NCBI GenBank assembly: GCA_010909165.1
Contig: MU008204.1
Span: forward strand, 141,810-205,809
Length of the DNA stretch: 64,000 nucleotides
Direction: 5' to 3'
Source: Anthoceros angustus
Taxonomy: Eukaryota > Plantae > Anthocerotophyta
In this document: positions 1-64,000 of the stretch, piece by piece
Numbering within the stretch: the first letter of the stretch is position 1
Layout of the letters: each line of letters begins with the position of its first letter
Translations under genes and position numbers: made by a program
The notes under the pieces: generated by a model
What the model was told of the DNA's origin: nothing
The model's input: the letters and a program-made list of their open reading frames with translations, nothing else
Database searches by the model: none

Positions 1-588
1 ACACTTGGAATACATGTCAACCAGCGAGTTCCCAACAAATTCATCAGGCTCAACTTTGCTTCCCAACACATCAGCGTGAACCTCCTTTCCAGATACCAAA
101 TCTGATGCACTGGCACATGCTTTCAAAACTGCAACAAAAATGTGGTTGTTCGGTTGCACCGTCGTTTGCCGCATCTGTCGGTAGAGCTCAAGAGCCTGCA
201 TAGGCTGCCCATGTTCGGCATGTCCCAAGATAATGAAAAACCAAGAAAACGCGTTCGGTGCAGCTAGTGTTGTGAACACATGTGTTGCATCCTCCAACTG
301 CCCATGAGAGGCATACATGCGGATGATGTGGCTGGCCAAGAACGTGTTCAACTCATGGCCACTTCTCTGAGCAATATCATGAACTCGCCTACCAAGCACC
401 AAATCTTTTTTTTTAATGCACCCCTTGAGAAGACGGTAGAGAGGAGGCACCCCCACGGCCGATCCTTGACGGAGCAAGAGCTCCGAGGCTTCAACTGCCT
501 CACCAAGGTGTCCATCATCACATAGTTTGCCTAAGGTGCGAGGGTTGAACCAGCTCTTACTCCTCGATACCCTGCAAAGTCGAAGACC
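1..588 (-). CDS. PLS-class pentatricopeptide repeat protein (partial, runs off the window's left edge)
   Basis: Manual translation of the minus strand: LGKLCDDGHLGEAVEA...DLVLGRRVHDIAQRSGHELNTFLASHIIRMYASHGQLEDATHVFTTLAAPNAFSWFFIILGHAEHGQPMQALELYRQMRQTTVQPNNHIFVAVLKACASASDLVSGKEVHADVLGSKVEPDEFVGNSLVDMYSKC, giving L/S/P motifs collinear with the PPR at 27335-30049. It is absent from the ORF track because its stop lies outside the window. An in-frame TGA at 594-592 followed by a TTTGACAG acceptor suggests an unresolved upstream exon. Confidence 0.9.
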
Positions 589-1478
589 CTGTCAAACCCA
601 GCTCACAGGCAACACAAGAAGGCTACAATATCTCACAGTGACTGGCTGAATAGGTTCCCAACCTCTCAGAATCTCTACCAGCTCGACGCCTGAATTCAGG
701 CTGGTAGGATGCCCTACAGGCATCAGCCGTTTCCACTGGCTGTAGCTTCCCCTGAATCCATGAGTCATGCGAATCAACCCACAACGCATCTTTTGATGTG
801 CTGTGCACACAGTCCGGATAAGTTGGGCTCCTCTGCAATGCTACAAACGTCAATTTCTGAACAGTCTTCAAAGGCTGAAACAGGCTTCAGAACATGAAAA
901 TAGCAGAGAGGGACCACCTTGTTCCACCCGCTGTCCCTCCAGTCAGAAGGATTAGCTACAAACGTTTCCCACAACTCCCTTGCTCTCGGCTCCACTGCAA
1001 GGGAGCTGAACAGAGACACCTGACAGCCCCTCAGCTGCAACTCCAGAATAAGGGTACTGATGCAAACTCTGATACCAGGCCTGCAATATTGGGGATAGCA
1101 ACCTCAGGTTCTCCGCATCACGGAAGCCCCGAACGAGAGACTGAAGTGGTGTTGCATTACCTCATCAGACCTGTTGTGCCACCTCTGCCAGAACTCGTTT
1201 CTCCACAAAGGCTCCCGTACAAGTGGGTCCACTGCAAGCAACCTGGAACATGAGAACGAACGGACTTCTTCCCATCACCTACCCGACGTGATCAAAACAC
1301 CAAGCGGGCACTCACCGCTTTTCGGCAGGCTCGACAGCACTCCTGTCTTCATTTCATTCTGCGGAATTGAGTCGCCTCGACCCACAAAAGACATACATAT
1401 TTTCTTAGTTGCAGACGCGAAGCCGAGGCCCTCCGGAAGCCCTTGGGAGCGGGCCGGAACAACAGTCCGGCACCCAAC

Positions 1479-1838
1479 ATGGCTGCGGCGCCGGGGCCTA
1501 GCAGGACGGCGGAGCCATCGCTCAAACGGAAGCGCGGGCTCTTCGCCAAGGATCTTCGGCTCATGATGTACGGATACGGGGACGATCCGGATCCTATTTC
1601 CGAGAGCGTGCTCCTGGTGGAGGACATTGTGGTGGAGTACATCACCGACATGATGCACAAGGCGCAGGACGTGGCTGCTCGCAGAGGGAAGCTGACCACC
1701 GAGGACATCATGTTCATGGTGCGCAAGGATGCCCGCAAGTTTTCCCGGGTGAAGGAGCTGCTGGCCATGAACGAGGAGCTGAAGCGTGCCAGGAAGGCGT
1801 TTGAGGTGGATGAAGAGAAGATGGCGTATGAGGACTGA
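1479..1838 (+). CDS. TAF13: TFIID subunit 13 (TFIID-18kDa histone-fold), single exon
   Basis: MAAAPGPSR...KRKRGLFAKDLRLMMYGYGDDPDP..ESVLLVEDIVVEYITDMMHKA...RGKLTTEDIMFMVRKDARKFSRVKELLAMNEELKRARKAFE is the recognisable TAF13 signature. ATG at 1479. Confidence 0.95.
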   Translation: MAAAPGPSRTAEPSLKRKRGLFAKDLRLMMYGYGDDPDPISESVLLVEDIVVEYITDMMHKAQDVAARRGKLTTEDIMFMVRKDARKFSRVKELLAMNEELKRARKAFEVDEEKMAYED

Positions 1839-3104
1839 GACAGCACCCTGCAAGACCCACCTTGCCTTGCACCTGGATGAGGTGATACCCCAAGGTGCCG
1901 CTTTCCTTCCTCCATACCATCTTCCAGCTCCGTTAGCTATGCCGAAAGACAGGTAACAGCGACGGCTACCTTACTGCCACCATTTACATCTTTTCTCCGA
2001 TGCTGTCTTAGGAGAGCCTTAAGCCATCCTGAAAAAGCGTTCTTCGATGTTGGAATTGGAGGTCGAGAATGAACTGCCCAGGAGTAGATCCAACGAGCCC
2101 TTCTGTGGACAGGTGCCATGTATGTGTAACACTAGTGCAACCTTCGAGGCTCACATTTTAGAGGAAAAGGTTCTCACTTCTTAGCTCCCACGACCTGACC
2201 AGAACCCTTGATCTGGAAGGGGAAAGGAAGGTTGCTAGGAAGAGGTACATACATTCCTAGTCTAGTTGGAAAGGGATCATAATTAGCCAATGTGTAACTT
2301 TGACTGAAAGCATTGCAGTCTGAACATCTCACATTCCCCTTTGCTTGCCCCAGGTAGTCTCCATCAGGCAGCGACCTTTGGCATGCACGAAGTTCTCAAA
2401 GTGTCTACCGAGTCATTGTGTTCTCCACTAGCAGCCAATTAGCAAGCAGAGTCACAGTAACAGACCAGCTAACATAAATTCTGTTTTGAATATATTCACC
2501 TCCTGGTCCGACCAAATCGTCCCCGTCCATCCAAATCGTGTCTCGTGGCGGGACGAGGGGGGTCCGTTGGGCAGCTGAAGTCAGGTTGAACGGTTAGGAG
2601 GGAAATTTTGAGCGGTCTTGCAGTTTCGCATGCAGTTCTACATACTGTATGTACATATCTATAATCTGCGATGCTCCCAGCTTCCAGCTCCTGCCGCCTG
2701 ACTGCTGGGTGGTGGGTGGTGGGTGCTGTGTGCAGAGGCTGTCATCCATCAGCCCATCAATGTGTAAATTCGTGCGAGCTGTCAGGCGTCACGGTTTTTC
2801 TCTTGTTGCTCGCGTGAGTATGTGAGCCTCCAGTCCCAATCTCACCAGTCCTGCTCCTGCTCCTCATGTTTGTGCAAGCCCGTGTGGGACCTGTCCTGTT
2901 TTAATTCAGGCCGCCAGGCCTGCCCGCACCGGACGTCTGGCAGGGTGCTGCTGGCTTCTTCCCGCTCTCCCGTGCTTGCTTTTTGCTTCATCTCATTTCG
3001 CCGCTCGCTTGCGGGAGCAAGACCCGTGTTTGTTCTTTCCTTGATCTCATTTCTCCTCTCGCTCCGTCTTTGTTCTTTGCTTCATCTCATTTCTCCTCTC
3101 GCTT

Positions 3105-3190
3105 GCAGAAAGGACGATATCCTGTCGATCCTTGCATGCGCAAGAGCTTGCAAAAAGGACGATATCTTGTCGATCCTTGCATGCGCAAGA
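3105..3190. repeat. About 45-bp tandem duplication near the 5' end of the MBD gene
   Basis: aaggacgatatc(c/t)tgtcgatccttgcatgcgcaagag occurs twice. Each copy supplies an in-frame ATG (3136, 3181). Confidence 0.85.
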
Positions 3191-3231
3191 GGGCTAGGCG
3201 GGAAATTTATTCCCGTCCGTACGGAAATGTG

Positions 3232-6200
3232 ATGATGGAGGCTAACTGCCTGCCCAGGACTCTGATGAGCTCGAGCTCAGGACTCGTCAGAGTCACGTCG
3301 GGGCCAGGTCCTGGTTGTGCAGCAGCAGCTGACGTCGGGGTCAGCTTTCGCTTCAGCGAAGGTGCCAGAAGGCCTTCTGGCGCCGGCTTGATGGCGATGT
3401 CGAGCAACCGAGCAGCGGCTGGAAACAGATTCCTCGGGGAAGCTCGGCTGCATTCTTGGGGCATGCCACCGGTGGTGAGGCACATGCTGTGGCCGCTCGG
3501 GCGGGTGAAGCAGGAGGAGGAGGTTGGGGACCTGGAGCTGGGGAGGACGCGCATGGAGGCTGCGATGCCGGGGGACGAGCAGGCGGTTGGGAATTCTGAA
3601 CCTCCTTCTTCACAGGAGAAGCGGGGTGAGGATTGCGGGGGGCAGAGGCAGCCGGCGAAGGAGTTCAGGCTGCACCATCACCCGGTCGCCACGGTGCCGG
3701 CATATGGGGAGCTCGCAGGTGGGAAAGGAGGGAGCTGGACTGTGGACGAAGGCGAGGGGGAGCTGAAGCTGGGATTGGACGGTGCCGGGCTGGGCCTGCC
3801 CAAGGTGGCAAGGGGGGATCAGGATGAGCCTGTTTACGATCTGCGGGTAGCGCAAGCTGGGCTTGGGGATGTGGGCTTTGGGGGAAATCCGGAGAGGCCG
3901 CAGGAGGCGGTTGGATTGCTGCTGCCAGATGCGATCGGGGACCTGAAGAAGCCTGCTGTGGAAGCAGAGAGGAAAGAGGGAGAGGTGGGTTGCAGTGCAG
4001 CCCAGCAGCCGAAGCGATCGCGATCGGGGATTGGGATGGCGACTCAAGAGGGGTCCCAACTTCACGTGTCCCATTCCCGGGAGCCTGCTGTGACAACGGT
4101 GGAAGAACGAATTCAAGATTGGCTGGGTCGCTGCAGCGTAGCGCGAGAGGAGAGATCCCGGTTTTCACACACGGCAATTGATGGAAGGGGTCTGCATGCT
4201 TGCTATGGAGGTCAAGGTGAGTTTGAATTGGTGCTCCGGAGGAGGGCGGTTGGAGAAGGGAATGGTTCGGTGTCTGGCTTGAGCGGAAATTCTTCTGGGA
4301 CTGGAAGCGTGCAGGGACCTGTGTTGCACGGCAGCCTGACGGTGGGTCCTCTGGAGGGATTATTGAAGGAATGTGACGATGTTAAGCAGTTGGAGAGAGA
4401 GGAGTCGGCCATGTTTGCAGGTGCTGCAGCGGAACCAGGAGAAGAGAAGGTTGTGCAACAGAAGTCTGTGCATGCTGGTGGTACCGGGCAAAAGGCGGGG
4501 GGTGTGGTTCCAAGGGATGCCACAAATTCTGGGGAGAAGTGTTGCTCTCGGCGTGCTGATAAAGACGTGCCGTGTCTGGTCACAGTGGAGAGAATTGTGG
4601 AAGTCCAAGGTGAAGGAGACAAATGGATTCCGCTGCAAACATTTACACGGGAATATGTGACATCTAGCAATGGAGGCTCACAGGGAGAGATCAACAGTGA
4701 GAGTATCCTTGGCTATTTCCCACTAATCACACATATTCCACTTCAAAAGCAAGGTCGGGCCACCAATGTTCCACATGACAAGCAAGGTCGGGAAAAATTA
4801 GATCCGGTTCCTGGACCTATTCTTCCAAGGAAAGATGGAGTCCAGTATGTTGGAAGGCCTGTGACTGCAGCGGAGGTTGCCGATCCCAACTTTTCTCCTG
4901 CTGCACTTAAACTCGTGCTATCTGTAGCACCTCCCGCAGATGCACCGGGATCCGCTGCGACTTTTCCTGGCCAAACAGGTGTGCCGACTTTAGGAATCCA
5001 ACAACATCTGTGCACCTTGTGTCGCAATCCAGAGAAAGAAGATAGCTTGTTGTGCGATAAGTGTCACAACAGTTTTCACGTGGATTGTCTGGGGATGGAC
5101 CTCAAGACAGCTGCCCTTCAGGAAGAATGGTTGTGTCCCTCCTGCAAGATTGATGGAGGTACTTGGAGTTGGCAACTTAGAAAGGTTGCGGTAGGTGCAC
5201 CCGCATATGAGGCCCGGCGGCAAAGGCTCCGAAATGCTTCTAGACAGACAGGGCATGCTGGCGCCTCCATTCAGGATGATGAGAGACTCAGGAGGCAAGC
5301 CATACTCTTTCTCCTTCACTCACAATGTCAAGCTTCCGATTCTTGGCGATCGTTGTCTAACGGATACTCCTAACTTTCCTGCTTTGCAGATTCGAGGCTT
5401 CGGAGCAACCGAGCACTGGAACCCATGGCCCTACCATGAATCTCAGACTCCGGAAGGCTACCAACACAACGGACCAGCTTCCTTACAACAGTGTTGTACA
5501 GGGACGTGGGCAGTCCCCAGCCGAAGATTCCTTCAGATTAGAAGAGCCCTACTCCAGAAACAAGTTTGCACCACGATTTTCAGCGGAAACTGTCCGGAAG
5601 TACGAAGCTCAAGCCATGGAGAAACTGCGGATCTACATTGAAGACAAGGGCGGAGAGCTACCGGAAGGATGGGTCGGCCGGTGCATGATGGTGAAGCACA
5701 GGACGGCACTGCAAGCGTATTACGTGTCCCCGAGAGGGAGGAGATTCCAGTCGAAAGTGCAGGTGGCAGAGTATATGGGGCTGGTGACATTCAAGGCCAA
5801 GCAGGCAGATTATTCCACAGAGCTACTACAACCAGAGCAGCGAGAGATGAAAATTGAAGCAGACGCAGTGGAAAACTTGCGACATTTCATTGCTTCTAAG
5901 AACGGCAATCTTGGACCAGGTTGGACAGCACAAGTCGTTCCCAAGAAACACATATATGGCAGGATGCACATCTGCTATGTGTCTCCGGACAAACTTTACT
6001 TCAGAACGAAGATGAAGGTGGCACAGTACCTGGGTCTGCTGGATGAAGCACGCAATGACTTAGATTTCACAGAACCAGACCAGGCAGCTCCTGAATGGGC
6101 TCCCCATCAGCAGGTCGCAAGCACTGACATCTCAGAACACCAGGAACACCGGGAACAGCGTCTTTGCAGCGAAGGCATGAGAACCAATGAGCGGAAAGGG

Positions 6201-9101
6201 ATGTTGGGAGATCCAGATTTTCCTGGAGAAATTTCTGCATATCAAGCTATGAACGAATTGCAACCGAATCTGGATGTCTCGGTAGGACGTGAAGTGGCTG
6301 GGAGTAGTGTCGATGTGCCACATGTTCGTACCTCCAGTCAATACCAGTGGTTCAACATTGTTCCTTCTGTTGAGATTATCGGTTGCCAAGAATTGCCATC
6401 AGCAGTGACAGTGAGTGTGCAAACTGAGGGCCATCAGGATACGTCTTTGAAGGACAAGGACGGCAGGCAGGAGCCTTTCATCCCGGGCTTCTCAATAGGA
6501 AATGGTGTCCCGTCCACTCCGCAGATTCCGAGCATCATCTCATCGGCCCCAGAACGCTGTGGTGAAGCAGAGATCCGCAGGAGGGTGGATGTCAGCCTAC
6601 TGAGGTGGGTATCTCACCTTGCACGCATCTGACTTCGCATGCTATCTCAATTGACAGCAAGTGGCCCGTTGGCAGGTGCACCAATGACTATCATGCTGTC
6701 AAAGACAATGGTGCCCCTAAAAGCCAGGATGCAACATTGTCGCCCGGACACAAATCACAGAGAACGAGCGCTGCCGCTGGGCCCAACATTTCAAACAACA
6801 GGACTGACGGCAAACTCGCCTATCACAGGTACCTCTACCGTTCTTAAAATGGACGTACCAATCCGAACCTTTCGGTGGCATGCTGTTCTCAAGTTTTCTC
6901 AGATCAGATGTCCAACTAACTGTGACGGGCTTGCATTCGCAGCTCGGACGAAGTTGCTCCTGCCGGAAACAATGCTGCCCCAACAGGTGCAACTGCCAGC
7001 CCGAGAACACAACCTGAAAGACGGAACACACCAGTACCAGAAGCAGAAGATAACAACTCCACGGGCAGCAAACTGGTGGCATCAACGGTGGTGAAGTGAG
7101 TGAAAAGCACACTCCTAAACCTGGACATACTCCTAGCCCGAGCCCTACTTTGTCCTAAACATCCCGGCTGTTTTGCAGGAATCCGGCACAGAGGGCTGAA
7201 ACTGGAGAGTGCAGATATGTAAACGGCGAAAAAACCATCTTGCAGAGACTTCAAGCGGCCAAGAGGCAGGCTCTGTTGACGGATATGTTCAGGCCACTGA
7301 AGAGGTCCAAACTGACTGCTCCCCGCCCAGAGGAGCCGAGCGATGCTGTGGCAGAAAGCAACTCAGGTAGCAGGGTCGGAGGTGCGACAACGGTGGAGGT
7401 GGGTTCGACGAGCCATGGACGTGCTTGCTCCACATCGGTTCATCAGGAGGACCCTCAGGCAGCTGGCGGATGGGATATGGATCCCCACATGAAAGTGTGC
7501 TTCTGCACAAATCAAGTAACCTTCCCGGACCAGCCACAGGAGCCACGGCCAGCCACGCCAGCCAACCCAGATGAAGCAGGTCCAGCAGTGGAGTCTGGGA
7601 AGCGCAAGGGAAGGAGGAAGTCTGCCAAAGCTCAGGACTTGGAACAACCTGATGACACAGGCAAGGAAGCGGGTAAGAAGATTCCGACAACACGAAGCGG
7701 AGACCAAGCACCTGTGACAAGCGGCCAGGATGACGACACACCCAGAAAGAGGTTGAAAACTGCCACTCCAGAACCCGAACAGAAGGGCAGGAAGAGCAAG
7801 AACTCCAAACCTGCGGAGAAAGAGAGAGAGAAAGAGCTGGTGCCGAAACCAGTCAGACGAAGGGGACGGCCTCGCAAGGTGCCACTTCCAATTCCAGCAT
7901 TGCTGCCCGCTCAGGAACCACTGCAGCAGCAGAAGCCGAAGCCCACACCGGCAGCTGAGAAACCATCAGCCCTTCCACAGCCCACTGAGAGACGCAGAGG
8001 CCGCCCCAGAGGAGCGCACGCTGCCGAAAAAGCCCGCACCATCCCCAAGGCCCAGAAGCCCGCCCGCCGGCCGCTCCCAGATTCTCCCCAGGACAGCTGC
8101 GAGTACGTGGAGGTGGACGCGCCCTCCATCTTCACCTTCCCTGCCGCAGCCGTGAAGGGGGAGCCCATCAGCGACGCTGAAAATGCGTACGCAGCGAGGA
8201 GTAGGAGGGAGCGCGCTGACGCCGAGGATGCGTACGGGAGAAAAGCAAGGAGGGCGAGGATCGAATCCGAGGACGAAGCCGGGGCCGAGGCCGACGCGGA
8301 CGGCCTATGGGTCCGGGACATCGAGGATGTGGATGACAGCGACTACAGGGAGTGGGATGGCCGGGGCTTCCCGGAGCCCGAGTACGAGCTCGGATTGGCA
8401 GGGCCTGGCTACGGGGCTCGGCGCAGCAGTACTGGCCGCAACGAGATCAGAGCCGGCTACGGCGGAATCGGGAGCAGGAAGGATGTGGGTGCGGCTGGGC
8501 CTCATCGCAGGGCCCGGATTCGCAAGGACTACGACATCCACGACGGAGACGGGTGGGGGGAGTACGAGGAGGCGAGCGTGGCGGTAACAGGGTACCTGTC
8601 GGGGAGGAACAAGAAGAGGCTGAGGGTTCCTGAAAATGGAGGAAGCAGCGGGAGGAGACGGCAGGAGGAGGAGTCGGGAGAGGAAATCGGGAGCTGGGGG
8701 ACGGAGGATGAGAGCGAGGGGAATGGGGAGGGAGAGGAGCGGCAGAGGCGGAGGAGGAGGAAGTGGAGGTGGTTAGGAAGAGAGGCGGGGGTGAGGGGAC
8801 GGGGAGCCGGGGCCGAGGCCGGCCGCGGATGCCTGTCACGGAGCCGCACCAGCAGGCCATTTTGGCCAGGAAGAGGGACGAGGCCATGCACCAGCTGAAC
8901 GGATTCATTCTGGAACTCGGCGGCAAGTTGGAACGCGGGTGGAGGTCCAAGGCGACGCTGCGGGCGCGTAGGAAGCCTGGCTCCAAATCCATGGACATTC
9001 ACTTCGTGTCGCCGAACGGGCAGTTGTTTCGATCCAAGTTTGAAGTCGCGCGCCATCTAGGGCTTCTTCGGGACAGGGCTTTCCAGGGATATTCTCCGTG
9101 A
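3232..9101 (+). CDS. Multi-exon chromatin protein: PHD finger, three MBD9-like methyl-CpG-binding domains, AT-hooks
   Basis: PHD CTLC...LLCDKCHNSFHVDCL...WLCPSC (about 5010-5145). MBD-like units LRIYIEDKGGELPEGW..YYVSPRGRRFQSK.QVAEYMGL, LRHFIASKNGNLGPGW..YVSPDKLYFRTK.KVAQYLGL and LNGFILELGGKLERGW..DIHFVSPNGQLFRSKFEVARHLGL. AT-hook RRGRPR motifs near 7860 and 7995. Proposed introns at about 5295-5389 (GC-AG), 6605-6657, 6829-6941 and 7096-7178 join the ORF-track pieces in frame. One apparent 1-nt frameshift near 8740. Start uncertain (3136, 3181 or 3232). Confidence 0.8.
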
Positions 9102-9535
9102 AGACGGCACCATGCATTGCATACTTTCTGGGTTCAGAGTTCAATCAAAGACAGCTTCATTTCTTGCTTGCTTCTCTTGTGCGTCACAACGCGTCACAAT
9201 GAGGTGAGCAGGAGAGGGGATAACGTGTGCGTCACAAAGAGGTGAGCAGCAGACGGGACGGGATGGGATGGATGTACTTCAAATCCTTGCAGGAAGAAGC
9301 AATCAGGGAACAAAGGGTTTTATCACAGCTACACTACGTGCCCCAGCTTCAGCTTTATTAAGCCATCCAATGGGGAAACAATGATATGCATAAATGGACC
9401 TCGGGCGCCCAGAGTTGCGAAAGGGTGGTCAATGAAAAATTGGGGTCTGAAACTAAGCTGGTATTCTCTTTGATTGCTGTACACATAGCCGCCACTAATC
9501 CGGGACAATTAGGTTGGGACCTAACACATGGCCCG

Positions 9536-12500
9536 TCAGTCTTCACTTTCCTCTTCTTCTGCTGTAACCAGCCAGGACAACCATTTCCCTACCTCCCGGA
9601 TAGCCTGCTCAGAGGGGCAGACAGACAAGACTCGTCAACCCAAAGCTGCAGCAAGAGGCAGAGCAGGAGGTTGACGTCCACACATCCCTCCCAGCTCTTT
9701 CCCCTAATTGGAGGGAGGAGCGCATGGCAAGACCTAGATCAATCGGGATGGGCGGTTGCTTCCAACCAGCCCACATTAGGTTTCGCTAGCTAGCAATCAT
9801 TCATTACGGCAGAGTGATATCACGACTAATTGGAAAGCAACAAGAAGCATGACATGAACATCCCAAAAACTGAAGCCCCCCAAATCATGTGGAAAACCGA
9901 ACAGCAAAAGACAAGGTGGACACTAGACACGTACTTTGTCCCTTCCCGGTGTAGTGTCTTTAACATCATCTTGCCATTTAAAATACGCCCCTTCTGAAAT
10001 TACCTGCAAAAGTGCAAGCCAGTGGATTGTGATAAGTCTGTCAAATACAACGGCTTGTCCTCCGGAAATTAGCATCGCCAGAGAATGCAGAGAGAGGATG
10101 AGGGGCGACAGCATACTTCGTCCCGATAAAAGCTATCAAAAAGAAAAGACATCAGCCCTGGAGGGTGACCCAGCTCATTGGCATATAATTGTACTGCCAC
10201 AATATCTGCGCAGGCACAGAACTCGCGTTAGCATCTGGTCTGGGACTTCATGACTGCGGTGACAGAAGCAGAATGCGAAATTCACCACTCACATCGTCTT
10301 TGGTTGGCTTCTGCTGCTTTGCCTGAAGCAAACCTTTTAAGAAGCGGTGCATACTTCCGCAATTTTTGCTTCAAGAGTTTCTGCAGGTGCAGAGTACACA
10401 CGGGTTAATCTTGGCAACCTTGCCTGCGTACCTCTGCTCAAACGTTGCATTCAGAATGCGTGGATTAATCTGCTGCAACTTCTCTGCTATAAGGATCCGG
10501 AGGCTGAGAAATGAACAATGGGCCAAATACCTACATCATATTGAGAAGGCGCAGACGGGACACAATGTCTCAACACTTCTGTCATCATCGTTTGCAAAAA
10601 AGCGCCTTCGGATTGGAGTGCTTGGGGAACATCCTTCTGCAGCAAGCAAGGACATCCCAAGATCAAGTCTTCCACTCTGAGGAACCGTTGCAAAAAAACA
10701 TATTAACCCCCCCCCCAAGTCCACCCCCTTGCTACGAATCCCCACCTGAATCCAAGTCAAAATCTCAGACGGTGGCTCATCCCTTTGCAAAGCATCTTTG
10801 ACATGCCTCTCAATGACAATCATCTGGGCAGACAAGTCAACTCTCAGGCCAGCATATTTGACAGCTTCAGTCTTTCAACAACCCGCCAGAAAGCTCAATG
10901 CTGTGAGCAATTCAATCACAATCAGTGTACTTGGAGCTTACTGGACACAGACACTGCAGCTGCTTTTTCTGCAGAAGACCCTCGATCTTCTCACCCTTTG
11001 CTCTATCCTCAACAGAAAAGAAGTCCTCAATGTGAAGACCAGACGCCCTATATATTTCACACATTGCGCTCTCGCTTTTCTCTGCCCTTACTACATCTAA
11101 TACATCCAGAAACATGTTCAGAACAACACTGCTTTCCAGCAACTCCCCAGACTCTTGTTCTTGTCTGAAAAGCTTGGCTACATGCTGTACAGAGATGGTG
11201 CCTGCAGCAACTAGCTTCCCGAGCATAGTTCCCATATACGCTGGAGCTCTTGGAACATCCACCATTGTTTCCTCCAGAAGTGAGATTACCAATTCAAACC
11301 TAGAAATCCCAAAGAAACCGTTAAACCTATCATCCCTGATTACATTCTTTCAAAACCAAAAAGGATAACTTAGACTTACCCCTTCACAACTTGTTCTGTG
11401 GTCACCAATGGAGGTTCAGCATTCCAGAGATACACCAGGAGAGTTACTAGCAGATTCCTGTCCAAGTCTTTCCTGTCCAGGGATTCAGATACCCACAGAG
11501 AAATCATTGTTGGATGAAACTGAGGACTTCTCAAATCCTCAACACATAGGGCCGCCTCCTTCTTATCCCGTACACTGCAGCAAAAGCAAAAACCATCAGC
11601 ATGAAATATCAAGAGCGCGAAGGTATTGCTGGGCTCTCATATTGTTCTTTCCCCGAACATGTCGTCTTCGAGCTACATCCTAGAACATAAATTTCTATCA
11701 TTGTTGTACTTCACAATTACTCGGTAGAATTGTGATTACACCTACAGCACTTCAAAAAAATACCTGTAGAACTCCTGAATCGTGGACTCTGACTTCTTCT
11801 TGAGGTCCTCTTCAGATAGATGTGTTGGCACTGTAGAAGATGCACGATCAGAGGGTGTAGCTGGTCTCACCAAAGCATTGGCACTGAGAGCCGATCCATG
11901 AGAGGTATCAGCCAGCCTGTCTGAAGCATTATTATCCTTTGGCCCCGGTTGCCTTTCCAGCAAAGGCTTGTCAGACAAGTTGCTGAGAGACCTTTCTAAC
12001 CCACTTGGCCTTGTTGACATATCCTCCCGTCCTACAAAATGACCCCTGTCAGCAGAACCCAATCCATACCCTAAAGATCCTGGCAATCCACCATGGCGTC
12101 TGTCACTCAGCATTGCAGCTGGCACATCTGCCAACGCACTACGGCCGGGAGCAAGTGGCTGACCCCGGACACCAATTGCCCGCCCTAACCCACCCTGAGG
12201 ACCTAGTGTTATTGGACCTTCATCTGCTAATTTAGTGGACAGAGGCATAGGAACTGGCCTAGCTTCCATCATAAGTCTGTCCTCCACGCGAACATCCTGT
12301 CCAAATCCTCGCATTCCTCCCCGAGCACCTCCAACAGGAGACGCTGAGCCTGTTTGCGGACCAAAATGAGGTGGAGCTCGAGAATAGTCTGGGGGTGGTA
12401 CAATTCTTCCTCTTGGAGCCCCCATTGATGAGCCCCTAGTCCTTCCTGACTGGGCTTGGGCCTGACGTTCCTGCACAGCATCTCTATGGACCTCATCGAT

Positions 12501-15500
12501 CCTTTTTGGGCCTTCAACCTTCCTCCGCTCCTGCCAGCCATTCTTCCGGAGATCAATGACATCCTTCAACATAAACCTAAGACGAGAAGAAAGTTTCATG
12601 TTGTTCGATAAGGTCTCCATCCTCTGAAAGTAGGCATCTATATGCTCCCTCGCCTTCTGATGATCTATAATTCGTCCAATAGTGCTCATGAGGTTGCACA
12701 ATGCCTCCACATCTTCCTCATCAGGATTCTGGTAACCTCCTAGAAGTTTGAAAATGCATTCATGCATAATCCTTTCAGTGAGCATGCTCTTCTTGTATAG
12801 CTCACCAATAAACCTAATGTTCCCAAGCATCCGCCTTCGGGCTTTCAGGCGTCTCTCCTCCCTTTCCTCTTTGCTCAACTGAACCTCCCCTTCTTCTTCA
12901 ACAATTTCTGCCTCTTTTTCTTCTTGCTCACCCCTTTCAAACTCCTCCTGACATTTATTCAAAAGTACTCTCTTGAAAGTAATTTTTTCGGTCTCCTCAG
13001 TAAACTCTGGGAGCTCTACTGCAAGGGTAACACAGAATTTGGCATACATCTCACAAAACGTTGGCTCCATCAATGCCTTGTCAAAGATCTGTGAGATGAC
13101 ACCAGTGAGTGTGCTAGCAGAATCAATGTTCACATCCTTCACCTGTGCAAATAACTTGTCAAAATTCTGAGGGGTAAGCTTATTCAGGATTCCCTTTATT
13201 TGCCTCTGTTTGGCTTGCTCCTCATCTGAAACCTTTCCAACTTCATATGGGTTATCCGAGTGGTGAATTTTAGGGAGAGGAGTCCTTGGTGACGGCATCA
13301 ACCCTTTGCCGGCGGTTGGAGCTCGCTGCCATCTGTCAGCATCCACTCCGTTCGGCCTCACGCCACCCCCTACCATCATCTGAGAGAGCAAAGGACCACC
13401 TCCACCACCTGATATCAACCCCATCATGGTACCTTGTGCCATACCAGGTCTGATACCCAGTGGTAACCTGGCAATTAATCCAGCATTGCTCACCCCCTGT
13501 CCAGGCCAAAACCCGCCACCCTGCATTCCTCCATCAAGGTGACCACGACCTGCAGCAGGACCAGACTGCTTGCCCCAGCGATCCTCATCTGTGGTTGACC
13601 CCATGCTTGGTCTACGCTCAAGACGGGGCCCCGAACTCAGCTGCCTTTCTAGACCTCGTCCAGGGCTGGGCAGGGCCTCCCTGTCCACAAGCCCAGCTCC
13701 AATTCCTTGAGGGTTCAAAAGCAGCTCCACGATATCTGGCTTGATCTCAAAGTGAGGGGGAAGGTCCCTATGCAACTCCTTAAAAGTAAGGAGAAAGTCG
13801 CGGGTGTATTTGATAGTTCCCCCACTTTCATCCAAACTCGTGTTTGTTACAGGTGGCACAGATGCAGTAGATCTGGGAGTGGCTAACTCAGCAGCATCCT
13901 CCCAGTCATCCAAATCCTTTGGAACTGGTTTCTTCAGAGCTGGTGCATCTTTCCTGGTGTCCGCACTCAGCCCAGCGCCTGCATCTGTCCGTTTCACTTC
14001 ATCTGCCTTCTTCTCTTCAGTGGCCTTGTATGCAGTGAACAAGTCAGCCGTTGTTCCAGCAGCATCTGCCTTTGCTAGCAGTTCTTTCATCTTCTTTTTC
14101 GTCTTTTTGCTCCCTGGCTTCTGTTCAGACACTGTAGGCAACAAAGCTACTTCCTGGCCGCCAACGGTGCTTGCAGGATCTGGTCCTGAGCCTGAACCCG
14201 AGTGAGGAGGTGAGACCTGATGTCCTGACAGTCTGGTTGTATGACTATGACTGTTCGAGGCTCTCTGTGTACCTCTTGCCTCATGCTCCCCTGACGGGGC
14301 AACATTGATGTCTCTCGCAACCTTCTTCTCACCTTGATTGCGACTTGTTGTGCTTCGGGAGAGAGTTTTCCCATGATGACCAGTTGGCCCATTGTAAATA
14401 CTGCCATCCTCAATATCCCTCTTTGAGGCATCACCCATTGTGGCTCCTTCATCCAAAGAGACTCCTAAACTTGATCCATCCGGCTTCACCCCTAGGCTCA
14501 GGACACCATGAGTATCAGCCTCGACCTTCTTTGCACCTCTCTCTCCTGTCTCACTAGAAACAGAGATAGCACTATCAGGCTGAGATGGACTTTCACACAG
14601 CAAAGCAGGACCAACGCTGTCCACAACACTCCTGCGCTCCAACTCTGGAGCAGCCACAGTGTCTCCGGGTGCCTCAACTGAGGGATCCTCAACAGCACTT
14701 GGACAAGCTTCTACCTGGATTTGAGCAGCTGTCACATCCGTCCCCGGCACGTCCACCGCACTCACCTTCAACCGTCCAGATGTGGCAACAACTGAGTCTT
14801 CGACGTTGGGAATACTGGCAGTCAGCTGATCATGAGGTAGTTGTGATACGGACTTGACACGCATGTTTAACAAATTGTCCTGTGGACCAGAGAAAACAGA
14901 GCTTGGCCTCTCAGGTATCAGTGAAGCATCTTGTGATGACTCATCCAGTGGCGATGTATCCAACAATTCATCGGTCGATAGCTTGGTGCTTTTATCAACT
15001 CCACTTGAAACTGCTCTCGGAAGTGAGGCTTCGGGAATCTTAGTGAGCACAGCATCTGAGATAGCAGATGCACTTGGTTCAACTTGGAGGGCTGAGACAG
15101 AAGTCAAACTTGGTGACGTGCTTCCCTCAGCACTGTCCAAAGCTGGGGTGACAGAGTGAACTGCTGCCCCATTCCCCACAAATTCTTCCTGTGACTTCTC
15201 AATAGATACCTCAACACTACTGTCCATCTCCAAAGCTTGTGTGTTGCCATTTGCAAGCACCAGAACCGCCTGCTCACCGGGAAGTGGAAGCTTAGGGTTG
15301 TCAACAGCACTGCTCTCCACCTGCTTTTGTAATTCAACAGACAGAATGTCATGCAGTTGCGCCAAGACACCCTCTTTGGGAGTTGGAGGAAATGTTGCAC
15401 TGACTTTTGCCCACCCTCCACTAACTGGCAACAAATCAGCACTATCCACAGCAATCACGTCCTTTGCCAGTGTTGGCAAGGGCTGCTTCTCGGCCTGTTC

Positions 15501-18500
15501 AACTTTGCCCAAAGCCTTCTGCTGCTCCGGCACCTCTACTACAGATGGCTGTGCCGGAACATCTGCCAAACGAGCAGCTTCAGTATCAGCTGGTGGAGTC
15601 ATAGCAGCAGCTTTGGGAGGAACCCTCTCGGCCTCCACTGATAATCTAGACTGTTGTGTGCTTCGACTCTTGCCAGAGTGGGAACTATTTGTCTTTTCAA
15701 GTCCTGGCCTTGTCCCTGATGAAATTGATGACGCTGCAGGCTTATCTCCAGGTGCAGATTCCACATTCAAACTCCCTGATAACTCTGATGCCAGCTCTGG
15801 CCTCAGGTCAGAACTGGCCCCTACCATTGTTCTCGTGGATGCCTGGGGGTTTGCTTGGAGTTGCTGCTGCTGAATCAGCCGCTGCTGCCGCTGTTCTTTC
15901 TTTGTAAACTTCCTTGTATTTTCCTTGGGAGTGCTCAGGCCTGGGGTCTTAGGTGTTTCTGCCCTCGCCTTCTCTCCCTGACTGAAAGGGCCCACAGATG
16001 TAGATGGACTATCCGCTTTGGGGCTTGGCACAGTTATTGAGACCTGCTTCGCTGCCCCTGCTGATCTTCCTCCCGATCCACCTCTGCCACCAGTGGCTGG
16101 TCTCCAGAATGGTTCTCCCGAAGTAACAGGGGCCTCATCTGGAACACTATTTTCCCTTTCAGCACTCAAGGCTACAACCTGTGTAGAAGCAATTGAGTGC
16201 CCAACAGATTGTTCAGGAGCCAAGCTTGGGACTACAGGAGAGTTAGCACTTTCAATATCCCCAAATTGAAAAGCAACCACAGGACTAGAACAAGGAGTTG
16301 TTGCTGACGAGTCAGGAATGGTCACCATAATCTGTGGCTTGCTGGTGAAAGGTGCAGACGGTTCCACAACTGCTGGTGGAGGCTGAGTTGCATCTGGTGG
16401 GGTGATCTTGACCCCCGCAGTATGAGGTAGAGGTGGCTGGCCTGCAATGGGGGCGGGAACTATCACAACTGGGGTGGGGGCTTGGCTTATGAGTACCTCA
16501 GTTGCAGGAGCAGGCCCAGCAAGACCTAAACTCATACCACCGTGGCCAACCTGGGAGACAGGTTGCAGGGGTGAGGATGGTGGGTGACCAACATAAGGAC
16601 CTCCTTGGCCAGAGCCAGGATACCCAAACCTTCCAGTGGGGGAGCTGATTTGAGGCGGAGGAGGAGGGACCCCTGCCTTTGATCCGACAGGAGGATAATA
16701 CTGTTGATGAGGAGTATGGCCATAAGCACCATAGTAATTGTAGGCAATTCCTGGAGGTTGCATCCGCCCACCTGGGTAAGGCAGCGAAGGCCCCGTGGGC
16801 CTTGACAGCCCATTAGCAGAAACAACACGCCCCGGCAGACCTGGGGAAGGGGGGCCTGACGTTGGGCTGTTCAAGTACTCCCCCTTTTTCCCTTTGGCAT
16901 CGAACCGTAGCTCTTCATGAGTTTCCGGATGTACTATCTTCACAGCCCTACTGGCCCTTTGCTGCATGAATTGGACCTGCGCATAATGATTCCCCGCAAT
17001 ACCTGGAGGAAGTTGACCACCCAACGGCATCTGACCTAGTGGATGAACTAGCTGGGACTGCAACTGCTGCGGAGACAGTGGACCACCAAGGGCGTTCGTC
17101 ATCTGAGATGGAATCAGTTGACCGGTCAAAATGTTCGAGTGAGGGTATTTCATCTGGCCCATATTCTGCTGCACTAAACCCTTCTGTGCCATGCCACCCT
17201 GGGGAGAAAAGAGCTGAGTAGGATGACCCCCCTGAGAGACCTGTACTGTAGGCAGCTGACCTTGCATGTGCATTACAGGCTGTCCTTCTGGTGGTGAGAG
17301 CTGTGTCATTCGCTGCACAGGAGGCTGTGGGGGAAGGTGATTCTGTCCCTGTGAGTACTGAAGCTGCTGGGGCTCAACCATTCCCAGATTCAAAGACTGT
17401 TGGGGAGGCGGCTGCTGCAATATAAAAGAGTTGGGCAGCTGCCCAGAATGAGGTTGCAGACTCTGCTCGCTTGATGGCTCCACAGATCTGGCTGCATTGT
17501 ACGAAATAGGCTGTTCCAAGCAGAAAACCGACATCATTCCTGTTGCAGAAATCTACAACTTCTACATAATCCTATAGCTAGACAAAAGCCTGCAAATACC
17601 TGCGCCTGCTGCTGCCCTAATGAAACCGGAGGAAGCTTATTTGCCTGCACAGTCCTGGCAGACTCGAACCTAGCCTGCGCAATGAGAAGTCAGAACATCA
17701 AGCTCTTGACCCCGTAAACATAGGATTAGCCTTCGACACAAGGGGGTCAACACTAACCTGGTCCCATTTTTGTTCATCCAGATTCGGAGGAGCTGAATGA
17801 GTACGAGGAGGAATCTGTGATTTGCTTGTCGTTAGAACATGATTCGCCGACCAACCTAAGAACATCTGCAATACTTTCAAATAAGCGTGAAACAACGTAC
17901 CTGCATGCAACCAGGACTAATGCTGCCGAATTGAAAAGCAAACGGCGGTTGCAATCCTGCTCGAGTCAGATCAGGAGAGGCAGCTGAAACAATGGGAAAT
18001 ACATGAGAGCCAAGTCCCGTCATCGCACACTCAGGACAAGGTCCAGCTCAAGGGAAGACGACGGGACCAAAGTGACAAACCACTAGAGCTTAGGGCATAC
18101 CAGGCATAGGAGCAGGTGATGCCGGCGGTTCCGCAGCCACGGGACTTGAAGGCACAGCGACCTTGAGACCTGCTTTGGACGGTACACTTGGCGCCTCATT
18201 GGGACGCGGCTCAACAGCAGGAAGCGCACCTAGCTGTCCAACCAATGCGAGCTTAGGATGAGTCTGCAAACCTGAACTCAAATGGGGCGGCTGGTTCGCA
18301 CTCGGGGACGCCACTCGTTGCCTGCCCACTGCATCTGCAGACCAGAGACCCAGCTGGCATCAGAAACAAGCCGGCTCGCTTGCGCTACAGAGCCCAATTA
18401 CGCCCTAGAATAGTGTAATCACCTTGCTGCTGTTGCCCCTGCTGATGATCCTGCTCCTGAGGCGGCCTCTGCTCTTGCTGCGGGTGTGGCTGCTGTTGTG

Positions 18501-19233
18501 TTGCTGGCTGAGCCTGCGGAGGCACAGTCCCCTGCGGCTGCGGCTGCGGCTGCTGATAGGGAAACGCCGGTGGGACAACCTTGTAATAGTTCCCTCCGTG
18601 GTCATACCCTCCACCCCCGGAGTGCCCTTTCGTCGATCCAGCTGGTCCATTTGACCTTTTCCCCCTGCCAGCACGAGGCACGTGAGCACAATTACGGCAC
18701 AATTCGAGCCAAGGCCACGGAGCTAGAGCTGAAACAGAAGTGACAAAGGGCATAGGAAGACAAGAACCCCATAGCAAGCAGAAGGCTCCACTTTCAGCGA
18801 CTGAGACAAGCACTAGAACCTGCTCCTCCCAACAACCTAAATCACAAAATTCACACCAGCCACCCCACACCGCAGGCACACACAAAACGCCACCCAAATT
18901 ACGGATCTTGCCGCTCCTCACACACATATGCAAGCTACGCTACGCTGAGCCTCCAACCCTAATCCGCAAGCAGGGCGTGAAAAGGAAACACGTATTCTAC
19001 CCTCGATTGCCTGGTCCAGGCCCCGACCCAGCACGGGGGGAAGGCACGGGGGAGAAGGTCTGCGGGGAGACTTGGAGCGGTGGGGCGCTGCCTGAAGGGC
19101 CGGGCCCCCCTGCGCCGCCACCCTTGCCAGGTGCAGCTTGCCCCCCTGCTCTCTGGTACCCAGACCCCGCTGCTCTTCCACTTTTCTTCAGCTGTGCCTC
19201 ATTCCGATCTGCCTTGGATTGATAATGGGACAT
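9536..19233 (-). CDS. eIF4G: Translation initiation factor eIF4G (multi-exon) with MIF4G, MA3 and a C-terminal W2 domain
   Basis: N-terminus MSHYQSKADRNEAQLKKSGR; conserved RASRAVKIVHPETHEELRFD; eIF4E-binding YTRDFLL; MIF4G AKQRQIKGILNKLTPQNFDKL...FDKALMEPTFCEMYAKFC; MA3 exons 11612-10942. Further GT-AG exons (10823-10746, about 10640-10540, about 10380-10290, about 10205-10117, 10003-9935, 9604-9536) encode W2, ending AIREVGKWLSWLVTAEEEESED*. Confidence 0.95.
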
Positions 19234-21789
19234 ATATATCGCGATAGGTTGCCACGCTTGCGTGCTGCAGAAGTGGCACCGGATCCGCAGAGATCCGCGG
19301 GGCGCGCTGCTCTCACACCCGCATCAGTCGCAATACAAGCAAGACGGCCTACTTCCCTGCTGCGCGTGGGCGAGAGGAATTGGGGGCCGTCAGGGCGGGG
19401 AGGGCCTCGGCGCAGGGGGGGAAAGCGGGAGCGGGGCGCAAAGAAGCGGGAGGAAGCGGGCGAGCGAGGGGAGCGGAAGGGGGTCGTGAGACGTAACGAG
19501 ACGAGGCGGACGAGAGGGGAGGAGGAGGAGGGGGAAGAGGCGGGTGGAGGGGAGGAGGGAGAGGCGAGGCGTGGGAGGAGGAGGTGGAGAGAGCGGGCTT
19601 TCAAGGTGGCCCGCCGGCTGTTGCTAGGGTAGCCAAGATCATGGCCGAGGTCGCTGAGGGGAGGAAGAGGAAGATCGCAGGCAGACGGGCTGGCTTCTAC
19701 ACGCACACACACAGACACGAGTCTAATAAAGAGAGACGGGCGCCAGAGCCTCTATGAAGCAAAACGCATGTGCACGCTTATACTGCTACTTTAGCGAAGA
19801 CACGGCACTAGCCTTGGGCAAAATCTGAGAATCGAGATGACAAGCATTCATGGACTATCAGTCCCAAAAGCACACACCAGTTCGCTCCACTGCCACCTTT
19901 ACGGCTCCTCCCTGATATTGGCATTTCCACCCACCACTCTCATCAATTTTCTTTTCTTTTAAAACCAACTCACGCCGTACATATTTAGACCAACTTATGA
20001 TATCGTAATACGTTCGGTAGATCATTCTATAGATTTCACCATCATAGAGGAGTCTGGTGGTATGACACTCAATCCGAACTTGAGATCTATATTATCTATC
20101 AAGTTTTTTATTAATCTTTATATATCTCCATAGCTTCTCATTTATATTTGAAAATATTCTTGTGTATTATTTGCGGTATCTTTTTGTATTATTCAAGTTA
20201 AGACAATGGGTTCCAAGACCGTCTCCCTTATTTTATTGGTAATATTGAACGGGTACTTAATTTTGGTCGCATTGCGCAATGCATCTGATGCCAAGTCTTC
20301 ATATAGTATACATAACATGGTTTCAAGACAAGAGATTTCAAGTATATATATTAGTAGTACAACTTTGTTATTTGCTTGAAGAGTACTAATGATTCTTTTT
20401 TTTAATCTGTTTGCCACCACCCAGTTTAAACTATCTCACATTGCTTGTGGATCTTATCTCTAACGGAAACAACTATTCCACCTACTCATACATCACATCC
20501 CCCATCGGCATCTTTAACGCCTCCGACTTCACCAGGTTTGTAGATTTTAAAGTGCGAGGTTTACGTACCATGTTTGTTTCGAGTATCTTTGGTTCTTTTG
20601 CACATCCTCATCGCCGACTCCTCCTTGGTAGCTGATGCCTCCCTATCCCATAATTTGCGCTTACCACTTACGTCTCATCTCGCTTGAGCCACAAGACTAG
20701 CTCACAACCTAAACTTTGAACATTGCAAACACACAGTGTTTACTTTAGATACGACCAAGGACTCGTAAACACACATGTACCACTGCGGTTACATAGGACT
20801 TAGACGCTCCTTTAGCTTAGCCATATATATGGTACGGTATTCCAACAGTTTTAGGACTAGCTGGGTGAGGAGTAACGGGCAACACACCACACGCAAGGAC
20901 GGCATAAGTACCTGAAGACTAGGGTAAATAACAAAAAGATCACATAGCGGGGCTTTGCTCCTTATCGTTTAGTGTTTGCCTCCCGAATTTCTATGCTCTT
21001 AGTCTTTTCTCATTCTCCATCAACACACCAAAGTCGCGCCTCTTTCGAGTCCACTAAGGCCAGAGGCTTACATTCCTTCAGCAATCATAGATTTTCAAAC
21101 ATTTGTGGGATTTCACACCGGCACTCCATAGACAAATCTTCCATCATTTTTAGAAACTACTCGCGCAATTGTCTTGAAATTTGTTGTTTCCGCCGAAGAG
21201 TGCAAGACTCAATGCCCAATCCTGTTGATACGGCACGCTGCATAGCCCGTCAAACAACAACTCTCCCTTTTCTTTAGATGGTCTCAAAGGATGGCCAAAA
21301 TTATTCATCGATGCCTTGGCATTCTTGCGCACTTTCAATGGACGTCTAGGCGCTTCAAGTATCTTGGTTCTCTTGCATGTCATCGCTATCTTCTCCTTGG
21401 CCGGTGATGCCTCCATGTCCCATAATTTGCATTTACTTCCGACGTGGCTCATCTTGCTTCAGTGATAAGACTAGCTTCGAGTTGTCTCGCAACCTAAGCT
21501 TTTAATGTTGCTCGTGGGACGAAAACAATGCAAATAAATTATGCACTTGTCTATCCCCGTGACACCAAACATGTAATTGAACCATTTGTTTATCTCTTGA
21601 AGTCTCTTTTTCATTTTTATAAAATTATTTATTTATCAGGAATATGCACTTATACATATGTACTTAAAATGACTAGCCAGCTTGATGCAATTGGAATGAC
21701 TTCATGCCTCGTAACATTTGGTGATGGTACGTGACTCATTCTTGGACACTTCGGTGGGCTCATGGGTGTCAAAGGGGCATGACACAATA

Positions 21790-22060
21790 GGTGCACTGCG
21801 CGTACATGCTGATGTGCTGGTGTATACGTAGAACCTGTGCCAGCATGAGGATGTCAAGTTCGCCACCCCACTCCACGCTCCTCTTCATCCTTTTGACGTA
21901 GTCCGTGAAGTCTCCTTTGACAATATCTCGTAAATGAGGCTTTGTATTTCCAACTCGGCAAAAGCTCAGTTTGGAAGGGCGTACGCTACACGCCCTTGAC
22001 TCTCTACGCCCAACATCGTTTTCGATCATTGGAAGTTTGAGGCTGCCACAGAGCGAAATA
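21790..22060 (-). pseudogene. OTU-family deubiquitinase domain relic
   Basis: IVKGDFTDYVKRMKRSVEWGGELDILMLAQVLRIHQHISMY matches the OTU D-Y..M....WGGE.E/D...A..L helix and loop. LFRSVAAS in another frame at about 22050 matches the C-LFRSVA catalytic helix, but the catalytic Cys is missing and the frames are broken. Confidence 0.7.
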
Positions 22061-22254
22061 GGCCCTTTTCGACCCATGCAACAGGCATGCTTTTTTACTC
22101 CTCTTGTTTGAGTATCCGTGTTTATTTAGGTGGTACAAAGGGATGGGCAATATTATTCGTCAATCCCTTTGCATGCTTGCGCACTTTCGATTGACATCTA
22201 AGTGCTTGTCATGCCGTGTGATACTAATCTCTGCACGTGGGTTTAGTGTTTGAT

Positions 22255-22525
22255 TAGCATTAATTAATCTAATTACTTATCTTTAAGTAAGCAATTAGTG
22301 TTAATTAATCTAATTACTTATCTTTAAGTAAGCAATTAGTGTTAATTAATCTAAGATGCTTATGTTAATTAAGCATTGATTAGTGTTAATTAATCTAAGG
22401 TGCTTATGTTAATTAAGCATTGATTAGTGTTAATTAATCTAAGGTGCTTATGTTAATTAAGCATTGATTAGTGTTAATTAATCTAAGGTGCTTATGTTAA
22501 TTAAGCATTGATTAGTGTTAATTAA
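22255..22525. repeat. AT-rich minisatellite (41-bp unit x2, then 44-bp unit x4)
   Basis: attagtgttaattaatctaattacttatctttaagtaagca x2; attagtgttaattaatctaag(g/a)tgcttatgttaattaagcattg x4. Confidence 0.95.
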
Positions 22526-22535
22526 ACATGGTTAT

Positions 22536-22670
22536 CAATAGCTAAGTGGATAAGCTCAAGTAATATGCTTGGCATATTCCTTGCATATTATAGTGTATTC
22601 TTAGAATACAATAGCTAAGTGGATAAGCTCAAGTAATATGCTTGGCATATTGCATATTATAGTGTATTCT
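22536..22670. repeat. About 65-70 bp direct duplication
   Basis: caatagctaagtggataagctcaagtaatatgcttggcatatt...gcatattatagtgtattctt occurs twice. Confidence 0.9.
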
Positions 22671-25280
22671 TGGGATATTTACGGCGTATCTTTGATGCCA
22701 ATAGGATATCTTAGGAATATCGTGTGGTCTAGTATATATAGACCCTTCCATTGAGACAAGCTCGGATCATAGCAATCCTCTATATGATGAGTGTTGTGAG
22801 GAGGCCAAAGCTATGACTCCAAAAACGATGTGTGAGGATTTTGCGTGTTGTTCTCGTGGGGAGAGTGTGTTTGTGCCACGACGTGCGAGCTACTCTCTCC
22901 TGTTGTTATTGGTTGCACCTATATATCTGCGTATTCGATTTGTTTGCTTGGTTGTTGGTCGAGGAAGTGATTATATGAATTCAAGTGCTTACCTCGTGCG
23001 ACACGCTTCAAGTATCTTGGTTCTTTTGCCCGTCTTCGTCGCCTCCTCCTTGGCCGGTGATGCTTCCATATCCCATAGTTTGCATTTACTTCAGACGTAC
23101 CTCATCTGGCTCGAGTCACAAGACTAGCTTGGAGCTGTCTGGCAACCTAAGCTTTGAATGTTGCAAACACCACGTGTTTACTTTAGATACGATCGGGGGC
23201 CTATAAATACCTCTAAGCTATAATGAATGCACCGTGGTGTAAGGAAAGAACATGTCCTTGACCTTCGACACACATATTTCCAATACGAGACCAAAAATCC
23301 AAGATAGGAAAATCAAACACCAAATTTGTCTAAAAAAGCAAGCATGCATGCGGTACGGATGCCGACACCGGGGGGTTTGACCGATTTTGTTTGCTCCATT
23401 TAGGGCTGAGCATCGAGAGCCATTGAACAACGGATGCTCGACCATGCAGCAGGTGATTGGCGCCGCCGGCAGAATCCATCCGACAAAAGGTGCAGCGGGG
23501 CATGCGAGACTGGAAATTTACATGCGAAGGGTGGACAAACGGAATTGAGATACATTACAGCACACCGTGCGGGATGTGGTCTAGAGAAATGTATTAATAC
23601 TTGCTGCAAGACGTGGAAAATTTGGGACATCAAGTAGTTTCATATTTTCTATGAATTGATTTAAAAGGGAGCCCTATTCTATGTCTACATTAATAGTAGT
23701 AAGCACAACTCTTGATAAGCTTGTCAAAGTTTTTTCCTAGCGCCCATCAAAAAAATATTATAATTACAAGTATAACAAATATCACCATGATACTCACGCT
23801 AACAACTACATGAAAGAAGGTTCAAGTATGTGCGAATGCTATAGCAACAAGATCTTGATCATTTAATTTTGATCTATATTCATGAGTCAAATTATAATCG
23901 GTATCATTTTCATATGAAAAAGTATCTAGTTTTGCTCCTTTATGAGCGTTTATGTACATATGGCTTTCAATTCATATCCATATGATGGTATCGAGTTTTG
24001 CTGCTCTGGTGGCCTATATATGTATGGCTTTCTATTCATTTCCATAGAACACTTGTGTGCACACTTTGGTTTTCTTATTGCATTGTTGAAGTCACAACTA
24101 TGGGTTCCAAGATCGTGTCTCTTGTTTTTTGATACTTTTGAGCAGCTACTTAATTCTGGCTGACAATGCAGGTGATGATGGATCTCTCTTTGCTATGAAT
24201 TCTTTTATATGTTTTGGGAGCACAAATGTTGTCTTTTAATGTGTTTGCTACCACCCAAATTTACTAACAAATCAACATGGTTGGTGGATCTTATTTCTAG
24301 GTGAAGTGACTACTCCACTTGCGCATGCATCACATCCTACTTCTGCGTCTGTATCGTCAAGTTCAGGTTTGTGGATATTGGAGTTTGCTTGTTTTATATA
24401 GAATTAGACGAATGTGTTCACGTTCAATAAATAGTTGACTCGAAATCTAACAATTTACAATCTCAATGTCTCTGCACATGTACATCCAGTTACGGGGCCT
24501 TCTTCTCCAACCAGCAAGTTTTGCAAGATCCACAATTTTCAAGAACATATTGTGGAAGGACATGGACGAACCAAATAAAATTTGCTGGTGCTATGGCTGC
24601 TTGTGTTTGTTTGCTTGTTGCTAGGAGTAGTTTCTTCATGTGAATATGAAGTGATGATATGCAAGTATGAATATGTATGCAAATGTTTCATATTATATTC
24701 TAAATATGTTACATTTTGAATATCATCATATGTACTTCAATCGATGAGTGATTAAGTGTACGAATATTTTTTTATAAATATGATGATTATCTAATTTGTT
24801 TGACCGACTGGTTCTGTCACATCGGTCATGTCTGTTCTAAATTTTGTTCAATTGGGTTGTAATGTTCTCGCACCAATCGCAACCTTGTTTTCTCATCCAT
24901 AAGAATCCTTTGTCTTTCCCTGTGAGATCAAATAGTCGTTCACTCAATATGTTTCAGCCCTCCACTTTGCTCAATAGTGGTATGCTTCAACCCTCAAGGT
25001 TGTTTAACTTTTCTCGATGTCATGATTCGCGAAACTTCCAACCTGGCAAAGATGTTATCAAGTTTGCTCAACCACCTAATGTGGGCAACTTCCATCCTAG
25101 GCAAAGCTGCCTTTACTCGTCGACATGGGCACCGTGGCCTAGGGTTTTTCAGAATTAGGGCTTCGCAAGTAGGAGGGCTGTCATTTTTTTGGGCACATGC
25201 GTATGTAGCCTACCCGATGCTGCTGAATGTCAAGCAGAAAAAGAACGGATTTCGAAGGAAAATAGGCCCGACGTTCTGGG

Positions 25281-25437
25281 GTTGATGTCTATCCACCAAC
25301 TCTGACCTGGCTATTTCATGCCTTGATTGTTTTGCTCTTCTGACCTGGCTGTTTCATGCCTTGATTGTTTTGCTCTTCGATCCTGCATCTCGTGTGTAAG
25401 TTCGCGCATCTGAGAATAGGTGTAGATATTGGACATG
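25281..25437 (-). pseudogene. PPR E2/PG-box fragment (relic)
   Basis: The minus strand gives MSNIYTYSQMRELTHEMQDRRAK and GMK*PGQSWWIDIN, versus MSNIYTGAEMWEQAEDMQVRRK..KQPGQSWWTDTN in the intact PPR. It has an internal 38-bp duplication, a stop and frameshifts. Confidence 0.75.
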
Positions 25438-25833
25438 CCCAACTTAGAAATTGCAATTTATTGGTCACAACGAGCACAGCTCACAAAACAGTCGCAATCA
25501 GCTGGAAGGTAAGCCATAAGTTGCCCAGCCAGAAAAACCACAAGCAAGCTCTAGGAGGAAAGAAGCAGGTAATTATTCCGTAACATCTTAGACCTCGAGT
25601 CAAAACCCATACAATAAGGCGGACTATTATACACCATGTGAAAAACGGAAATAGTTCAGACAAAAATGATTCCAAAATTTTGGCATTAGACAGAGTACAC
25701 CGCTCTTTGCGAATCCTCGTTCAACACAAATTGACACATGTAGGATGCGCGCCCGCACGACGGGACCTCCCGGAGCTCCTCACAAAATTGCTGTCCAGAC
25801 GCCGTGTGCGCTCCAAACTCCCCGACAACTCGC

Positions 25834-26277
25834 CTAACGGTAGGACTTCTGGAAACGGGCTCGAGCACCACGACCTCCAAACTTCTTAGGTTCGCAGCGT
25901 CGGGGATCAGCCACCAGCAAAGTCCTGTCGTACCGGACGAGGATGTCCTTGATCTCCTGCTTGGACTGCTCGTCCACATACTTTTGGAAGTAGGCCACCA
26001 GGGCCTTCGCGATGCTCTGCCGGATGGCGTAGATCTGCGAGGTGTGCCCTCCGCCTCTCACCCGTATCCTCATATCAACCTCAGCAAAACGCTGGCGGCC
26101 CAGCAATAGGATAGGCTCACAGGCCTTGTACCGCAAAATTTCGGGCTCCACCAGCTCGATCGGGCACCCATTGATCTTAATCAACCCGCGCCCCCGCTTG
26201 CAGTAGGTGACGGCCACAGCTGTTTTCTTCCGCCCGAAGCACTGCACTGACTCCACTGTCGCAGGTGGTGCCGCCAT
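25834..26277 (-). CDS. RPS16: 40S ribosomal protein S16 (uS9), single exon
   Basis: [37 protein letters not shown]...[20 protein letters not shown]...[25 protein letters not shown]; ATG at 26277. Confidence 0.98.
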
Positions 26278-26478
26278 GGCTACGTTGGAGCCCGATAGTG
26301 CACCAAGGGCCTGAGCATCTGCACGCAAATGACTCTCTCGTCTAGGGCAGACAAACCCAAAACCCTTTCTGGTTCGGGGAAGCTAGTGTATGTACGTACA
26401 TATATAGACCGTAATATATATTCCGCGGCGGACTCTAATATATATATTCCGCGGAGATGACCACGATGGCTGTTCTGC

Positions 26479-26672
26479 CTACAACCACATTGTAGGTTTC
26501 CATGCTCTGATTATGTTAGACATCAACACATGTGTTCTGGCGTCATTTTCGTCTAACGTCACAAAAGGGTTCATTCTTACTTGTCGAGTCCATTCATGTC
26601 TGTTCACCAGCTTGGTCGAATGAATAGCGTGCCACCTCCACATTGCTCCATTTTTTGTAAGCACTCAACGGA
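26479..26672 (-). pseudogene. Scrambled copy of the PPR E-domain 3' end
   Basis: Short segments are near-identical to 27320-27590 (tgtt(a)gacatcaacacat, cgtc..tttcgtctaac, ttggtcgaatgaatagcgtgccacctccacattgctcca, ggttcattcttactt) but rearranged. Translation includes LDENDARTHVLMSNI. Confidence 0.85.
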
Positions 26673-27401
26673 TTAGAGCTGGTGAACAGACATGAATGGA
26701 TTTGACAAGTAAGAATGAACCCTTTCTTTCACAAAATGAAGAACCGAAAAAGATATCAGAGGCATCTCGAAGCATTCCCCAGGGCGCCGTGCGGGTCACA
26801 ACGAGAAGCCAGTTGTATCACATGCTCTAAACGACATTGAGTTACTCTACGACTTTGATCTTCTACGACAAACCTACGATATCCGCGCTCTGCGGTGAGC
26901 ATTTCAAAGGCAGGCATGCAGATTTGAGCAACACGCTCTACGGTGAGCATTTCCAAAGCAGGCATATAGATCTGTTTGCTCAATATCTGGGTGTACGGAC
27001 AAGCATGTTCCCAAAGAGTTGTGGTAAGGACTGTATCTTCCGCTGGCAGGATATATATATTCTACTATGTAAGAACATACCACACCTCTTTGGGAACATG
27101 TTAGTACGCCCAGATCTTGAGCAGACAGATCTGCTTGCCTACGTTCGAAATGCTCACCGCAGAGCGTGGATATCGTAGGTTTGTCGCAGAATGGAGTAAC
27201 TCAATATCATTTAGAGCATGTGATACAGCCGGCTTCCAGCTTCTTGCTGTGACCTGCACAGCGCCCTGGGCCTGCTTCGAGATGCCTCTGATTTCTTTTT
27301 CGGTTCTTCATGTTGTGAAAGAAAGGGTTCATTCTTACTTTGTCGAGTCGCCAGCTAAAAAGCTATGCACGAGTCCGTTCGTGTCTGTCCACCAGCTCTG
27401 A
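26673..27401. repeat. Long inverted repeat (arms about 26673-27026 and 27078-27401, loop about 50 nt)
   Basis: The plus strand from 26673 (agagctggtgaacagac...gtaagaatgaaccctttctttcacaa...cagaggcatctcgaagca...acaaacctacgatatcc.cgctctgcggtgagcatttc...catgttcccaaagag.tgtggta) matches the reverse complement of 27078-27401 segment by segment. Confidence 0.92.
27060..27334 (-). pseudogene. Degenerate DYW cytidine-deaminase domain downstream of the PPR stop
   Basis: After the stop come ALC(+1 nt)GHSKKL (canonical LCGHSEKLA; the inverted copy reads GHNEK), then TNLR 70 nt after the His codon (canonical spacing about 72 nt), then AVSISNVGKQICL (cf. ATKLISKIVGREIIV) and a RGV.CS-like end. No intact CxxC or DYW tripeptide. 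Confidence 0.7.
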
Positions 27402-30049
27402 CCTGGCTGTTTCCATGCTCTGATTCCTTTTCTCCTTACCTGCATGTCCTCTGCCTGTTCCCACATCTCAGCACCAGTGTAGATGTTAGACATCAACACA
27501 TATGCTGCGGCGTCGTTTTCGTCTAACTTCACTGCTTGGTCGAATGAATAGCGTGCCACCTCCACATTGCTCCACTTCTGGCAAGCACTCAACATGGTGT
27601 GCCAGACAATTTCATTAGGCAGAACTGGCATTGTGGTCACCAAAGTCAGTGCCTCATCCAATCTGCCTGCACGGCCCAGGAGGTCCACCATGCAAGTGTA
27701 ATGCTCGATGGTCGGAGTGATGCCATAGTCTCTGCTCATGTTGTCGAAAAGCTCTCTCCCCTTGTTCACTAGGCCAGCATGACTGCAAACTGATAGTACA
27801 CTTAGCATTGTAATGCCGACTGGCTCTATGCCTTCGTCTTTCATTTTCTGCAGTAAGTTGAAGACCACTTCACTGTCTCCTTGACAGGTGTAGCCAGCAA
27901 TCAGTGCAGTCCAGACAACATCGTCTCGTTCGGGCAATGCATCAAACACCTGCTGTGCGTCAATCATGCTCCCAGATTTACCATACATGTTTATCAAACT
28001 GCCTGCTACAAACATATCTGCTAGAAGCCCTTGCTCTTCAATCTGTGCATGGAGCTGTCTTCCCAGATTCAGAGCTGCCACATTTGCACATGCCTGCAGG
28101 AGGCATGCAAATGTCACAGAATCGGGTACAGTGATGCCTTCTTCGTGCATAGCACTGTAAAGACGAAGGGCCTCCTGGCCCATGCCCTCCTGGGAATATC
28201 CTGCAATCAAGGCAGTCCACGTGACCACATCTTTGTGCCCAAGTTCTTCAAACACTCTTTCCGCGTCCTCCAGGCTGCCACACTTTGCATACATGTTTAC
28301 CAAACTGTTTGTGACCAACACTTCTGCTTGGAGTCCTCGTTCTCTGATTTGTGTATGAAGCTGGTTGCCTCTCTGCAGTGCTGGGGTTCCCACACTCGCA
28401 CATGCCTGCAGGAGGCACACAAATGTCACAGAATCGGGTACAGCTATCCCCTCTTCTTGCATAGCAGTGTGAAGACGAAGCGCTTCTTGCCCCATGCCCC
28501 TCTGGGAATATCCTGCTATTATGGCAGTCCACGTCACTGCATCTTTTTTACCAAGGCCGTCAAACACTTGTTGCGCATCTTCCAAACTGCCACACTTTGC
28601 ATACATGGTAACCAAACTATTGGCTACAAAAACATGAGTATGATGTCCTTGTTCTCTAATCTGTCTGTGAAGCTGCTTCCCTGTCTCCAAGGCCAGGACA
28701 CCCAAACTTGCACATGACTGCAAGAGACACACAAATGTCACAGAATCAGGTACAGCCTCGCCTTCTTCCTGCATAACACTGTAGAGATGAAGGGCTTCCT
28801 GTCCCATGCCCTGCTGAGAATATCCTGCAATCAGAGCCGTCCACATGACCACATCCTTCCGACGAAGTCCATCAAACACTCTCCGAGCATCTTTCAAGCT
28901 GCCACACTTTGCATACATGTTCACCAAACTGGTGGCCACGAAGACATCAGCTTGGTGCCCTCGTTCTCTAATCTGCGCATGAAGCCTCTTCCCCATCTCC
29001 AACGCCTGGGCACCCAAACTTGCACATGCCTGCAGGAGGCACATAAATGTCACCGCAGTTGGCGCAACAACGCCTTCATCTTCCATAGCCGTGTACAGAC
29101 GAAGGGCTTCCTGCCCCATGCCATGCTGGGAATACCCTCCTATCATGGCATTCCACGTGACCACATCCTTTCCAACAGTTCCATCAAAGACACCTCGGGC
29201 ATCTCCCAAGCTGCCACATTTGGAATACATGTCAACCAAGCAACTACAAACGAACAACCCAGGCTGAAGGCCACTAGCCAACACATCATCATGCACCTGC
29301 TTCCCAGTTCTCAAGTCCGATCCCCTTGCACACGCCTGAAGGGCTGCCACAAACACATGACCATCAGGCTTCACACCAGACCTGCGCATCCGATCATACA
29401 GCTGTATGGCCTGCTTGTCTTGCCCCTGTTTCACATGCGCAGAAATTATGGAAGACCACATGAAGGCATCTGGCTCAGCTACCGTGGTGAACACGTCCAT
29501 CGCGTCTTGCAACCTGCCGTGGGAAGCATACATTCGCAGGATGTGATTGCCCAGGAACGTATCCGACTCGAACCCCCTTTTCGTCGCGAAAGCATGGACT
29601 CGGCGGCCCAGAACAAGATCCTTGCCCCCCATACATTTCTTCAGGACAGCAAAAAAGAGAGACTTTGGAATGGCATAGTCTTGCTGCACCAGCACTCCCA
29701 ACGCCTCAACAGCCTCAGTCAGACGGCCCTTTTCGCATAGCTTGCTCACGGTTTCGTGTCCTGCAGGTCTGCCAGGGTAAGGATCCTCCGGTAAGCTCTT
29801 CTTCAATTTCGAGGCACGACGACCCATCTCCATATCCAGAGTAGCACTCTGCGCAGCTGGCTTCCGTCCATTTCTGTTGCGCCTCGTGACTTTGTTGTTT
29901 GCGGCCGGCTGGTCCCTTGAGGTCAGGTGAGAGGGAGCTTTGCACAGAATTCGATTTAACATACCAATTTGTTGGGTCGAAAACAGCGGTGCGCACAATG
30001 GGTCATGTTGGCCATTGTGACAGTCAATAGCAACGCTCCAGACTGCCAT
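27335..30049 (-). CDS. PLS-class PPR protein, E class with PG-box, DYW truncated (organellar RNA-editing specificity factor), single exon
   Basis: Repeated P-L-S triplets (VVTWTALIAGYSQEGMGQEAL / SVTFVCLLQAC / VFVANSLVNMYAKCGSLEDA), then P2-L2-S2 (CSHAGLV..G; EHYTCMVDLLGRAGRLDEA), E1-E2, and QPGQSWWTDTNGLVHSFLAGDSTK*. First ATG at 30049, about 904 aa, with an N-terminal transit-peptide-like region. Confidence 0.95.
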   Translation of the reverse strand: MAVWSVAIDCHNGQHDPLCAPLFSTQQIGMLNRILCKAPSHLTSRDQPAANNKVTRRNRNGRKPAAQSATLDMEMGRRASKLKKSLPEDPYPGRPAGHETVSKLCEKGRLTEAVEALGVLVQQDYAIPKSLFFAVLKKCMGGKDLVLGRRVHAFATKRGFESDTFLGNHILRMYASHGRLQDAMDVFTTVAEPDAFMWSSIISAHVKQGQDKQAIQLYDRMRRSGVKPDGHVFVAALQACARGSDLRTGKQVHDDVLASGLQPGLFVCSCLVDMYSKCGSLGDARGVFDGTVGKDVVTWNAMIGGYSQHGMGQEALRLYTAMEDEGVVAPTAVTFMCLLQACASLGAQALEMGKRLHAQIRERGHQADVFVATSLVNMYAKCGSLKDARRVFDGLRRKDVVMWTALIAGYSQQGMGQEALHLYSVMQEEGEAVPDSVTFVCLLQSCASLGVLALETGKQLHRQIREQGHHTHVFVANSLVTMYAKCGSLEDAQQVFDGLGKKDAVTWTAIIAGYSQRGMGQEALRLHTAMQEEGIAVPDSVTFVCLLQACASVGTPALQRGNQLHTQIRERGLQAEVLVTNSLVNMYAKCGSLEDAERVFEELGHKDVVTWTALIAGYSQEGMGQEALRLYSAMHEEGITVPDSVTFACLLQACANVAALNLGRQLHAQIEEQGLLADMFVAGSLINMYGKSGSMIDAQQVFDALPERDDVVWTALIAGYTCQGDSEVVFNLLQKMKDEGIEPVGITMLSVLSVCSHAGLVNKGRELFDNMSRDYGITPTIEHYTCMVDLLGRAGRLDEALTLVTTMPVLPNEIVWHTMLSACQKWSNVEVARYSFDQAVKLDENDAAAYVLMSNIYTGAEMWEQAEDMQVRRKGIRAWKQPGQSWWTDTNGLVHSFLAGDSTK

Positions 30050-30079
30050 GGCTCGCAGAGATACCAGAGGCAGCCAGCC

Positions 30080-30118
30080 GGCGTTGATGACCAATACCAA
30101 GTATTGGTCATCAACGCC
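30080..30118. other. Perfect 18-bp stem, 3-nt loop hairpin upstream of the PPR start
   Basis: ggcgttgatgaccaatac-caa-gtattggtcatcaacgcc; the arms are exact reverse complements. Confidence 0.95.
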
Positions 30119-30834
30119 ATTTCCGCAGAGCAAAGCAACCCCGCATTCTCAACCCCTGTTCACCCCAGACCTCCTATCTTCCAAGACATAGTTGCATTAT
30201 GGTTGTAGATTTTTCCTCAATCCTCTGATCATGAGCAAAATGGAATAAAATGGATGAGTGGGAAGGTCATGGTGGGCTTTCCAACGAGTCCATGCTTGCC
30301 CTGGTATGAGCTTTTGATCTCCATATAGGTTGAAAGGAACGTCTTCGAAGATTTTCTCGAGATGACAAAAATTGCTTAATTTGCTTTGTGCACAACACCT
30401 TTCCTGGGCTGGACACTTGTTGATCGGCACTAAGGACACCCACTGATCATGTGGAAACCAAGGGATTATGCTAAACCATTCATTTACAAGGCCGAAAGGA
30501 ACGTGTACACTCTTCACACTCCGGAGTGCCATGGCACCAAGGTTCTATCCCCACTAACCTCCCTCTAACCTGACATCTATGCTACCGCGTCCTCAAATGT
30601 ATACGCATAAGTGCATGAGAGCCATACGTAGTCCGCTTATCCAACGCGTGGCACTTTCCCACTGGCTACACCACGGCACCGTGAACCGCGTACCAGCCAT
30701 GGCACATCGTCGTGGTGGCCGCGAGGAGCCCGCGCAATGTTGGTAACCCAGGCGGCCATGGCTGGGTTAGCATGGCCGCAACGCTTCTGTGAACGATGCC
30801 ATGAGATTCTTTATACTTACAATTGCCCAATTTT

Positions 30835-31034
30835 TTGGCGGTGCACATGGCTCAATAGCTTATGTCTTGGGACAAAATTATACAAAAATATTAATCAGCT
30901 ACCATGATTTATCTGCAGCCTCAAATGTAGGCCTTTGGCGGTGCACATGGCTCAATAGCTTATGTCTTGGGACAAAATTATACAAAAATATTAATCAGCT
31001 ACCATGATTTATCTGTAGCCTCAAATGTAGGCCT
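30835..31034. repeat. 100-bp tandem duplication
   Basis: ttggcggtgcacatggctcaatagcttatgtcttgggacaaaattatac...tcaaatgtaggcct occurs twice; gtgcacatgg at 30841 and 30941. Confidence 0.95.
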
Positions 31035-31972
31035 AAAGTCTCGAATTGGAGTTGTTGGGCGTTTTGGGATTAAGTGGAAGCGTGAGTTTAGGAAGAGTTT
31101 TTGCATAACCACGATGGCTGCATTGGAGAGCGTGTATTCTAGGATGGGTCACCTAATGAGAAAACGAAGGGTTATGAATAAATGTGCCCCCGGCACATTG
31201 CAAACTGTACCTTGAACTTTGTGCCTCCCCAAGCATAAGAGGGGAGCTTGAAATGAATTTTATAAGGAGACCACGTAGAAGGTTGGCTCCTGAGTTGCTC
31301 TTTGTTACCAATTGGTACTATAGACTATAGTCTTGCTTGGCTTTGCAATTGCTTGCGGAGTGCATCCTAGTCGATGATTGAGGGATGTCTGAGGTTGTCT
31401 CATATTGCTTTAACAAAAAGCTGATGGCTAATGTTTTTCTTGTGTGATATACTCATGCTTCCTCAAATCGTGACCTTGTAGCACAGACGTGTGTGATGCT
31501 TATGAGTTTGGTATCTACCTGCAAATGCAACAAAGTGTGAATATTCTAAATGGTATTCGTTTGTGCACCAGGACCCTTGTCTATGGAATATGAAGTGCAT
31601 GTGTGATACGCCCTTCTTTCCTATATCTATTTCCTAGCATGGCAGCCTCGGTGGGACCAACTCTCTAGAGCTGGCGGGAGCTCTCTATGACATCTGGTGA
31701 TTGCTGAATGACCTTTAACTTCCCCCGAGCACCTGGTTAGTCATGCACCACACCTCGTTAGTAGTTGATAATGTGGAAGCTTAGGAAAAACCCAAAGCTT
31801 ACCTCGTTTGTCCATAAGAAGCTGAACAAGAAGGTCTAGAGCTATCTGTGAAACATAGTACTGGTTAGGAGAGCCCCTAGCATAGTTCCATTTGGAATTT
31901 GAAACGCACCTCTTGTACTTAGAAAACTCTTCCTATCTGAGGTTGTCGTCAGGGAGTACTTAACCTCCAATT

Positions 31973-32470
31973 CTTCCACTTTTTACGGGGCCCCCTCGGA
32001 GGACCCTGATGAACATCTCATGATGTCCAACCGAATTCTGAAAAGTAGAATGCAAGGTACCGAGAAGAAACTTTTGAAGTACTTCCCATCATCATGAAAG
32101 CTGAAGTCTGGTTTGATAGCTTGGGTGATCTAAGTGGACTTGATTGGTCGGTGTTGTGCACAACCTTTTTGACACATTTCAAAAGCAAATTCTTTGTAAA
32201 AGACTTCTAAGAGGAGGAACTCAGTTGTTTGTACCAAGGTGACTAGGAGGATGTTACCGAATACGTGGAGCGAACTCAAGGGCTCATTCACAAGTTGGGA
32301 TACGCTTTTCTGCCAAAGAAGATGAATTAGAAGAAAGTCAAGACCAAGTTTGTGATGGGAATCCATGACGAATTTTTCACAAGAAAGATGGAAAAAGAGG
32401 CACTCAGCCTGAATGCCGTGATCTCGTTAGCTCTGGAGAGGAGGAAGCTGCGTACAAGATTCAGGCCTTA
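31973..32470 (+). mobile_element. Degenerate Ty3/gypsy-like retrotransposon gag
   Basis: Piecewise translation LPLFTG..EDPDEHL...KAEVWFDSL..LDWSVLCTTFLTHF...EEELSCLYQG..EDVTEYVER...KVKTKFVMGIHDEF fits the retrotransposon gag pattern (A..WF..L, W..L...F...F, L.Q....V.EY..RF). Several stops and frameshifts. Confidence 0.75.
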
Positions 32471-34640
32471 ACGACCAAGAAACAGTGTCTGCGCAAAAAC
32501 GATGGATTCTGAAAGACCTTTTTGTGCCTAATTGGAAGTTGACCATCCTAATTTAATATCAGCAAAAACACATTTTGGAATAGTTTTTACTCGTCAGAGG
32601 CATGTTTAAGCATGAAGCACATGCGGGCGGGCGGCCCGCACAGGCAAGTGTTTAGCTATAATGAGCAAAGGTGCCACCTTACTTGGGCCTTCCATAGATA
32701 AACGTGGCCCACAAGTCGCGTGCATTCTCTTGGTTAGGCCTCGCTTCTTGGCGGGTGTGGAAGACCACATGTGAACTAACCCCGCTCTCAAGTGTCAGGG
32801 TGAGCGATTTTTTGTTTTGGGTGTGTTAGAATAGCGAGTGCTTTGAGAATCGTCGAGTCGGGTCTTTTATACGGAATGGTCCTTGGCCCTTGGAGATAAT
32901 AATAATTTTTCGACCCTTAGGTTTGACCCGGAGGTGGGGTAGAAATAGAGTCCTTGGGTATTGGGAATTTTTAGAATAAAAGGTGTCTATATATGCTAGG
33001 GATGCTCACAATATGCCAGTTGTGTAGTCAAGTGGGGTGGTGGCTAGTTCCACCACGGTGGCGAAAGCAGGACGTCTGAGACCGGAATTTACAACCCTAG
33101 TGGCGGAGGCGGGACTACAGTCGGTCGGGCGGGAGAAGGCACACCCGGCCGCAGTCGCGACTTTCGGGAGGCGGTCGGAGGCTGCAGCAAGAGGCGCGTG
33201 CAGCCTTGAGCCAAATCAACATCTCGTGCGGGAGGAAGGCGAGAGCAAGGCGGGCGGAGGAGAGAAATCAGGCGCCGGCAAGTTCGCGAGGCGTGGAAGG
33301 AGCGCGAGGCGGCTTCGATTTTTTCTCTCTTGACCGGGATCTGCGGGGTAGTCGAGGTTTTGTTTTGGGAAACAACGAGAGAAGGAGATGGCGCCCAGTG
33401 CGGAAATCCCTGCGGTGGCCCAACATGGACCCTTTGGAAGTGAGGTGGCGCTGGTGCGGGGCTGGGCAAGTTCGCTTTTACGCCAAAGAAGATGAATTAG
33501 AAGAAAGTCAAGACCAAGTTTGTGATGGGAATCCATGACGAATTTTTCACAAGAAAGATGGAAAAAGAGGCACTCAGCCTGAATGCCGTGATCTCGTTAG
33601 CTCTGGAGAGGAGGAAGCTGCGTACAAGATTCAGGCCTTAACGACCAAGAAACAGTGTCTGCGCAAAAACGATGGATTCTGAAAGACCTTTTTGTGCCTA
33701 ATTGGAAGTTGACCATCCTAATTTAATATCAGCAAAAACACATTTTGGAATAGTTTTTACTCGTCTGTAGGCATGTTTAAGCATGAAGCCTGTCGCCAGA
33801 GCGGGGCGAAGCAGCTCGCCTGGGCAAGTGTTTAGCTATAATGAGCAAAGGAGTGCCACCTTACTTGGGCCTTCCATAGATAAACGTGGCCCACAAGTCA
33901 GGCGTCTGCATTCTCTTGGTTAGGCCTCGCTTCTTGGCGGGTGTGGAAGACCACATGTGAACTAACCCCGCTCTCAAGTGTCAGGGTGAACGATTTTTTT
34001 TGTTTTGGGTGTGTTAGAATAGCAGAGTGCTTTGAGAATCGTCTGAGTCAGGTCTTTTATACGGAATGGTCCTTGGCCCTTGGAGATAATAATAATTTTT
34101 CGACCCTTAGGTTTGACCCGGAGGGTGGGGTAGAAATAGAGTCCTTGGGTATTGGGAATTTTTAGAATAAAAGGTGTCTATATATGCTAGGGATGCTCAC
34201 AATATGCCACAGTTGTGTAGTCAAGGGGTGGTGGCTAGTTCCACCACGGTGGCCGAAACGGACGCATGCACTGTGGGGAATTTACAACCCTAGTGGCGGA
34301 GGCGGGACTACCAGGCGCAATCGGGAGAAGGGCACACCCAAGATCGCGAGGTCGCGACTTTCCGTGAGGGGCGAGGAGCGCAAGAGGGGCGCGCTGCACA
34401 CGACGCCAGCCAAATCACCGCCTGCGAGGAAAGGCGCGATCAGTGAGCGGGCGGGCGGAGGAGAGAAATCGGGCGCCGCAAGTTCGCGAGGAGGCGTGGA
34501 AGGAGCGCGAGGCGGCTTCGATTTTTTTCTCTTGACCGGGATCTGCGGGGTAGTCGAGGTTTTGTTTTGGGAGACAACGAGAAGGAGATGGCGCCCGAGC
34601 GCCGAAATCTCACACGCAGGGCCCAACATGGACCATCGGA
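32305..34640. repeat. About 1.17-kb tandem duplication inside a retroelement relic
   Basis: gccaaagaagatgaattagaagaaagtcaagacc... starts at about 32312 and 33482. The copies run collinearly to ...gggcccaacatggacc but differ by many small indels. Confidence 0.92.
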
Positions 34641-36100
34641 AAGTGAGAGCCGGCACCGTGTGAGCCGGGTCTCAAGTTCATGGAGAAGAAATGGTGCTCT
34701 GACACTGCATTGGTGCAAGAGTCGCCCGGCAATTAAGGACCAAGTCGCAAGAGGGTGACGCGAGGAAAAGGCCTGAGCGGGATTTGGCCCTCTTCGAGGC
34801 GTGTATGGGCGAGAAGCATCGGAGGATGGGAGCTTGGTGATTGACCCCAGTGAAGACCTTGAAAGGCTGCGTGACGCTCATGAAACTGGGAAGTGAGAGT
34901 GAACAATGGGTGGGTGACTCGCCAACTCGTGTCTGCGGTGGTGGGATTGGCCAAATGGATTTTGTGTTTCCTCTGAGCCGGAAGGCTGGATCATATGGCG
35001 GATCACTTCTTGGTTTTCTTCACGAGGTGGTCAAGGGTACACAAATTGATTGGGGAGGATGATTTTCGAAAGAGCACATGAGGAGAAGGCGAATTTACTC
35101 TCTTCTTCCCTCGGCCCTCCTTGATTTCGCCTTTTCGATTCATGTATTTGCGCATTAGGGTGTTTACGGAGTTGGGCATGTCATGCATGGTTGGAAGCCG
35201 GTCGGGGAACTCAAGGTAGAAGAGGAGGAATTGAAGGAGGATTCGGGCAAGGATTCCGGCGGTTGAGTCGCTTCCTGGAAGGTTCGGAAGAGGGTGGGGA
35301 AGTTTCCAAGGGTAAGAAGCGAAGGCGGCAGTCGAGCAGGGGATCGGCGAAGAAGGGGAGGCGCGGAGGAGGAACCACAGCCACACCGGGGTCACAGTCG
35401 AAGGCAGCGGAGCAGCAGGTAAGGAGGAAAAATAAAGGGAAATGGCAAGTTGCTCCCCTCGGTCTGAGGATGAATCGCTGCCGCTAGAGAATGAGGCGGG
35501 GAAGGCGGTGTGAGACCAACCCCTAGGAGAGGAGGGTTAACCCAGTGACCATAGCAGACTCGGGACATTTTGGCGACATTTCACCGAACCGTCCTACCGA
35601 GGTGGGGATAGGAGACACCACCTCGAGAATTGTTGTGGAGGCGGATGGGCAAGGGACAGCCAATTTGGGGATTTCGAGGTTTGACTTGACCATGGCACGG
35701 CGGATCTCCTCGATCAAGCGACCATGGCTCTCACTTGGTGAGTGTGCAAGGCCAGGAGAAGTTGCTCAAGGAGAAGTTGGAGCACAGGCGAGAGCAAGGC
35801 GGCCGAGGCCTTGAGCAGGAGTCTGAGCGGCCTTATGCAAGGCACAGGAGGCGATTAAGGACATGTCCACTCGGCGAGAAGCTTTAGTAAATCAGTCAAG
35901 GCGCATGCTACAATTGAAGAGCTTGGGATGAGGTCTCGCGAGTCGAGGCGGTGGGCGATGGCGCCCTTGGAGAAATTCAAGAAGGCGGAGAGGTACAAGC
36001 GGGAAGAGGCGAAGCTAGGGCCGAGTCAAGAGAGAGGTGGCCAAACCAAGAAAGGCCGAGACCACCGAGGCGAAACAACCACCGTGGGAAGCAACCACCA
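34640..36100 (+). mobile_element. Degenerate retroelement accessory-ORF-like region
   Basis: Fragment GSLLGFLHEVVKGTQIDWG resembles the I..G..IDWG motif of Athila/Tat-type extra ORFs and is followed by charged coiled-coil-like frames. Heavily frameshifted. Confidence 0.4.
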
Positions 36101-37739
36101 CGGTGGCTAAACCAACCACCGTCGTGGAGCAGAGGCGAGGTGGGGAAGTCACCGCAGGAGTGTCGCGAGATGGAGGGCAGATCCCACGGAGAATCAGCAG
36201 CCGGCCCGAGATTGTCCACGGGAGGAGAGGTAAGGACCTCTGTATCGGAAGGCGTATTGTGCTACGTCCGGATGAGGATGCTCATGTCCACAGCACGCAT
36301 GGTGGCGGGTGCTCACTCTAAGCGTGTATGTGGTTGTTGGGGCGGGAGGCGAAACTCTTGGGTACATCTTGACCGCCACAGGCGTTTACGATGGTTCCTT
36401 GAGTAGGAGGCGGGCGCCTATCCTCCATAAGTGGTCTTTGGAAGAGATGAGCGAGGCGCAGCGAGCATGGAGGAGGAGCACACGGTATGGTTGTCAGCGA
36501 GGAGGCGGGACAATGGACATAGAGGTCACAGGCATAGCGTCCGCGGGAAGGCGCGAGGGAAATTCAGGCGGTGAGGCGAGGTGGAGGTTGTGGGGAAAAT
36601 CGCTCGGATCGGGCGAGGCCGAGGCGAGAGGGTCCCCATGGGCCGTGGGCGGCGGCAATCAGCGGCGCTGATTTTAGAAGTCGCGATAGCCTAGGACCGG
36701 GGTTTCCTTTTTGGAGGAGGATAGGGAGTTCCATCGGTAGTAGGCATTGTTGTAGATTGGTAAGGCGCTCGTGGTAGGAGCTACAATTTTAGACACTAAA
36801 GAAGTGGTGTGTTGGACCACGGCCGGATGTATAAGAGACCCTTTGGGTGTCTCTCAAGGCGACGATTTGGTGTGAACTTCCGTATCGAACCGCCGAGTGG
36901 GGTTGATTGGAGCGTCGGTCGGCATCAAGCGGGTTGGCACCGTCTTCAGTCACAAGAAGGCGGGAAGATCTCTGGATGGTCGAGGCGGGTGGCCAAGCTC
37001 CACGCTGGGGTAGGAAGGTGGCCGTGGCCGAGAAAGAGGTAGGAGTGCCGGAAGATCTGGATGGTCGAGGCGGTGAGGCGAGGCGAGCATGGAGGAGGAG
37101 GCGGGAAGGCGAATCGCCCAAGCAGGGTTTTCTTCTGATCCTCTTTTCCAAGCTGCCACCGGTGTGTTCATTCCATGAGAGAGTGCATGTGGCCCAAGGG
37201 AAAAGGGGTCTGTGTGTGAGGGAAAAGGGGTCTGTGGCCCGTGAGGCGAGGAGAGTTCATTGGGAAGGGAAAGGTTCCGGAGGGATGGTTGTGGTTGGGA
37301 GGGATTGTGAGGCGTGTGAGGGAAAATCGGAAGCGTGGGGAGTGGGCGTGTGGTGGATCGCGAAATTCCAGTAAGGTGAGGCGTATATGGGTGTCCATAG
37401 CCTAGGTCCGTGTTAGAAGTCGGTGTGAATAGACTCATGAGGCGCGGTGGTGGGGCCCGCCACGGTGGCGAACCACCGCTGCGGTGGCCGAGTCTACCAG
37501 TGGTGGGTTTGGGCGGTAGGCTGGAGAAGGTGGGGTAGTGGCGGCGGCGTGAGGCGGTCTAGAATCCATAGATTTAGCACACCTTGACACAACACCATTC
37601 CCTTGGGATCGAATCCTAGGACTATAACGACATAGAGGGTAAATGTGGCCTCTTTGCGTCTTGATGCAAAACCCATTCCACAGACCTCTGGGAAAGGCTG
37701 GCGGCAACCACCGATTTTACTCATTTTTATTTGAAAATA

Positions 37740-39100
37740 CTTATTCCGGAGTGCGCCGATTGACCGGTGTACTCCCGCTCAAGCCATTCCAAATATAAAG
37801 GGGAGCAAAAATCACTTGAAAAAGAAATAACAATTTCCTTATGAGCAATCCACAAACATTTGAGGTGGGTCGGTACATCGGTGTAGACCACATTAGTAGA
37901 AAACAGCCGACTTACATTTGAAAAATACACGCCTCAGAAAACCAATGAAAATGGTACACAGGCGCACCCCTCGATGAATGCACCGGTCATCCGGTGCACA
38001 ACAACTGAAACCTTAAAAAGATATTTGAAATACGGATCTCTTGGTATCTTTTTTATTGTAATCCAACCTCGGACCGGATTTTTGGGTATCTTTTTTTATT
38101 GTAATCTGACCTCGGACCGGATCTCTGGGTATTTTTTTTATTGTAATCCGACCTCAGACGCCCTAGAAACCCTTCAAAAGCGGAAAAGCACCCTTGGATA
38201 AGTGTACGCTACGTGCACAACAAGTCAAATCTTGTCATTTGAAACGCCTCGAAAACCAATGAAAATGGTACACAGGCGCACCTCGATGAATGCACCGGCC
38301 ATTGCACAACAATCAAACCTTAAAAGATATTTGAAATCGGATCTCTTGGTATCTTTTATTGTAATCCAACCTCGGACGGATTTTGGGTATCTTTTATTGT
38401 AATCTGACCTCGGACCGGATCTCTGGGTATTTTTTTTATTGTAATCCGACCTCAGACGCCCTAGAAACCCTTCAAAAACGGAAGAAAAGCACCCTTGGAT
38501 AAGTGTACCGCTCGACCGGTGCACAACAAGTCAAATCTTGTCATTTGAAACGCCTCTGAAATGTAAATCTTTGAGTGCCTTTTTTATTGTAATCTGACCT
38601 CGAACGCTTGAGAAAACCTCTAAAAACGGTAAACGGGCTCACCCTTAGATGAATATGCCGGTCGACCGGCGCACAGCTAGTCAAATTGTGTAAAAAATAT
38701 CTCATATGAAAGTGCTTTGAAATGCAAATTTTTGGATGGTCTTTTTGGTGTAATCCAACCTCAAATGCATGAGAAAACCTTAAAAAACAAGAAACAGGCG
38801 CACTGCCGACCAGTGCATAGCAAGTCAAATTTTATGAAAAATATCTTTTTTGAAAGGCCTTTACAATGCGGATCTTCGAGTGTCTTTCTCCTTTAATCCA
38901 ACCTTGGATATTTTCATTTAATCCAATTACATTTTCCTTATGTGCACCTGGGTCTTATAAAATGCGCTTGAAGTGCGCTAGTATACCAGCGCACTCCGAA
39001 TGCATTTGTGTGGTTGTTAAGATAAGTTCCCAAACCTTCATTGGAGCCGGTCGACAAGCACACTTCTGGCAGTAGTGCGCCGGTCAACCGATGCACTCTT
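37740..39100. repeat. Nested tandem array: about 310-bp units with 38-bp subrepeats and a recurrent 22-bp GC palindrome
   Basis: acgcctc.gaaa at about 37929, 38244 and 38550. ggatctc.tggtatcttttttattgtaatc..acctcggacc occurs three times per unit. Variants of GTGCGCCGGTCGACCGGCGCAC at about 37751, 37978, 38502, 38654 and 39074. Confidence 0.85.
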
Positions 39101-41594
39101 GTACGATGAGCCATGTAGCAGCCCATTATGTAGGTTAAGACCTTACAATCGGGGAAAAACATATATCGCATGTATGATCGACAAGCACTCGGATACGGAT
39201 GCGCTTGTCGAGTGGGTCATCCGCATCTGAGTTTGGGGTGAAAAGGGCCCGACAGTGTGGAGTCATCCCCATGGACTTGCGGAAATAAACATTATGTAAG
39301 ATTCTGAATGTAAGACTTTTTTCCAAACAAATATATAAATGTCTGATATCAGCAAAAAAATATACATTCGAAATATTCCTCCGCTCCATTTCGGCGGGAC
39401 AACACTAGATAGGATTAAACGGAAGCAATATTTGTGACCACATTTGGATAAAATATAATATTGGCTTTTGAGGTGTTAGGTCACTCACATGCCGATGTGG
39501 TATTCCCCTTGTTGTCTGGGTTTCCATCGAAAGATGTGGAAATGCGTCTGAATTCTGCAATGTTTATGGACGATGATGTCGAATGGACGACACTCCGAGA
39601 GCCTAATCCCAGCATTTCAGTGCAATTTTTTCGTGATATGAGAATTCACTAATATGGAGAGGGGAAGATTCACTGTAGTTTTTCTGGCAGCCTTTTTTAG
39701 CGGAATCCGCCGTTTTTGCGCAGACGGTGTCTTAGACACCGAGCTAGACGTAGCTGAAGTTGAAGCTGATACCCAGATCTTGCAGTCAAAAGCAAAGAGA
39801 GGAGTAACGAAGAAGCCAGAAGGCTGACTGCAATGCACAACTACTCAAGGAGCTTTCAGAGCTGAGAAGTGAGAAGTGTAGCTAAGCCAAGCACACAATG
39901 GGCTATTGTCTCAAACTCTGTTGTTACTGTGGAGGGAGTGGGCGTCTGAAGTGGGGTTGTGTGAAGGTACCATCACACAAGCTGGCTGAAGAGCAGCCGC
40001 TGGGGACAGTGAAGTGAAATTCTAACTAGATAAGTTACAAGAAGAGAATCATCTTCGGACTCCTACAGACAATGGAGCCTCGGCATAGAGAAGATCGATG
40101 GTATAGCTTGGAATGGTGTTGGTGAGATCCCAACTGCTGAAGGACAGGTGACTACTTTGATAGAGAAGCGTACAAGAGAGATGGAGAAGTAGGAACAAGG
40201 AATCTAGATCTACAAGGTGTTCTAGGTTTGCTAAACGAACTGCTGATGAGCAGGTTGATGTTTGGTAAAAGGGATGTATTCTATGCATACATGATGATAG
40301 AGTACTACATGGGGAAAGATGGCACAAGTGTAGAAATCATAACGCTTGCCTTGTGCAAAACCTCACATGTGGACCAGAATTTGGTGCAATTATGGCAGCT
40401 CAAGTCTGTAAGGTTGGCACAAATGCTATGGCTGTAAAACTATGTAGGCGACAAGAGCTCACAAGTGATATAACATCCTTCCTTGGTCAACAAGTTTGGA
40501 ACGTTTACAGTGCATCCCTTCCACAAAGAGTTGTGAGGAATACAATGAGAACTTTGTTGGTGAGAAGACGTGCACACATGTGAAGGAGGGAAGGTACATA
40601 GATGTGGGCTCGTGACAGGAGGGCCCACATCTCCGCGGCCTTCCCCAGACAACTATTATATTTGCGAACGCTAAGAACTCTCTTTGCATTTGGTCCTTGT
40701 GTATGGAGAGGATTTTCTCGTACCGAGAAAAAATATGACTTAACAATGGCTACTTCAATGGAGGATCAAAGTGTAGCTCCTTTGGCAATATCACAGCACT
40801 GCTACCACTATTGTATGAGACACAAGGATGTTAGGACCCCTATAATACCACTATAGTATGAGACACAAGGATGTCTTAGGACCCCTACGGACTGACCGTT
40901 CGAAATGTGGTGCATGTAGCTCATTTGCAAACTGCTTGAAGAATCCTTAGTTGAAATACAAATCGAAACTAATTTGAAATAGTATGATGAACAAGCGTCC
41001 TCAAAATTGCATTTGCCAATACCCTATGCCACCGATAGAAACACGTTGCCGGTCCGGAGGAACAAAGCCATTACATATGATAGGAGAGACGTCTTTAGTA
41101 CAACGAGGAGATGTCTTTAGTCCAACTTTGATGAACCTCGAAGAATCGTTGCCCATGGCCCCATGAGTCGCGAGGGGAATGAAAGCATGCCTTGCCACTT
41201 GGGAGTGTCCTTGAGGACCTTGCCGTTGCGCATGTCTCCGGAACAGGTAAAAAGGAAAGCCAAAGTCTCGAATCGAGATCCATTGTGATTCTGGGGTTAA
41301 AAGGCCTGGCATTGCCATTAGCAACACGCGCTTCCTGACTGTCCTCGAGCCGAGCCTGCCAAACTTGTCCCGAGCCACTGGCCTCTCTGCCTACGGGGAA
41401 TTGTTTTTCTCTCTGGAAATTTTGTAATGGCGGCAAGGCGATAAATGCGATGCTGAACTTGCTTCGTCCCTGGGGTGATCGAGAGCTTGCCATTATCTCA
41501 TCCGAGGAGCGGCAGTGTGATTGAGTGATTTACTACATACGACGGAATCGGGATTGAATTTCGCTGCGTTTGACATCTGTATCGCGGTGCAGTC

Positions 41595-41789
41595 ACTGAG
41601 TTTTGAGCGGGGGTTGGTGATCTATGGAGACTCTCCTTCTTGCTGCCTCCTTTCCAGTCTATCTTCAAGCTCAGGTGTCGCGATTGCTTCAAGCGGTTCT
41701 TTGTGCAGAGGGGACGGTCTTGTCATGAGGAGGACACTCAGCTGGTTTTTTGTTTGCAGGTACTTCAATTCCGTCAGACTGAGTTTTGA
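41595..41789 (+). promoter_or_regulatory. Duplicated MER3 5'UTR-exon1-intron1, forming a candidate uORF
   Basis: 41595-41777 duplicates 41778-41990 with a 29-nt deletion in exon 1. ATG at 41624, donor at 41675, acceptor at 41759, stop TGA at 41787-41789, upstream of the true ATG at 41807. Confidence 0.75.
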
Positions 41790-41806
41790 GCGGGGGCTGG
41801 TGATCT

Positions 41807-44800
41807 ATGGAGACCTGCCACGATCCTGATGCGTTGAAAGCAGTCTCCTTCTTGCCGCCTCCTTTCCAGACTATCTTTAAATTCAGGTGTTGAGATTGCT
41901 TCAAGCGGTTCTTTGTGCAGAGGGGACGGTCTTGAAGTCATGAGGAGGACGCTCAGCTGGTTTTTGTTTGCAGATACTTCAATCCCGTTCAGAGTGAGAG
42001 CTTTGCGGAAACTTTTCTGTCTGATGTAAACATGGTCGTATCAGCACCTACTGGAAGCGGCAAGACCGTCCTGTTCGAGCTTTGTATTCTACGGCTTCTT
42101 AGCCGAAACCTTACGTCCGATGGGAGATACATTCACGTACCGGGAGCTTTGAAAATGGTAGAAAGCGTCCTCTTTTGGCTTTGTCTCCCTACGCAGTAGT
42201 GCGCTAATTTCAGGTGGTCAGCAAATGTCGTTCGTTGTCGTATGCCAGGTGTACATTGCCCCCTTGAAGGCTCTCGTACAGGAAAAGGCCAGAGACTGGG
42301 GACAACGGTTTGGCGGGAATTTGGGGCTGAAATGTCTGGAGCTCACAGGAGATAGTGACGTCTCCAGCATCAAGGATATGCAAGAGACTGACATATTCTT
42401 GACTACCCCGGAAGTGAGCAGCGAGATTATGATCAGGAGCCGGTTCTTGAAATTCCAGTGCGCATCCTGACACTTGCAGAAACGTGGAACTGCAGAAGTT
42501 TGACTCCATCACCCGTCGCCATCGAGATCACGGTGTCCTGAGTTTCTTTGGAGACATTGCTCTGCTTCTACTGGACGAAGTCCACCTGCTGAGTGATCCA
42601 CGTGGAGCAGCTCTGGAGGCTGTAGTCAGCAGGATGAAGATGCTTGCTCGTTACCCTGAGCTAAAAGGGTGCCCGCTTGCTGCCATACGGATGGTTGCTG
42701 TTTCGGCAACAATTCCTAACATCGAGGATCTTGGTACAAGGGCTGCCTATCTACTTTTCCTTCTACTTCGCACAGGGCTTACCCAGCCTGTCTATCACTT
42801 AGAGTGCCCGAGTCATGACTGTTGTATGCTCTTCGTCATTGCAGCTGACTGGCTACAAGCTCCCAAGCAAGGATTGAAGAGGTAACTCCAAGCACATAGG
42901 GCCTCTACAAGTAGTCCTGCTCTGTCCTCCTTTTCAATGTGCCATGATGTTGATCTGGATGGTTCAGGTTTGGGGAGGAAACACGGCCTGTAAAGTTGAC
43001 CACAAAAGTTTATGGTATACATTCTAGTATAAGGACGATAGTCCGCTGTGTTCCCTAGTTCGGAGGTAACTGGAGGGAGAGAGTGTACTTACTGGTTTGA
43101 CGAACATGTCTATATGACAAGCCGTTGTTTGCAGGTTATTCTTCAGCGAAGAATGATTTTCTTTTTGAAAGAGTAAGCTTCTGTTGGAATCCTTCCCGCT
43201 GAATTTCAGATATCCGGAGTCGATCACTCTGTGACGCCAACCTTCGCATATTCTTGCATGTCCCTTTCTGAGTTTCAGAGACTACAAGGCGTCCTCTTCG
43301 GTAAGCGAATCACATCGATCTTTTGTTGTCAACAATGTTATGAGGTGGTTACTGTGGTTTCCTAACTCTCGTCATCACTCTATGCAGAAACGGTGATTCA
43401 GCATAACCAAGGAAAGCCAACTCTAGTGTTCTGCTCCACAAGAAAAGGAGCTCAGGAGGCTGCTGTAACACTCGCAGATGCAGTGTCCAAACCTGGATTT
43501 AGGAACCCTTTCATCAGATCGCAAGAACAGCTCGATAGGTTGCAAGCAGCTGCTTCGGCTTCTCAAGACAAACAAATGCAAGCATGCATAAGATGCGGAG
43601 GTAGGCATTGCCTCCAAAGTCCTTTTCGTGCTGTCTTTCCCTTACTCTCGGTGTTGAAAGTAAGGACCCTTTTGTACGGCAAACAGTTGGAATTCACAAT
43701 GGTGGACTAGGGTTGACGGAGAGGAATCTAGTTGAAGGTCTATTTTCTAAGGGCGATTTGCAAGTCCTCTGCACAACAAACACCCTAGCACAAGGAGTAA
43801 ATCTGCCAGCTCACCTTGTGATCATCAAGTCCACACAGTACTAGTAAGCTGTGACCCAACTGTTGAAACTAAGATTGGCTGTGAGGGCCAAGAAGTGTAC
43901 CAGGCATCATAACATCATTCAGGTGGACATCAGAGCTAAGTTGTCGAGTCGTGTGCCAGTAACAAAGATAAAGGAGGTTATGTGGAATACGAGCGATCGA
44001 CAGTTGCACAGGTGCTGGTTTCAGGACAAAAGTTTGCTTTTGGGGTGCATTTCTAGTTTCATCGAAGGTAAATCTCCTTTTCTCTCTAGATGTGTGGACG
44101 AGCTGGACGACCTCAATTTGGCGACAGTGGTGCCATCGTCGTCATGACTCGAAAGGAAACAGTGAGTCGCTGTCGTGAGTGCTCATCGTTCACTGCTTGT
44201 ACGCATGCCTGGGCCTGTGCGTCGAAAGTTATCCGAATCAGAAATAGATAATTAGAGGACCCGTTTCGCAGGCAGGCACATATCGTCGGACATCTTATCT
44301 GGTCTGTCATGTGTAGGTTCACCTGTATGAAAACATCCTCGCCGGCACAGAGGCCGTGGAATCACAGTGAGCTTTTCATTTACCATTGATCAGTGCTTTT
44401 CCTGGCGTTTGCTCGCAATGATATCACAAGATAGAGAAGATGAAGAGACACTGCAGCCAGGCAACAGCTAAGCTAATCATGAAGTGTTCTAGGTTGCTAT
44501 CATCCATAGCAGAACATCTCAACGCTGAAATCGTACTGATGACGGTAACTGATGTCAGTCTGGCTATAGATTGGCTAAAATGCTCATTCCTGTACGTCCG
44601 CCTGAAAAAGGTAAACTCCCCACTAGCCCTTGCAGCAATACGAGGGAGGCAGAAATGCTTTTGTTCATTCTGATGGACGCTTGGTATCTCTCTCTTGCCG
44701 CCTTGTTTTGTCGTTATGGTCTCTGTTGAATCTGCACCTTTAGAATCCTCGGCATTACGAAATCCAAGTGGGTCTCTCAGAGGAACAGCTGGAAAATTAT

Positions 44801-47800
44801 TTGAAAGGTGAGAATTGGAGGAAGCTGTTACCCAGACTGTTTAGTAAGTACTGTACCTTGCTATTGCTGACTTGGTTGCCAGTACGTGCAGAGATGTGCC
44901 TTAAGAATATCAATGCCTTAGCCAAATACGGAATGATACACACGGATGAGTACGGCTACGTTCTCAATCCTCTAGGTTCGTGTTTCCAGATTTTCAAGTA
45001 TGTAGTTGTAGTGCGGAGGGTGCGTATGCCCGATGAGCAGGTAACCCGTCAGTTGTTAGCCTGAAATCTTGTGAGGATGCAGGACCTGGAAGACTGATGA
45101 CCAAATTTTACTTGAAATTCGCCACGATGAAGACCATTGTGGACACTCCACACGGAAGCTCGATGGCGGACCTTCTACGCGTCCTGGCCAAGGCCGAGGA
45201 ACTGTCATGTATGTCCAAATGTGCCACAGTCTTGCGTCTCGTTGGCAAAAGTACGCTTGGCTCCTAGGAAAACAGACGGGGGCTGTCAGGAACCCCCCAG
45301 GTCACTGATGTTTGTTAATGTTTTACATTTGGCACTAGTTCATGTCCAATCGGTTGCGTTTGATTTACTTTCATCTATGTGAGGCCTTCGCTTATCTAGT
45401 CTACTGACCTATGTTTCTGACACCAGGGATCAAATTACGCCGCCATGAAAAGAAGCTTTTGAACTCCATCAACGCGGACACTAGCGGAAGGATAAAGTTT
45501 CATGTAGTGGGTCCTAATGGCAAGGTTAAAAAACGGATTCAGTCGGATGCTGAGAAAATTTTCGTTCTCACAAATGATGCCCTGACTGGAGATCCTGTAG
45601 TCCAAGATTTCACGATGAGCCAGGTTCTTTCCCATCGCTTCATCAGGAGGGATAGCCATGCAGACTGCCTGAATATGTGTCGGATCTGATACGTTGGCAC
45701 GTTTCAGGATGTGAATGGAATATGCTCGAATGGATCAAGAATTGTTCGCTGTATGAGCGAGTATTTCAAGCTGAAAAAGAGATTTAAAGAGACCGTCAGT
45801 TCACTCAAACTTACGAAATGCCTACACCAAAAGCTCTGGGAAGGCAGCCAATACCAGCTGCGGCAATTACATGGAATTGGTGTTGTCACAGCCAAGGTTT
45901 GGGTTTTGTTCCAAGCTTCAGCTTCATACTCCGTTAACATCAGAGCAACCGTTGTTGAACGGTTGCTCTGATGTTTAAGTGGTGTGCAGGCTCTTGTGAA
46001 TGCAGGTATCGACTCTTTTGAGAAATTTGCTGAAGCTGATCCACGACGGATTGAAGCTTTAACTGGTCGAAAGTTTCCATTTGGCAATCAAATAAAAGAG
46101 TCTCTCGATGGGTTGCCTCCCAAAATTGCAATGAGGATGGAAATCTTAAGCCAGTGCATGAGGACTGGAAAGGGGAAGACTGAGGTGAAAGTTTCTCTCA
46201 CTCGTGAATCACAGTGCTCCTCCTCCAAGCGTCACTTTGCCGATTTGGTAAACTCGACTCCTCCTGTGAGATGTCAGCGCTATGAGTGTGAAATGAGTGT
46301 CCTATGCTTCGATTACGGTAGACTACTATGGCTAGATATTTGTTTGAAGTAAAGCTTTGCCTTCACTGGCAGATCATAGGAAGCGAGCAAGACAACAAAA
46401 TTCTGTTCAATGAGAAGATCAGGTATACCCACATGCATGACCTAGGTTCAGATGCCAGAACTGTGTTGGATTGAGAAACGCACACTGTGACTGTCGTTAC
46501 CGAGAATTTCCTGACTAGTCTGAGCTTGTTGTCACAGGCTTGAACAGTTCCCGAGGTACCCCATCGGCTGAGCTGGACATTATGCTTCCATAAGTTTCAA
46601 GCATGGATACCAGATACATCCTGACAGATACTAGTCTTGCCCGATGGTTATTTTGCTCCACATGACCTGCAGCCCATATGTGACCACAATAAACAAGCTG
46701 AGAAATGAGCTGGGCATACTCACTGAGCTGAGTGCAGCGGTTATATCAGAGGAATATGGTATCCTTCTTGACTGGCCCTTCCGCACTGAAACTGATTTGC
46801 AACTGTTCGAGAATCTGACCAGAAGTGTCGAAGAGCAGTTGGTGTTGACGTGGTCGACAAGCTCATCTTAGCAAACCAAGAGAGCAGAATGAATGGACAA
46901 CCTGGGCAAGTTATAGAAACACGAAAGTCTTCTTCAAAGACCAAAGACAAAACAGCTGACTTGTCCTCATGCAAGAGTTTGACTGCTAAGCCTAGTGTCT
47001 CGTTTGCGGAAGAGTTGCGGCAAGAAAATGGTTGCGACGAACTAAATCCTCTGGCCATACCAGAACCAAACCTGGAAGATGGGGTGACAGTTACAGCAGC
47101 TGAGTAAGAGTTTCATCCAACTTGTGCCTCTAGGCTGTACCCTCGTTACATTAGTCTTTCGGAGAAACTGGTCCAACATGATTTAGAAGCTCGTTGTTGC
47201 ACTTTTTGGATTGCAGATCTGCATGCAGTCAGCAGCCTCAAGATGGAGAGACAAGCAGGGGCAAGTTTGCTTACATGGGCTGGCTGGTGCAATCTGCAAA
47301 ATATCCTCAAGCCGTTGGGGTTTTCCAGCTTACAACAAGCCTTTTTGGATGCAGATGAGGAGGAACTCATTGCCACCGACTTTTCACAATCCAGGGCTCG
47401 GCCAATTGCAGCCGGTGGAGACTCGATCTTTGACCACATACGAAAGAAAGCAAAGACATTCCAGCCCAATTCTGGTCTCTCCTATCGAGCTGGTATCGGT
47501 GGTACTGAGAGTGCATCAACTCGGCAAGTCTTACAGAGCCCCACAGTCATTCCACAAGAAAGACGCTGTGCTTTGTCAGCCACAAGATCCGACGCCAGTC
47601 ACGGGGCTTCACCCGAAGCTAATCCAGCGGCGGAATCAGCATCCAAATGTGCCAGTAAGGCCAGCGCACCGGTACTGGTCCAGGGGCCAACAGGAGTGGC
47701 ATCTGAATGGCACAGCCTGCAAAGAACGGAGCAGACATGCGGAAGAGCCGCACAGGGACCAGCCTCCTCTACAACTGGGCCTTCAGATGCCAACCAGTGG

Positions 47801-48172
47801 GCTCCAAGCTACATCGATGAGGATGAGGAATTGGACGCCTATGCTCTCAACTACAGAAGTCCACCCAGGTCGCCCCGCAATGATGCAGCCTCAAGAGTTC
47901 CTAGCGACGGCAGGAACGAGCCAACAGTCGCACAGCCGGTAGCCAGCTTCAGCAGCTGCCAGCAACACGATCCTCAGACGTACGTGCTGCTAACTTCTCA
48001 ATATCCTCTGGCCTGCCTGTGTATGTGCGCAACCACTCACCAGGTGGCAACGCACAATGTGGCGCGCAGGTGCGCGGAGGTCCCGGGACCCGACCTGGCT
48101 CGACTTCCGGCGTGGGACATGAGAGGAACCCTGGTAGACGGACTCAGCATTTTCGCCCTCCTTTGTCGGTGA
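41807..48172 (+). CDS. MER3: Meiotic DExH-box DNA helicase MER3/HFM1 (ROCK-N-ROLLERS), many short introns
   Basis: METCHDPDALKAVSFLPPPFQTIFKFR|YFNPVQSE..VVSAPTGSGKTVLFELCILRL; DEVHLLSDPRGAALEAVVSR; VSATIPNIEDL; LVFCSTRKGAQEAA; HNGGL...CTTNTLAQGVNLPAH; MCGRAGRPQF; Sec63-region QLRQLHGIGVVTAK; C-terminal SIFDHIRKKAKTF. The last exon boundary is less certain. Confidence 0.95.
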
Positions 48173-48589
48173 CGGTTTCCCCAGTACCCTGGAACTACCC
48201 TACCCTACCCTGCCCTACCCGCCAGAGTGGTCTCGGCCCTGCTGTCGTCCTGACCTGCTGACGGAGGACGCGTAGCCAGATGCGCCCAATCCACATCGAG
48301 TGGCCTGGGGGCCCGCCAGCGTGGCCTCCACGCCGGCGAAACCTGCCCTTGTTGAACGCAAAGGTGGCGAAAGTGGATCTCCGATCCCCTTCATCCTACA
48401 AAGTTAGTCGGACAAGGCCGGGCGGTCGAGGTGGCTGCACGGCAGCCGCATACACATGGTTCAGGATGCATTTGCATCTAGGCAAAGCCGAATCCGAAAT
48501 CCGGTTCTCTCCCGCCCCGTCCCCCCCTGGAGGCCCTCGTCCCCGAATTCAAGCATGTCAATCCGTGAGGTGGAGAAGTGAAGGCAGGC

Positions 48590-51500
48590 ATGGCCGGCAC
48601 CGCGCTGCGCACCTGCATCGGCCTGGACCGGGTTCGGGTTTCGCTGTCCTCGGACGCGTCCCCGTCCCTGCCCCTGCCCCTGGGGGTGCGCCCGCGATGT
48701 GGCAGGCCGAGGATGGTGACAATGTGCGCAGCGGCGGGCGAGGAAACCGAGCAGGCGCAGGCGCAGGCGCAGGCGCAGGAGGCGGAAGCGGAAGCGAGCA
48801 GCAGCAGCGGCAGCAGCAGCAGCAGTGGCCAGAAGGTGGTGAGCCTGAGCCTGGAAGATGTGAACCCCATCGGGCTGGGCCGGCGCTCCCGTGAGCTCTT
48901 CGACGACGTTTGGCGCAGGCTGACGGAGCTGGGGCAGCTGGGCTCCCCCCGCTCCGGTCCGGACGGCTACGAGCTGGAGAATGTGCTGGTGGGCGGCCCC
49001 ATGTGCGACTTCACAATTCCCAACGCCGACCTCACCACCGTCCTGGTGGCCGGCGCCACCGGCAAGGTGGGCCGCATTCTCGTCCGCAAGCTCCTCCTGC
49101 GAGGCTACAAAGTGAAGGTCGGTTTCCTGAGTGCGGAGACCTCCCCCTGGGCCCTCCCTATCCCTAGCTTGACCTGCATTGGATTGAATTCGGAAAGTGG
49201 GGGAAAATTGTTGGGCATTGGCAGGCCTTGGTGAGGAAGGATGATCCCGACACCCTGGAGCAGCTCCCGCGATCCGTGCAGATCGTGGTGGGAGATTTGG
49301 GCGACCCCGCCACCCTCAAGGACGCGGTTTTGGGGTGCAGCAAGATCATCTGCTGCGCCACAGCGCGCACCTCGCTCACCGCGGATCTGGTGCGCGTCGA
49401 TAACCAGGGCGTGCGCAACCTCTCCAAGGCCTTCCAGGTACCCCACCGCGTCCGCGTCCGCGTCCGCGTCCGCATCCGCATCCGCAATTGCCACTGCTGC
49501 TGCATCCCTTCTTCTCGACGCAGGATTACAACCACAAGCTGGCCCAGCTTCGGTCCGGCCGGAGCAGCAAGAGCAAGCTGCTGCTGGCCAAGTTCAGCCG
49601 CGAGAACGAGCTCCAGGGCTGCGACCTCCGGGAGGGAACCTACTTCACGGACGACATTGCTGTCAAGTACGATGGGGGAATGGATGCCAATTTGGAGGTC
49701 GGGGACGACGGAAATGCCGTCTTCTCAGGTGGGATCCGCTCCCCCGCGTGTGCCATTTCCCTTCTGTACATGCGGGGGATGTGCCCCTTGGTTCGTGACA
49801 TGCTCCCGCACCTCCAGGATACGTCTTCACTCGCGGAGGCTATGTGGAGTTCGTCAAGAGGCTTTTCCTTCCGCCCGGTTTCACTCTCGACAGGTCGGTG
49901 CCTTTTTTCTCTTGCCCTTCCGCAATGTAGTCCAATGCCGATTTAATATTTGCCTCGCCTCCCTTTCCCTCCTCCCTGCTCACGGCCGCGGGTTGGCAGA
50001 TACGATGGTTTGGTGCTGTCCGTCTGCGGGGACGGCAAGTCCTACACCCTCTTGCTGGAGGCGGGTGCTGCGGATGGCAGCTCCCCCAGCAAGTCCTATT
50101 TTTCTCGATTCTCGACCCGGTTCGGTTACAGCAGGGTGGGTCACATCCTTCGCTTCCTTCATTCCATCGTCTTGCAACCCTGACATTTTCTCCTCGGAGG
50201 CTTGAGCTCTCGGCGCCTGCTCTGCTTGGCCGCCAGCAGATCAGGATACCTTTCTCGTCGTTTCGGCCGGTGAATCCAGAGGATCCTGCGCTGGATCCGT
50301 TCCTCGTTCATACTCTCGTCATTCGATTCGAGCCACGGAAACAGGTAGGTTTTGCTCTGCCCCCTGTCGAGCGGCATCTCTGCTATCCGGAGGCGATGAC
50401 GTTCATGCGTGCGTTCAGAGGGCTCAACCCGGCAGACCAGCTCCAGCAGCTGCAAACGGGGCACCCGCAGCAGCAGCAAGGGACGTGAACAGTTTCAAGC
50501 TTGGTCTCGACTACATCAAAGCTTTACCAGTACGTCTGTTTGGAACCTAACCTATGACGGGGTGTTGTGTTGTCGTGTGTGTGCCGTGCCGTGCTGTGCT
50601 GTGCCTCCCAGTTGTCACACCCTCTCTCTTGTATTTAACGGGGTCCTGGGCTTCTGCAGGGTGGCCAGGAAACCGACTTCATCCTTGTGTCGTGTTCTGG
50701 AGCTGGTGTAGACCTCGCCAGACGGGAACAAGTCTTGAAGGCCAAACAGGTTTGTCTCTGGGCAACGGCAACCCCTGGTCTACCAGGTAGCTCATCTTGG
50801 TTCTGTTCAAGTCTAATGATGTTCATCGGGCTGTGTTTGCCGTTAGGCTGGGGAGGCAGCGTTGAGGAACTCTGGTCTTGGGTACACAATCATCAGACCC
50901 GGGCCACTTCAGGTGGGAATCTGGGGCTCTAAGGCCTCTCCTCGACCCCGCGTCGGATGCGGCGGTCACTGAGCCCGGTCACGTTGTTGGGTTTGTGGTT
51001 GCGCAGGAAGAGCCTGGAGGTCAACGAGCCCTTGTTTTCGATCAGGGTGACCGCATCAGTCAGGTTGGCCACTTGTTATGAGACAGGCACATGCTGTAGA
51101 TAGAGGCCATGCCGGGTTCTGAGATGCCTCTTTTTAACTGGATCCTTTCCCGGGTTGGGTTAATTTTTGCAGAGCATCAGCTGTGCCGATGTGGCTGACG
51201 TGTGTGTGAAGTCCCTGCACAACCCAACGGCCAGGAACCGAAGCTTTGACGTGAGTGACAGCCTGGGTTTTGCAATTTACAGGATGCATTACGGCCGATT
51301 TGGCAGAGATTTTGACACAGCAGAGTGGGGTCGGTGCTGTTGTGTTCAGGTGTGCTACGAGTACTCATTGGAGTCTGGTCAAGGGCTTTATGAACTGGTA
51401 CGTCGCTGACCACTGTCGTCACTGGTGTTGTTATGTATGTAGTTGCTTAGGATTCTGGAGAGTGAATCTCAACCACTTTCACAACGGGCCCAATGTGGAT

Positions 51501-51612
51501 CATTTGCGTGCTGTAGTTCACTAATGTTCGGCCCGTACAGGTTGCACATTTGCCCGACAAATCCAACAACTACTTGACTCCGGCTCTGGCTGTCCTTGAG
51601 AAGAACACGTAG
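48590..51612 (+). CDS. HCF173: HIGH CHLOROPHYLL FLUORESCENCE 173 (atypical SDR with CIA30 insert; psbA translation activator), multi-exon
   Basis: LEDVNPIGLGRRSRELFDDVWRR; VLVAGATGKVGRILVRKLLLRGY; DYNHKLAQLRSGRSSKSKLLLAKF; KYDGGMDA; QETDFILVSC; EEPGGQRALVFDQG; ISCADVADVCVK; terminal VAHLPDKSNNYLTPALAVLEKNT*. Confidence 0.95.
49444..49485. repeat. (CCGCGT/CCGCAT)n hexamer microsatellite in an HCF173 intron
   Basis: ccgcgtccgcgtccgcgtccgcgtccgcatccgcatccgca directly after the donor at 49438. Confidence 0.9.
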
Positions 51613-52200
51613 TTTCCCGACCCGACTGTGGAGTCGTGGATCGTTTGTATACATTCTGTCTGTACATTTTACCGTGACGCAGATGAGCTGGGTATGGGTG
51701 ATTGGGGGTACGGAACAACCCCCTCCCCAATCCCCGCCAGTGAGGTGTTGTAGCCTGTAACGCGGATATGCATCAACATTCTTTACTTCACGCACTGAAG
51801 CTGCTCTCAGCATGTTCCAGAAGTGTCTGTTGCTCTTCAGTTGCTAGAATCACAGAAAGGCGTTGCCTCAATTGCTCTCTTGTCCGGCACGAGAGATCCT
51901 GTCAGACTGCATCCATCCCGGTGCCATGCTTGTGTGATCAATCACAGCTTCTGACGACCCCTGCGCCGTCCCCAATGGACGCATGTTATTCTTGATGAGC
52001 TGCAGATGTGAGTGGGTCCCTCGGGCTTGTCCCAAGCCTAAGTATCCGGATTTGGCAGGCGGATTTGGCAGGCCCAAGAATCGGCCTTCCTTTTGTCGCT
52101 CTTGAACTGTGTGTCCTCAGCGTTACGCGGCTGCAAGTTAGCACAACAAGGCCTTACTTAAGCTACAACACACCACCAAGTTCCTCCCTCTTCCTCCTCA

Positions 52201-54733
<2,533 letters not shown>

Positions 54734-56670
54734 CCCAGTCTGGTATCATTACCTATGTCTCTAGTGCTCAGCAACGCAGCAATGCAGCATCCTAGACTAG
54801 CACATTCCAATTCCTGTGGAGGGACTGAGCAGCAGCAAGAATGTTCGTTCGTGCACTTAGGTCACCCTCGGATTTTAGCCCGATCCGCCCCCAGCTCTGC
54901 AACTGAACTGCGAACTGTGGACAAGCGTGTGGTTTGGTGTGGTGTGAAGATGAGAGCAAATTATTGTGCCAGAGCACTGGAGCTGTACAGTACCAGCCCC
55001 CGCCCCGGAGGTTGACATCCTGAAGCGTGGAAGAAAAGCTGCAGACAGGTGCTGGTGGGCTGGGACGATCTGGACAATCTGCCCAAGCTCCAGTTCCAGG
55101 CTCTCCAGGCTTTCCCAACTATCGTCTTATAATGCGGAGGACAAAACGCATCATCCATGTTCAGGACTCCAGCACGCGGGTGCGATGCCGAAGAATCAGG
55201 GCGGCTCTCTCTGCAGCATCAACTACCCAGAAACATACACAAGACTGCCTCCCATTATTCGTATTCCTCACGTGGCACACCAAGCACGTCTCATTTTTTA
55301 TTCATTTTATCAGGACCACTGTTTTGCCTCGGTGTGCGGCCCATGATTGGCCACGACGAACGCAAGTAGCCGAGTTCCAGGCCCGGGGGAAGGTGGATCA
55401 GATGCAAATGGTGAGCCCATGAGACGGAGACGTAGGGACAGGGATCGGGATCGGGGTCGGGACCCGGTCCGAGCTGGGCCGCACCGAGGCGCGCCATACG
55501 ATTCGCATGAGCCCGCCCCCTGGGGTTCATGCAAAGCTCAATGCTCGCCGGCCCGTTTCTTGTCAGGACTCGTCACCACACCATCCAACGTGGTAGGCTG
55601 CGTTACCCAAGACCTTGGCGACATGAATTCTTGGTCAAGACAGTTAACTCTGGGAACCTCAGATACCGGTTCGAGTCGCTGGATTAGCGAACAGCAAGTT
55701 CATCTGATGTACATAGCCCACCAGGCCTGCTCGGATGGGGTTACATAACGGGACGCTAAGGGAAGAAGTTAACACAACAGTACAGCGGGGTCTCTCTTTC
55801 CCTGCAGCAACAAATTGCAACAACCAGGCCTTCAATTCGGCCAACCACCGATTAACGAGCGTACTCGGTACTGCTCTGCCGTGAGGTGCAACTTTCCTGC
55901 TAGGACGCACATTTACGGTTCCGGATAAATGGGAGCGGGAGGGGAAGATGAGAGCCGCACGTCATAATGCATCGGTGTCGCTTCTACACCGACTGCTTGG
56001 CTTGCAAGAACAAATCTTCTTGCAACCTAGATGCAATGCTGTCGTCCCAACGCTCTTTGTCTCAACACTGTACGTCGACGTATCGAACTCCCAAATATGG
56101 CAGGGGCGAGTATTTGTGGCTGTGTTGAGTTGGGCTGGGCCGGCCAACCTGGGCCCCGCGATGACATGACACTGGACAGTACATACTCCCAGTCCCCGGC
56201 TCATCAAAAGACCTAGCTGCCCGGGCCTGCAAATTGTGGTAGGTATGGTGGCATTGCTACCGGCGCCATTCCAGTGTCCAGCGTTCCGATTTCCGGGCTG
56301 CGATAGGTATGGTGGGAGTGGCCTTCCCTCGCTCCCGCCAAGAGCTCGCCGGGTTACTGGCCATGGTGCGTCTTGCGGTGTGTGGAGAAGGCCTGTTATA
56401 AGAGGATCTGCAATCAGATTCTGCCTTTCAGAATTATGCACTGTGGAGAATTGGTGCTGCTTGGAGCCGCGGCTTCCTTCGCAGGCAAGTCCGGGGCGGG
56501 CTCAGCAGCGCACATTTAATTCTGCTCAGCGTCGGGAGGGAGCAAGGTTTTGGAAGGGGAGATGTGAGGTTCTGTTGCCGGTGCGATCCTGTGACAGTCG
56601 TGGATCGAGAGCGAGAGCGAGAGCGGATTTCTTTTCGGGAGGAGGTGGTGTTTGGATCCTCGGACGCGGG

Positions 56671-57018
56671 ATGGGGAGGAAGCTGAGATTCAGCATGAGA
56701 TGGCAAGCGACGCTGGACAGAGTGCGGAGGAGTACGGAGTACGTGAAGCTGGAGAACGGGAGTGACGCTCCCTTGAAGCAGAAAGGGACGAAGATGAAGA
56801 CGCTGAGGCTGGGAGCGGGAGCTGTGACGATGAGCTGCGGGATGCCACGGCTGCGCATCCGCATCCGACCTCTTGTGGTGCTCAGGCGCATGCGTAACTC
56901 GTATGAGAAATTCATGATCAACGTAGCTGCCAGAGGCGGCATGAACCACCTTGTGATGTCTAACGCCGGGGTTTACAGCGTCGGGCTCCCCGGTGCGGGA
57001 GTTCCAATTGTCTTCTGA
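56671..57018 (+). CDS. Small basic protein of unknown function, copy 1 (115 aa)
   Basis: MGRKLRFSMRWQATLDRVRRSTEYVKLENGSDAPLKQKGTKMKTLRLG...LRRMRNSYEKFMINVAARGG...GLPGAGVPIVF. The reading frame is conserved in the paralog at 58976, and it resembles an uncharacterised land-plant Y..L..K..RLGG..R.R..Y..(F/M)M family (from memory, unverified). Confidence 0.7.
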   Translation: MGRKLRFSMRWQATLDRVRRSTEYVKLENGSDAPLKQKGTKMKTLRLGAGAVTMSCGMPRLRIRIRPLVVLRRMRNSYEKFMINVAARGGMNHLVMSNAGVYSVGLPGAGVPIVF

Positions 57019-57739
57019 TCCATGTGAATTATAATGTCTACTGCGCGACCGATCGGTGTGGAAATGTTCCCTGGCAGAGGACACGAATTTTGGAGTGCAG
57101 CTGCTCGAGAGGAGTCTTGTAGACGCTGCGGCCTACGTCTTCGTTCCAGCACTCGTGGTGTCTGCCATTGCCGAGATGCGGAATTGGCCATCGAGCGGAA
57201 CAGGGGAAGTCGCTGGCTGTTGCTTGCAAGCCCGATCGATGCTTGCTTTTCCTCAGCAATTGAGGCAATTTTCCTCCATAGCAAGTTTCAGTGCACTTCA
57301 ATTTGCCCGCAGCTGCTGTCGATCTTTCCAGCAGAATCGACGTCGTTCCAATTTTCCAGAAATTGCGTCTGGTTACTCCCCATAATGCTTGTTTGTGGCA
57401 TGAGTTCCTGCTGGACTGACCATTTTCTCGGATCCGGTCACGGAGAAGATGCTTTTACCGTGCAACTATACTATTTTCATAACTTCTTTTTGTACAGTTG
57501 CTCCAACGTGGACCACGCTGGCAGTGCCTTCGTTATTTCGAAGAGCTTCTGGAGAAAAAGGTCTGTAATGATGATACTAAACCTTTCTTTGAGCTTTGCT
57601 TCCGGCCAAGCGTCGGACCTAAGGATAGCTTAAGCTCTGTTTTTTAGTGAAAAGTTTTCTGTATTTATCAAAAATATTTGCAGGCCACTCCACCCCCCCA
57701 CAAATACCCTACACCCACCAAACTCAAAAAGCTAACGGC

Positions 57740-58090
57740 AGTCTCATGTGCACAAGAGGCTACTGACCTAACCCAAGAGGCTACTTACCTAACCCAAGGC
57801 TTCAATGTCATGTGTGCACAGGAGGCTGCTTTCATAACTCCAGGCTTCAATCTCATACGTGCACAAGAGGATGCTCACCTAACTCTAAGCTTCCGGTATC
57901 TGATATGTGTGCAGGAGGATGCTCACCAAACCCCAAGCTTCCGGTAGGATGCTCACCTAACTCTAAGCTTCCGGTATCTGATATGTGCGCATGAGCATGC
58001 TCACCAAACCCCAAGCTTCCGGTATCGCTAACTATAGGCTTCAATCTCATATGTGCATAGGAGGATGCTTACCTAACCATAAGCTTCCGG
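57740..58090. repeat. Degenerate tandem repeat (about 30-55 bp units)
   Basis: Recurring ggatgctcacc(t/a)aac(t/c)c(t/c)aagcttccggta and tgatatgtgtgc motifs. Confidence 0.85.
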
Positions 58091-58230
58091 TATCGGCTGG
58101 AAGTCCTACTCCCACCACTAACCCTTCTCGCCAAACACAAGGACTATGGCCACAAATACATATGATTGTTGCAACACATACATTCTATTGTTGCAACACA
58201 TCTCATATCTGAGTCTTACGAGAATAAGTC

Positions 58231-58490
58231 TTAGAGGTGTATAGGATGATGCATAGATCAAAATGATGACCATAGATATCTTCTTAGAGGTGTATAGGAT
58301 GATGCATAGATCAAAATGATGACCATAGATATCGTCTTAGAGGTGTATAGGATGATGCATAGATCAAAATGATGACCATAGATATCTTCTTAGGTGTATA
58401 GGATGATGCAAAGATCAAAATGATGACCATAGATATCGTCTTAGAGGTGTATAGGATGATCCATAGATCAAAATGATGACCATAGATATC
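58231..58490. repeat. 53-bp minisatellite x5
   Basis: ttagaggtgtataggatgatgcatagatcaaaatgatgaccatagatatc(t/g)tc at 58231, 58284, 58337, 58390 and 58441. Confidence 0.95.
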
Positions 58491-58940
58491 GAGATTATGC
58501 AAGCCCTAGGGCCACATATGTAGTGCTCCTAGAGCTCTACATATCATATATTTTATGCACTGAACCTCGAAAATCCCTATTTTCTGGGATCTCTTGACAG
58601 TACTATTAAGCTTGCAACTAGACGAAGTCAGAGTTAATTATTTTGTAAATTATTAAGTAAAAACTGATTATTTAACAAGTAGAGTTTGGGTAAGGCATAG
58701 ATCAGACTCCTCATATCAGAGTTTGGAGAACAAGTCCTAAAGGTGTTTAGGATAATGCATATATCAAAATAATGGCCATCGATATCAAGATTATGCAAGC
58801 CCTAGGGCTATATATGTAGTGCTCCTAGAGCTCTACATATCATATATTTTGTGTGTAGAACCTATAAAATTCCTATTTTCTAAGCTCTCTTGATAGTACA
58901 GTTAAGCTTGTAACTAGACTAAGTGAGAGCTAATTAGTTT
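58441..58940. repeat. About 210-bp diverged direct repeat
   Basis: gatatc(g/a)agattatgcaagccctaggg...gtagtgctcctagagctctacatatcatatatttt...ttaagcttg(c/t)aactagac at about 58485-58650 and 58780-58940. Confidence 0.85.
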
Positions 58941-58975
58941 TAGGAGCAAGTGGTGTTTGGATGCTCAAAGGCACG

Positions 58976-59320
58976 ATGGGGAGGAAGCTCAGATTTAGAC
59001 TTAGATGGCAAGCGATAATGAACAAAGTGCGGAAAAGAACAAAGTATGTGAAGCTGGAGAATGAGGGTGATGCTCCCTTGAAGCAAAAAGGCACGACGAT
59101 GAAGACACAGAGGTTGGGAGGGGAATCTGTGAGAATGGGTTGCGGGAAACCGCTGTTGCGCATCCAACCTCTTATGGTGCGCATGCGTAACTCGTATGAG
59201 AAATTCACGATCAACGTAGCTGCCAGAGGCGGCTTGACCCAACTTGTGATGTCTAACGCCAGGGTTTTCAGCGTTGGCCTCCCCGGTGCGGGAGTTCCAA
59301 TTGTCTTTCGATCCATGTAA
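58976..59320 (+). CDS. Small basic protein of unknown function, copy 2 (114 aa)
   Basis: MGRKLRFRLRWQAIMNKVRKRTKYVKLENEGDAPLKQKGTTMKTQRLGG...MRNSYEKFTINVAARGGLTQLVMSNARVFSVGLPGAGVPIVFRSM; collinear with copy 1, including about 25 nt of leader. Confidence 0.65.
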   Translation: MGRKLRFRLRWQAIMNKVRKRTKYVKLENEGDAPLKQKGTTMKTQRLGGESVRMGCGKPLLRIQPLMVRMRNSYEKFTINVAARGGLTQLVMSNARVFSVGLPGAGVPIVFRSM

Positions 59321-59718
59321 CATCATAATATTCTTCTCGGCGGAATATTCAACGCCGGTTCCGAAAACGTTGTCGCCGCTTGGTATTTCTTGTCCAATAA
59401 CTGATTCGCTTGAAACAAGGGACTACAGAAACGACTTGGTCCACACTATGCAGGCAAGACTCATTAAAGCCTCGTTTAGAGGTTGGGGCTATTTCATTCC
59501 ATGGTCCAAGACAGTATAGTTTAGTGTTTCTGGCGGGCGTCATCGGTACATTATTAACACAAGACATAAAGATTTCCTGCAAACGTTCCGGCCAGCAATC
59601 AACTAATTAGCAAAAACCACAAGAGGATGCCTGCATGGCGGCGTCCTAAGCTTATAGAAATAGAACTAAAGTCAAGCAGCTCATAGCCAGTGCTAGGTTT
59701 CTACTCCTTTTAAATGTA

Positions 59719-61400
59719 TCATGGTTCGGGATCAACCTGGGATTCTGCTACACACATGCCAGATACACTATGAGGGACGACGGTAATGTTTCTGAGGCGA
59801 TTGTCATATGCGTCTTCGAAAGTGTCCACTGCCTTCATTGCCTCTGCATCATCTTCCTTCGTCCCATCAACTTTTGAGGCAGAAGGCCATACTGCATCAA
59901 GTGTCTGTTGACCCTCATCCAAAAGGTCTCTAGTATGTTCTTTCATTTTCTTTGCGCCTAGAGGCACAATCTGAGCCTTTCCAATTTCTTTTTCATTTAC
60001 GCAAACCTCCTTGGCCTAAAACTGAGATATTCCTCGATAGTGCGTCTCATGAGTGAGCTCCTCTTTTGCATCTGGCAATACTTCATATCCATGTACGCAT
60101 TGCGGAATGAATTCTGCATACCACTTGTCAGCCTCAATAGAAATACAATTGCGGCCAGACAACAAAGCAGCCGTCAAAGATGTCCCACTCCCGGAACAAG
60201 GATCCACTATCCAGTCGCCTTCCTTCGAGAATGGATGAGCTTCATCATTAACCCCAAAGGCCTTTGGTAGGGGCAAACGACATGTTTGTCGAGTGAATGG
60301 TATAACAACTTCTTCACCACAGTATCATGGCCAATCACCAACCGTCCATTGTTAAGTGTGCCCTGCAAAGCATTGGGTAACATGACTGCCCATTGCAGCT
60401 CACTTGTCTTCCTCAACCCCCACCCCACTGTCATGCACTCAACAATATCGAAACCACCTTTGTCATTGTTCACATTTCTGGCACTACTTCTGCATAGGCT
60501 CCCTCATCAAATGTGCATCTTCAATACCAAGCATGATTATCATCCGATATTGATCACATTCAATTAAATCATGGAAGGCGTGCAAAACATTTTCCACTTG
60601 CCAAGCATGAAACCGTCCGTCCCTAGGGCCTTTCCCTTAGATTAAAGGCACGAGAAAACAAATCCAAAGTAGGTTATCCTTACTTGCGGATTGTTCATAC
60701 TGTCTCGAAAAGCAGTCATTGATACCTCTGGTGTGCACTTCTTCAACTTGAACATTCCGAGCCTTACGGTGAAAACCTTGAATTCATCAGGAACCGGTCG
60801 TATTTCGTCTAATTGTTGTGGCTTTGTTGAGAGCAACTTCTCAAACTCTAGGTCCCCGTGTGACAAGTCCAAGTTAGCCCACACAACCCATCCCACCCTC
60901 GCTCTCTGATTAGGCTTGGCTGGTCCATATCCTGTTACCCACAATTTCAAAAGTGATGTCCACCATGCAGTATCATCCAAAGTTTCGACTTCTTGCTGCA
61001 AGAACCACTCCTTATCCAGGCATATAATCGCATCATGAGAATTAGTTAGTCTCCTCAAAAGCATAGTTTCCTCCAGATTATAAGGTGAGGACACTGGTTC
61101 TGGTTGTGCTTTCTTCTGCAACTTTGATGCACCTGCTTTCTCCAAATCTGCTGCTCCTGATTTTGTTATGCTTGCTTTTGTTGAATTCCCGAGGAGACTA
61201 CCGAGTTTTCTGTCAATGGCTGCTTGTGGCAAAGGAACATGGAAGGGTTGCACCTACTTGCCGGCGCCCAACGCGTGATCCAGTATTCAGTATCGCGGGT
61301 TTCGGCTTGAAAATCCGCCGGTGTTGTGTGCACCCCACGGCTGCTGCAACAACGTTGAAACGAAGTGAGGCCGCTTTGAAGGGGTTTTCTACTTGTGCCG
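59719..61400 (-). pseudogene. Beta-class DNA amino-methyltransferase (N4-cytosine/N6-adenine) domain protein, disrupted
   Basis: CPYQRPLGLMMKLI (motif X, cf. HPTQKP.L...LI; 60275-60234), a 1-nt frameshift, then FSKEGDWIVDPCSGSGTSLTAALLSGRNCISIEADKWYAEFI (motifs I-III, cf. S.PGD.VLDPFAGSGTT..AA..LGR..IGIE.D..Y). In-frame stops at about 60644, 60486 and 60018. The catalytic (D/S)PPY motif IV is not recognisable. Confidence 0.8.
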
Positions 61401-61889
61401 AGTTGGAGTACTTGGGAACATAAACCCTCATTTCAAACATAGTGAGCCTAGGGTTGCCCTGTTTCAAATGAACTGCTGGGCACATTACGCCGTTAAGATT
61501 TGTTCACATTAACCTTTATTATAATCGATTTGAGATTCAAATCCGGTTACATTCTTTAATGATGGTCTATGTATGGTTGGGGGAAGGCAACGCCGTTACT
61601 ATCGACTGAATTCAATGATTTCTGTTGGAGATCATCAAAGATGTGCATGCATTGCCGCTGGCACCGCTGTCTTCAAATTCCAAGTCTTTAGGGCAAGACA
61701 TTGAACATGTCACTTAGACTCCAAAGGTGCAGGTTGAGGAGTATTGTCCCCTGTGCTTTGTGAGAAGTGCACAACGATTCAACCACAATGTTGCATACAA
61801 CTCACAGCTCTGAAGAGTTTGAGGTGGCTTTCACGTGGTTTAGAACTTTGTATGCTGTGATCCATTGCCGGTGAGCTAACACATGGCTT

Positions 61890-62911
61890 GCACCGGATTT
61901 TGCAAGAGGAGGAGAATGATGTGACGATGCAATTCCAGAGGGATGTTGATGCTGCCAAGAAGAGGAAACGCAATATCCGCTTGAACGCAGACGCTGCAGG
62001 AGCGACGATGTTTGTAAACGCGACTCCTCAGACCCCTGGTGCTTTATGGACCATCGATGGTGTGTTCTGTCCTCTGTGTCTGCACTTCGATGTTGGCATA
62101 TGAAACAGGAATTGTGGACAAACGACGTGGATGTTTCACTGATGACTATTGTTGTCATGAATTTTTCAGTCGAAGGCTAGAGGAGGCGCCTGCAAACATC
62201 ACCAAGACTTCCTCAATGTCTTTCCCATACTCCAAGGAACATGAATCTCTATGCAGCTATGGAGCGGAATCCTAGAAGTTCGAGGCACGGAGCACAAGGA
62301 CAAATACCATCGACAGCATTGCGCCACCGGGGTTTGTTTCTCTTGGACAAAAGCAGGGTGTGCACGGATATCCCTCCTGATGAAGCACCGATTGTCGTCC
62401 AGAATCGGAGGAAGCGACGGGTAATGAGGGCCGATCTTTCCACCCCAAGCAAGAAGCGTTTTTGAAGTCACTAGTAGTTGTGGACATCGCGGTTAAACCT
62501 AAGGAGAAGGTTATCACACATATCATGGGAACTGGGCGCATTCGGTGTTGTTTGCAAGCATGGGACGGGTCCAGACTGAATCCCCGGCAACCCTCCTCGC
62601 ATGCGCTGGGAGCTGTTGTATGGATGGATTCCACTTTTCAAGTCATGTCTAAAAGACTGCCGAACATTGATGTCTTTCACTTACCAAACACCTTTTCCAA
62701 GTTGGAGATATGGGCCCGATACTCACGGGATATGACACGGCCTTCCATGAAGTTTGTTTCTTATGCATATTTCTTGACTCTGTGGACAATCAACTTTCCA
62801 AAGGTTAGGATTCCCAAGTCAAACAGGTTTTCTAGTTGTTCTCTATGCGAGGGTCTAAAGCGCACTATTCCCAACACATCCGGCAAGGCAAATCAAGGTT
62901 TGTTCCTTTAA
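61890..62911 (+). mobile_element. Truncated, degenerate DNA-transposase-like ORF (N-terminal half)
   Basis: VWMDSTFQVMSKRLPNIDVFHLPNTFSKLEIWARYSRDM...SYAYFLTLWTINFPKVRIPKSNRFSSCSLC matches the WM..F....D.MP...HLP...K..VY..Y..DM...S.F...W...FP.V.IPK..RFSKC..C pattern I recall for a transposase-like family of bryophytes, algae and animals. Upstream is a CVC..L.....R..F fragment. The frame ends before any DDE segment. Confidence 0.6.
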
Positions 62912-62954
62912 TCACTATGGGAATTGAATTTGGGGGAAATTGGGATATTGTTGG

Positions 62955-63680
62955 TGGACAGTTTGCCGGCATGTTAGTGACCGTGATGATCTGATGTGGT
63001 ATATGGGCGCCTTTATGCCCACGCCTATGTTGATAATATGTGTTGTATGGCCGCCGGCATGCCAACGCCCATGTGGTTTTTTTGCATTACATTGGAGCCA
63101 ACATGTCGGCGCCTATGTGCATAGCTCTGGTTACGTAGGCGCCGGCATGCCAGCACCTATGTGGAAAGTATGCGCTACGTTGGCGCTGGCACGCCGGCGC
63201 CTATGTGGATAGTATGCATTTCATTGGCGCCAACATGCAGGTGCCTATGTGCATATATTGTGTTCCAGGGGTATCGGCATGCCAGTGCTTTTCTGGATAT
63301 TATTTATTTCTTAAGCCCAGCATGCTAGTGCCTATGATGCTATGCGTTACATGACCGCCAGCATGCTGTCGCCCATGTGGTGTAGCGGGCATGCCATTGC
63401 CTATGTGGATACTATGCGTTACATGATTGTGCATCGGCATTCCGGTACCTAATCGCCTATGTGCATGCACGCTGCTGGCTTTGTGGGCATTGTGCGGTAT
63501 ATGGGCGCTGGCGTGCCGATACCCATGTGGACATTATTTGTTCCAAAGGCGCTGGCATGCCGGCGCCTGAGTGGGTATTATGTGTTGTATGCCGGCGCCC
63601 AAGTAGGTTATATGATTTCCATGGGCGCCGGCAAGTTTTCGCCCAGGTTGACATTGTATATTCCATGGGCTCTAGCATAA
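62955..63680. repeat. 44-bp tandem array (about 14-15 copies) with a 20-bp palindromic core
   Basis: Core centres at 62970, 63014, 63058, 63102, 63146, 63190, 63234, 63278, 63321, 63362 and onward to 63512, 63556, 63632. Consensus GGCGCCGGCATGCCGGCGCC followed by tatgtgg and AT-rich linker. Confidence 0.92.
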
Positions 63681-64000
63681 CCACGCTACTGCATCTTTTA
63701 AACACAATGGGCCTCGCATACGCTCCTTTTCAGATGAATCAACTGTTATTCACATAATAGAATGTCCACATCGCAACCCGCCGTCATGCGCCACAGTGCT
63801 GATCGTCCAGGGCCTTCTACCCATAACAAGCTGTCTTTTTGTGATGCTTTGAAGGATCAATGTGCAATACTCCATGTGTTGACAAGTGTCTAGTTTTCCG
63901 GTTGTACAGAGGTTTATGAAGGGGCACTTGCATCCCATCGACTGCGTCTCTAGGACGAGCGGGACAAAGCAGTAAAGCATCGTTCTAAAAGTTATGCTCA

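Follow-up and report, generated by a model that had tools for sequence, protein, structure and literature searches.

Here, we describe a hairpin of approximately 730 nt in the genome of the hornwort Anthoceros angustus, in which the 3' end of an intact PPR gene and its 3' flank face a diverged copy of themselves in the opposite orientation, close to the gene for cytosolic ribosomal protein S16 (RPS16). Judged from this one sequence, taken without an outgroup, the hairpin is probably a structural scar, neutral in effect, left by turnover of the PPR family, and not a dedicated regulatory gene. The principal features, numbered within the window (the 64-kb stretch of DNA that was analyzed), are as follows.

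25281-25466, minus strand: third, older PPR remnant (E2/PG-box), downstream of RPS16
25834-26280, minus strand: uninterrupted ORF of cytosolic ribosomal protein S16 (uS9), Pfam Ribosomal_S9, E = 1.5e-38
26675-27026: left arm, 352 nt, derived and inverted, copied from the PPR 3' end and 3' flank
26886-26974: tandem duplication of 48 nt in the left arm, two copies 85% alike; present as a single copy in the right arm
27027-27077: loop, 51 nt, with an AT-rich centre
27078-27399: right arm, 322 nt, the source copy, of which 27335-27399 is PPR coding sequence and stop
27350-27375: 26 nt found only in the right arm, bounded by the direct repeats CGAGTC at 27344-27349 and 27370-27375, and encoding part of LVHSFLAG
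27335-30133, minus strand: intact ORF of the PLS-class PPR gene, 932 codons, with in-frame ATGs at 30049, 29962, and 29833

The two arms were delineated by joining collinear pairs of inverted repeats identified in a repeat search. The layout agrees with a sequence-only reading of the locus, which had proposed an inverted duplication of the PPR 3' end, with two long arms around a short loop, the last codons and stop of the intact gene in the right arm, and RPS16 about 400 bp away. Both arms indeed contain coding sequence together with flank; the TAA stop (27335-27337) and the last 21 codons (27338-27400) occupy the right arm's outer 65 nt, and 395 nt separate the RPS16 ATG from the left end of the hairpin. 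The remainder of the right arm (27078-27334) is the 3' flank of the PPR gene, in which protein homology is undetectable. In a global alignment, the left arm and the reverse complement of the right arm share 275 matches against 34 mismatches (89% identity over aligned columns), the latter comprising 22 transitions and 12 transversions, and are further distinguished by the 48-nt tandem duplication, the 26-nt segment, and gaps of 11, 7, and 4-5 nt. The longest perfect arm-to-arm runs are 28, 20, 20, and 19 bp. The energy predicted by RNAfold for the 729 nt at 26673-27401 is about -478 kcal/mol on both strands, as befits the long hairpin anticipated in that reading, and lies far beyond that of shuffled sequences: the minus-strand RNA folds at -477.7 kcal/mol (z = -50) and the plus-strand RNA at -478.6 kcal/mol (z = -32), with approximately 320 paired positions in the stem, and no shuffle reached the native energy on either strand. 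A transcript crossing both arms is thus predicted, by the folding model, to collapse on itself as long dsRNA.

The sequence-only reading had also placed a fossil DYW domain in the arms, a claim that we could not substantiate with any of three approaches, given that Pfam, tblastn, and a custom DYW profile all failed to produce a match beyond the PG box. Pfam searches of the stop-free ORF pieces of the arms returned nothing at E <= 1. The tblastn queries were 120 PPR homologues collected by a word search, with a complete DYW domain at the end of 20 of them, and none of the 120 matched between 26729 and 27334 at E <= 0.01. The profile was built from those 20 domains and searched, with filters off, against all six frames of 26400-27460, in which stops were written as X; only its positions 7-40 matched, and these correspond to the PG box of the intact ORF. 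The DYW core (PF14432, with its HxE ... CxxC zinc site) is accordingly not detectable in any frame of the arms. The strings LCGEH and LLHS, which lie in two different arm frames and were considered as pieces of a DYW core, found no support from tblastn or the profile and were dismissed as chance resemblances.

Within the PPR ORF itself, Pfam identifies PF01535/PF13041 repeats and the E motif PF20431 at residues 854-914, and no PF14432. The encoded protein ends in ...KQPGQSWWTDTNGLVHSFLAGDSTK, that is, with the C-terminus KQPGQSWW...GDSTK. The repeat period of the gene, 312 nt, fits P-L-S triplets. Four such 312-nt units, at 28078-29313, retain 68-80% DNA identity to one another, suggesting that whole triplets were duplicated in tandem within this PPR gene of the editing-factor type. 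The PLS repeats, the E motif, the stop just after the PG box, and the lack of a deaminase core are those of the E+/E-type, and by these sequence features the gene is a member of an E+/E-type subfamily without DYW. Its closest relatives among the 120 homologues, all from Logan assemblies, are P0061, P0085, and P0109 (65%, 53%, and 49% identity, respectively); these stop 36-112 residues past the PG box and lack the DYW domain of Pfam (PF14432). Because the closest relatives end in the same way, loss of the deaminase core is an old trait of the subfamily and not a sign of recent decay. E+/E-type PLS PPR proteins possess a truncated DYW domain, and in angiosperms, the deaminase is supplied in trans. 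The hornwort gene resembles these proteins in its P-L-S triplets, its Pfam E motif, and its PG box followed by an early stop, but differs from the typical case in the PG box itself, which has the variant form QPGQSWWTD. This form, unusual compared with the usual PGxSWIEV, is shared with P0061 and P0109.

The direction of copying can be read from the 26-nt segment that is deleted from the left arm and also from the piece at 26564-26612. The LVHSFLAG stretch to which it contributes is conserved in homologues, as FMHAFVVG in P0061 and AVHTFGVG in P0109; given that the left arm lacks nucleotides encoding conserved residues, the gene served as the source from which the left arm was copied. The hairpin would then have originated in a moderately old inverted segmental duplication, in which the final 21 codons were copied together with the stop and roughly 260 nt of 3' flank, and were placed tail-to-tail, directly downstream of the PPR gene.

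The left arm is part of a wider patchwork, spanning 26458-27026, in which every piece comes from a single 560-nt source at 27078-27639 and direct and inverted copies are mixed. The pieces located to the left of the hairpin, each 17-60 nt long, derive from 27322-27639 of the same PPR gene and are listed below.

26458-26481, plus strand: inverted copy of 24 nt, 87.5% identical to PPR coding sequence 27616-27639
26496-26562, minus strand: direct copies of two PPR coding pieces, with the intervening 57 nt missing
26496-26512, minus strand: the first of these, 100% identical to 27409-27425
26513-26562, minus strand: the second, 88% identical to 27483-27532
26564-26612: second copy of the arm's PG-box end, 96% complementary to 26677-26725, at a distance of 64 nt
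26610-26669, minus strand: direct copy, 93% identical to PPR coding sequence 27534-27593

The piece at 26564-26612 is inserted between two collinear PPR fragments (26513-26562 and 26610-26669), and in the centroid structure of an extended fold, it pairs with the left arm's outer end, in competition with the right arm. Pooled identity does not differ significantly between the arms (275/309) and the patches (190/207; Fisher p = 0.37), a result that accords with a single period of rearrangement. Nevertheless, some pieces of the patchwork could represent an older direct duplicate, separate from one event, and a single sequence does not allow the event or events to be reconstructed with certainty.

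The patchwork may be the product of break repair that involved template switching or the synthesis of filler DNA. Gorbunova and Levy, in 1997, and Loytynoja and Goldman, in 2017, are said to have described filler DNA at repaired breaks and template-switch mutations. The locus resembles such products in that the pieces are short, come from within about 1 kb, occur in both orientations, and create new hairpins (26564-26612), and in that a deletion occurred between 6-nt direct repeats. It departs from typical filler DNA in the length of its main piece (352 nt) and in junctions with little clear microhomology.

The remnant at 25281-25466, the third PPR relic in this neighbourhood, indicates that the region has a history of PPR 3'-end duplication. 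Within this decayed PG-box remnant, positions 25301-25376 comprise a 38-nt tandem duplication with 97% identity. At 1-537, the window contains just one further PPR locus, which has nothing in common with the arms. In A. angustus at large, the E-type is the largest PPR subclass, with 516 of 1,156 members, compared with 337 of the DYW type, and the enlargement of the gene inventory is attributed chiefly to tandem duplication and HGT (PMC7027989).

RPS16 is flanked on both sides by PPR 3'-end remnants (25281-25466 and 26458-26669) and may represent a retrocopy or a gene that was inserted into an old cluster of PPR sequences. Upstream of RPS16, an AAACCC-rich stretch resembling a telo-box is found at about 26355-26368, and TAATATATAT(A)TTCCGCGG occurs twice (about 26413-26455). 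A scan for bacterial-type promoters and terminators was disregarded as irrelevant for a plant locus, and an exact look-up of the window's own proteins in the protein collection yielded no match.

Several other origins were weighed against a local inverted duplication. Hornwort PPR genes are very numerous and often duplicate (PMC7027989), and one might therefore imagine that the whole gene was duplicated tail-to-tail and that the inverted copy later decayed to its 3' end. Such a decayed copy would extend in inverted orientation beyond the left arm, but the fragments there are direct, the tblastn matches in 26470-26728 are all on the minus strand, and the sole inverted piece is 24 nt long, which makes this course of events quite unlikely. 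Insertion of a foldback or MITE-type transposon where the PPR gene ends would account for the long terminal inverted repeats and the short loop. However, the right arm terminates, on its outer side, in conserved coding sequence (QPGQSWWTD...GD, common to P0061 and P0109), no target-site duplication is present at 26665-26674 / 27400-27409, no further copy of the arms occurs in the 64-kb window, and an exact search of metagenome contigs for the 28-nt core of the arms found none; the transposon was rejected as very improbable. A scan of metagenome DNA with a degenerate PG-box pattern likewise gave no match. Palindromic joins are a known artefact of long reads, and the hairpin might, in principle, reflect a fold-back assembly or a chimeric read. 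The arms of a fold-back artefact would be near-identical, whereas those observed here differ by 11% substitutions (34 mismatches), the 48-nt tandem duplication, and indels of 26, 11, and 7 nt; this divergence, already held in the sequence-only reading to make an artefact unlikely, effectively rules out a fold-back, and we regard an artefactual origin as improbable in the extreme.

Other explanations concern what the hairpin does. From its position, with the stem starting at the PPR stop and ending about 400 nt before the RPS16 ATG between two tandem minus-strand genes, one could argue for a 3'-end or termination element, possibly Dicer-dependent, that limits PPR read-through into the RPS16 promoter. 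Position is the whole of that argument, and such a role is highly unlikely; the PPR stop is followed by weak variants of the polyadenylation signal but by no canonical AATAAA, an observation that carries little information. A working hairpin-siRNA or proto-miRNA gene, regulating the PPR gene and its close paralogues and/or directing methylation next to the RPS16 promoter, has more in its favour: the fold is long and stable on either strand, the arms are of protein-coding origin, as the inverted-duplication model of young MIR genes expects, the right arm is the PPR gene's own 3' end, and a 21-mer from the PG box also matches the remnant at 25285 with 3 mismatches. Against it stand the lack of a DYW domain and the small coding share of the arms (about 50-65 nt), wobble-compatible substitutions without strand bias, and the lack of a hairpin-specific methylation footprint. 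Ribosomal protein genes are usually highly expressed, and strong spread of methylation onto the promoter of one would be costly. Moreover, the published PPR-siRNAs are secondary siRNAs, derived mostly from one clade (PMC13612597). On balance, we consider a regulatory gene of this kind unlikely, and the scar of family turnover the probable reading.

The RNA that the locus could yield can nonetheless be described. The long intramolecular stem and the homology of the arms to a protein-coding gene are hallmarks of hairpin-siRNA and proto-miRNA loci, and a hairpin of 89% identity with perfect runs of 19-28 bp would be a fully competent Dicer substrate. A transcript over both arms might be provided on the minus strand by PPR read-through, or on the plus strand if the RPS16 promoter also fires divergently; it would form an imperfect dsRNA of about 320 bp and, by analogy with plant hairpin-siRNA loci, would be diced. 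The resulting small RNAs would match chiefly the last 65 coding nt of the PPR gene itself and its 3' flank, given that the coding portion of each arm is confined to the outer 50-65 nt or so and the other 260 nt or so are flank. The earlier proposal that such RNAs act against PG-box and DYW regions across numerous editing-factor paralogs is therefore not borne out: with no DYW sequence and so little coding sequence per arm, broad targeting of paralogues is unlikely, and the main target would be the PPR gene itself. Across the 64-kb window, the only off-locus site matched by a 21-mer with no more than 3 mismatches is the one at 25285, in the dead PPR remnant.

Wobble (G:U)-compatible transitions between the arms number 12 on one strand and 10 on the other, a near-equality that offers no hint that an RNA helix has been selected on one strand. 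Transitions between the arms are about sixfold more common at CpG sites (9/37 vs 10/256, p = 1e-4), a contrast that is inflated by counting CpG in either arm. The observed/expected ratio of CpG is 0.72-0.86 in the arms and 0.53-0.64 in the flanks, and CpG depletion in the PPR coding sequence at least equals that of the arms; because depletion is no stronger in the arms than in the flanks, there is no footprint of hairpin-specific methylation (RdDM). That the locus is an active hairpin-siRNA source tuning its own E-type PLS PPR mRNA, along with near-identical paralogues, seems decidedly improbable.

Young MIR genes reportedly arise by inverted duplication, as put forward by Allen and coworkers in 2004, and the Arabidopsis MIR161/MIR163 model and IR71-type inverted repeats are examples of young MIR and hairpin-siRNA loci. 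The hornwort locus shares with them a long intramolecular hairpin with arms homologous to a protein-coding gene and, with MIR161 in particular, an arm fragment that comes from a PPR gene. It differs from these loci in lying within the 3' end of its parent gene, in being known from sequence alone, and in that most of each arm is non-coding flank. Small-RNA sequencing exists for A. angustus, in which novel miRNA precursors average 70 nt, compared with about 730 nt here (PMC7027989). The MIR5638 model of Rfam, a long hairpin of 464 positions, matches the inner hairpin (26935-27170, minus strand) with an E-value of 2e-14. Membership in this family was rejected given the score of 61.2 bits, against a gathering score of 500, and the case illustrates how misleadingly small E-values become when long inverted repeats are compared with such models. 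None of the other curated families in Rfam produced a relevant match.

The published PPR-siRNAs are RDR6-dependent secondary siRNAs (phasiRNAs) that are triggered by miRNAs or TAS2 and are prevalent in eudicots; 122 of 168 siRNA-producing PPR genes belong to a single clade, and the producers include several RFL genes (PMC13612597). The hornwort locus is comparable in that a PPR gene would be both a possible source and a possible target of small RNAs, but here, the gene is a PLS-class E-type member in a hornwort, and an inverted repeat would supply the dsRNA.

For the PPR gene itself, these findings amount to a correction: it is an ordinary E-type gene of an old DYW-less subfamily, with no recent loss of the DYW domain. 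If small RNAs do arise from the locus, it would be a natural gene with its own 3' end as a hairpin and would allow silencing control of PLS-class editing factors to be tested outside flowering plants; active regulation, if true, would represent the first case of small RNAs controlling PLS-class organelle-editing factors and would capture the birth of a MIR gene in a bryophyte. If the hairpin is only a scar, it adds a further example of the local duplications, some of them inverted, by which the very large hornwort PPR family turns over.
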